From NCBI RefSeq assembly GCF_000143415.4, contig NW_003314261.1, positions 5,110,360 through 5,174,359 of the forward strand: a DNA stretch of 64,000 nucleotides, in the 5' to 3' direction. A program made the position numbers and the translations under genes. Each line of letters opens with the position of its first letter. Position 1 is the first letter of the stretch. This stretch comes from Selaginella moellendorffii (lineage: Eukaryota; Plantae; Lycopodiophyta). Below the pieces are notes generated by a model. The model made no database searches and was not told where the DNA came from. It saw nothing but the letters and a program-made list of their open reading frames with translations. Below, in pieces: positions 1 through 64,000 of this stretch.

Positions 1-45
1 GGCGCGTTTGTTTGCTCTGTTTTGTGGGATTGATCCTGTAATGGC

Positions 46-543
46 ATGGAATTGGAATGCAGGAGAGCTTCGCTCCATCGTCCCGGCGAAGATCTGCACA
101 AGCGCGACGAGCCGTCGCTGCAGGAAGCGATCAATCTTAAGGTAGAAGGAATTGTCCTCCTTTTCTCTTTTAATAAGAACAGCGAAAGTAGCTCGTCGAG
201 AGCGGGGAAAAGGAGAAGCTCAAGGATCTTTTGCGAGAGAGATTGATCGAGTGTGGATGGAAAGACGAATTAAAAGCACAGTGCCGGTAGATTTCCCAGT
301 CCCTTTTCCTCTTGCCCATTCTCTTTCCCTCTTACAGAGCATTCACTCGGAAGAGAGGAAGATCAAACGTAACAATTGACGAGCTTGTCCGGGCTATCAC
401 TCCTAAAGGACGAGGTAACACGTCCGAGTTCTTTGGTTTTGTAAATCATACTCTCCGTTTTTGTTTCAGCTTTGGTTCCAGATGATGTCAAGGCAGAGCT
501 TTTGCAAAGAATCCGAACGTTTCTTCTGTCTGTCCAGTTCTGA
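46..543 (+). CDS. ENY2: Transcription and mRNA export factor ENY2/SUS1 (spliced; true start may lie upstream)
   Basis: Spliced exons read [32 protein letters not shown] / [25 protein letters not shown] / [18 protein letters not shown]; TGA at 541-543. Confidence 0.9.
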
Positions 544-1334
544 TAGTAAGTTTAAGATGCTTCTGTTAAGTTGATCCTGGCAATTAGTTGAATAATGCTG
601 AATCTTAAACATGCCCTTATTTGCTTGTCATGCCCAGCTACGTGGGAAGTTAGTCTATTTATCAAACATGCCAACACTATCGTGGATTGCCATTCTAAAC
701 CTTAGCAAGCTTGTAAGAAGCAAAATTAGGTAATATAAGTGTTCTTGTTCTTTTAGATTTGTGTGTTTCTCCATGCTTAGAGGCCATTTGTAGTAGGGTG
801 GACCACCTCTGAAAAAATGACTAAGATTAAGGGACTAAAGAGGGGGAGGAACATTGCATTCATGTAAATAGACTCTCATGTTTCTTAGTTGGGCATAAGT
901 GGATTGTAAACAATTTTATATATTGTGATATATATTTCTAACAAAGTTAATTGAGTTGTCTAAATTTTGAAGTGTTTTTACATCGTTAAAAGATAGATTG
1001 GTTCCTCATGCTAGCCTTATCCCATTCTAAGAACACATATGTATACTTGTATGTTTATTACTATAGAGAATAAAGACATAAATGAAGACAATAACATATG
1101 GCCTAAGAAATTAAAGACAAATTCAACCAACACAAAAAGGAAAACAGAACTCATAGCAAAAGAACATTGAATAACTCTTAACACACCCAACATCATAAAT
1201 TATGTTGATGCTTATGGAGCATGAATGGTTTAATTATCAACACTATGCTAAAAACATTTGCTATGCATTGCATGTAGCAATGTTTGGTTTGCTTAGTATT
1301 AGTGTTATTCCTACTTATTAATTTAATTAATAAA

Positions 1335-1530
1335 AAAATTATATTATAAATATGTTGATAATTTATAAACACAACAATAATCTTATTGAATATTAAAAGT
1401 TAGATGGTAGAATAAACTAGAATATACTAGGAAGTGTTTAGGAAAGTTTATAAATTATAAATACATGATTAATCCAAATGAATAACAACAATTAGCTGGT
1501 AGAATATTCTACAATATCCAAGAACATTCT
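1335..1530. repeat. AT-rich dispersed repeat, probable TE remnant; second copy near 39950-40140
   Basis: GAAGTGTTTAGGAAAGTTTATAAATTATAAA is identical at 1431-1461 and 40036-40066, with further similarity on both sides. Confidence 0.7.
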
Positions 1531-2722
1531 AGGTATATCCACTACCACCCTACAAGTTTACTTAAGCAAACCAAAAAGATAATCTCAACCAGAAAACAAT
1601 AATACTATAAGAATATTTTTAACATTTCCACTAGATAACAGGATAAAAACTAATCAGCAAACAAATAAGTATTTTTCATACAAGATATAACCTCTAAAAA
1701 AATAATGCCAAATAAGTAGAGTATTAAACTTTCTATATGATGAAATTAGACTAAAAAAGCCACAACATATCAATGACACCACCTAGGAATTCGGTTAAAA
1801 TGACACCAACAACAAGTGAACTGGTCTAGACCTAAACTTCTTTGTAATCACTTAAACAAAAAAGAAATTGATGAAGATAAAAACTAACTAATACTTATCG
1901 TTCATAAGGGCCTGATAATGAGCTTTATTGAATTACCTTTCACTACATTGTTGCCAAAATCCTTTATTTATATAAATCCCTTTGATGATGTCATTTTCTT
2001 GATCTCCCCATATTATCACTGTTTACAATAATCATGATATTCTAGGTCATTACAACCTATAATAGGATTAGGGGCCTTGGAGGAGAAAAAGGAAGAAGAT
2101 GATTATCAAGGGCCCTCATGACCTCTTAATGATCAATATTTGTATTGCCTCGTTTTTTGCCAGTGTCATTTTTCTTAATTAACTTTACCTAGAAGTAGTA
2201 TTATGGACATATGAAAAATCTTGAGCATAGTTAAGTTTTATTTTGATTATTATTCTAGTATTTATTATCTTTCTGCCACATGAGAATGCTGACTTGTCCT
2301 CTAAGTACACCTCTAATACCTTAGGTTGTTCCAATATTTATTAAAGATTGCCCAAGCTACCATTTCAAGAACATGTGTCATTCGATTTGAAGTCACTAAA
2401 TTATCTATTAAATAAATTAAAACAAAGATTGGACTGTATATATTTAAGAATTTATACAAAATTAAATTATGAAATAAAAAATATTTAATGTTGTAGTTTA
2501 ATGGATAATATAATTCCAACCCATTCATATTACCAATTCTTTAATTATGTTATAAATGAGCTTCAAACAAAACAAAAATTCAACCTAAAGCTAAAAGCAC
2601 TACCAGAAGCTAAAAATAATAAAAGTTTTTTCTTTACAGATATATACGATAGGACGATATTAACTATATATTTCTTTATATAAGAACTTTAGTTTTAATT
2701 ATTTCAGAAAAATTTAAATAAA

Positions 2723-3631
2723 ATGTTTAAAATTAAAACTGTAACTGTTTTCATTCTAAGTTATTCATATTTAGTACATATTTACTCAATTAAATATGAA
2801 TGGGGAAGTACTGAAGAAGAATGTTTCTTAAATGAGCAAGATGTTAATACTGTAATTAATGGCTTTTATACACTTGTAAGAAATATTGATCTTGATGAAG
2901 TTTATCCAATAACATATGAAGATGTATGTAGAGTTGAAACTTCTAGAGGAATTGTTTGTGTTAGAATTAAAAGATTTGAAAAATCAAAGCGTAATAATAT
3001 TTGTAAAATAGGAAAAACCACTTATACTAAATTTATGATTGGAAGAAGTTTAAGAATGTCATTCAATTCATTAATTACAGATAATCAAGGCCATTTGATT
3101 CTTAAAGGTGCAAACTCAGCAAAAATAACTTCAAGAAACTATCAAATACATTATGCTATGGCATTAGGTCCATCAAGACCCCCAATTTTATTATATAATT
3201 TTAAAACAAAATCACTATATGATTGTGATATTTCTCAAACTACTCTTGAAAGTGGAGATTTAAGAAGTCAATTTCTATATAGAGGAAATTTTTTAGTATC
3301 TCCAAATTCAAAACATATATTAATACTAGAATCTAGATGTAATTTAGTTATTTACTCTAAAAGGAATAAGATATGGGAAACTCCAATGGTTAAAAATATT
3401 GTGAATTGTTATGCTAAACTTCAAAACGATGGTAACTTTGTAATATATTCATATTCAAATAATGTTATATGGGCTAACAATATTTATTGTAAAAATCAAC
3501 CAAGTTGTGTTACTTTTACATTTTATACCTTGCAGGATGATTGTAATTTTGTAGCTTATAGAATGAAGTTTCCAAATGATGTTTGGTGGCAATCTGGCAC
3601 TTCAAATCATGCACTATGTGATAATAGTTAA
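2723..3631 (+). CDS. Secreted protein with C-terminal bulb-type (GNA-like) mannose-binding lectin domain; intronless, very AT-rich
   Basis: 302-aa ORF with hydrophobic N-terminus. QxDxNxVxY motifs LQNDGNFVIY and LQDDCNFVAY plus degenerate ESRCNLVIY, each followed by IW/WW. Confidence 0.8.
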   Translation: MFKIKTVTVFILSYSYLVHIYSIKYEWGSTEEECFLNEQDVNTVINGFYTLVRNIDLDEVYPITYEDVCRVETSRGIVCVRIKRFEKSKRNNICKIGKTTYTKFMIGRSLRMSFNSLITDNQGHLILKGANSAKITSRNYQIHYAMALGPSRPPILLYNFKTKSLYDCDISQTTLESGDLRSQFLYRGNFLVSPNSKHILILESRCNLVIYSKRNKIWETPMVKNIVNCYAKLQNDGNFVIYSYSNNVIWANNIYCKNQPSCVTFTFYTLQDDCNFVAYRMKFPNDVWWQSGTSNHALCDNS

Positions 3632-4673
3632 AAAGATATGCATTGAGTGAATAGTTTTAATTTAAAAATAAATGACTGAGCTCAGATTTGCAAAACACTT
3701 AAAATCAAGCTTTAGGACATCCATAATGACACAAGCAATACAATTCTAAGCTATCTCGCCGGTATTGCCAAAGTTTTCTTCAAACGTTACAATCACCAGA
3801 GTCATCACTCCAAGCACGCGGAATTTGAGTAGCGTAGCGTAGTGAAATTCCCTTTACCCTCGTATTTAGTGTTGGCACAGCTTTTCATTCTCCTATCTGC
3901 CGTGGCAGGAGAAATCCTCAAAACCAAGCCAGTGGCATTGTTCTCCTTAGCCCGTGAAACTCGTGGCCTTTTGTCTTGTTGTAGTCCCGGACCGAGCCAA
4001 GACCAAAAGCTGCCACGCTGTTTGATCCAAAGACTCCTGTCTTTGGTATAAGCTCCAACGCAATGTGAGCAGTGGCCTTAGATGCATGAACCTCGTAAAT
4101 TATTATAATCCATCCCCGATTCGTTGTTTGTATCTTCAGTCAAGGAAAATGATTTCACAGGCAAGTTGCTTGTAGCTCGACTTCGATGCACTGGCCTAGT
4201 TTTCTGCAAGACAATAATAACGTTTCTTTTTCCTGCGAGAGATTTCATAGAATCACATACCTCTTATTGATCATACACTGAATGACATGAAGCAAAAATC
4301 TGTAGTTTCGAGAGTGGATAGTTTTTTTTTTCAGTGGCTTCTCCATCCACCACCAGCTGAGCACACGCCTATAGAGAAAACAACCCACAAATTAGCGCTT
4401 AGTGCGAGACCGAATCTGTCCAGACCTCGTCACTTTAGGAGATGCCATCCGTCGGTACGTGGCGCGTCGGGCATTGCCATGTCAGACCATGTGCCCAGTG
4501 ACCTGGCGACGCGTCACTGCTGCGTGGCAGCAGCCTTCTTAAGCGGCAGAGTCCCCCACTCCTTATCCCACACATAGCACGAAGCTCTAGTTCTCGTTCT
4601 CACGCTCTTCCCGTTCGTTACGCTACGTTTCTGCCTTCTTTGTTGGTTTTGCGTTCGTTCGTGTCGCTTCTAG

Positions 4674-4677
<4 letters not shown>

Positions 4678-4707
<30 letters not shown>
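4678..4707 (+). repeat. (GA)n microsatellite in the 5' region of the glyoxalase gene
   Basis: Pure GA dinucleotide run. Confidence 0.9.
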
Positions 4708-4711
<4 letters not shown>

Positions 4712-4755
4712 AGCATATCGCACTACAAGAGAGAAGGCAAATTGTAACGAAGAAA

Positions 4756-5455
4756 ATGGCTTACAAAAAGTGGCAGTCGACTCCGCTGCCGCTCGCGTCG
4801 CTTAATCACATATCTCGAAACTGCAGCAATGTCCAGGAGGCGATGGATTTCTATGTCAACGTGCTGGGCTTCATCCCCGTCAAGCGCCCTGGAGCATTGA
4901 ATTTCGAAGGAGCATGGTGAGCAGAAAGAGCAGAGAATAGAATTGGAAATATGGTGCTCACCGCTTTGCTTCTTTTTTTTTTTTTTGTCTTTTGCTGTTT
5001 CCTCTTTGATCTTCGGCTTCGACTCAAGGCTGTATAATTACGGCATCGGAATTCATCTTCTGCAGAGAGAGCCCGGCATCACTTACACCACCAACAAGTC
5101 GGACCAGATCAACACCCGAGCTGATCACATCTCCTTCCAGGTGAGAGCCGCAAAAAGAAGTTTTGAGTTTGTGCGATAAAAACGAAAATTCCTGCTCTCG
5201 CAGTGCGAGGATATCGATCTGGTGGAGAAGAAACTGGTAGAAGCCGGATCCGCATTTGTGAGAAGAGTCGTCGAGGAAGCTGGCATCGAAGTGGAGCAGA
5301 TATTCTTTCACGACCCGGATGGCTTCATGATCGAAGTGTGCACTTGCGAGAAGCTGCCGCTGGAGCCTCTAATAGGAGGAAACATGACCAACATCCGCAG
5401 CTGCCTTATGCCGTACATGAGAACCTCGGCCATTACCACCATTGAAAAGTTCTAG
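4756..5455 (+). CDS. Glyoxalase/bleomycin-resistance (VOC fold), lactoylglutathione lyase-like protein, 3 exons
   Basis: SLNHISRNC..FYVNVLGF..GAW / LYNYGIGIHLLQ..DHISFQ / QIFFHDPDGFMIEVCTC. Confidence 0.9.
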
Positions 5456-5777
5456 CTCGGAAGATTCTGCCGGTGAAGCGGGCTCCTCTCTGAGGTCCAA
5501 AAAATGAACAGTTCAGTTGAAATAGAAATCGTTGCTTAGCTCGGAAATCAGATAGGAATGGGCTACCGGACACGCAGTCGGCGCACTGCAGACGAATCTT
5601 GTACGAAAGAGACGTATAAAAAATGTATTGAAAGGAACGAAATACCTCTAGACGATCTCGCTTGTCAGGATAAACACGAGGTTGTAAAAGTGGGAAAAAA
5701 ATATCTTCTAGGCACCGGTGCGCACAACTACCAGCTTTTTACCTTGTATAAAGCCACTTTGGCAAAAGAAACGTGCG

Positions 5778-8583
5778 CTAGGCCATGTCAGGGACACCTA
5801 AATCCGAGTCCCCCTCACCTTCCCAATCCAGGGACATTGAGTTCGTTGCGTGCAAAAGGTCAGTCAGGCCAGCAACATCCTCCAGATAATTTGGGGAATT
5901 CAAGGCCTCTAGGATAAAAGCGAAGCCTCTTGCTTTGAACTCCGAGACGATCTAAATACCATGGTGTCAGAGAAAGAGAAAAAGAGAAACGGTGGTGCTA
6001 CCTTTGGTGAGCAAGCAGTGCAGCCATCGAAAGCAATCCCGGAAACGACGAGTTGTGCGTAGTGTGCGAGAAAGCCTCTAATCTGGTGGGGCAGTATTCC
6101 CATGGGCTGCTCGATGCTCGTCGTCACAGAAACCGCTTGATCAGCGGGAGCAGCTGGCCTGTAATATAGTAGAGTCAGCAATTAAATACAATGCTGAAAA
6201 CAGCTCACCCAAGTGGATGGTGCATTACAACCACCGCCATCTCTACAGCTAGCCCACCGGCAATAGGAGCTAGCGCAGGACGACTCACTGTGCATTGCTG
6301 ATCGAGCGTTCGGTTGACAGTCGACTAAAAGAAACCAAGGAATCAAAGGCAGAGACAAAATAGCAGTTTCGAGGCACAAACTTACATCAGTAGGTGCTAC
6401 GACATCAGTGCAGAAATAGCATCCAAGTCGCGGGTCTTGCGTGGAATTGAAAGGTCCCTCTCCATGCCGCATGACGACGAAGGAGTCGAAGCCAAGTGCA
6501 GCATTTATAACTATCTGCCATGGTGGCGGTTAGGATCATAATCGAGAATGAGGTAAACAAAGATACCTTAGATTGCTCAGCCGCTGCACACAAAATAGTT
6601 GGAAGCCAGCGACTTTCCCTTGTATCGGTTAAAAGGAAAATAACGTCATGTTCCTCTATCAAGCTTTGCAGCTTAGTGAAGTTATCAAAGGTTTCTTCAA
6701 CCTGATTCCCGCTCACGCTATGTCCAGCCATTGGTATTGATATTTGATGCCCTTGCGCCCTCTGCAAAAGCAAAAGGATCAAAATATTTACACCAAGTAA
6801 ACAACAGAGATATTGCAGTACCACATCGACACATTTCGTCCTTAGAGCTTCTTGAGCAGCTTCAACTTTTGAACGGCCACAATCTTTGATCTGGTATAAA
6901 GGTTGCCGCAATGGATTCGAGTATCCAACTTTGCCATAGTCTACAAAAGTTATGTCGCGAATACCCCACGCCTGGTGACATAAGAGTTACTGAAGACGTA
7001 CGATGAATTACAGAGGAGACTTACCAGAAGCCTCAAAGCAACTTCACACCCAAGTGTACCAGCACCAAGAAGCAAACATTTCGTCTTGGACAGTAGCAAG
7101 AGATTTAAGGACGGAAGACTGCGCCATTTCATAAGCTTAAGATTCAAGTCAGCCGCTGACTTCGCGAGCCTGTAAATTACAAAACTATAAGAAAGCCATG
7201 GTAAAATAGTACGTACATATCAGGATTCATTAAGGAAGAAAGATCGACTGATCGCGCAGAAGGTTCCCATCCAGCTGCTTTAGGCACGGCGTTCGTATTT
7301 TCTGGAAGGACTCTAGTTAGTAGCTTACCTTGTCTAGGAAAGCAAGAAAAAAACATACCACCGAATTCTTCAAAGGTAGCTGACGTGACAAAACAATGTC
7401 TTAAGTCAGTTCGTCCTTGTAGCTCACGCCAACACAAGATATCCACATTCTTTAAGCCCCACCGGACAGCGGCTAGAACAAGCAAATTCCTGACAGGCCA
7501 TCCGGGATTCGTTGGCAAATGTGAAGGATCATAAAAGCCCAGTAGAATCTGAAAACCTCCACGTCTGAGAAAAGGAGCACGCTCATAAAAAACTAGAAAA
7601 AAAAAAAATACCTTTCCACTTCCTTGGCATTTTTCCCAGTCACTCAAAGGCCTAACCGTGACACCATCACATGAAAGGTGCAGGAGAAAAAACGAAAGAC
7701 CTGTTGTACAATTTTTCTTTTCAGAAAACCAAAACAATCCCAGAAGCTTACATGTTGTCAATGGAGACGTTCTCCAGGCCGTACAAGCTGAAACAACTCG
7801 CAAGGACTGTGCAAACTGACCACATTACTACAGGAACAGCAAAGACATGAAAAACAAGTTACCTCTTCAGCAGTAAAATAATCCGAGGCCGGCTGGAACA
7901 TGGTGTGCTTCACAGCTTGAGTAAACTGTAATGCCGGGAAAGAAAACCAATACTTGAATCGCCATTCCTTCAAATCGGCATAGCAGATGACGAAGAACCG
8001 ATTTAGAAGGTTGGAGTCTTCCTCTGCCCGACCCGAGCAGATATCGTCCCACACCTTTAAGCAAAGAAGAAAATTTAGTGAGAGCTTAGCAAGCAATCAA
8101 AGCAAAATACCTTTGCAGTCTCCTCGTTCATCAAAGCATCCCTGTCTATGGAATTAAACTCATCACTCGTATTGGTATTGTATAGTGTTCCTGGCGCAGG
8201 GCATCGATTTCGATCGCTCGCAGGACTCTCCGTGCCGAGCTCCAGCGACAGAGACTCGTAGGTCAGCTGCAATGGCTTAGAAATCCTGGGATGGCTACAC
8301 GGAGCGAAGAATCCTACATTGCCGCAGCTTCAGCACACAGAAATTCCTAGATATTACGGGGATTACCTTGGATCTGGAGCGGCCGCCGGTCGAGACGAAG
8401 AACATCGAGCTTGAGATTCGCAAGACCATGCCAGAAATCAGCCGTGACGGAGCTCTGCCACGGCACGAACTTGAGGATGCGCGATTGCGTAGGCGCCGTC
8501 GCCGAACCCGATCCCGATCCAGCAGTGGCAGTGGAGGCGGAGGAGGAGGAGGGCGAGGAGGAAGGCGCTCCCGGTGGCGCCAT
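5778..8583 (-). CDS. ATG7: Autophagy E1-like activating enzyme ATG7 (multi-exon)
   Basis: [83 protein letters not shown]. Confidence 0.95.
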
Positions 8584-8643
8584 CTTTGAAATAGGGCTAA
8601 ATAGGGCACCACTGGGTTTTGCTAGGGCTTTGCTTCGTCCTAG

Positions 8644-10764
8644 ATGGACCTTGCGCTTCCAATACACTCTATCCAGCGTCTTCTTCCTCCAAGGTATGAC
8701 TCTAATTCTATCTTCTTGCTCACTACATCGTCCTTGATTTCTAGCTTGATAGATTTATGAGCTTACCCGCATTCTCTCTTTCAGATTTTTTCTTTGAGTT
8801 TTGAGCTCTTTCGTGTTTTAGATTTCTCTTCAATATTTGTGTAGGCTTGCTTCTTCCTATTGATTGATTTCTCTCCCTCTTCAGGTTTCTTCTACATTCT
8901 TTCTTGGTTTTTTGGAGTCCTAATTTGTTCCTTTCGTTTGCAGGAGTACTTTTAATTTTTCTAAGCTCTTACAGAGGTAACTGGTGCTCTTGAGAAGTAT
9001 ACTTCTAAGGTTCTTTTACAGGCCTGTTGTTAGTTTTTCCAAGGCATCTGATAGTCGGTACGTGAGAATGTAGTAACAAGTTTTTCAGCTATAGCTTTGG
9101 TTGATCTGATGAGGTTTTTTAATTCGTAGAGTTTTGCGAAATTCAGTATCGACGTCGGCTGCTGCTCAGGACGATCTTGCTGATGATTTGCTTGGAGAGT
9201 GGGATCCCAGCTACAATGAGAATCAGCCTTGGGACTACAAATCGTACCAAGCTTTGCTTCACGGAGGGGAAGAAGTCGTAAGCATTTTGGAGTCCATGAT
9301 AGAAGTGGTACGAGTTTTGCCATTGTTTTCTTTTGATTTTTTCAAGTTTGTTCTTTCCAGTTGGACGATGTTACTAGCCTGGACAAAGAATCCGAGGACA
9401 CGGCCATTCAGATGGCAGCACTGGCGTGCATCGGCCAAAGACTGGAGCATCTCGATGGCAGCTTCATGATGGCGTTGGACTTGATGATCGCTCAAGCCAG
9501 CAAAGACAAAGATGACAAGGTTGCTGCGTTAAGCTTCTCTTCCTCCTTTGCAGTTTTCATCAGGTGATTGATCGATTGATTGAGACTGACTGACTGATTG
9601 ACATCACCTTGTCGTGCTCCATCGAAAAGCCGAAGTTTTATGTTTTGTGACGATTGATGCTGACTATATGCTTTTCTTCTTCCAGAAAAAACAGCTTTTG
9701 GATGTCATCAAAGAGACGACGTTGGCTCAACTCACAGAAAAGGCATCGCCGGTGGTACGCTATCAGATCTTCTTTTTAGCTCCGACTCTAAGTTGGCTTT
9801 TCAGCTACAAATCGTGAGCATGCTTAGCCACACTCCCGACAAAGAGCATCGACGTCAAATCTTACGTTCTGCTGCTGGCGGTGGAGGCATTCACTCTGCT
9901 TCCGGTGGAGGCACGGTGACCGTCCCTGAAGGAAATCTTCTCCACATTGCCAATCAAGCCAACGACCTCATCAACGTGTCTCTCTCACCCAGCCTGTCTT
10001 TCACCTTTGCAGCTAAACGTGATCTCTTTCTTCTACAGGACATGGAGGAGAAACCGAAAGTGAATGACCGAAAGCTACTGGCAAAGCTCATTCTCATCAG
10101 AGAAGAAGCACACGATATGCTCGGCGGAGGTATTCTCGACGAGCGAAACAAGCCGGGACTTAAAAGCTTGCCCGCACCCGAGGTAGTGGATTACTTTCGT
10201 TTTCCTTTCCTAAGAAACGTTCATGGTCCCAGGTAAACTTCATCTCGAAGTTAGTCGCAGTAAGACCAGGGCCTCTTCTACGCGAGAAGCTCGAGAATGT
10301 AATGCGGGGGAGGGACGAAGGCGCGGACGTTGAAATGGAGGAGTCACAAGAAGGCGATGAGGTAGAACTTTTGGTGCTCTTTCTTTCATCGCTTTTCTAA
10401 ACCCGTGGGACTCCAGAAAAACGTTAAAGTGAAGAAAATGAAGATGGTGCTTCCCGTCCGGCCTGGAATGTTTCTCGAGACTGTGACAAAGGTATTTAGT
10501 GTTTCCTCTGATCTTTTATCCATCTCTATTTCACAGTTGCTCGGTGGCATGTATAATAACAAAACCGCTGCTGGAATCACAGTCCAGCACCTCGACTGGG
10601 TGAGTAAATTCTTACGGTTGTCTATCTTTCGAGTGACAATCCCAATCCAACAGACTTACAGGACGACTCTCGAAATCCTCCAAGAAATCGCCCACGGGAA
10701 GCACAGCGTCAAAAACGAAACAAACGCTGACAATACAAAGGACTTCAAAACCTCTAGTTCGTAA
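8644..10764 (+). CDS. PRDA1: Plastid nucleoid protein PEP-RELATED DEVELOPMENT ARRESTED 1-like; first exon 8644-8693 tentative
   Basis: YQALLHGGEEVVSILESMI, FMMALDLMI, IANQANDL, DRKLLAKLILIREEAHDMLGGGILDERN, LPVRPGMFLETVTK, GITVQHLDW match PRDA1 from recall. Confidence 0.85.
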
Positions 10765-10907
10765 GCATGTTTCCATAAACATATTTTTAATGAAACTCTG
10801 TACATTACTTCTTATACCTGAGATGCGAAGCCCAAGTTTTGTTCTTGCTGCATCTTCCAAAAACTTAATAGATTATCTCGCTGCTCTACTAGAAGAAAAT
10901 GGAGCTG

Positions 10908-12557
10908 CTAACCTCTTGGAGGATTTACCGGCCTGTCTACCACGATAGTGAGCTCCGAGCTATGGCTTCTCCCTTGAAGAGAAGAGCCTTGAGAGTCTCC
11001 GCTGCTTTGGCTTTGAGCCGGGTCGTCACTGGCACCGGGAGGAGCGGTGCTCAACATGTCGTGAAGCCTGACCATGACACGGCGAACTTCTTGCTCGGCT
11101 TGCTGGTTGAGAACCACCATAAGATCAGCCTCTGGGAAAACCGAGCACCGGCACTGCGGGCATTTTACGTTGAGGCGTAGCCACTCATCGATGCAATCCA
11201 CATGAAAGTTGTGCGCACAAGGAAGTCCTCGCACCTGGATGATGCTTATTCACAAAAGGAGTGACGACAAAAGCCGAAGTACCTCAGTTCCAACAGTGAA
11301 GTCCTCTAAGCATATGGAACACGACGAGCACTCGGTAGGGACACGCTTGAGCTGGAACTTTGGGAGCTGCTGGATCAAGCTCTCCACTGCTTCTCTCTAC
11401 AGCACGAGATTAACACCTAAAGGCATTCCAGTGAATAAGAACACTCACCTGCGCGGGAGTGAGCGTTAGACCGGGAAAGGCAATGGTGTCATGAGCAGTT
11501 CGTTGCTCTTGCACGGGAATGGAGGAACGTAGAGTCCAATCTGGAACCCTGATCAGCTCCGCCAGCACCTGCATGTCCAACTAACGTAAAAGACGAACAG
11601 AGAAAGAATGCGAAGTACCTCCAATTCCGAGATGGCAGATCCTTGAGGAACAAGTTGCAAATGAGACTGCCGTCGCATCAACCACTGAAGGAAATAAAGA
11701 GTTTCTTGCACTCTTTGAATCAGAAAGCAAACTAGTAGTTTACCTTGCTGGCGGACATGCATGCGATTGAAATCAGGCCGCAATAGCTGAAAAGTAACCA
11801 GATAAGGAATCCCCATTTCTGCCCTTCTTCTGGAAGCTAAAACAAACAAGAAAGAGGTGTTCTTCAACTCGAAACATATGAAACAGCAATGCCAAACACT
11901 TACGCATTGCCTTGCATTTGTAAACCACAAGCTCCCGATGACAGTCCACGCCCAGAGAAACGGATACATGAAAAACGCAAGGCAGGACAACACCAAAACT
12001 CTGGCCTGGAAGAGCAACAGCCGCTGCTGAGGGCTTGCATCACTGCGCACAGACACACACACACACACACAGAAAGCCTATCAGAAAGATAAAAAAAAGA
12101 TTCGGTGTTCCACAGTGAAAGCACTTACGGGCCCATCTTTGACGCTATGCCGTTGTCCACAAACATGAGAATCCGGAACACAAAAACAGTAGCATAGTCC
12201 ACCTAGAGCGAAAAAAAGCAAAGAGATCCATGAGGAAAAGCTACAAGCTCGCTAGCTAGTCTTGCAAAGCTTACCACGATCCAGATGTGAAGAGGATACA
12301 TGCACGCGTGATACCTATCCCAGTTGATAGACACTACGATCCTGTGGAGATCAATCATCTATTGTCAAGGAATCCATCCACAAGAGAAGAGGAAAACACA
12401 AAATCGAGCTAAAAGCCGATAAGGATACACGCTGGTGGCGAGCATTGACAAGAAAAATCCATCGAACCTGCGAGAAATAGTTCTCTCTGCGGTGAGCGAA
12501 TGCGCGAGAAAGAGGAAGCAGCACTTACCACTTGAAATCCACGCCGCGAGCGCCCAT
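10908..12557 (-). CDS. SIS3: Transmembrane RING-H2 E3 ubiquitin ligase SIS3-like
   Basis: [10 protein letters not shown] / [21 protein letters not shown] / [15 protein letters not shown] / [35 protein letters not shown]. Confidence 0.9.
12342..12428 (-). other. U12-type (minor spliceosome) GT-AG intron in SIS3
   Basis: Donor GTATCCTT, branch site TTCCTTGAC and CAG acceptor; splicing restores ATSVIVVSINW. Confidence 0.75.
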
Positions 12558-12931
12558 CGCCCCTTGGAGCCGAGGTCCCGGGAGGCGCTCCAGATCGGGG
12601 AATGCAAGCCCCTTGGTTTACCCTATGGCTTGGATTTCCTGCGCGCCGCGAGATTCTCGCATCGGTGCCGCGAGCAGCGCGCGCGATCTCGGGGCTGGAC
12701 GGAGATTTGCGATGCAAGCACACCACATTCACCGACAGCTCCCGGGCATCTCTCCACGGAAGCAAAAGAAAAGCATGGATGGATGGAGCAAAGCCTAAAC
12801 CCGGGATTAGGCCTACCCAACCCAGCTTACTTAAGAGCCACTGGATATACCGACGCCGATGCTTTAGAATATGCCAATACAAAAAGAGGATCTTCTTCTA
12901 ATGGGGAGTTTTCTCGAGAAACTTTCGAGCT

Positions 12932-13926
12932 TTAAGCAGCTGGCTTTTTCTTCTTCTCCGCACGGCACAAGCTCTTGTGGACAGAGGTCAGCCTCGCGAG
13001 CGCAGCTCTTTTCAGATCGGGCCTGTAGCCATTGTCTCCCACCTGGAAGAAAAAGAGAAAAAAATGACAAAATAGAACACGAAAGATATCACCGAGGAAC
13101 ACTTCAACCACTCGCGAGCAAAAGACAAGCAACGATGCAGAAGTTTTGTAGGGAGGAAAGTTTTAGAGAACACTTGATCAAAATCGAAGTGCCCTCCACG
13201 TTATGATCACCCGGCTTGAGTTTCTGCCTTGTTGACAAGGCTCGAGAGCACAGAGCTTCTCTAAAGCCAGAGGTAAGGCATTAAGAAAACAAGTATTCAC
13301 AGATATCCAAAACACGAAGCAAAATAGCAAGCATTCAACTAAGCAAACTAAGCAAGCATTCACAGAGATCCAAAACACGAAGCAAACTAGTATTCACAGA
13401 GGTCCAAAACACGACGCAAACTAGCAAGCATTCACAGAGGTCCAAAACACGAAGCAAAGCATTCACAGAGATCCAAAACACGAAGCAAACTAGCAAGCAT
13501 TCACGATCCAAAAGCCAAGAAAAAATGGATTTCGAGGTTACCTGATTGATGATGACTTTGGCCTTGTTCTTGAAGTTGGACTTGAGCAGCGAGCGGTTCA
13601 AGTAGGATGCGGGCTTGTTGCTCTTCTTCTTCTTGGTGGTGGTGAGAACGATGTCCATTTTCTCTCCAGCCGGGGCCACAGCGACGGTCTTCTTGTTAGC
13701 CAAGCCTGAAAAGAGAGAATGCGATCAATCCAGCAAGAGACGATTATCGGGATTTCTAAAAGAGCTGGAAACGATCTTTCTCACCTGAGTACTTGTAGGT
13801 GTTGAGATTGTAGAGATTGTTGGGCTCGCTGCTGAATTGCACCGAGGCGCTGCTGTTGCCATTCCGCTTCACCAAGAACTTGTTGCTGTTCTTGACGAGC
13901 AGCCAGATCAAGTCGGGAGACGCCAT
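12932..13926 (-). CDS. RPL28: 60S ribosomal protein L28 (eL28), 3 exons
   Basis: MASPDLIWLLVKNSNKFLVKR..FSSEPNNLYNLNTYKYSG / LANKKTV.. / YRPDLKRAALARL. Confidence 0.95.
13144..13282 (-). ncRNA. Candidate intronic box H/ACA snoRNA in RPL28 intron 2
   Basis: Two hairpins with internal pockets, ACA 15 nt after the second upper stem, about 140 nt long. H box is imperfect (AGAAAC). Confidence 0.5.
13290..13515. repeat. Intronic tandem minisatellite (~33-40 bp unit, about 6 copies)
   Basis: Repeated GCATTCACAGAG(A/G)TCCAAAACACGAAGCAAACTA units. Confidence 0.9.
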
Positions 13927-13957
13927 CGCGCTCGATCGATCGATCCGCCAAGCGCAA

Positions 13958-13984
13958 AAACCCTACCCGGCGGCTCAAACCCTA
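13958..13984. promoter_or_regulatory. Two telo-boxes in the RPL28/rhodanese divergent promoter
   Basis: AAACCCTA at 13958 and 13977; typical of plant ribosomal-protein promoters. Confidence 0.65.
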
Positions 13985-14030
13985 GACCTAGATCCCGGAG
14001 AATATACTGTTCGTCGGCGTTGACGTTTTA

Positions 14031-14743
14031 ATGGAGCTTTGCGCGCCATTGGCCCTTGCGTCCTTTGTAGCGGCGCCAAGAGCGCGCATTCTCTCAGGAA
14101 ATCTCCGATCGACACCGAAATTTAGGATCGCGATCGCGATGAGTGATCAGGGGCCGCGGGATGTCTCGCTCAAGCATGTGGAGGTCGATGCTGCTCGAGG
14201 GATGCTCCAGTCCGGATCGCATCGATATCTGGATGTCCGGTAAGCTCGATCTCGGAGATTTTCGGCTTCTCGAGTGATCCACAGCGCGATTCTTGATCTT
14301 AGAGCTCCCGAGGTCTTTGCAACTGGGAATGTCGCTGGCTCGCGTAATGTTCCTTACTATATCCCGGGCTCCGGTAAGTAGCGAGCTCCTTTTGCAAACT
14401 TCTTTCAAGATTTGTTTTCTTGCTCTTCCCAGATAAAGTCAAGAACACTAACTTCGAGCAAGAGGTTCTTTCTAACTTCGACAAAGAAGAAGGAATCATA
14501 GTGGTATGACTATCTGCCATCGGGTTTTTTTTTCTCCCTCTCATTGTTTACCCAAATTCAGGGATGTGGAACTGGAACTCGATCCGTTTTGGCTGCTGCC
14601 GATCTTCTTGCCGCAGTAAGACTCGATCTAAAGTTCTGAAACTCTACATTTGCTTTTAAATTTTTTCACAGGGATTCACGAATGTTTACAACATGGCTGG
14701 TGGATACCGCGCCATCAAGAACAAGCAGACAGACAACAAATAG
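14031..14743 (+). CDS. Single-domain rhodanese/sulfurtransferase, probably plastid-targeted
   Basis: HRYLDVR..PEVFATGNVAGSRNVPY..GCGTGTRSVLAAADLL..GFTNVYNMAGGY. Confidence 0.85.
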
Positions 14744-14815
14744 CTTCGCGCGATGGCAAAGACTCGAATAAGATTAAGCACAGAGAAACGAATAAATCCA
14801 GTGGGGTGTAGATCA

Positions 14816-15852
14816 TCATCCCTCGACTTGCATGCGATGCATACGCCGAGTTCTCTCTGGACAAAGCAATTCACGGTAAATAAGTTCCTCGCGAACTTTG
14901 ATCTCCAAGTACGTACCTGCGGCAATTCGCCTGTTTCCCATTCCTACAATCTCGCATTTGTAGTTCATGTAGAGCTGGTTTGTGGTCTTGGGAGTCTTCA
15001 TATGCTTGGGATTCCCGTCACACAGGCTGTTTGAGTAGATTCCAGTGAACTAATTTGTTTCTTCCAGGCACAAACTCTAAGCTTACCAGTTAGCCAAGTA
15101 GCTCGCGTTCCGGCAGTCCATGTTTTGGACGCCGACATGGCTTCGCATCACCTCAGGCTTTCGGTTTCTGGGAGCATTCGGGTAATATGGCATTAACTTC
15201 TTGCAGGATAAGTCACTAGCTTCGCCGATCTTTTGTATTTGTCCTTGGAAGAAAGAGTTTGTCCTGCAGAGGTTTACATATCGTTTCAACAAGTATGAGC
15301 GATGGAAGCCGAGACCTCACGTTTCATCCTGGAAGACGGGATGAAACGCGTAGGAGTTCGGTGCCTTGTAGCCAGTCTTGATCGTCTTGTGAGGGATCTG
15401 CGAACCAAATCGCAGGTGAGTGTTTTCCATTTTATCCTTTCATCTAGATCTCTCAAAGTCACTGAGATGTTGTTATACAGCATACAAATCTCCGGATCCA
15501 GGCATGCGAATAAGCTGGACAAGTGTTCCAGTCCGGCCTTCGTACTTGTTCTTCTTTGGGCCGTCGTCGTGGGGGCGAGAAACACTCTCCCGCTTGGGCA
15601 CTTGAGCTGCGTCATCGAGGACGAGGACAATCAGATCAAAAGCCAGGCGAAAAGGAAACGAACAGCGAGCGAGAATCGACATCGACACTCACGGGGGTGA
15701 TTTGCCAGGTACTCTTGATGCCTTCTCTCGGCCTCTTTCATCTCCGAGTGCTTCATCTCATGGAACTCCTTGTCCCACTCGCAGTGGCCCTCGTGCAAGC
15801 TGTGCGCGCATTTGTCATCGTGACGGTGATCTTTCTTCTTCCCCTTGGCCAT
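14816..15852 (-). CDS. Uncharacterised multi-exon protein
   Basis: Chain of coding-like segments bounded by splice-like signals, from MAKGKKKDHRHDD to ..RMQVEG*. No domain recognised and exon structure uncertain. Confidence 0.45.
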
Positions 15853-16108
15853 GGCGAGCGCAAAAACCTTTGATGGATCGATTCGAGGGCCAGGCAGCGC
15901 TAGAGAATGGAGTTCTTCATCACTGGGAAGGGGTTCGCGTGAAGGGGTCAAATAGGGAGGAAAAACGGTTACTACTTCACATGACCGGGACAGGTGACAG
16001 GGCTCTACAGTGACCGTTAGGTTTAGGGCTGACGAAGTTGGGCGCGGCAATCCTTGATCCCAGCGGATACACGCCCAGTTGGAGTACCAAAACCGGAGGG
16101 TCTATGCG

Positions 16109-17758
16109 ATGGAGCACGATGGCGAGACTCAGGATGATGGGGCGCCACGGCCCATTGTCCAAATCCAAATGTAAGCATTTCGTTCGGTCGTTCTTCCATG
16201 TTTTTTGTTCTTGGTTTTTTTCTCTCTCTCTCACTTGCTCGTCTTTTTTTCGCCAGGAAAGGCAAGGAGGCAATGTGCTGTGGCTTTTCCTACGATAGCA
16301 ACTGGTTAGCAGCTGGGAACGATACAGGAAGAATTGAGGTACTACTGCATCTGGAGTTTCCGAGCTAAAGCCATTCTTTTGATCTGCTGCCAGATCTATA
16401 GAGTCTCTGATGGAGGCCTGGCTTATGTTTTGGATCGAAAAGCCACACAAAAGTTCGCCTGCACGACAATGTCCTTCCGGCCGCCCTCGAGCTGCTTTAC
16501 CAGCAGGAACGTTCTCGTATCTTGTGGTAAGCGTTTTGATTGTCTCTCGGCGAGTGAGTGCTGGATATAATCTTTAGCATTTCCTTGTTGCAGACGTTGG
16601 TGGTCTTATTCACCACTGGCATGCAACATCCGGAAAGCACCTCGGCACCACCAAAGAGGCTAACAATCACATCAACGCGGTGGATTTCCAGCCGACCGGA
16701 GAGAAGTTCGCGACGGGTGGTAGCGATTTTCAGGTGAAGTCAGTGAATTCACGAAGCATTTCTTGTCAAACTTCCGTCTCGTATCTAGCATTACAGGTCC
16801 GAGTCTACGACGAAGCCACCAGGAAAATCGTGCATACGTTAAGTGATGGGTACGCTAAGCAGTTCTGAGCTTTGATCTTGCCCCTCGCTCAATCAAGCAT
16901 TCAGGGTCGTCGCACAGCGATGGGATCAAAGTTGTGGGCCACTCCAACCGTGTTTTCGCTGTTCGTTGGCATCCCGTCGATTCTCACATCATTTTGAGCG
17001 GAGGCTGGGACAACACTGTCCAGGTTCTTGCTTCACTACTTCACGCGTCATTCAATCTTACTGAGGTTTTCTTGGTGCCACCTAGATCTGGGATTTGCGC
17101 TGTGGTAGATCGGTGAGGAGCATCTTTGGACCAAAGCTGTGCGGGGAAGCTCTTGACGTGTCTGATAACAACAAGATCCTAACCGGCTCTTGGCGATCCA
17201 CCAAACAATTACAGGTCCGTTACTCTGGCACGCTTGTGTTTTTGGACGAGGGAATCTTTTTTCCTTCACAGGAATGGGACTTTGGAACTGGTGACCTGAT
17301 AAGAACTCTGGAGTGGATGAGCAACGAGGTACCATAGTAAAAATTCGTTTTTTGTGCAACTGAGCTCAAAAGTTCCCATCTCCAGCCGAGCCAAGTCTAC
17401 ACTGCTCAGTACGGGAAGGGCCTCTCTCACAAATACATCGTTGCTGGAGGGAGCAAACCAAACAGTGCTTGCGTTTTCCACAAAGACAGTGGCCAGGTAC
17501 TATAGCCTCGAGTTCTTCTTTCGAAGCTCATCACGGCCGATTCCTTTGCCAGGCACTCGCGGGAGTCTCCGGACTGGAGAAGGGTGAGAACGAAAACGAA
17601 TTCTCTTCAAATGAGGGATTAAGAAAACTTTGTTCTTCTTTTCCGCAGCTGTTTACTCGGTCGCCATCTCGGAGTCTGGATCTTACCTCGCGGTCACCAC
17701 GGCAGATAACGTCTATCTCTACGACATGATCGACCTCACGAGCTCCATTTATGGTTAG
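16109..17758 (+). CDS. WD40-repeat protein (multi-exon)
   Basis: AVDFQPTGEKFATGGSD..VRVYD, GHSNRVFAVRWHP..ILSGGWDNTVQ.WD, ILTGSWRSTKQLQEWD; TAG at 17756-17758. Confidence 0.85.
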
Positions 17759-18439
17759 AAGTAGATCCATTCGTTGCTATTTTGGAGAACTCTTATCTAA
17801 ACAGTGAATTTTATAGAAAATGGTGGGGAGGGGAATCGAACCGCGGCAGGGGGTCTGACGTGGCCGCCACGGGGGCATCGAGCGCGGCCGGACTAGGGTT
17901 ATGACATGGGTTCCTTCCATGATCTGCGAGCGCCGTGTCGGACGAAGGCTCTCTAGACCTACTATGGTATGACATCGCTCCCTTGTAAATCCCTTGTTTT
18001 TCCTTTTATTCCCTCGCATTTTTTAGATTTGTGGAGGGAGCGATGGAGGGAGAGTGCATTCCGGCCTCTAGCGGAGGATTTCTCCCTTGTTCCCTCTCAT
18101 GGCAGGATCTTGCAAGAATGCGGTAGCGCGAGGGATCTAGGCGGAGGATCGAGAGCGCAAGAATTTCCAGGTACGATCGATCGATCCCGCCTAGGTTGCT
18201 GGAATTTCGCCCGTGTGTTGTCTGGTTTGCTTGAGTCTGGATGAAATCCTTTCTGTTTGTGAAGATTTTCGCGCTTGCCTTGCGTTAGCTGGTTTCTTCT
18301 AGTCGATCCCGAGCAAAATTTTCTGGTGTGCTTGAGTGCTTGCCTCTGTAGAAGACTTTAATCAGTCAGTCATAGAACTTTCTTTGTTGGTGGATGGAGT
18401 TTCTTGATCGTTTTTCTTCGCAGATTAAATTATTTTCCA

Positions 18440-19876
18440 ATGGCCAAAGAGAGATCAAAAAGGAAACGCGATGGCGCAGCAGTGGTAGAAGGAGTAGCCG
18501 CCGCCGCCACCACCAACAACAACAACACGACCCCTCCTTACAATGGCTCGGACGTTCCAACTTGGCCCCGCTGGGCTCATCCACGCCCGGATAGTTTCTA
18601 CGGCGCTCCAGCTCCATACAACGCTTACGACTGGTCGCATTCATGGCCGTCACACATGAGAGGTGGCGGCGGCGGCGGCGGGGACTCCAACTTTCCTGGC
18701 GGCGACTTTGGCGGATTCCCAAGAGCTGGCTATGCATTCCCAGGCGCTGCAATGCAACCGGGACCGGGGCCAGTGCCACCCTCCGCTACACCACCTCCGG
18801 CCATCAACACTTCGCCACCTCGGGCATCGCCACCCTCGTCAGCTCTCCGCTCCGACTCCCAGAGCGATGGATCGTCCTTCTCGGACGGAGACACCCCGAC
18901 GCAGGAGGCAGACGAGGGGACGAAGCACAGGAGGAAGCGAAAGAGCTCCGAGAAGAAGAGCGCCGCCGACTCGACCAAGAGCAAGGATCCCAAAGGAAAG
19001 TCGGCCGGGGACGAGAACACCGCCAAGAACAAGCGCTACGGGATCGAGGAAGTCAAGGACCTGGTGAGGTTCCGGACGGAGTTACAAGCCAAGTTTGAGA
19101 CAATGTCGACGCACCTGGAGCTGTGGACGAGCATCGGCGAGAAGATGGGCGAGCGCGGGCATCCCAGGAGGCAGTGGGAGAGCTACCGGGACAAGTGGGA
19201 CATCGAGCTGCGTCGGTACCAAAAGGAGCTCAAGCTGCTGCTTTCACAGGCCGGACTGGCCGAGAACAAGGAGCTCGAGCACCCGGAACAGCTGGTCTTC
19301 TCGGACGAGACGCTCCAGGAGATCCACAGCCGGCTCAACTTGCGGCCCAAGGCGGCGCTGCGGTCGCGCTTCCAGAGCGGCGTCGGCGGCGCGAGGGGAT
19401 GCCTGGGCGACGAGGCCGCTGCTCGTGAAGTCGCCGGGAAGAGGATGAAGAAGTCCGCAAACAACCAGCTGCTCGTAGACTCCATCGTCGATAAGGTGGT
19501 AGAGAAGGTTGGGACTTTCGATGACACCGCCTCGGCACAGGGATTCAAGGAGGTGCTGGACGCCGTCGTCAACCTCACGAACGTGTTGCTGGCGGAGGCG
19601 AGCGCGCAGCCGACCGAGTTTGAGATCGACAACCAGGTGTTCAGCTGGCTCAAGAGCATCGGCAAGGACCAGTACGCGAGCTACTTCGCGGCGTCGCACG
19701 TAGACTGGACCAACTTGCTGCTGCTCGACAAGGATGATCTAATGGAGATGAAGATCCCGGTCGGGCCTCGCAAGTTCATCCTCAAGGAGCTGGAGAAGCT
19801 CAGGCCGGAGATCCACGGCAGTAGCGGCCAAGCCATGACCGTGATCCCAGGCCAAGAACCCGAAGGCGTTGTATAA
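18440..19876 (+). CDS. Harbinger ORF1-type trihelix/Myb-SANT DNA-binding protein with C-terminal SAM domain
   Basis: Trihelix RYGIEEVKDLVRFR..LWTSIGEKMGERGHPRRQWESYRDKWDIELRRY; SAM VFSWLKSIGKDQYASYF..VDWTNLLLLDKDDLMEMKIPVGPRKFILKEL. Single-exon CDS; probable 5'UTR intron 18171-18423. Confidence 0.85.
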   Translation: MAKERSKRKRDGAAVVEGVAAAATTNNNNTTPPYNGSDVPTWPRWAHPRPDSFYGAPAPYNAYDWSHSWPSHMRGGGGGGGDSNFPGGDFGGFPRAGYAFPGAAMQPGPGPVPPSATPPPAINTSPPRASPPSSALRSDSQSDGSSFSDGDTPTQEADEGTKHRRKRKSSEKKSAADSTKSKDPKGKSAGDENTAKNKRYGIEEVKDLVRFRTELQAKFETMSTHLELWTSIGEKMGERGHPRRQWESYRDKWDIELRRYQKELKLLLSQAGLAENKELEHPEQLVFSDETLQEIHSRLNLRPKAALRSRFQSGVGGARGCLGDEAAAREVAGKRMKKSANNQLLVDSIVDKVVEKVGTFDDTASAQGFKEVLDAVVNLTNVLLAEASAQPTEFEIDNQVFSWLKSIGKDQYASYFAASHVDWTNLLLLDKDDLMEMKIPVGPRKFILKELEKLRPEIHGSSGQAMTVIPGQEPEGVV

Positions 19877-19905
19877 CAGAGTAAACTCTTCTCCCCCAAC
19901 CTCAA

Positions 19906-21288
19906 TCAAGTCTTTTGCCGCTTCCTGGAGTATAACATCTCGGCGAGGCCGTCGCGGATCTCGCGAGCTCGCTGCATGTCCGCGGTGTGGTTGAATCCTG
20001 CCGGGAGTGGCAGCGGCTCCATGACTCTCGCCAGACGCGCGGCATCGGACGTCGCGGTGGCTGACTCCAGCTCTTGCAGACCCGCCGTGGCGATCATCAC
20101 CTCCGCCGCGGCTTGCTCCAGCGTGGGCTCTCTCCCGGACGAAGAAACACCTCGGGTCGACTCGAGAGCTTGGCGGGACTCTTCAATCCAGGCCGGGTCG
20201 GCGCTCTCGTTCTGCGAGAGCAGCATGTTGTGGAGCGTGCAGCACACCCCGATCATCTGGACGGTGGTGTCCAAGTCGCCCTCCATCTTCTTGAGCAGCA
20301 CCCGGAACCTCGACTTCAGTTGGCAGAAGGCCCGCTCGATGGAAGCTCTCGCAGAGGCGAGCGCTTGGTTGAAAGACTGCTGCTGGGGCGTAAGCTGGCC
20401 ACCACCCCGGTATGGACACATCAACCACGGCCTTGGAGGATTGAAAGCCGAGTCCCCGACGAGGTGGTATCTCTGCTGGTCGATGAGCCCCTCGCCGGCT
20501 CTCCTCGCGATCCTGGAGCTGGCCAGAGCTTGCGAATCGTGCAAGCTCCCGCAAAGCCCAGCGTCGATCTCGAGAAAAAACCCGTCTTGGTCGACTGCAG
20601 CCATGAGGATCATCGAGTGGAAGGACTTGTCGTTATAGTAATTCGAGCGATCGATGCTCGGGGTGGTGATGGGAATGTGGCTTCCATCCACCGCTCCGAT
20701 CACGCTGGGGAAGCCAGTCTCGAGCTCAAACTTTGCGGCAATGTCCCTGGCTCGGTCCCCGGTTGGCCACCCGATGTAAGCGTCGGTCCAGTGCTTGGCG
20801 ATGATCCCCAGCCCCTTGTGGACGATCTTGTTCACGGTGGACTGGTCGCAGAAGAAGATCTTGGCGATGGCGTGCTCGCGGCCGCCGTGGAGCAATCGCC
20901 AGAGGAGCATCGCGACGCGGCGGCGGAGGGAGATGACGCGCCAGTTGGGACCTGTTCTATTCCCCTCGAATCCACACGGCTGGAAGATCGTGAAGCACAG
21001 CCACTCGAAGGTCGCCTTGGTGCAGCGGAAATCCTTCCAGAACTGGCCATCGTCGTACTGCGGGAAGATCGTCGTGTCCCAGGTGTCGGTGTGGTGCATG
21101 AGCATGTCTCTCACCCAGGTGGATTTGGCCGGCGCGCCGTCGAGGATCCCCTGCTGGATCTCCGACACGATGCTCACGATCGCCGACTTGCGCCGCTCGA
21201 ATCGCCGCTTGCTCGCGTTGCGGCAGTAGATGAGCGCTCCCATGATGAGGGACATGGCGACTTGCTTGCGGTACCTCTGATCTTCCAT
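19906..21288 (-). CDS. PIF/Harbinger DDE transposase (HARBI1/ALP1 family, DDE_Tnp_4) with intact catalytic triad
   Basis: FRCTKATFEWL, HTH-like IAKIFFCDQSTVNKIV, IGAVDGSHIPI, YYNDKSFHS, GSLHDS, LVGDSAF, RASIERAFCQLKSRF, CCTLHN. Probable 5'UTR intron near 21492-21528. Confidence 0.93.
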   Translation of the reverse strand: MEDQRYRKQVAMSLIMGALIYCRNASKRRFERRKSAIVSIVSEIQQGILDGAPAKSTWVRDMLMHHTDTWDTTIFPQYDDGQFWKDFRCTKATFEWLCFTIFQPCGFEGNRTGPNWRVISLRRRVAMLLWRLLHGGREHAIAKIFFCDQSTVNKIVHKGLGIIAKHWTDAYIGWPTGDRARDIAAKFELETGFPSVIGAVDGSHIPITTPSIDRSNYYNDKSFHSMILMAAVDQDGFFLEIDAGLCGSLHDSQALASSRIARRAGEGLIDQQRYHLVGDSAFNPPRPWLMCPYRGGGQLTPQQQSFNQALASARASIERAFCQLKSRFRVLLKKMEGDLDTTVQMIGVCCTLHNMLLSQNESADPAWIEESRQALESTRGVSSSGREPTLEQAAAEVMIATAGLQELESATATSDAARLARVMEPLPLPAGFNHTADMQRAREIRDGLAEMLYSRKRQKT

Positions 21289-21849
21289 CGCAGCGTCGGG
21301 CGACCAAGAAATCCGAGACGATGCCCCTGGAATCCACGAAATCCGAGACCATGAGATCGAAATCGCATCCAGGCCAAGAAACGTGATCAAGACAGGGAAG
21401 AATCCCTGGATATGCGAGGGGCTCCAATCCAGATCCAAGAAATTTCCAAGAAATCCAAGAAGGGAAAGAGTTTAAGATCAAATTCCTCACTGTAACGACA
21501 ATGATCACAGAAACAACGAGACTTACTGTAATCTGGCGGCTAGCGGCTCAGCGGCTCATCCCCTCAGCGAAAGAACCCTAGCGTAACGGGCCCGTAGGCC
21601 GCCCACTTAGTAGTATAAATATCTAGGTCTATGGTCAGATCAAATTCCATGACCCACATTCTTTTTCTTCTTTGTTTCACTCTCGAGAATCTCGTGCGAG
21701 AAGGGGCGCTCGACGAGGCCGAGGCGCCACTGGGCGCTGGAAGCTCGAGGCGCTGCGAGGGAAATCTCTATCGAGCGATCGATATTTCGTAGGTTCTCTG
21801 CTCGATCGATCGATTTGTAGGTTCTTTGCGGCAGGACAATCCGAATTCC

Positions 21850-24409
21850 ATGGATTGTGCTGTCTCAGGGGCGATCCATTTGCAAAGATTCCCAGTCTGC
21901 GTGAATCGCTCGCGGCGCCACTCGTCCGGCGTGCAATGCGGCTTCGATCTTGCCAAGCTCCGCCAGTCGCAGCAGCAACAGCGAGTTCTTTCTCCTCTCC
22001 AGCGCCATCTCTGCTCGAGAATCGTCCGGCATTGCACCGTCGAGCAGCCAGAGGCGCCCCCGGCGGAGCGCGAGCAGCAATCCGTGCCCTGGACGCCTAA
22101 AGAAGCCGTGAAGTTCTATGTCTCTGGAGAGGGCGTGCTTGAGGCGCCAAAAGAGATAGTGCTCACCAATGTCGACATCAGCAAGACGTCACTGGCAGCC
22201 ACCATTGTTGAAGAAGTGGAAGGAAAGGAGATTCTGGTAGATGGCGATGCGGCGGATGTTAGCATTAGCGAGGAGCCCAACATGTTTGAGCAAGTACGTC
22301 AGATATTCGCTTTCGCCGGCCCGGCTCTCGGCATCTGGTTGTCCGGACCGATTATGAGTCTCATCGATACGAGTGTTGTGGGAACCACTAGCTCTTTGCA
22401 ATTGGCCGCCCTTGGTAAGAAGATTGATTTTGGATTCCTCTAGAACTAAAGTTTCTTTGTGGTTTACTTCCTTCCAGGACCTGGAACTGTGATGTGCGAT
22501 GGACTCTCGTATGTTTTCATGTTCTTGTCCGTTGCTACATCCAACTTGATTGCAACCTCGCTTGCAAACAAGGTAAGAGCGATTGGTGTTACTACGCGTT
22601 CTGATCTGTGGTTTGGAATTTCGTGTAGGACGAGAAAGAAGCAGCAAACCATTTGGCTAGGCTCTTGTTTGTAGCTTTCGGCTGTGGCATGGCTATGCTC
22701 GCGGCTATTAGATTCTCTTCTAGTTCCATGCTCCAAGGTGAGGTCTGGCAATGTATTGGCTGTGATTGATTCAAGATTTTTTCCTTTCAGCTTTTGTTGG
22801 AGCCAAAAACTCTGGGATCGTCCCAGCCGCGGCAACGTACGTGAATGTAAGCTGAATAAATTTAAGTTTTTCGTGGTGTAGTGGTTTTGATATATGTCTC
22901 TTTGGGACAATTTCAGATTAGAGCGTGGGCATGGCCAGCGGTTCTTGTCACCATGGTTGCTCAAAGTGCAAGGTCTGTCTTTTGGCTTCCTTTGTATGCT
23001 GTTACTGTTATCTCACTTTCTTTTATACCACAGCTTGGGGATGCAGGATTCATGGAGTCCCTTGAAAGTTTTGCTCGTCGCGAGTCTTGTAAATGCTTTT
23101 GGAGATATTCTACTTTGTACATTTCTAGGATATGGAATTGCTGGTGCTGCCTGGGCAACGGCACTATCACAGGTATGAATATGAGTCTACTTGATCGTTA
23201 ACTCAAGCTTCAAGCATGCAGTATGTTGCGGGAATTTTGATGTTAACTTCTTTAAAAGCGAAAGGATACAATCCTCTGGCGATCGTTGTACCCAGCTTCA
23301 AAGACATCCTGCAGATGATCGAAATAGCTGCACCAGTTCTTATGACCATGTTGTCAAAGGTACATCATCGTATATCGTCTTCTATCCTTGGAAGCTCAAT
23401 TTATCTTGTTTACAGATATGTTTTTACACAACAATTACATATTTCGCGACTTCGCTTGGGCCACTCACTTTAGGAGCCCATCAGGTTCAACAGTAAAAAC
23501 CAGTTCTTTAACTTAAAAATGTCTTGATTTGCCAGGTGATGATTGGGATCTTCACATTGTTTTCAGTATGTGGAGAGCCTTTGGCCCAAACAGCTCAGTC
23601 CTTTATGCCAGAGCTTATTAGCGGAAAAACCCGCAACTTCGAGCAGGTGAGCCAAGCAAAACGATAAAAGTAAACCTGGCTCGATCATCTTTTTACAGGC
23701 ACGAACGTTGCTCAAAACACTTCTCTATACGGGTGCGATTTTAGGATTCTCTTTAGCGAGCATTGGCGTCGCGGTTCCTTTTCTTGTGCCGCAGCTTTTT
23801 ACGAACGATTCAGCAATCGTAGCACAGGTTGAGATGACACAATGCAGCGCTGATCACGTGTCCGTGCTGACACCACCCTGTCTCGTCTGTTCGCAGATGC
23901 ATTCGGTAGCGTTCCCATTTTTCTGGAGCATTGTTTTAACACCACCTGCACTGTCGCTGGAAGGGACACTTTTGGTAAGATAGTCAAACAAACAAACCTT
24001 GGCTCGTTTACCACGTTCCTGGTAACTGACGAATTGCGTCGGCTTGTATGTAGGCCGGACGAGATTTAGGATTCCTGGGCCTGAGCATGACATCTTGCTT
24101 TGTCTGTGGAAGCCTGCTAATGAAGGTAAGCATGCGCTTTCAATCGGTACTATTTTCTAAGCCCCACAATCTCGCGGCCACTTAAAAACCAGATCTTCCA
24201 CAAGCTTGGATTGGGACTCAACAGCTGCTGGTGGACGCTCGTGCTTTTCCAATCGGTACTATTCCCTCGCACGCAACAGATTCACCATTGATACTTATTT
24301 TTTCTCCTCGTCGTTTTGCTTCTTCCAGGCCCGACTGACGGCCTCGTATACGCGACTGCATTCCTCCAAAAGCATTCTAAAGGAGTGTGCCCCCGCTGCC
24401 ACAAGCTAG
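21850..24409 (+). CDS. Plastid MATE transporter, EDS5/DTX46-like (multi-exon)
   Basis: [82 protein letters not shown]. Confidence 0.9.
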
Positions 24410-25080
24410 ATGCTCTCCACCATTCTTTTTTCCCTCGTTTCTCGCTTTACAGCCTTGAAATGCCAAAGGACAAACCCCAGGAATCCCTCCAGTACAATGC
24501 CAAAGGCCACAGCTCGCCATCACGATTTGCTATGCTACCAACAATCTAAAGCAAAGACAAAGACCAAGTGCTTGTACCATAAATCATTATCCCAACCTTT
24601 TGAAATACGAATACGATCTTTGTACGGTCGTCAAGATTATGCTATATGTACAGCTATTTGTACGGTCGTTAAGACGTACAGCTTTCTTGTACGGTTAAAA
24701 GCTTAAAGTTAAAGCGAGTCGAACTCGAGTCGATTGAGTTTACTGGACATTCCGTCGCGGAATTTGCCGTCTTCTTTTTTGGCCCTAATTTCGGATACCC
24801 AGCAGAACGCCCCACGCTAACGAACTTGGGCGATCTATCGGTGAGTTGCCACTACCCCCCCTTTTATGATTTAAATTCCCCCAGCGCTAGGGCTGGGAGA
24901 GAGCCAGCGCTACGTAGCTAGGGTTTTAGAGGGCGGCCATGGCGCTGTGGCGCCGACGGCCGCTATCGGATCGCGGCATTGCTTGCAGCGAGCTGGATTT
25001 TGCAGGCGCGAGCGTTTCCGGCGCGGGAGCTATCCTGATTCGTGATATTTCGCGGTGCGCAGGCTCGTCTTCGTTTTCTC

Positions 25081-26916
25081 ATGGACAGCGTGCGCACGCG
25101 GAGCCGGGGCAAGCAGCAGAAGAAGCGGGAGGGATCGTGGCGGACTGCGGCCAACGATGAGACCGACGTGGAAGAGGACGACGAGGAGAGATCGGTGCCA
25201 GTGGTGAGCGGCGAGAACAAGAGGAAGCGGGCTCCCCGGAGCGGAGGTAGGGTGGTGAAGCTGAGGACGCTGTCACGGTACGATGGAGCTAGTGAGGTTT
25301 CTGGGAGCACAGAGGACACCAAAGTGGAGTCTGCCGAGCATGCCGATGCTACGAGTGGGAAGGATACGGATTCACAGGTCGGGAAGAGGCGTGAGAGCTC
25401 TCGAGTCAGGATCAAGACTTTTAAAGTTCGAGAAAATGCCGAGGCAAAGGCGGAAGCTAAGCCCGGAAGGTTGAAGGTGGAGAAGAAAGAAAGCAAGGAA
25501 GTCACGAAGGAGAAGGAGGCAAGCAGCGTGCAGAAAAAAGTTGACGAGCCGAAGAAAACTCCGGAGATTCCCCAAAGGCCACTGAAAGTACATCTTACGT
25601 TCTCGGATGCGAAGAGAAAGCCTGCAGGTTCTGCGATAGAACCTCCGCAGGCTCCGACTCAAAAGGCAGCTGTGGTAAAGACCCCCAGCAGTACGCCGTC
25701 TTTGAGTTCGCCGGTACAATCTCCTCCAATTGACTCAACTCCTACTCCACAATCTCCGCCAAGCGAGCTACGTGACGACGAGGTAGAAACTTCTCTAAAG
25801 GTATGTGCTTCATTTACTTTTCTTGGGACATGATGCATAACAAGGCTGGCTAGCAGATCATCAGGAAACTCATGAAAATGGACTCGGCACATCCTTTTAA
25901 CAGACCTGTTGACCCCGTAGGCCAAGGTGTCCCGGTAAGTTAAGCTTACTATCATCTCGTTTTCATCTTGATGTTACTATTTCAAATTCTTTTTATAGGA
26001 TTACCTTGACATAATTGACACCCCGATGGACTTCGGTACCATATGCGAAAATCTAGAGAAACGTCAGAAGTATAGAAACGCGTCGGATGTTTACCGAGAC
26101 ATTCAACAAATCTGGACGAACTGCCGAAAGTATAACCACAAAGGAGATCCTATCTTGGACCTGATGAAGAAAGTCCAGAAGGCATGCAGCAAGTATTGGA
26201 CAGCCAACGGTGTTCTTCGGGATCCAAAGAAGTCAAAGACAGGTAAGCAAACGTTTGGGAAATAGTAGGAACGTCTAACTCAATGCGTATTTACAGCGGA
26301 CAATGCGGCAGAAAAACCATCCGAAATTTTTGTTGCTAAGACAACATCGGCACACATTCCACAGAAACCTGCTGCCGGGTAAATTGCTCTTTCTTTTCAC
26401 TAGAGATGAACCAGTAATTCACGCTTTGCACAGGACTAGTAATCATAAATCAACGTGTGAGTGTGCTGTCTGCATGAATGTCCGGCGCAGGACCGCAAGA
26501 GAGAGGAGAGCCGTAGGTTTGGGATCTGCGCGAGCCGTGAAGCGTCAAATCGCGAAAATGAAAGGCAAACAGGTACTTGCCTACTACATTTCCTCACTTG
26601 ACTTGTCTCGTTCTTTCCAGGACCTCAATGACTTAGAGCTGGAAGAACTAGCGCAGTTAGAAGAGGTTTACCTTGATCAAGTGGTAGTATTTTTCCATTG
26701 TTTTCTTTCTAGATAAGTGACGTCTATCTCTTTGTCCAGGAGGAGGAGGACCAATTTTACCCCGCGAGCTACCAGATTCCCCTCCGAGCTGTGAATCCTC
26801 TAGTGCTGTCGATGGGCCAGGCGCTGTTTAGCTGCAATCTAAAGAAGAAGACCTATCCACTAGCGAACCCGTTCGAAAACTTGGTCTCGGCCTACGCAGG
26901 ATGTAAGCAAAACTAA
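25081..26916 (+). CDS. Bromodomain-containing protein
   Basis: IIRKLMKMDSAHPFNRPVDPV..DYLDIIDTPMDFGTI..IWTNCRKYN; HKSTCECAVC motif downstream. Confidence 0.85.
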
Positions 26917-27060
26917 AATTCTCTTCATTCATTGTCTTCAAGCTCGGGAGACTGTACCATACCAAAGAGAAAAATTCGCAATCAAACCATTTTATACATT
27001 TGACGCAAACCAGGTACTTTTACAAGTTCTCTAGAGTTTCTAAAGCCATAGCTTACGAGC

Positions 27061-30000
27061 TTAGATAGAGACGCTGTTCGGAATCCCGCGAGCAGTGATT
27101 CCGGGCCCAGAGGTCGGTAACAGGAGCTCGTACGCTGGAACTCCAGCTCCATGCCTGTGCATCAGCTTGGGGTCGTTGTTCCTCTTTTCGATGATCTCCT
27201 GGACCTCGGCTATCCTCTCCTCGAACTCGTTCGACCCCTCGAGGACCCTCTCGTCGCCGGTCCAGTACTTTTGGACGCGCTGGCCGAGATACTCCTCGTC
27301 AGGGTGGTGCGTGGAGAGGAGCTCCAGCACCGCCATGACCGTGGTGGCCTGGGTCTGGTTTGGGAGCGTCGCGAGCAGGAAGCCTTGCGGGTTTTGGAGG
27401 AGCTCCTTGTACTCGGGGTCGTCCTTCTCGGGTATGAGCTTCCTGGTCAGGCTGGGGAGATTGAGGACGTAGCCCGAGTAGAGGAACTGGCCAAAGTTGA
27501 CGGCAGCGTGGTGCCCGGACGCCACCCACATTATCGACGTGAGAATCTCGACGAGGTCCTGCTTGTTGTTGAGGCTCGGCCAGCCTTCGGCTTTGTCGGG
27601 GTGGCCTTTGGTTTTGATCTCGTTCCACCATGCCTGGAGCTCCGTGTCGCTGGTGATGGAGTCCGGGGAGTCATAGTAGACGGATAAGTAGCTCGTCACC
27701 CAGGACTTGAGAGCCGACCATACGAGGAGCCCGTCGGCGGCGTATGGGTAGTCTTCTAGGACGAGCCTCAATCCATCTGGAGAGTTTTTATCTTCGACAG
27801 CCATGCCTCTGGACAAAATCACAAGTAAAAGTTTTAGAACTAAATCTCTAGACAAACTGTGGAAGAAAGAAAGAACTAGTAAGGAGAGGGGAGTTTGAAG
27901 CGAGACTTGCCTCTCTAGAAGGTCGGCTGGGAGGCCTTGCTTGTCGAATCGCCACTTTTCGTAGCCGGCGGCGCTCAGCTCGAGGATGAATTTTCCTGGC
28001 GTGAAGCACTGTTCGATCACGCCCCCGGCGCTGATGAGCGTCTGCCGAGCCGTGGCGTTGATTTGCATTGTGTATCGCAGGTGTGGATCGAGGAGCTTGG
28101 CGACGGGGTGCATGGCGCTCAGCTGGCGATTCGTCGCGATCACGTAAGGCTCGATGCATGCATGAGTTTGGAGCCTGAAAAAACATGGAAGTGATTTTGC
28201 TAGATAAAGAGAACTCTGACTTACCAGTGAGATACAACTTGATGGTATGCCGAGTGATTGGATCGAACGTGTGTCTTGCAAAGCTGCCAGATCCAAAACC
28301 CAGTCGCATCTTTGGTTGGATAGAACGCTCTCTTGGAACCATTTGGTTTGTCTTTCGAGACTGGCAGGCATAGTTCAATTCCCACTGGCATTAGCAAGTT
28401 TGCTGAATCCAAGTAGAGAATTGTGCGTGTTGCATAGTTCTTCCGTCCTTTCAAAGAGTTGATTCTGTTGATGAGTGGCATGAAAACGTCGTGATAGTCG
28501 ATAATAAACAGCTTCTCCGCTTTTATCGCCTGTAAAACATGGAATGCATCACTCCTTGACTTAGTGTATATTATGTGCCAAACCTCTTCCACCGTCAATC
28601 CTTCGAGGTGTTTCTCGAGCTCTGCTGCTTCGAATGCTGATCCTAGCGTTCCACAGATCCCAGTATCCATCGAGCTGGTCGGAGGAAAGGCCTGCACAAA
28701 CGTGCTGATGGATATCTTTGTATTTCAAATGAGACTACCTTGAGCCGCTCAATCATTAGCGGATTCAAACCAGCAAGCACTTGCCGGCCGAACTCAGAGT
28801 CACGGGTCCAAGCGTATTTATCCTCTGCATGGTCAGGCTTAGCATACATTCAGAAAATCGAAAATAAAACCACTTACTTGCGAGCAAAGGAGGTAGCGGA
28901 TACTTGATAGCATTTGAAATTTTATCAGCATTGATAAGCTGCCTGATTTGCTCCGGGACTATATCCCAGAAAGTACGATCATTTTCCGCCAGTTCAGTTT
29001 GAAGCCGAATGCCTTCGTAAAAGAGGCGATCGATATCAGTCAGGGTGTCAAACTCATCTGGAGTGGCAGTGAAGTGCGTGATAATGGTTGGAACGAGACG
29101 GTGAACAATGGCTCTAAGACGTCCAGAAGAAAATGCTTCAGTTTTCACCTGCTCAAAGTCCTCGTCGCGAGGGACATAATTCTTGCTTGTCACGGCTAAC
29201 CTGACCTCTGCACGAGGATCTGATACGTGCCCGACAAGATTAGTCGACGAACTTAGAAGCTTGGAGAAAGGATTACCTGACTTGGTTGGAGGGCGACCTG
29301 TTCGGCATCTTCTTGGATATGGCACCGCGCCACCTGCAACAGGTCTAGCCAGCTTCTTTTCTTTATCCGGATTTCCAAGGTCGTTATATACGTCGTAGTC
29401 GTAGATCCTTTCCCACGGTTTACGCATGTCCGTGCCATCTCCTTGTAATGTTTTGAGTTCAGAGGCACGAATATCTTTGAGTCCCCGAGGAGTAGAAGAA
29501 GGAAGATAAGCCTATCGCGAAAGCCGCATTAGCATTTTAGAAAAAGTAATTTCCAGGCAGTACCTCGTTGGAGAAGAACACTCGTTGAGACACCTCGTTT
29601 TCCTGAGAATGAACCCAGGAGTAGCATGAAAATGAAATCAATCCAGTCTTCAGGCCCTGGAGAGAGATCGTCTCGAGGAAAAACTCTGCCTTATGTCTGT
29701 TTGCAACGAGAATGGCCCCTGGTTTCCCAAACTGGTCCTCAATTATGAATTCACCAGCATATTCAACCGTGTGTTCTCCTGTAGAAACCTTCCGAAGTGT
29801 CGTGTTCTTGCTTCTTCTTCCAAGGCCGCTACCTGTCAAGAACCGCACTACATTATAGCCTGAGCTAAAAGTCAAAAACTTACTCGGATCCACTTCAGTA
29901 CTAACGAGCTGCAGAACAATATCCTCGCCGAGGGGGTCTTGGACAAAGAAGTCCAATCCCTTGCGAAAGATGTCCGTAACTTTGTTGTCAGGCCGCTTCT

Positions 30001-30256
30001 TGATGGTAACAATTGCTCTGAGAGTCACCGGCTTGCTGCGGGAGACTCGGTCTGCAACAGCTTGCTCAGCAACATCTGCACTCTTCAAAGTGTTCTTGAC
30101 AGGCACTACCCCTCTCGTTAGCCTCAGAGAAGGAAGATTAGATCTGGACCGAGTCTTTGCAGAGAAAGCAAACTCAGAGTGATCCCCGCAAAGGGTCTCC
30201 TTGCTACTCGGCAGATAACTAGCAGAAATCGAACCCGTCAGTGCCAAAGACGCCAT
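27061..30256 (-). CDS. LOX: Lipoxygenase, 13-LOX type with transit peptide and PLAT domain
   Basis: RIYDYDVYNDLGNPD, YPRRCRTGR, HQVVSHW.THA..EP, ASGHHAAVNFGQ, C-terminal GIPNSVSI. Confidence 0.95.
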
Positions 30257-30533
30257 TACAATCTAGGGAGGACGCACTTCTAGTCCTATTAAACCAAACG
30301 CATTGTAGCTGAAGGAGACTCTTATCGCTACACCAGCAGCCAAAGGCGAATGGCACTCACCTAGTACGAGTAGCCGACATGTACATCCACGTGGAAATTG
30401 TTTCCTTTGTTTTGTTCTTGCGGTCAAAACCGCAAAGTCATTGTTTTTGAGCTGTCTGTAAAAATCCTTCAGACTCCATACATTCAATGCGGACATTGAG
30501 AAGATTAACTGTGAAATTGTGCCTATGTCACAC

Positions 30534-32798
30534 TCACAGTGCAGACTGCTGTCCTCCAGCTACAAGCTCTTCCACTTTTGGAGACGCTCTAATGATACCT
30601 CTGGTAATGTATGCTTGATTGTTTTCTTCGATGCTTTCTACCCTGGAAGGAAACAAGAATAAGTGCGTTGACTTGCTTGCTCATGTTACACACCTGTAAA
30701 GATAGTTAACCATCATCCCTGCACTCTCTTTGAGCCCTTTCTTGGATTTATTGCCCATCCAGTTCAAACGTTCCATACTCTGTAGAATTCACGCGAAGCT
30801 TCAGAATGAAAAACCGTGGACTTCACTTACAGCCCCATTGCGTAGATGGAAGTTTGCTACCGGATCCAATGCCTTTCCACGTTTCTTTTCAAGTAGAAGA
30901 TATCTGCCCAAAGGAGTTGGTCAAAACCATCAGGAAAAACTAGTCTCATACCTTGCACATAATCTCATGAGAGGCACCTTAAGAACTGCTGATAGTTGTT
31001 CGGACTCGCCCCACTGAGGATCAGATGCTCCCAAAATTCTATACATTATTGACTCGCCGCTCGTATCATCGTCTCTGTCAGGACTGTTGTAATTGCTATT
31101 ACAGTAAAAAACCTTCGAACTTATGTTACCCGCAGGCGTCTTTCAAAGCTTTTTCTTCGTGAGCCAAAAGCAACTTCTCTTTGAAGGTCCTCTGCTCATT
31201 TCCTTCGAAACAGAACGACGCGAGTTTAGGAAGCAGCCATTTCAGAAAGAACGGTATTGGGCTTAAAGTTGAGAAAGTCTGAAACAAAAGTTGTGAGCAC
31301 AATAGCATACAGGGTTTACTATACCTTAATTTGAGGCATATCTTGCTGCAGTAAGCGGAGCACCCGTTTGATAAGGAAGTTTCCCAAATCTATACCTGAC
31401 AAGCCTGCCTGTGTATTTAGCTTTATCAAAAGGAAACTATACACAGAGCAAAAAATGTAGAACCTGAGTCGACGAAATAGCATAAAAGATCGCATGTGTC
31501 GCATCTTCTTCGGAAATAGGTGGCTTGTCAAACAATACTTCCTTCAGAACATGAAGAAACGTTATAAGCTTCCGCAAAAAGCAAGACAACGAACCCATAC
31601 CTGAATGGAATTACTAATGGTGTCCGTGAGGGCGACTTCTATGAACACAAGCGGTTCCCCTAAGAAAAACAAGTCGCACTACTTAGCTCCCCTGTATAGA
31701 CATTTACCTGGCATAGCAGGATGGAAATAACCAAAACACCGACGACCAATGCCTAATCGTCGCTTAAGATCGTACAAATTACTGATAGGATGCACAGCCT
31801 GCATAAAAACAAGACTCGACAATCAATGTCTTCTCAACCACCAGAAAACTACCTCATATCGGACAATCTTTTCAAGCAATGAAGCTGCGTCATTCCAAGT
31901 AACCTGGTGAAGTTCCAGACACGCAGGACTTAACCACGTTGAAAATAGCGCTCGCAGCTCGAGATCGAGAGCTCTCAGCGCTGGAAGGTTGTCATCACTG
32001 CAAACACCACTGGTTCAAGTGGCCAAGTGAGAAAACAAAAGATACCGTAAAGCAGAAAGCAGATCAGCACGTAGGTCCACCAAAAACTTCAAGCCACCGG
32101 CTTGGCCATTCATCTGCTCAAACAATCTCACCGATAGCGGCATCAAGGAAGCTCTCAGATCCCGTTCTGTTCGAAACTGGGCTGCTTCGAGAGGATTTTC
32201 TCCGTCACCAGCTTTGCTTTTCTCATCTGAAAGATAGAGGAGAACATTACACAAAAACTAGCCTTTCGTACCATCGTGCAAGCTAAGATAATGCTGGATG
32301 AGATCCTTCACTCTTTTCTTGTCAACTCCGAATTCCGTGGAGAGTATCTTGAGGGCCCTTTGCCGATTATCCCAATCCAAGCGTTCATACTCCTAGAAAT
32401 GCTGAGTGCTGGCAAACTTAGACCCAGATCAATCAAAGTATAGCGTACTACCTCTCGGAGCTGGACGAGGCTCTTATCCGGCATGTCGGGATTTTGCAAA
32501 TGGATCGCATCGTGCATAAGCTTTTGCACGCGCTTGAGGATTCTATACTGGTTTTAGCTATAGGTTTTCCTTTTGTAACGACAATCTCTTACCTCTTCGA
32601 CAGCTCGGTGTCTTCGATCAGCGAGACATTCTTGGAGGCGCTTGGATTCTCGGCCCGAGGGATCGATTGCTTCATAATACCTTCTGGCTGAGAGAATCCC
32701 GTGGATCTGAGCTCGCAGGAATGGAAAATCAAAGAAAACTCACGATTTTGCCCTCGTCGCGATGGCGCACTAGGTACCTCGCTACTACTCGCCGCCAC
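30534..32798 (-). CDS. MCD: Malonyl-CoA decarboxylase (multi-exon)
   Basis: GGLKFLVDLRADLL, EAVHPISNLYDLKRRLGIGRRCFGYFHP, GLSGIDLGNFLIKRV, TLSPIP, DPVANFHLRNGA. Confidence 0.92.
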
Positions 32799-33073
32799 AT
32801 TTCAAAACAACCTAGCTCGATAAAGCCGTACAAGTGGCGCACAATTTCGTGCCATTTGGTAGTTCGTGTCGTACCTCTATTGGGCCATATGGGTCACTGC
32901 CAGCTCGAGGCCATGGTGGTGGAGGCGCCACACGCTAGGGCAGCTGTGAAGGCCAGGGTTTCGCGCGTTGCGCGCCTCGACGATCCGGAGGAGCTACATT
33001 CTAGGATCCTTTAGTTTCTCGTTTCGATCGATTCTTCTCCAAATCGATCGCTCGGCGGCAGGGGCTCTGAAAT

Positions 33074-34883
33074 ATGCATCCGCGGCAGCAGATCCGCTCG
33101 GCCAGGCCGGTGACTTGCCATTCTCTGGCGCAGTCGGGCGATATCGATGGATTGCGCGTATTGCTTCACCAAAATCCGTCATTGATCAACTCGCGAAACC
33201 CTGTGGTGAGTTCCTCGAGTGATTTCCCTCTTTCTCGGCTCTAGCAATGGATTGTCTGAAATCTTCTCTTCTACGGCAGATGTCCCAGACCCCTTTGCAA
33301 ATGGCAGCTGCCAGCAACCAGGATGATGCCGTGAGGTTCTTGCTCGAATGGAATGGACCGGAGAGAGCCGATCTCGAGGCTACGAACATGGTACGTATGC
33401 TTTACTGTCATTTGTCTACTTCAGTTTTTAGTCGCTCTCTCGCAGTATGGAGAGACTGCGCTGCATCTAGCAGCGAAGAATGGCTCCACCGACGCTTTGA
33501 AAGTACTCTTGAAGCACAACGCTCGCAAAGAAGCCAAGGCTCTGGTAAGTTTCTATGCCTCCTCCAATGTTTACGTAGACTCAATGCTTCTTTTTTTTCA
33601 GAATGGAATGACGCCTTTGCACTTGGCTGTCTGGTCTTCCGTGAGAGCGCAAGACTGTAAAGCAGTCGAGGTGCTCCTGGAGCACAACGCTGATGTATCT
33701 CTGGAGGACAACGTATGCAATTTGTTCTTTTTCTTTCCCTGATCGTACTCAAGTTGTGAACAGGAGAAGCTCACTCCGCTAAGCCACCTTCCGAAGAGCT
33801 CGGGAAACGAGAAGCTGCAGGAAATGCTGGAGCGCCAGCTCGATCTACAGAGGAGGCAGAAAGCGGAAAAAGCGTTGTCGGGCTCAAAGCTGAAGATGCT
33901 GGAGCTGGAGAAAGAACTTGAGAAAATTGTCGGTCTAGACGACCTCAAGCTCCAGCTTCGCAAGTGGGCTAAAGGAATGCTCCTGGACGAGAAACGACGA
34001 AGCCTTGGCTTGAACGTTCCCAAAAGAAAGCTGCCTCACATGGCATTCCTTGGCAATCCCGGTACAGGTATGCAGCCATGCTTTTTTTGTAGAGTTCTAT
34101 GCTCATCAGAAGTTCTGACCGTCGTGAATAGGGAAAACCATGATTGCGCGTTTGCTAGCCAAACTCTTACACATGGTTGGCGTCTTGGAATGCGATAAAG
34201 TTGTTGAGGTCCAGCGAACTGATCTGGTTGGCGAGTTCGTCGGTCACACGGGCCCAAAAACAAGGAAAAGAGTAAGCATCTATCTCTACGTAGAACGCCT
34301 TCTAATGTTTCTGTCTCTCTTTTTTCTTGTTCAGATCAGAGAAGCTGAAGGAGGCATTCTCTTCGTGGACGAGGCCTACAGACTGATACCAGCGCAGAAA
34401 GCAGATGACAAAGACTACGGAGTTGAGGCGCTGGAGGAGATCATGTCAGTCATGGACAGTGGCAAGGTAGTGGTGATCTTTGCTGGCTACGCAGAGCCCA
34501 TGAAGCGGGTCATCGCAAGCAACGAAGGCTTCTGCCGGAGGGTGACCAGGTTCTTCCACTTCCCCGACTTCAGCACAGAGGAGCTGGCAGAGATGATCCA
34601 CCTCAAGCTCAAAGAGCAACACGAAGACTCGCCAACCTTCGGCCTCAAGCTCGAACCGGGATGCACTGCAGGAGCCATTGCGGAGCTCCTGGACCGCAAG
34701 ACAACAGAGAAGCAGCGCAGCGAGATGAATGGTGGCCTCGTCTGGCCGCTGCTCGCCAACGCCAAAGACCACCTCGACTACAGACTAGACCTGGACTGCT
34801 GCGATTCGGACGAGCTCGTGTCCATCACTGTCGAGGACCTCGAAGCCGGTTTGGAGCTCATTCCCAGGCAGCAGTCACTCTAG
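33074..34883 (+). CDS. Ankyrin-repeat / CbxX-CfxQ family AAA+ ATPase
   Basis: Ankyrin TPLQMAA, YGETALHLAAKNG, TPLHLAV; Walker A GNPGTGKT; ILFVDEAY; VVIFAGY. Confidence 0.92.
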
Positions 34884-35066
34884 AGAACCAATCATCCATT
34901 CATTCATCGATCGACGTACATTTTCGACGCTATAGATAGCTACACGACAGCAGTATTCTTTCGTCACGGACGGCCATCGACTCGCCACGTGTTTTCGACC
35001 GGAGCCACTAGACTGAGGATATTTCTCGTGTGCCGGGCGTGTGGCTTCCAGGTTCCAACAACAACA

Positions 35067-35476
35067 ATGGTGGGGGGTGGCATTCTCGGTACCGGATTTC
35101 AGCTAGCAGTGGTACCAGCAGCAGTGAGAACTCCTCTTGCATCGTCGAGGAGCGTGAGAGTGCGTGCTCAGGTCCAGGAGGGAGAAGCATCATCGGTGGT
35201 GCTCAATCCCTCTATCCGAAAAGACGTGGAGAAAGTGGTCGACACAGTGGTGGTGGGAGAGATCTCCAAGCCGGTGACAGCATACTGCAGGTGAGTAACG
35301 CTTTTCACTTCCTAGTTTCCATCTAGAGATTGTATTGGTGACTACATCTAACTGGAATGGCTTTTACTTCCAACAGGTGTTGGAGATCTGGAACATTTCC
35401 TCTGTGTGATGGGTCTCACATGAAGCACAACAAAGCCACTGGTGACAATGTTGGGCCACTCTTGCTCAAGAAATAG
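35067..35476 (+). CDS. NEET: CDGSH iron-sulfur protein NEET
   Basis: YCR|[28 protein letters not shown]. Confidence 0.95.
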
Positions 35477-35721
35477 AATATTCTTTGGTTGGTCTATTCT
35501 GTCTCTTTTTAGAGTGAAATAAACCTCTGGATGATATTATTCTTTGTATATTCTTTTTAGTTTAGATTTAATATTAATTTGAAGGTAATTATTATTTTCT
35601 CTATGTTTGAGATTTTTATTTTAAATAATTATATTACAAATATATGAGCTGTGAGTATATGAAATACAGATATATAAGATTTTGATAGTTATTGAATTGA
35701 TTTCAATTAGAATTACTTCCT

Positions 35722-35821
35722 NNNNNNNNNNNNNNNNNNNNNNNNNNNNNNNNNNNNNNNNNNNNNNNNNNNNNNNNNNNNNNNNNNNNNNNNNNNNNNN
35801 NNNNNNNNNNNNNNNNNNNNN
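35722..35821. other. Assembly gap (100 N)
   Basis: N run. Confidence 1.
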
Positions 35822-35999
35822 CAATAACTATCAAAATCTTAATAATAATATACAGTATCATAACTATACATTTAACGTCTCTTCTCAAAGGATAAAAAAA
35901 AGAAGTTAGGCTCTCTTGATATCAGAAGGAGGCACTAATAAATTTGTAAATAGTGTATAATTATTTATAATCCTTTTATATGAAACACTTCAACTGTTA

Positions 36000-38900
36000 C
36001 ATATACACAATTTCTTAAGAATTAGTTTGTTGAATATTATGTCTTTAGAGTGATTTCTTCATACGCTAAATCTTATAAACTTGTAATCCAATTTGTTACA
36101 ACACTTGATACAATTGGACAAGGAACCTTTTAGACAAACCACACACTATAAAATTGGAAAAACAAACTCAACATTAAATTATTCACTTTGCATTCTATAA
36201 ATGAACAATGGTAAGAGTTATAGTGCTATTGTTGTTCCTAAGTGTTAAGTGTTATGAAAATTTTGTTTAAACTAATGGAAGATTATATGTCAAATATTAA
36301 TTTCATGATTTAGCATAGGTAGCTCATAGGAATCGCAAAGGTAAACTTAATTCCATTGGCAATATAAAACTATAACTATATAAGAGTTTCTATGGTAAAG
36401 CACCAATGGAACTTTACACCCTCATAACATATGATACTAAAGAAATAATAAATAATTATCCCAATCCAAATGTTAGAAATTCACATACTTTATGATCATC
36501 CCCTTGAATGTCCAAATAAACCCATCAAACTATTTGTCTATGGATGATAAACACTTATTAAAACATGGTGTATCCTCAATAAAGATAAAACATAAAATGA
36601 TTAAACTATGAATATGTAACCATTATTTGAGAAAATCCACTATGCTAAAATACCACCCAATTAAGGAGGAAGTATTTACAACAGTCATAAATATACTAAT
36701 AAAAGTATTAACTTCTACTTAATGAGTTAAATAGTCAAAAGCAATAATGATAAACTCATTGTCAACAATCAACCACAAAAGAGGCCCCATCAAATCAAAT
36801 ACTACTAACTCAAACAAATGAGAAATTATAATTGACCCCAACCATCCTTCTATAACACAAGGAAGAGTATTAAGAACTTGGCATCAAATGCAATTATGCA
36901 TATATTAAATAATATTACATTATACATATTGTTAATAAAAAAATCTATACAACTTCTCATTCATACAATGATGTCCCATTTAGAATAGAAGAGTTATGAT
37001 AAGTATAAAAAAAGCATGAAATAAAGATAAAAAACATCACTAACTGCAAATGGTTATCAGGATCAATCTCCATAAAGTAAAGAATATTATCCTTAAGGCA
37101 ATATTAAGAATGTAAATGTTAAAATAAGAAATCATTAGTAAGTGATGAAAGATTTTTAAACTCATCATGAAGCCTTTGAATCCACAACTCAACTTTTTAA
37201 GCCTCATGAATCTCAGATAAATCTAGTTTTGCACCTTTTGGACACTAAATATCAAACACAATAACTCTTGACAACATAAAATCCTTATCTAAAAAATCTA
37301 TTGATGTTGTAATAATAGGCTCGCAAGGAACATAAGCAACATCAAAATCATATATCTTAAACTTTATAGCTCACTAAGCAATACATCTAACTAGGTTCTT
37401 TTACTTTAATCATACAATGACTATAATATCATCACCCTCCAACAATGTCTATGAACCATCCAAATATACATTAAGCTTATCAACACTCTAAATTATTGTA
37501 AGACACTCCTCTTTTATGAGTTAGCTAATAAGATAATGCTAACTATATGCATTCATGCTTTCTTTCATTAACGCACTTCCAAAATTAATATCAAATGTAA
37601 AATGAAAAGTTAAATATAATTAAAAAGAGTGTAAACAATAACGAGAGACAATCCATAAAAGTTTAAATAAAAACGGAAAGGGCTTATAAATAAAAGTGTA
37701 CTTTCTTTTCCAATCAGTGAAAGATCTTGGGATATTTAGGATTAAGTGTCTTTGGGTTTGAATAATACTAAGTTGAGTGACCTCTTAAGAAGTCCAAATT
37801 AAGGAGTTTACAAAAAGTTGTCAACACTTCTTTAAAACTCTTAAATGCCCACTTACAGTATTAAAGCTAAATGAAGGATGATGTTGATAACTTCAACAAC
37901 ACTCACAATGATATAATACAATTAGAAAGATGATCAATAAAATAACTAAAATACTACATCTTACCAAAGAAGTGCTGCACATAATTCATACACTTTAGAC
38001 TTCAAAACAACTATATGTTTGTCAAAATAAATTTCCAAACCCTCACAAGAAATGCAATACCTAAGATAAATTATTTCCCAAACATATACTTTAGTTTCAA
38101 ACTAGTTTCCTATAGCGAATCTAACACCTTACAAATATCATAGACATACTCCTTTTATGTCCTCTTTGAGTGGATCAAGTTATTATCAATAAAGTCAATA
38201 ATCACCTTTTACATATCTCAAAAAACCTCATCAATCATCCATTGAAAAGTTACCAAAGTATTGTTTAAATCAAACAGCATCACCAAAAACTCATATAAAC
38301 CAAATGGTGTATGGAAAGTAGCCTGAGAAACATCCCTTCAGCTATTAACACTTACCAATACCAGATCTTATTTGATGAATTAACAACTTTTCCCAAAACA
38401 ATTTAAAAAATCAGCAGTGTGAGGAAGAGGGTATATAATTAGGATAATCATATTGTTTAATAAAAAATTAATTGATTTAAAATTAAATACTTTTATTAAG
38501 CTTTCTCACAATGAGATTCTTTAGAATTTAAGACAATTATATAACACCCTTCTCCATGTAAACTTTGTATTTGAATTTTCTAAAATGTTACTAAACCTAA
38601 GACTCACTACTCAAACCTAAGAATACAAAGATTGATTGAAAAAGTGGGTATATTATTTTTGTTCATATGCTCTTTTTCTTTATATTGAACTATTTTTCAA
38701 ACCATTTTCTTTTATTGGTTATAATCTGAGAGGTCATCTATTTTAATACTATTCAAACTCAAGAATACTTAACTCAAAGTACCTCAAAACCTTAACTAAT
38801 TAGAAAAAAGAATGCACTCTCATTTTTAGCCTTTTCCTTTTATATTTGGTTACTTACAATCTAGTACCTCTTTAACATTTATGTGTAAAATCTTGTCCCC
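36000..38900 (-). mobile_element. Heavily decayed Ty3/Gypsy pol relic
   Basis: Minus-strand remnants YPLPH (~38420), ATFHTPFGLYEFLVM (~38300), IDFIDN (~38185, YIDD-like) and SVYHP*TN (~36540, integrase), in RT-then-IN order. Many stops; AT-enriched. Confidence 0.75.
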
Positions 38901-40341
38901 CCCCCCCCTCTCTCTCTCTCTCCACTTTTCCCATATTTGTAAAGTGTTGTAACATTTTGGTTTGTGAATCTTGCAATACTGTAAACAACCATTATTCAAC
39001 TTATGTTTAATGGTTTTAATCAAGATTTTATGAGATATTCCAATAGAGTCGTTAAGTGAGATGAAATGTTGAAACTACATCACTTATAAGGGGAGTCCAC
39101 TAGTTAGTTTGGTATTTGCATTAAGAACTTGCTAGCATGTGTGGATCTTAACATATGTTAGCCACTCTGTTCTACCATATGTGTGGTTTTATTAAAAAAA
39201 TTATTCTAAAAAATAAAATTATTATCCACAGCTAGAGAGGACATATAAATGCAACATAAAATAACAAAATTCCTTTTGTTATACATCTCCTCTTTGTTGT
39301 CTTAGCATGTGATTCACAACCACAATAGTCACTTGCTGAAGCCAAATGTGAATCCACAATAGCATGTGTGGAAGAACCTCTCAATACACTATCAACACTT
39401 TCCTCTAAACAGTGTGTAATGACAATCACATTTATGAATGTAGTGTGTCAAAAATATATATGAACATTCTTGATTTGTGTGTACAGAATAGCATAAAACT
39501 AAGGCTGAAACAAAATATACTAAAATAAGCTAAGCCATTTTCTATGTGTACTTCTTTTGTAACGGAATATCTAAATTTTATAAAACTCATATATAGCATC
39601 ACTTAATTTGCATAATAGTAGTGCTATTCATGTTTATATTATTTATTAATTTAATTGATCAATATGTGATTCAATTAAAAGAGAAGTCAATATGAAGTCA
39701 AATCAGTATTCATCACATATTTGTGGCCATAATGGTCATATATTAGAATGATTTGGTGAAAGTTTCAAACTCGCATTGACTAGTGACCTTATTATACTCT
39801 ACAATGAACTTTCTATATAACCATATATGCATCTTTTTAAATTTATAATAATTATATTGTAAATGTTTATGGTCTAACTTTACTCTTCATACTTTAAAGC
39901 GTTAGAGCATCAATTATAGAATTCATCTTAAGCCCAAAATGTGCAAAATTGTGATATAATTATAAACATGTTTATAATTTATAAATACAAGATTAATCTT
40001 ATTGCATACCAACCATAATATGGTACAATAATTAAGAAGTGTTTAGGAAAGTTTATAAATTATAAACATATTTATAAGTTATAATACAAAATTAGTCTAA
40101 ATGAATAACAACCATTAGATGGTTAAATATCCTAGAATATTCAAGCATCTTTTAAATATCAGGTTAATGTTTGAGATTCTAAGCATAATGTTGGAGATAT
40201 GCTCCACCCTAAGAAACAGTTGTTTCTTATCGATTGTGTTTATTTTTCTTGTGTCGTTGCCACCTATGCCCAGGGACAGCGGCCTCACCAAAGAGAGTAG
40301 TTCTTATAGGCGAGAGTTAGAAAAAAGGATCACAAGTAAAA

Positions 40342-41378
40342 ATGGAGCAAGGCAAGAAGGATCTCCATCTCTATGTTAACATCATCTCACAGCCATCACG
40401 AGCAATTATTATCTTTTGCAAGTAGTTCAATTCTTTTCTTTGCTCCAAAGTTTTCCATGATAAACTTTTGTATGTGCATATAGACTGAACAACATAGAAG
40501 CAGAGGTTCATCACCTTGACATTTTGAAGGGAGAGCACAAGACGACTGAGTTTAAAGGTAAGGTACCATCTTTTTTCTTGTTTCATGAGGACTTCTTTCA
40601 TTTTTCTAGCAATCAATCCCATGGGCCAAGTTCCAGCAATTGTGGAGAATGGATTTAAGCTCTTTGAAAGGTCTCTTAAAACCTACTATTATAGCTTGAT
40701 CAGACTTACAAGTAAAATTCGCAGCCATGCAATCCTGAAATACCTTGCTGGAACCTGTCCTGGAGTTCCTGATAACTGGTAGGTTTATACTAAAAAGTCC
40801 CTAATGAAATCTGCTTTTGTTTTGGATCAGGTATCCATCAGATCCACAGCAGAGAGCTCAGATCGACAGTATTTTAGACTGGCACCATGGAAATCTTCGC
40901 CGGGGTGCAAGTAAGTAAATATTTGATTCTATGAATCCGATTAACCATAAGATTTGGACACGCCCTTTGCAGCTGGCTTGTTCATGGCAGAAGTGATATT
41001 TCCCATGAATGGTGCTCCAAAAGACACCAAGGCAATTGCAGATGCAGAGAAAACTCTGCAATCTGCTCTCTCAAACATTGAGGACATATGGCTGGATGGA
41101 AATACCAACTTTCTGGGAGGTTCACCTCAGCCAAGTGTTGCCGATTTGATCCTTTCCTGTGAGATTATGGAGCTAGAGGTAATTATCTTTACTTCCTTTT
41201 CTACCACCTAGCCTTCTTACTTGTTTTGTGTCAGCTCTTGGGGGAGGAGAAGTATTTGTCCTTGTTGGACTCCAAACAAAAGATAAGAAAATGGTTAGGC
41301 AATGTGAAGGAGACCCTCTCACCACATTTTACCGATGTCCATGACTCCCTTATTAGAGCATTTCAAAACAAAACATAG
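40342..41378 (+). CDS. Glutathione S-transferase, theta class (multi-exon)
   Basis: SQPSRAIIIFCK, INPMGQVPAI..FKLFESHAILKYL, WYP..ILDWHHGNLRRGA, PSVADL..CEIMEL. Confidence 0.92.
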
Positions 41379-41629
41379 GCGAACAGCAATTTGTTTGTCA
41401 AAACAATAAAAGGGACAACAATAATCGCCTTTCATGTGATTGTGCTTGGACGATTCTGGTGGAAGAGACTCCAAATCTGTGGGAAAAAACCAAATAAAGC
41501 TAATGATGAGTCTTTAGGACCATTCTCCAGCTTAGTGGCGTTAGTCGGAAAAGGGCAAAGACTTAAAACAACATATTTAAGGATATTTGCAATTTTAATT
41601 TTAGAAAACTCAGTTAATTAAAGATTTAT

Positions 41630-42172
41630 TTGGTTCTTATTAGAGCAAGGGAAATGCAACTGCCCCGAGCAACAAGAATAATCACACTCTGCAGAAGCTT
41701 GATAGTTGTGGTGATGCTCACAATAACAGTTAGATCAACTTTGATGAACTTGATTGGAGTCCACACAAGAATGGCATTGCTCAGATACTTGCAAATGACG
41801 CCAATGATAATTGGGCAAGGATCACAATGATCTCAAGGATGATAATCACCGGATAAAGGATGACACATAGGACGAGGTCCTTTAGACTGGCTATAAGTTG
41901 AGTGACTATTCGAAGTACTTTGTCAACTACATCCAGTGGGACACCAATGTCTGATGAAGTTCCATTTGTAGGAAGTACCTCCTTTAGAGTCTCATAGTGC
42001 CTTGCAAACAAATTTACATGGACAAAGAGTCAAACAAAACTTTAGACCAAGTTATATATACTATACCAGAGAGGTCTCCACTAACATCGCTGTCTAACGC
42101 TGAAACATGAACAACACTCACAAGGAGGAGGCAAGCAAATGGGAGAACGAATGCTATGCTTGTTTTTGCCAT
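41630..42172 (-). pseudogene. Orphan hydrophobic secreted protein family, copy A (deletions, truncated)
   Basis: Homologous to copies B/D/F. Lacks KVPLL and IYIPGGF (the latter loss frameshifting) and the 3' end. Confidence 0.75.
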
Positions 42173-42727
42173 TTTCTTCAATTTAATTTTCTATTATTTC
42201 TTGGATAGTGTGAGTCATCCCTTTAAATACTCGACAAATCACACCAAACTTTTAAGCCACCTGTAAAGTAAATCAGGACTTTTGCAATGAGTATATCTTG
42301 AATATTTCATTATATCTCATTGAATTGCTTTTCAAAATAGGAGAATAGCCGAATATACTCGTTCAATTATTGGATTCAAACCAATCGTTCCAGTTATTTG
42401 TACGTGACAAGAAAGTGAACTTCAGAATTGTTGACATCACACTACAAAGGGCATGTCCGTCTTTACAAGGGACTAAGTTGCTGTAGCAGCTGCGAGGGGC
42501 TAGCTGAAGGCTGGCAGAACTGACTCTATCTATAACTAGCATAAGCATGCGTAGAAGTCAAGAAAATTTGGCATAGTCAATATAGGTCTAAACGGTGGTT
42601 TATTTTATGTAAAGCTAAACTTCTCACCATTGGATTTCCTAGTTGAAAAAGAAATGAATTTCCAGTTTAAAAAACACATTTAATTCAAGATTTATTTTAT
42701 TTTAAACATTGTGCATTTTATCAGAGC

Positions 42728-43330
42728 TTAATAGAGTAATCCCAGCACTGACTGAAGGATATTAACCAGTGCACTCAGCACAAGGAAAATGCAACTGTTT
42801 GGAGTAACAAGGATAATCACACTCTGCAGAAGCTTGATAGTTGTGGTGAGGCTCACAATAACAGTTAGATCTACTTTGATGAACTTGATTGGAGTCCACA
42901 CAGGAATCGCATTGCCCAGATACTTGCAAATGACTTCAATGATAATTGGGCAAGGAAACCCACCAGGGATGTAAATCACAATGATCTCAAGGATGATAAT
43001 CACCGGATAAAGGATGACACATAGCAAAGGAACTTTGAGGACGAGGTCCTTTAGACAGGCTATAAGTTGAGTGACTAATTCAAGTACTTTGTCAACTACA
43101 TCCAGTGGGACACCAATGCCTGATGTTGGTGAAGTTTCATTTGTGGGAAGTATCTCCTTTAGAGACCTCATAGTGCCTTGCCAGAACGATTTAAGAGTTA
43201 ACAAACAAAACTTTAGACCAAGTTATGGCATACCAGAGAGGTCTCCACTAACATCAGCTGAAACATGAAGAACACTAGCAAGGAGGAGGCATGCAAGTGG
43301 GAGAATAAACACAATGTTTGATTTTGCCAT
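42728..43330 (-). CDS. Orphan hydrophobic secreted protein family, copy B (2 exons, about 180 aa)
   Basis: Signal peptide MAKSNIVFILPLACLLLASVLHVSA; GT-AG intron; open exon 2 to ..SVLGLLY*; TATTTAAAGG box about 60 bp upstream. Confidence 0.75.
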
Positions 43331-43465
43331 TTCTTCGATTTAATCTGCTTAGATAGTGTGAGTTATCAATCTGAGGGACATTCATGCCTTTAAATACTCG
43401 ACAAATCACACCAAACTTTTAGGCCACCCATAAGCAGGACTTTTGCGATGAGTATATCTGTGATT

Positions 43466-44274
43466 TTATGTCAAGCTCCAAAAGTCCGCTTCGTCTATCC
43501 AATCATATGGCGCCCTCTCAACCACGAGAAAGTCTCCTCGAATATCCTTGGCCAGCCGAATATGCTCGCCCAGATATACGGATTCGAACTTAATAGATCG
43601 CTCCAATTATTTGTACTGGTAAAATCTGTAAAAACTTACCAGCCTTTACCGAAGGGAGGGACTGGTAAACTCCAGGTATCACTTCGAAGAAGCGCGCCAG
43701 TAAACCTATGGCCAGAAGAACATATCAAAGGAATCACCACTGGAGTATATCTCAACTGGAATTCCACTCTCTTGTCCGAGACAACCTCCATCGTGGAGGC
43801 CACCACGAACGCTCCAGAGGGTGGAAATGTGATGACATTGTTTAATCGATTCTCGCCCACATCGATCACCTGCATAGAACAAGAGCCTAGATTTCATTCC
43901 TGTGGTCTTTGTTCTTTCACCTGGAGAATGTCGCCAGCGCGAGTGCCAAATAGAGGCGCCTTGTCCACGATGAAGAGCTGCTCCTTCTCGGTCGTCCACA
44001 GCATCCTCCACGTCCCTGAGAGGCGCGAATCGGTGGTGATTCCATCCGAGCTCACCGACTCGGCAGCGAGCGCCTCGAAGGCGCGAAGAATCCTGTCTTT
44101 TCTCCTCTTGTCCTTCTGGCTTCTCAGCCCTCTCTCATCGTCGGAGATGAGCCCTAGCAGTTCATCCCTCGCGGCGATGGAAGCTCGGCATTGGTGTTTT
44201 CTCGATCCGGCAGCAGCAGCGTAGCGAGTGGGAAAGATCGTGGCTGGGGTGGAAATATTTCCTAGTGACACCAT
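43466..44274 (-). pseudogene. Fibrillin (PAP_fibrillin, FBN9-like) copy 1, probably damaged
   Basis: About 99% identical to copy 2, but the last acceptor is AG>AA (43590) and YLD>YLG. Confidence 0.65.
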
Positions 44275-45152
44275 AGCCGTGAGGGTTTTTAATTCTATCT
44301 CGAAATATTTTAATAGAGAATGAGAGATGATGGCCATGGACCACAAACACTATCAAAGCAAATAAATCTGTGACATGAAATCCGCATAGAGATGAATCCT
44401 CTGGTGCCGCAGCGTTTTGCACAACGCCTCTGGCCTGTCCAGTCCTTCCCGTGGCGTGCGCCTGCTTTCATTCCTTCCAATGGCTTTAAGTGTTTTGCAT
44501 TGTAGGCGGTCTGCATCGCTTTTGAGCTTGTAAATGAGTGAGTGATGACACTGTTTGCCTTCGTGCCTGGGTCATGATCTGTAGCGTAATTAGCCGGTGG
44601 TCTGCTTTTGTGACAAAGTCCAGGAGCTCGATATTCCTAACGACTTTGCAGTGTACTCATCGTAATCAGGTGTGCTACAACTGGTGTCCACGTTCTCCTG
44701 CTGCCAGCCCGCCCAGATCCATGATGAGTTGCCGTGCCTGGGTATAGCACAATGCTATTGCCAGCGGAACGAAAAGGCTACTTGTCAATCTATCTGGTGC
44801 TTGTCTCGTCTAACGCCTTGTTGTGCCTTTGGTGATGCTTTGTAAGGTACTTGAACATTGAAGTCAACCATGGCATTTTGCCTCTATTTAAATAGCCTAG
44901 CTGTCCTGCAAGCATTGTGAATAGTGGGTGGAAAGGAGCAACACCGGCCGTAGTTTTTGCAGCTGCGGGTTTTGGGGCTGCAGGATCAGCACTGGGTCGG
45001 CAGCGGTGAGTCTGATGAGTCTTTAGGGAGGTGCTGTTCCTGCAGGAATTCTGTGCCGCATTCTCCAATCTACAGGAGCTGCAGGTCTTTCCGCTAAGGC
45101 TTCAACCATAGCATTGGTTGTGGGTGGCAGCATTGCTGCCACTTATCATGCG

Positions 45153-45331
45153 ATTGACAGTTGGCAAAGGAACTTTGAGGACGAGGTCCTTTTCAACTGA
45201 TTCTCTTGGCTCCCGTCCCAATGTGTGTTGTGGTGGCAAGTAGAGAATGTGATGTTGTAGCAAAAGTAGAGCCACAAGCCAAGCCAAAGGACCTTGTCTT
45301 CAAAGTTCCTTTGCGAAGTGTCATCTTTTAT
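45153..45331. ncRNA. Inverted-repeat fold-back derived from the secreted-protein CDS (candidate MIRNA/hpRNA 1)
   Basis: 45164-45192 pairs with 45286-45314 (29 bp, two G:U on + strand). Confidence 0.5.
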
Positions 45332-45585
45332 CTTAAATTTAAGTGTAAATTTGATCCTCATCTAAAAGAAATAAAATGGATTAGTGATGTCATGATGATG
45401 TGAAAAATACCATTGTGTTCAAGGCAATCTTTACATTCTGTATATATGCCAAATAAGCAAATCTAGACACTTTTCATAAATCATAATTAACAACCAAGAA
45501 AAAAAAAAAACATACTCCTGTAAAAACAAAAAGAAATGGAGATGTCAACACTTTCTTTGATAGGAAACTATACTTTGAGATCCTT

Positions 45586-45889
45586 TGACAAGGTCCTTTA
45601 GACTGGCTATAACTTGAGTGACTATTTCAAGTACTTTGTCAATTACATCCAGTGGGACACCAATGTTTGATGAAGTTCCATTTGTAGGAAGTACCTCCTC
45701 TAGAGATCTCATAGTGCCTTGCAAACAAATTTACATGGACAAAGAGTCAAACAAAACTTTAGACCAAGTTATATATACTATACCAAAGAGGTCTCCACTA
45801 ACATCACTGTCTAACACTGAAACATGAACAACACTCGCAAGGAGGAGGCAAGCAAGTGGGAGAACGAATGCTATGCTTGATTTTGCCAT
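45586..45889 (-). pseudogene. Orphan secreted protein family, copy C (5' half only)
   Basis: Exon 1, intron and exon 2 up to ..LKDLV, then interrupted. Confidence 0.75.
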
Positions 45890-46414
45890 TTTCTTCAATT
45901 TAATTTTCTAACATTTCTTGGATAGTGTGAGTCATCCCTTTAAATACTCGACAAATCACACCAAACTTTTAAGCCACCTGTAACGTAAATCAGGACTTTT
46001 GCAATGAGTATATCTTGAATATTTCATTATATCTCATTGAATCGCTTTTCAAAATAGGAGAACAGCCGAATATACTCGTCCAGTTATTGGATTCAAACCA
46101 ATCGTTCCAGTTATTTGTACGTGACAAGAAAGTGAACTTCAGAATTGTTGACATCACACTACAAAGGGCATGTCCGTCTTTACAAGGGGACTAAGTTGCT
46201 GTAGCAGCTGCGAGGGGCTAGCTGAAGGCTGGCAGAACTGAATCTATCTATAGCTAGCATAAGCATGTGTAGAAGTCAAGAAAAATTTGGCATTGTCAAT
46301 ATAGGTCTAAATGGTGGTTTGTAAAGCTAAACTTCTCACCAGTTGAAAAAGAAATGAATTTCCAGTTTAAAAAACACATTTAATTCAAGATTTATTTTAT
46401 TTTAAACATAGAGC

Positions 46415-47017
46415 TTAATAGAGTAATCCCAGCACCGACTGAAGGATATTAACCAGTGCACTCAGCACAAGGAAAATGCAACTGTTTGGAGTAACAAGGA
46501 TAATCACACTCTGCAGAAGCTTGATAGTTGTGGTGAGGCTCACAATAACAGTTAGATCAACTTTGATGAACTTGATTGGAGTCCACACAGGAATGGCATT
46601 GCCCAGATACTTGCAAATGACTTCAATGATAATTGGGCAAGGAAAGCCACCAGGGATGTAGATCACAATGATCTCAAGGATGATAATCACTGGATAAAGA
46701 ATGACACATAGCAAAGGAACTTTGAGGACGAGGTCCTTTAGACTGGCTATAAGTTGAGTGACTAATTCAAGTACTTTGTCAACTACATCCAGTGGGACAC
46801 CAAAGTCTGGTGCTGATGAAGGTTCATCTGTGGGAAGTACCTCCTTTAGAGACCTTATAGTGCCTTGTCAGAACGATTTAAGAGTTAACAAACAAAACTT
46901 TAGACCAAGTTATGGCATACCAGAGAGGTCTCCACTAACATCAGCTGAAACATGAAGAACACTAGCAAGGAGGAGGCATGCAAGTGGGAGAATAAACACA
47001 ATGTTTGATTTTGCCAT
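46415..47017 (-). CDS. Orphan hydrophobic secreted protein family, copy D
   Basis: Same 2-exon structure as B, open frame. Confidence 0.75.
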
Positions 47018-47152
47018 TTCTTCGATTTAATCTACTTAGATAGTGTGAGTTATCAATCTGAGGGACATTCATGCCTTTAAATACTCGACAAATCACACCA
47101 AACTTTTAGGCCACCCATAAGCAGGACTTTTGCGACGAGTATATCTGTGATT

Positions 47153-47961
47153 TTATGTCAAGCTCCAAAAGTCCGCTTCGTCTATCCAATCATATGGCGC
47201 CCTCTCAACCACGAGAAAGTCTCCTCGAATATCCTTGGCCAGCCGAATATGCTCGTCCAGATATACGGATTCGAACCTAATAGATCGCTCCAATTATTTG
47301 TACTGGTAAAATCTGTAAAAACTTACCAGCCTTTACCCAAGGGAGGGACTGGTAAACTCCAGGTATCACTTCGAAGAAGCGCGCCAGTAAACCTATGGCC
47401 AGAAGAACATATCAAAGGAATCACCACTGGAGTATATCTCAACTGGAATTCCACTCTCTTGTCCGAGACAACCTCCATCGTGGAGGCCACCACGAACGCT
47501 CCAGAGGGTGGAAATGTGATGACATTGTTTAATCGATTCTCGCCCACATCGATCACCTGCATAGAACAAGAGCCTAGATTTCATTCCTGTGGTCTTTGTT
47601 CTTTCACCTGGAGAATGTCGCCAGCGCGAGTGCCAAATAGAGGCGCCTTGTCCACGATGAAGAGCTGCTCCTTCTCGGTCGTCCACAGCATCCTCCACGT
47701 CCCTGAGAGGCGCGAATCGGTGGTGATTCCATCCGAGCTCGCCGACTCGGCAGCGAGCGCCTCGAATGCGCGAAGAATCCTCTCTTTTCTCCTCTTGTCC
47801 TTCTGGCTTCTCAGCCCTCTCTCATCGTCGGAGATGAGCCCTAGCAGTTCATCCCTCGCGGCGATGGAAGCTCGGCATTGGTGTTTTCTCGATCCGGCAG
47901 CAGCAGCGTAGCGAGTGGGAAAGATCGTGGCTGGGGTGGAAATATTTCCTAGTGACACCAT
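47153..47961 (-). CDS. FBN9: Plastid-lipid-associated fibrillin (FBN9-like) copy 2, intact
   Basis: LSGTWRMLWTTEKEQLFI..GDILQ/VIDV..LNNVITFPP..PPLGKGW/FESVYLDEHIRLAKDIRGDFLVV. Confidence 0.85.
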
Positions 47962-48289
47962 AGCCGTGAGGGTTTTTAATTCTATCTCGAAATATTTTAA
48001 TAGAGAATGAGAGATGATGGCCATGGACCACAAACACTATCAAAGCAAATAAATCTGTGACATGAAATCCGCATAGAGATGAATCCTCTGGTGCCGCAGC
48101 GTTTTGCACAACGCCTCTGGCCTGTCCAGTCCTTCCCGTGGCGTGCGCCTGCTTTCATTCCTTCCAATGGCTTCAAGTGTTTTGCATTGTAGGCGGTCTG
48201 CATCGCTTTTGAGCTTGTAAATGAGTGAGTGGTGACACTGTTCGCCTTCGTGCCTGGGTCATGATCTGTAGCGCAATTAGCCGGTGGTC

Positions 48290-59537: not shown

Positions 59538-60810
59538 ATGGCGATCGGCGCATTGCCGCCACTGGAGCACAGCCTGTTGCCGCGTAGGAAGAATGCCGGG
59601 AATGTGGAGGCCCGATGGAGTGGAAATTATCGCAGGGTTCTGTCTGGAGCGAGGCAGACGAATCTAGCGACTGAGCAGCAACGCCAGGATGAGAATCCGG
59701 ACCACGATCAGCAGCTGTCTATCAAGAAGAGGAATCTCGTCAAGGAGCTCGTCAAGCAGCAAATCCGAGAGGAGATTCGCAAGAGAAGGGAGGAGGACAA
59801 GAACCGTGCTCCCAAGACCGAGAAGGAGTTTCTCGAAGTAAAGATCCGAAGGTTACGTCTTAGAAGTTCTTATTTTCCAAGGAGCACTCTTCTTATTTGC
59901 TTTTATTTATGTATTTTCTTTCGATCGTTTCTTCCAGGCTTTGTACACGATCGATCTCAACAGGACGGAGATCCGGCGAAAGCATTCGTCCCATCTTACC
60001 GAAGGAAACCATTGCTTGCGAGAAACGGAGCCTCTGAGTGAAAGAGAGGCGGCGCACTACGCAAGGATTGGAAACAAAAACCAGAAGTTTGCGTCCGTCG
60101 GTAAGCGTGGGATCTACGGAGGTGTGATTCACAACATCCACACCAACTGGAAGTTCCATGAGACGGTGAGGATCACCCCGCCACAACAGCATGGAGGAGA
60201 CGCGGAGAATCGGTGCCGAGCTAGCGAGATTGAGTGGAGGCATCGTGCTCGATGTCCTTGAGGACAGGACGGTGATTATGTTTCGTGGTAAGAACTACCA
60301 GACACCAGAGGAGCTCTATCCTCCAACTTTGGAAGCTGTCGACAGGAGAAATGTAAATTTGCTGCTCTTTTCTTTTTCCTCTTGTTCTTCTTTGACGAGT
60401 TTGCTGTTTTGTTTTTCCAGGCCGATTCTAGGCACCACATCCAACGGGCTTTGGATTCACAAGTTTACAGGCTGGGGCAATACATTTCCAGGTACCACTT
60501 TCTCAAAGAAGACAGAGAGCCCGCTCAAGCCACGCAGCCGATGATAGTCTTACCAGGGGCTGGCAACGAAGACAGAGAAGAAGGTTTAGATCAAGGTTGT
60601 CAAGTAGAAGGCGAGAATGATGATAAAGATCAGGCTAGAGCAGCAGCAGCGGATGTTATAGCTGCACAGGCGAGCCTCGAGCGAGTGGAAAAAAAGATGG
60701 CGTCCAGATTTGCGAGAGAACTTGGCCGCCACAAGACCAAGATTGGGAAGGAGAGGAGACGAGCGAGAAAGAACTTGTTTGATTACAAGATTCGCAGGTG
60801 TGGGGGATAA
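59538..60810 (+). pseudogene. CRM (CRS1/YhbY) domain organellar RNA-binding protein with frameshift
   Basis: VGKRGIYGGVIHNIHTNWKFHETVRI then frame change (~60178) to IGAELARLSGGIVLDV..VIMFRGKNY. Confidence 0.7.
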
Positions 60811-60957
60811 AAGCGTACCTCCGTGGCCTGGGAGTACCATATCCACACTCCTAAACAAATCCAGGGAGATTAGCTTATGATATGACTTGGATCCCACTAT
60901 CAGGTAGGGTTCTTGCGAGAGAAGAGAAGATTTTTAAGTACGAGCTCGAAGAAAGAG

Positions 60958-63547
60958 ATGTTTGGCACTCTCGCCACCCACATTTTACTGCTGTTCGTCG
61001 CGATCATCGCGATCAATCTCTACCTGAGCTCGCTCCCGGCTTGGTTCTTCGTGACCCAAGTTAGCACTCGGTCCATCGCCGCCTTCCTCCACAACCTCAC
61101 GCTCCACCCCCACGTCGCGGGGACGCCGCAGGGATTCGCCACCGCCAAGTTCGTCGAGGAGAGATTCCGCGAGTTTGGGCTCTCGACGCGCACGGTCGAC
61201 TACGAGGTACTCGTCTCGTATCCCTTGAAGCGATCGTTGTCCGTGGTCTACCCAAGCAACTCGTCACTCAGCTTGGCTCTTGACGAAGAGACCGTGGATG
61301 GCGATGGCGATTCCTCTGGAGTCATTCCAACTTTCTTCGCTTACTCGCCGTCTGGGGAAGCTCTTGCCGAGGTGGTGTACGCAAACTACGGCCAAAAATC
61401 CGATTTTGACGAGCTCAAGAGCCTGGGAGTGGAGGTGAGAGGGAGCGTGGTGATCGCCAGGCTTGGCAAAAGCTTTCGAGGGGATATCGTGTTTAACGCG
61501 CAGGAGGAAGGCGCAGTGGCCGTGGTTTTGTATCCGGATCCTCGAGACTACGCCACGAACGCTACCACTGAAGGCTACTATCCATTCTCGCGATGGTTGC
61601 CTCCAAGTGGAGTCCAGAGAGGCTTCGTGATCCAGGACCCCGGGGATCCTCTCACGCCGGGGTGGCCGAGTAGCAAGCTTTCCGAGAGACTGGACGCTTC
61701 CAACTTGACAAGGCTGGGAGTTCCAGCGATCGCCGTGCTGCCAATCTCCGCTCGCGACGCTCTTCCAATCAACGAGGCGCTAGGAGGCCCTGTTGCTCCT
61801 GATTCCTGGCAAGGAGGACTTGCGGTGGACGCGTATCGAGCTGGGAAAGGACCTGTGAAACTTGATCTTCGCTACGAGGTAACTTTTGCAAAAAAAATAT
61901 TAAAGCTTTTGAGCACTAGTACTTCCTGGCAGGCTAACCTGACCACTGCGACAATTCGTAACGTTTTTGGAATTATAGAAGGCTCTGAGAAAGATAGCAT
62001 TAGTGTATTTTTTCTAAAGCTTTGACACATAGATATGTGCTTCCTGGGAATCACCGAGACGCTTGGACGTATGGAGCCAGCGATCCAAACAGCGGAACTG
62101 CCTGCCTTTTGGAGGTATGTTATTCCTCAAAGGAACTTTTCATGTTTTTGCGAGTGTTTAGATAGCTCGCATCTTTGGACAGCTTCTGAGAAGACCAGCG
62201 AGCACAATCGTATTTTGCAGCTGGGATGCCGTGGTAATCCTTTGTATCTCTATCATCTTCGTGTTTACTCATAAATTTTCTTCTCTTAATAGACTGGTTC
62301 TACAGAGTGGGTCGAGGACAATTTGGCCATGCTTAAGGCTCGAGCGGTGGCTTATTTAAACGTGGATGAAGCAGTAACAGGCAGTTCTTTCTCAGCGTCT
62401 GCTACGCCTCAGCTTGACAACCTTTTATTCGAAGTCACCAAAATGGTACGCAAATCTTACCATTTCTTTTTGCAGCTCATGGCATTTTGATTGTCTCAAG
62501 GTGAAAGATCCAGACTCAAATGGAACCATATTTGACTCGTGGTGTGGAAAATCAAACGATTGTGTAAGAGACAAAGAATTTATCATTATCATCTCCTCTG
62601 CTCCATATTAATGGTTTGATGGACTCAGGTCGGGAGGCTGGGCGGTGGTGGCTCCGACTACGCTCCATTCTTGCAGCACGCAGGAATTCCCTCCACCAGC
62701 ATGACGTACGAAGAAAAAAACTCAGATTTTCCCGTGTATCATTCACTCTATGACAATTACAACTGGATGAAAAACTTTGGAGATCCTGAGTTTCATCGCC
62801 ATGCAACAGGTGAAACTTTGCTTTTGATTCTTTTTTATAAGATTTCGAGGCTTTGGTGCCAGTGGTGAAAGTCTGGGGACTGCTTGCGAGGCGCTTGGCC
62901 ATGGACACGATCTTGCCTTTCAACTATGTCTCGTATGCAAATGTGTTGGAGGTACTAGCGATTATATCATTGCTTTTCATGAGTTGGATTGTTTCTTAAA
63001 GGTCGCTGTAAAGGATTTGGAGGCCAGGTTCCTGCTTATTTCGGGTCATCCAGTAAGCTTTTCTCTTTTTTCTTCTTTCGCTTGGTGAAGATTTGTCTCA
63101 TGGGTTTTTCCAGGTTAATATACTTAGCCTCAGCAAGTCGCGCGACGTAAATTTCTTCCCACTTCATTCTGTGGTGGATCAACCTCGTGAACTTGCCTCC
63201 AAGATCCCTTCCTTCACTGCACCCAGAAGTAAAAATGATATTTTGATGCTTGGAGAGCTCTGTTTTCTAGATGGCGAAGGCCTTCCAGGGAAGCCATGGT
63301 TCAAACACTTGGTGAGTGCATTTTATCTGATTGTAAGAGGTTTGATGTTCAGAATTGTGTAGATCTCAAACAAATGTCTATGGTACCTCGACATTCCCTG
63401 CTATTGCGGACGTTATATCGAAGATGGCTGTGGGTGAGGACAAAGAAGAGCTTAAAGCTTTAAAACAAGACTTGCAACATGAAATATGGAGAGCTTCGAG
63501 CTATCCAGTGTGCCGCGAATGTCATAAAAGGTGATATATTTTCCTAA
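60958..63547 (+). pseudogene. Glutamate carboxypeptidase II AMP1/LAMP1-like (M28), probably pseudogenised
   Basis: [46 protein letters not shown]. The SWDA-EE glutamates are missing (~62230) and there is a frameshift near 63500. Confidence 0.75.
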
Positions 63548-64000
63548 ATGGTCCTGAGAGAATCATGGCGGTTGAACCGTGCGCAGTTGCTCTCGGTATT
63601 TATCCTATCCTTGCTGACAGCGTCACGCCATTGCATTGAATATAGTCAACGGTATGGTCAAAATAGTCAACGATCAGACGGTCACGGTCTGTGCTGGTGT
63701 AAGGGTGCGAAAGGACAAAGTTTAGAGTTTAGAGCAAGCGCAAGGAGGCACCAGTGGAGCTCACTAACGAGCGTCTTCAAGTAGCAAAATGGATGAGGAA
63801 GGTGCTAAGGTGTGGGCTAGGCCCTTCAGAGTGGCAAACAAGATCTGGCGGAACATTGGCGAGAGGAAGAGGAGCAGCTGTGGAAGAGAAGAAAGAGGAG
63901 CTTCTTTTCCTCACGTCTAATGGTGTGTCATCTCTTCCATTTTGAGCTGTTGTGGTTAAGGATTTTGCCTCTTGCGCTCACTAGGGAGAGGATGGATTTT

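What the first reader, a model, noticed from the sequence alone, without database searches (positions are those of the whole stretch)
18440..21288. Harbinger transposase paired with a trihelix-SAM fusion protein, no TIRs: candidate new domesticated chromatin or recombination module
Seen: two intact single-exon, CpG-rich CDSs tail-to-tail. The transposase keeps D(DGSH), D(GDSAF) and E(IERAF). The partner has a Pro/Gly/Tyr low-complexity N-terminus, basic NLS-like patches, a trihelix Myb domain and a clear C-terminal SAM domain. Each gene has an inward-facing CTAGGGTT telo-box (17893; 21574) and a probable 5'UTR intron. No TIR/TSD was found, and other TEs in the window are decayed. Established: PIF/Harbinger elements encode a DDE plus a Myb/SANT protein, and such pairs were domesticated as ALP1/ALP2, HDP1/HDP2 and HARBI1/NAIF1; SAM domains polymerise or bind RNA. 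I know of no SAM-fused Harbinger ORF1. Inference: a lineage-specific domesticated pair with a possibly active nuclease and a polymerising DNA-binding subunit, or a new Harbinger lineage with atypical ends.
Basis: partly seen in the sequence, partly recalled or inferred. Interest (0 to 1): 0.85.

Follow-up and report, generated by a model that had tools for sequence, protein, structure and literature searches.

The report
Host-kept Harbinger gene pair with SAM
In the lycophyte Selaginella moellendorffii, two neighbouring genes left behind by a Harbinger "jumping gene" (a DNA-cutting enzyme and its DNA-binding helper, which unusually carries a SAM protein-protein contact domain) have lost the transposon's ends. 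They remain intact, transcribed and under selection, so the plant probably keeps them for a use of its own.

Summary
Window 18440-19876(+) encodes a 478-aa protein with a low-complexity N-terminus, a trihelix/Myb domain and a clear C-terminal SAM domain. Window 21288-19906(-) encodes a 460-aa Harbinger DDE transposase with D201/D279/E318 intact. The two stop codons lie 29 nt apart, tail to tail. The window is Selaginella moellendorffii.

- **Origin of the SAM fusion:** It is not a local invention. A 12-kb contig from another, unidentified organism (L011) carries a real 6.4-kb Harbinger transposon with perfect 15-nt inverted ends and TTA duplications. It encodes the same Myb-SAM protein tail to tail with the sister transposase (tree support 100/99). 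That copy's transposase is broken.
- **The Selaginella pair:** It has no inverted ends beyond chance. It sits at the same site on both haplotypes, between WD40 and MATE genes. Spliced RNA contigs from four studies cover it.
- **Selection:** Allelic differences are mostly silent (pN/pS 0.14 and 0.20, joint p = 3e-7), and coding indels are in-frame only.

Best reading (about 0.6): a pair co-domesticated from one insertion of a previously undescribed SAM-bearing Harbinger lineage.

Not shown: genome-wide copy number, orthologues in other species, the strand of transposase transcripts, and any biochemical function. It is a new variant of a known kind, of moderate interest.

The parts
17817..17966 (+). 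Exon shared by two genes. It is the last coding exon of the upstream WD40 gene (stop TAG 17894-17896) and the first 5'UTR exon seen in Myb-SAM contigs. It contains the CTAGGGTT 8-mer at 17893-17900.
   Evidence: Joints 17753/17817 and 17966/18027 in RNA contigs. The RefSeq WD40 protein P0013 ends ...RARPD. 8-mer located.
17967..18026 (+). 5'UTR intron 1 of the Myb-SAM gene (60 nt, GT-AG).
   Evidence: Joint present in all four runs, which come from four studies.
18027..18170 (+). 5'UTR exon 2 of the Myb-SAM gene.
   Evidence: Contig pieces in X1, X2 and X10.
18171..18423 (+). 5'UTR intron 2 of the Myb-SAM gene (253 nt, GT-AG).
   Evidence: Joint present in all four runs.
18440..19876 (+). Myb-SAM protein CDS (478 aa, single exon). 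It has a Pro/Gly/Tyr-rich N-terminus and basic patches.
   Evidence: It is identical to a RefSeq-listed protein of S. moellendorffii.
19034..19234 (+). Trihelix / Myb_DNA-bind_4-like domain (residues 199-265). The aromatic positions are Y200, W226 and W242/W249.
   Evidence: Pfam E=1e-5, 26.3 bits against a cut-off of 27. GT-1 2ebi E=1.4e-3.
19292..19390 (+). Conserved linker motif (residues 285-317, LVFSDETLQEIH...R.Q..GG), shared by all three family members. Function unknown; a transposase-contact region is one candidate.
   Evidence: Invariant columns in alignment A1; position.
19628..19804 (+). SAM domain (residues 397-455).
   Evidence: Pfam SAM_1 E=7e-13. Model pLDDT about 80 with five helices. 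Foldseek top hits are all SAM domains.
19906..21288 (-). Harbinger DDE_Tnp_4 transposase CDS (460 aa, single exon). Catalytic codons: D201 at 20686-20688, D279 at 20452-20454, E318 at 20335-20337.
   Evidence: RefSeq calls it 'protein ALP1-like'.
21289..21495 (-). Probable transposase 5'UTR. Contigs run unbroken to 21419-21495 and show no intron.
   Evidence: table 8. The contigs are unstranded.
21496..21732 (.). Untranscribed gap of about 240 bp between the transposase and the MATE gene; a probable shared divergent promoter. It holds AACCCTAG at 21574-21581 and TATAAATA at about 21616.
   Evidence: Zero depth over 21500-21663 in all runs; MATE contigs start at 21733/21784. Sequence.

Best explanation
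**What it is.** The pair is the immobilised, host-retained remnant of one insertion of a rare PIF/Harbinger lineage. In this lineage the second gene natively encodes a trihelix/Myb DNA-binding protein with a C-terminal SAM domain.

**In the transposon (inferred from how Harbinger elements work).**
- The Myb protein binds subterminal repeats and brings the DDE transposase to the ends.
- The SAM domain would let bound Myb proteins associate with each other and help pair the two ends.

**In S. moellendorffii (shown).**
- The inverted ends and target duplication are gone.
- The two genes are squeezed between host genes WD40 and MATE.
- The Myb-SAM gene has a spliced 5'UTR that shares an exon with the WD40 gene.
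- Both reading frames stay intact with a complete DDE triad.
- The alleles differ mainly at silent sites.

**Most likely working model (inferred).** This is a co-domesticated two-protein module like HARBI1/NAIF1, HDP1/HDP2 or the insect PLG/PM pairs. The Myb-SAM subunit targets DNA, self-associates, and recruits or imports the nuclease-derived subunit. The host role is unknown.
For: **Harbinger identity**
- DDE_Tnp_4 E=2e-34, and a Myb plus SAM partner.

**Same lineage as a real transposon.** Contig L011 holds a 6380-bp element at 5233-11612:
- Its ends have 15/15 perfect inverted termini (27 nt at 89%) and TTA duplications on both sides, with subterminal repeats inside them.
- It encodes a Myb-SAM gene with one GT-AG intron, tail to tail with a transposase.
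- The inverted-repeat score is 18 against a shuffle maximum of 12.
- The window and L011 transposases are sisters at 100/99 support. They share an 'AFNPPR' insertion and a long C-terminal extension.

**Loss of mobility marks in the window**
- No TIR beyond chance.
- No relic of the L011 terminus or its subterminal motif.

**Fixed locus**
- The order MATE, transposase, Myb-SAM, WD40 is the same on the second haplotype scaffold.
- There is no other copy in the window.
- The protein collections hold only the two allelic forms.

**Constraint**
- Myb-SAM has 13 silent and 6 replacement differences (pN/pS 0.14, p=4e-5).
- The transposase has 9 silent and 6 replacement differences (0.20, p=2e-3). The joint p is 3e-7.
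- Coding indels are +3 and +6 nt only.
- Substitution density is 8-10 per kb in the CDS, against 19-27 per kb in the adjoining non-coding DNA.

**Transcription**
- Contigs with GT-AG joints from four studies cover both genes.

**Precedent**
- Co-domestication of both genes from one insertion, still adjacent, is documented in insects (PMC9710019).
Against: - **Selection test:** It rests on only 34 allelic or strain differences within one species. No orthologue in another species was found or could be searched for, so age and cross-species synteny are unknown.
- **Copy number:** It was not measured on the whole genome. Unannotated copies would escape the protein collections.
- **Strand:** RNA contigs carry no strand. 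Cover over the transposase could be read-through from the convergent Myb-SAM gene.
- **Intact triad:** A complete DDE triad and the TE-like adjacency also fit a recently immobilised element.
- **Composition:** GC3 of the pair (0.77 and 0.82) is somewhat above neighbouring host genes (0.60-0.70). That would fit a fairly recent arrival.
- **Myb score:** The Myb domain falls 0.7 bits below Pfam's cut-off.
Confidence: 0.6

Rival explanations
1. A recently immobilised autonomous element, not yet or not truly domesticated. The copy lost its ends but still makes a working transposase and Myb-SAM protein. These may move non-autonomous relatives (MITEs) elsewhere in the genome. On this reading the intact frames reflect youth rather than host selection.
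For: - The DDE triad is complete.
- The two genes keep the transposon's tail-to-tail arrangement.
- GC3 is above that of neighbouring genes.
- First-stage notes report other Harbinger elements in this genome (untested).
Against: - Allelic differences are strongly biased towards silent sites (joint p=3e-7). An immobile copy cannot owe that to selection at the transposon level.
- No trace of TIRs, or of the lineage's terminal motif, remains.
- The flanks are fully merged with host transcription units. Both points argue against youth.
Confidence: 0.2
2. The Myb-SAM reading frame is functionally part of the upstream WD40 transcription unit. It would be a read-through or bicistronic mRNA, or an alternative 3' end, driven by the WD40 promoter. 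The transposase would be a passenger.
For: - One contig (X10, record 8) runs from the penultimate WD40 exon through exon 17817-17966 and both UTR introns into the Myb-SAM CDS.
- The old JGI model fuses the two into an 859-aa protein.
Against: - In the RNA-supported splice form, the WD40 frame stops at TAG 17894-17896.
- The JGI fusion needs a skipped exon and an acceptor that no run shows.
- With the observed acceptor at 18424, the fused frame meets TAA at once.
- Contigs built from short words can merge two overlapping transcripts.
- This reading does not explain the constraint on the transposase.
Confidence: 0.12
3. A still-mobile Harbinger element whose ends were missed, either because they are atypical or because the element is larger than the two genes.
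For: Both genes are intact with a complete catalytic triad.
Against: - Host exons lie within 550 bp on one side and 450 bp on the other. These intervals hold no inverted repeat beyond chance.
- The related transposon has ordinary, easily found ends.
- The pair occupies the same site on both haplotypes.
- No second copy is known.
Confidence: 0.05

Closest known systems
HARBI1 / NAIF1 (vertebrates)
   Same: A Harbinger transposase-derived protein and a Myb/trihelix-like partner retained together as host genes without transposon ends. From my own knowledge, HARBI1 keeps the catalytic residues, as the Selaginella protein does.
   Different: - From my own knowledge, HARBI1 and NAIF1 are unlinked and conserved across vertebrates.
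- The Selaginella pair is still adjacent, and conservation beyond one species is not shown.
- I know of no SAM domain in NAIF1; I did not test this.
Insect PIF co-domestications from a single insertion (DPLG7/DPM7, APLG1/APM1, APLG2/APM2, LPLG2/LPM2; PMC9710019)
   Same: - Transposase and DNA-binding genes from one insertion remain neighbours.
- TIR and TSD are lost and the pair is single copy.
- The genes are under purifying selection and are transcribed.
- The criteria used there are the ones applied here.
   Different: - Those partners are MADF proteins without SAM.
- Those cases are backed by synteny across distant species, which is missing here.
- This case is in a lycophyte plant.
ALP1 / ALP2 (land plants; PMC7282668)
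   Same: A plant Harbinger-derived nuclease and partner that interact with each other. RefSeq's automatic name for the Selaginella transposase is 'ALP1-like'.
   Different: - ALP2 lacks the three tryptophans of the Myb domain and is not next to a nuclease gene.
- The Selaginella partner keeps two tryptophans plus a tyrosine, carries SAM, and is adjacent.
- The nearest relative of the Selaginella transposase among the sequences compared is a transposon copy.
HDP1 / HDP2 (angiosperms; PMC5339849)
   Same: A co-domesticated Harbinger pair. HDP2 keeps a DNA-binding trihelix/Myb domain.
   Different: - The DDE triad is not fully conserved in HDP1, but it is complete here.
[quoted passage not shown]
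- No SAM domain is reported for HDP2.
Canonical PIF/Harbinger transposons (PIF, Pong/Ping, Harbinger3_DR)
   Same: - Two genes, a DDE_Tnp_4 transposase plus a Myb-like protein.
- The related element in L011 has GGCC-type inverted termini, a 3-bp TTA duplication and subterminal repeats.
   Different: - The Myb-like protein of this lineage ends in a SAM domain. I found no description of such an architecture.
- It did not appear outside this small family in an exhaustive search of 1.84 billion representative proteins.

Membership tests
PIF/Harbinger superfamily (by descent) | DDE_Tnp_4-type transposase with a D-D-E triad | tested here: met
   Pfam DDE_Tnp_4 E=2e-34. D201, D279, E318 and all 27 near-invariant columns are kept.
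PIF/Harbinger superfamily (by descent) | Second gene encoding a Myb/SANT/trihelix DNA-binding protein | tested here: met
   - Myb_DNA-bind_4 E=1e-5, 26.3 bits, just under the 27-bit cut-off.
- GT-1 trihelix 2ebi E=1.4e-3.
- A homologous gene sits inside a bona fide Harbinger element.
PIF/Harbinger superfamily (as a mobile element) | Terminal inverted repeats and a 3-bp TWA target-site duplication | tested here: not met
   - Window: best flank inverted match scores 10, and 39 of 100 shuffles reach it.
- Window: no relic of the lineage's terminus.
- The relative in L011 meets this feature.
PIF/Harbinger superfamily (as a mobile element) | Several related copies in the genome | tested here: inconclusive
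   There is one copy in the window, and the protein collections hold only the two allelic forms. The whole assembly could not be searched.
Co-domesticated Harbinger pair | Purifying selection on both genes at a fixed locus | tested here: met
   Allelic pN/pS is 0.14 and 0.20, joint p=3e-7. Coding indels are in-frame only. This is within one species.
Co-domesticated Harbinger pair | Orthologues in conserved synteny in other species | not testable with these tools
   Synteny is shown only between the two haplotype scaffolds. No plant genome collection was available.
Co-domesticated Harbinger pair | Transcription of both genes | tested here: inconclusive
   Spliced contigs from four studies prove transcription of Myb-SAM. 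Contigs also cover the whole transposase gene, but they carry no strand.
Co-domesticated Harbinger pair | Physical interaction of the two proteins and a host function | not testable with these tools
   Needs co-IP or yeast two-hybrid, plus mutants.
ALP1 orthologue (RefSeq name 'ALP1-like') | Groups with land-plant ALP1 in a tree; the partner is ALP2-like (no Myb tryptophans, unlinked) | tested here: inconclusive
   The partner's features are not ALP2-like. The nearest relative among the sequences compared is a transposon copy. A tree with ALP1 itself was not made.
SAM domain (PF00536) | Sequence match above the curated cut-off and a five-helix fold | tested here: met
   49.2 bits against a cut-off of 23. 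The model has five helices at pLDDT about 80. Foldseek hits have TM up to 0.84 on the target.

The most novel reading that the evidence does not exclude
A Harbinger lineage has added a self-associating SAM domain to its DNA-binding subunit, so that end-pairing is driven by oligomerisation of the helper protein. In Selaginella this module was captured whole with a still-competent nuclease. That would give the plant a DNA-targeted, polymer-forming nuclease or chromatin scaffold with a programmed host function, such as site-specific cleavage or locus clustering.
Probability: 0.15. Interest if true: 0.8.

Novelty: new variant of a known kind. Interest (0 to 1): 0.55.

Why it matters
Co-domesticated Harbinger pairs recur in animals and flowering plants, often in chromatin complexes. 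Two questions remain open: how the two-protein module is captured, and what the nuclease half still does.

This locus offers three things together:
- a lycophyte example caught at the 'still adjacent, triad intact' stage;
- a close transposon relative with known ends, so excision, binding and interaction assays can be designed directly;
- an unreported accessory domain (SAM) on the DNA-binding subunit, which suggests a testable mechanism for end synapsis and for higher-order assembly on host DNA.

It also corrects two annotations. One is an artefactual 859-aa WD40/SAM fusion model. The other is the uninformative name 'ALP1-like'.

Tried and rejected
- **Full-length Myb-SAM word-index search:** It found nothing, not even the protein itself, probably because low-complexity words filled the candidate list. 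The profile search returned only P0048. These blanks are uninformative.
- **Multi-stretch hits to the Myb region:** They turned out to be TPR/NACHT proteins.
- **C-terminal-SAM hits:** They have no Myb domain. Neither group belongs to the family.
- **Metagenome scans:** The Myb-SAM profile and a clade-specific 'GD[ST]AFNPPR' DNA pattern gave no relatives. Sixteen chance matches were checked by tblastn.
- **ESM Atlas:** Only plain Myb_DNA-bind_4 clusters at lead-level scores.
- **tRNA-like string at 17832-17845:** ARAGORN finds no tRNA.
- **Upstream ORF in the organism-X transcripts:** It is not WD40-like, so synteny is not shared.
- **Run accessions:** A paper search gave no organism names.
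- **PDB:** It holds no Harbinger transposase relative.
- **WD40/Myb-SAM fusion protein (JGI model):** Rejected on the RNA-supported splice sites.
- **Horizontal transfer:** I considered it because of the high GC3. Neighbouring host genes reach 0.60-0.70, so the contrast is too small to argue from.
Full report
**1. What is there**

The window is Selaginella moellendorffii. The 460-aa product of 21288-19906(-) is 99% identical to RefSeq XP_024527583, 'protein ALP1-like'. The 478-aa product of 18440-19876(+) is itself held in the protein collection. Its 90%-identity cluster includes XP_024527582, 'uncharacterized protein LOC112345342'. Each protein is recorded on two scaffolds of 3.67 and 6.95 Mb, which are the two haplotypes of that assembly.

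Both ORFs are intact and convergent, with stop codons 29 nt apart.

Pfam results for the partner protein:
- SAM_1 at E=7e-13 (residues 397-455).
- Myb_DNA-bind_4 at E=1e-5, 26.3 bits, a hair under the 27-bit cut-off.

Pfam gives DDE_Tnp_4 at E=2e-34 for the transposase.

The GT-1 trihelix structure 2ebi matches residues 203-262 at E=1.4e-3. An AlphaFold model from a four-sequence alignment is poor overall (mean pLDDT 54). It nevertheless gives a five-helix bundle at pLDDT about 80 for the SAM region, and every top Foldseek hit is a SAM domain.

D201, D279 and E318, and all other near-invariant columns of an alignment with eight other Harbinger transposases, are kept.

**2. The SAM fusion belongs to a transposon lineage**

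An exhaustive phmmer search of residues 190-478 against 1.84 billion representative proteins gave only two hits below E=1e-30. One was the Selaginella cluster itself. The other was P0017 (E=1e-57, 38% identity, Myb to SAM). A weaker hit, P0048, covers the linker and SAM.

P0017 and P0105 come from about 3-kb contigs of 13 runs of one accession series. The 628-aa form has a tandem duplication of the N-terminal and Myb module, followed by one SAM.

P0048 lies on a 12.3-kb contig, L011. There the Myb-SAM gene sits tail to tail with a DDE_Tnp_4 gene.

L011 contains a textbook Harbinger element at 5233-11612 (6380 bp):
- Its termini, CGGCCTTATTCCAAC..., are perfectly inverted over 15 nt (27 nt at 89%).
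- TTA is duplicated on both sides.
- It has subterminal GAAACTCAGGTGAAACTC-type repeats.
- The inverted-repeat score is 18 against a maximum of 12 in 100 shuffles.
- Its Myb-SAM gene has one GT-AG intron, inside the Myb domain.
- Its transposase carries one in-frame stop at a conserved tryptophan and one frameshift, as expected of a decaying transposon copy.

The Selaginella and L011 transposases are 32-44% identical. They share an extra residue in the 'GDxAFNPPR' motif, a 'GLCGS.HD' motif and a long C-terminal extension. They are sisters at 100/99 support among the nearest database relatives.

The three Myb-SAM proteins also share a conserved linker motif between Myb and SAM.

None of the other SAM or Myb hits combines the two domains. 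I found no paper linking SAM domains to Harbinger proteins.

**3. The Selaginella copy is not a transposon any more**

- **Inverted repeats:** Between the WD40 stop (17896) and the Myb-SAM ATG, and between the transposase ATG and the MATE transcripts (21733), there is no inverted repeat beyond chance.
- **Lineage terminus:** There is no match to the lineage's terminus or subterminal motif.
- **Second haplotype:** The other haplotype (L012, GL377573.1) has the same order, MATE, transposase, Myb-SAM, WD40. It aligns over the whole region at 96-98%.
- **Copies in the window:** There is no second copy in the window.

**4. Constraint**

I combined the haplotype differences with the variants seen in RNA contigs. 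The Myb-SAM CDS has 13 silent and 6 replacement changes (pN/pS 0.14, binomial p=4e-5). The transposase has 9 silent and 6 replacement changes (0.20, p=2e-3). The joint p is 3e-7.

Most replacements are conservative (S/T, E/D, V/I, A/V, A/G, Q/E, Q/H); one is R/G. The only coding indels are +3 and +6 nt, while the 5'UTR of the transposase has a 14-nt indel. Substitution density is 8-10 per kb in the two CDSs, against 19-27 per kb in the adjoining non-coding DNA.

The comparison is between alleles of one fixed locus. This bias therefore cannot come from selection among transposing copies.

**5. Transcripts**

Contigs of four runs from four studies show GT-AG joints, so they derive from RNA.

The Myb-SAM gene has two 5'UTR introns (17967-18026 and 18171-18423).

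One contig links the penultimate WD40 exon to the Myb-SAM CDS. This could mean read-through transcription or two overlapping units, and short-word contigs cannot tell these apart.

The old 859-aa JGI fusion model is not supported. It needs exon skipping and an acceptor that no run shows. With the observed acceptor the fused frame stops at once.

Contigs cover the entire transposase gene up to 21419-21495 without an intron. Then there is a 240-bp silent gap holding AACCCTAG (21574) and a TATA-like box, before the MATE transcripts start. This looks like a divergent promoter.

Two caveats apply. The contigs have no strand, and one contig spans both 3' ends, so sense transcription of the transposase is likely but not proven.

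**6. Interpretation**

Shown:
- Harbinger descent.
- Membership of a SAM-bearing lineage that has normal transposon ends elsewhere.
- Loss of those ends here.
- A fixed locus on both haplotypes.
- Intact frames and catalytic triad.
- Allelic constraint.
- Transcription of at least the Myb-SAM gene, with host-integrated structure.

Inferred:
- The pair is co-domesticated from one insertion, the route documented in insects (PMC9710019).
- The Myb-SAM subunit targets DNA, self-associates through SAM and recruits the nuclease-derived subunit. In Ping, Harbinger3_DR, ALP and HDP pairs the two proteins interact (PMC7282668, PMC5339849).
- The host function is unknown.

Compared with ALP2, which has no Myb tryptophans and is unlinked, and with HDP1, whose triad is degenerate, this pair looks less diverged from its transposon ancestor.

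**7. Limits**

- I could not search the whole Selaginella assembly or other plant genomes. Copy number, age and cross-species synteny are therefore open.
- The organisms behind L011 and P0105 are unknown.
- Coding GC differs widely among the three family members: GC3 is 0.77 in Selaginella, 0.55-0.71 in L011 and 0.35 in P0105.
- GC3 of the pair is moderately above neighbouring host genes. I do not read more into this.
- Earlier scan notes mention other Harbinger elements in this genome. I did not test them, and a sequence look-up was blank.

Noticed in passing
window 2699-3628 (+): A 310-codon open frame of extremely low GC (0.26, GC3 0.12), with a B_lectin (D-mannose-binding lectin) match at E=2e-8. 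Its composition is far from the rest of the window.
   Followed up: partly
window 15647-19876; proteins P0011/P0014: The 859-aa JGI models EFJ31785 and EFJ38071 ('SAM domain-containing protein') fuse the WD40 gene to the Myb-SAM gene. The RNA-supported splice sites end the WD40 frame at 17894-17896, so the fusion is an annotation artefact.
   Followed up: yes
window 19877-19905 and contig 19142-21495: The two convergent genes have stop codons 29 nt apart, and one RNA contig spans both. Their 3' ends must therefore overlap in antisense. In the related transposon the same interval is about 2 kb.
   Followed up: no
window about 21777: MATE-gene contigs of runs X2 and X3 carry 150-180 nt before 21777 that do not lie on the window (loose end GCGCGCGCTGCCGATCG...). 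This could be an alternative upstream exon or a haplotype difference.
   Followed up: no
L011 1201-1642 and 12163-12272: About 80-bp tandem units built around the palindrome CCATACCGACCGTCGGTATGG lie on both sides of the Harbinger element. Plant-type telomere-like AAACCCT runs lie at 3487-3513 and 12116-12150.
   Followed up: no
L001-L010 (protein P0105): The 628-aa relative has an internal tandem duplication of the N-terminal, basic-patch and Myb module (residues about 1-235 and 236-470) before a single SAM. The identical protein is encoded on contigs of 13 runs of one accession series.
   Followed up: partly
window 43394-44221 and 47081-47908 (+): Two 276-codon open frames of equal length and near-identical composition, with no Pfam match for the one tested.
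   Followed up: no
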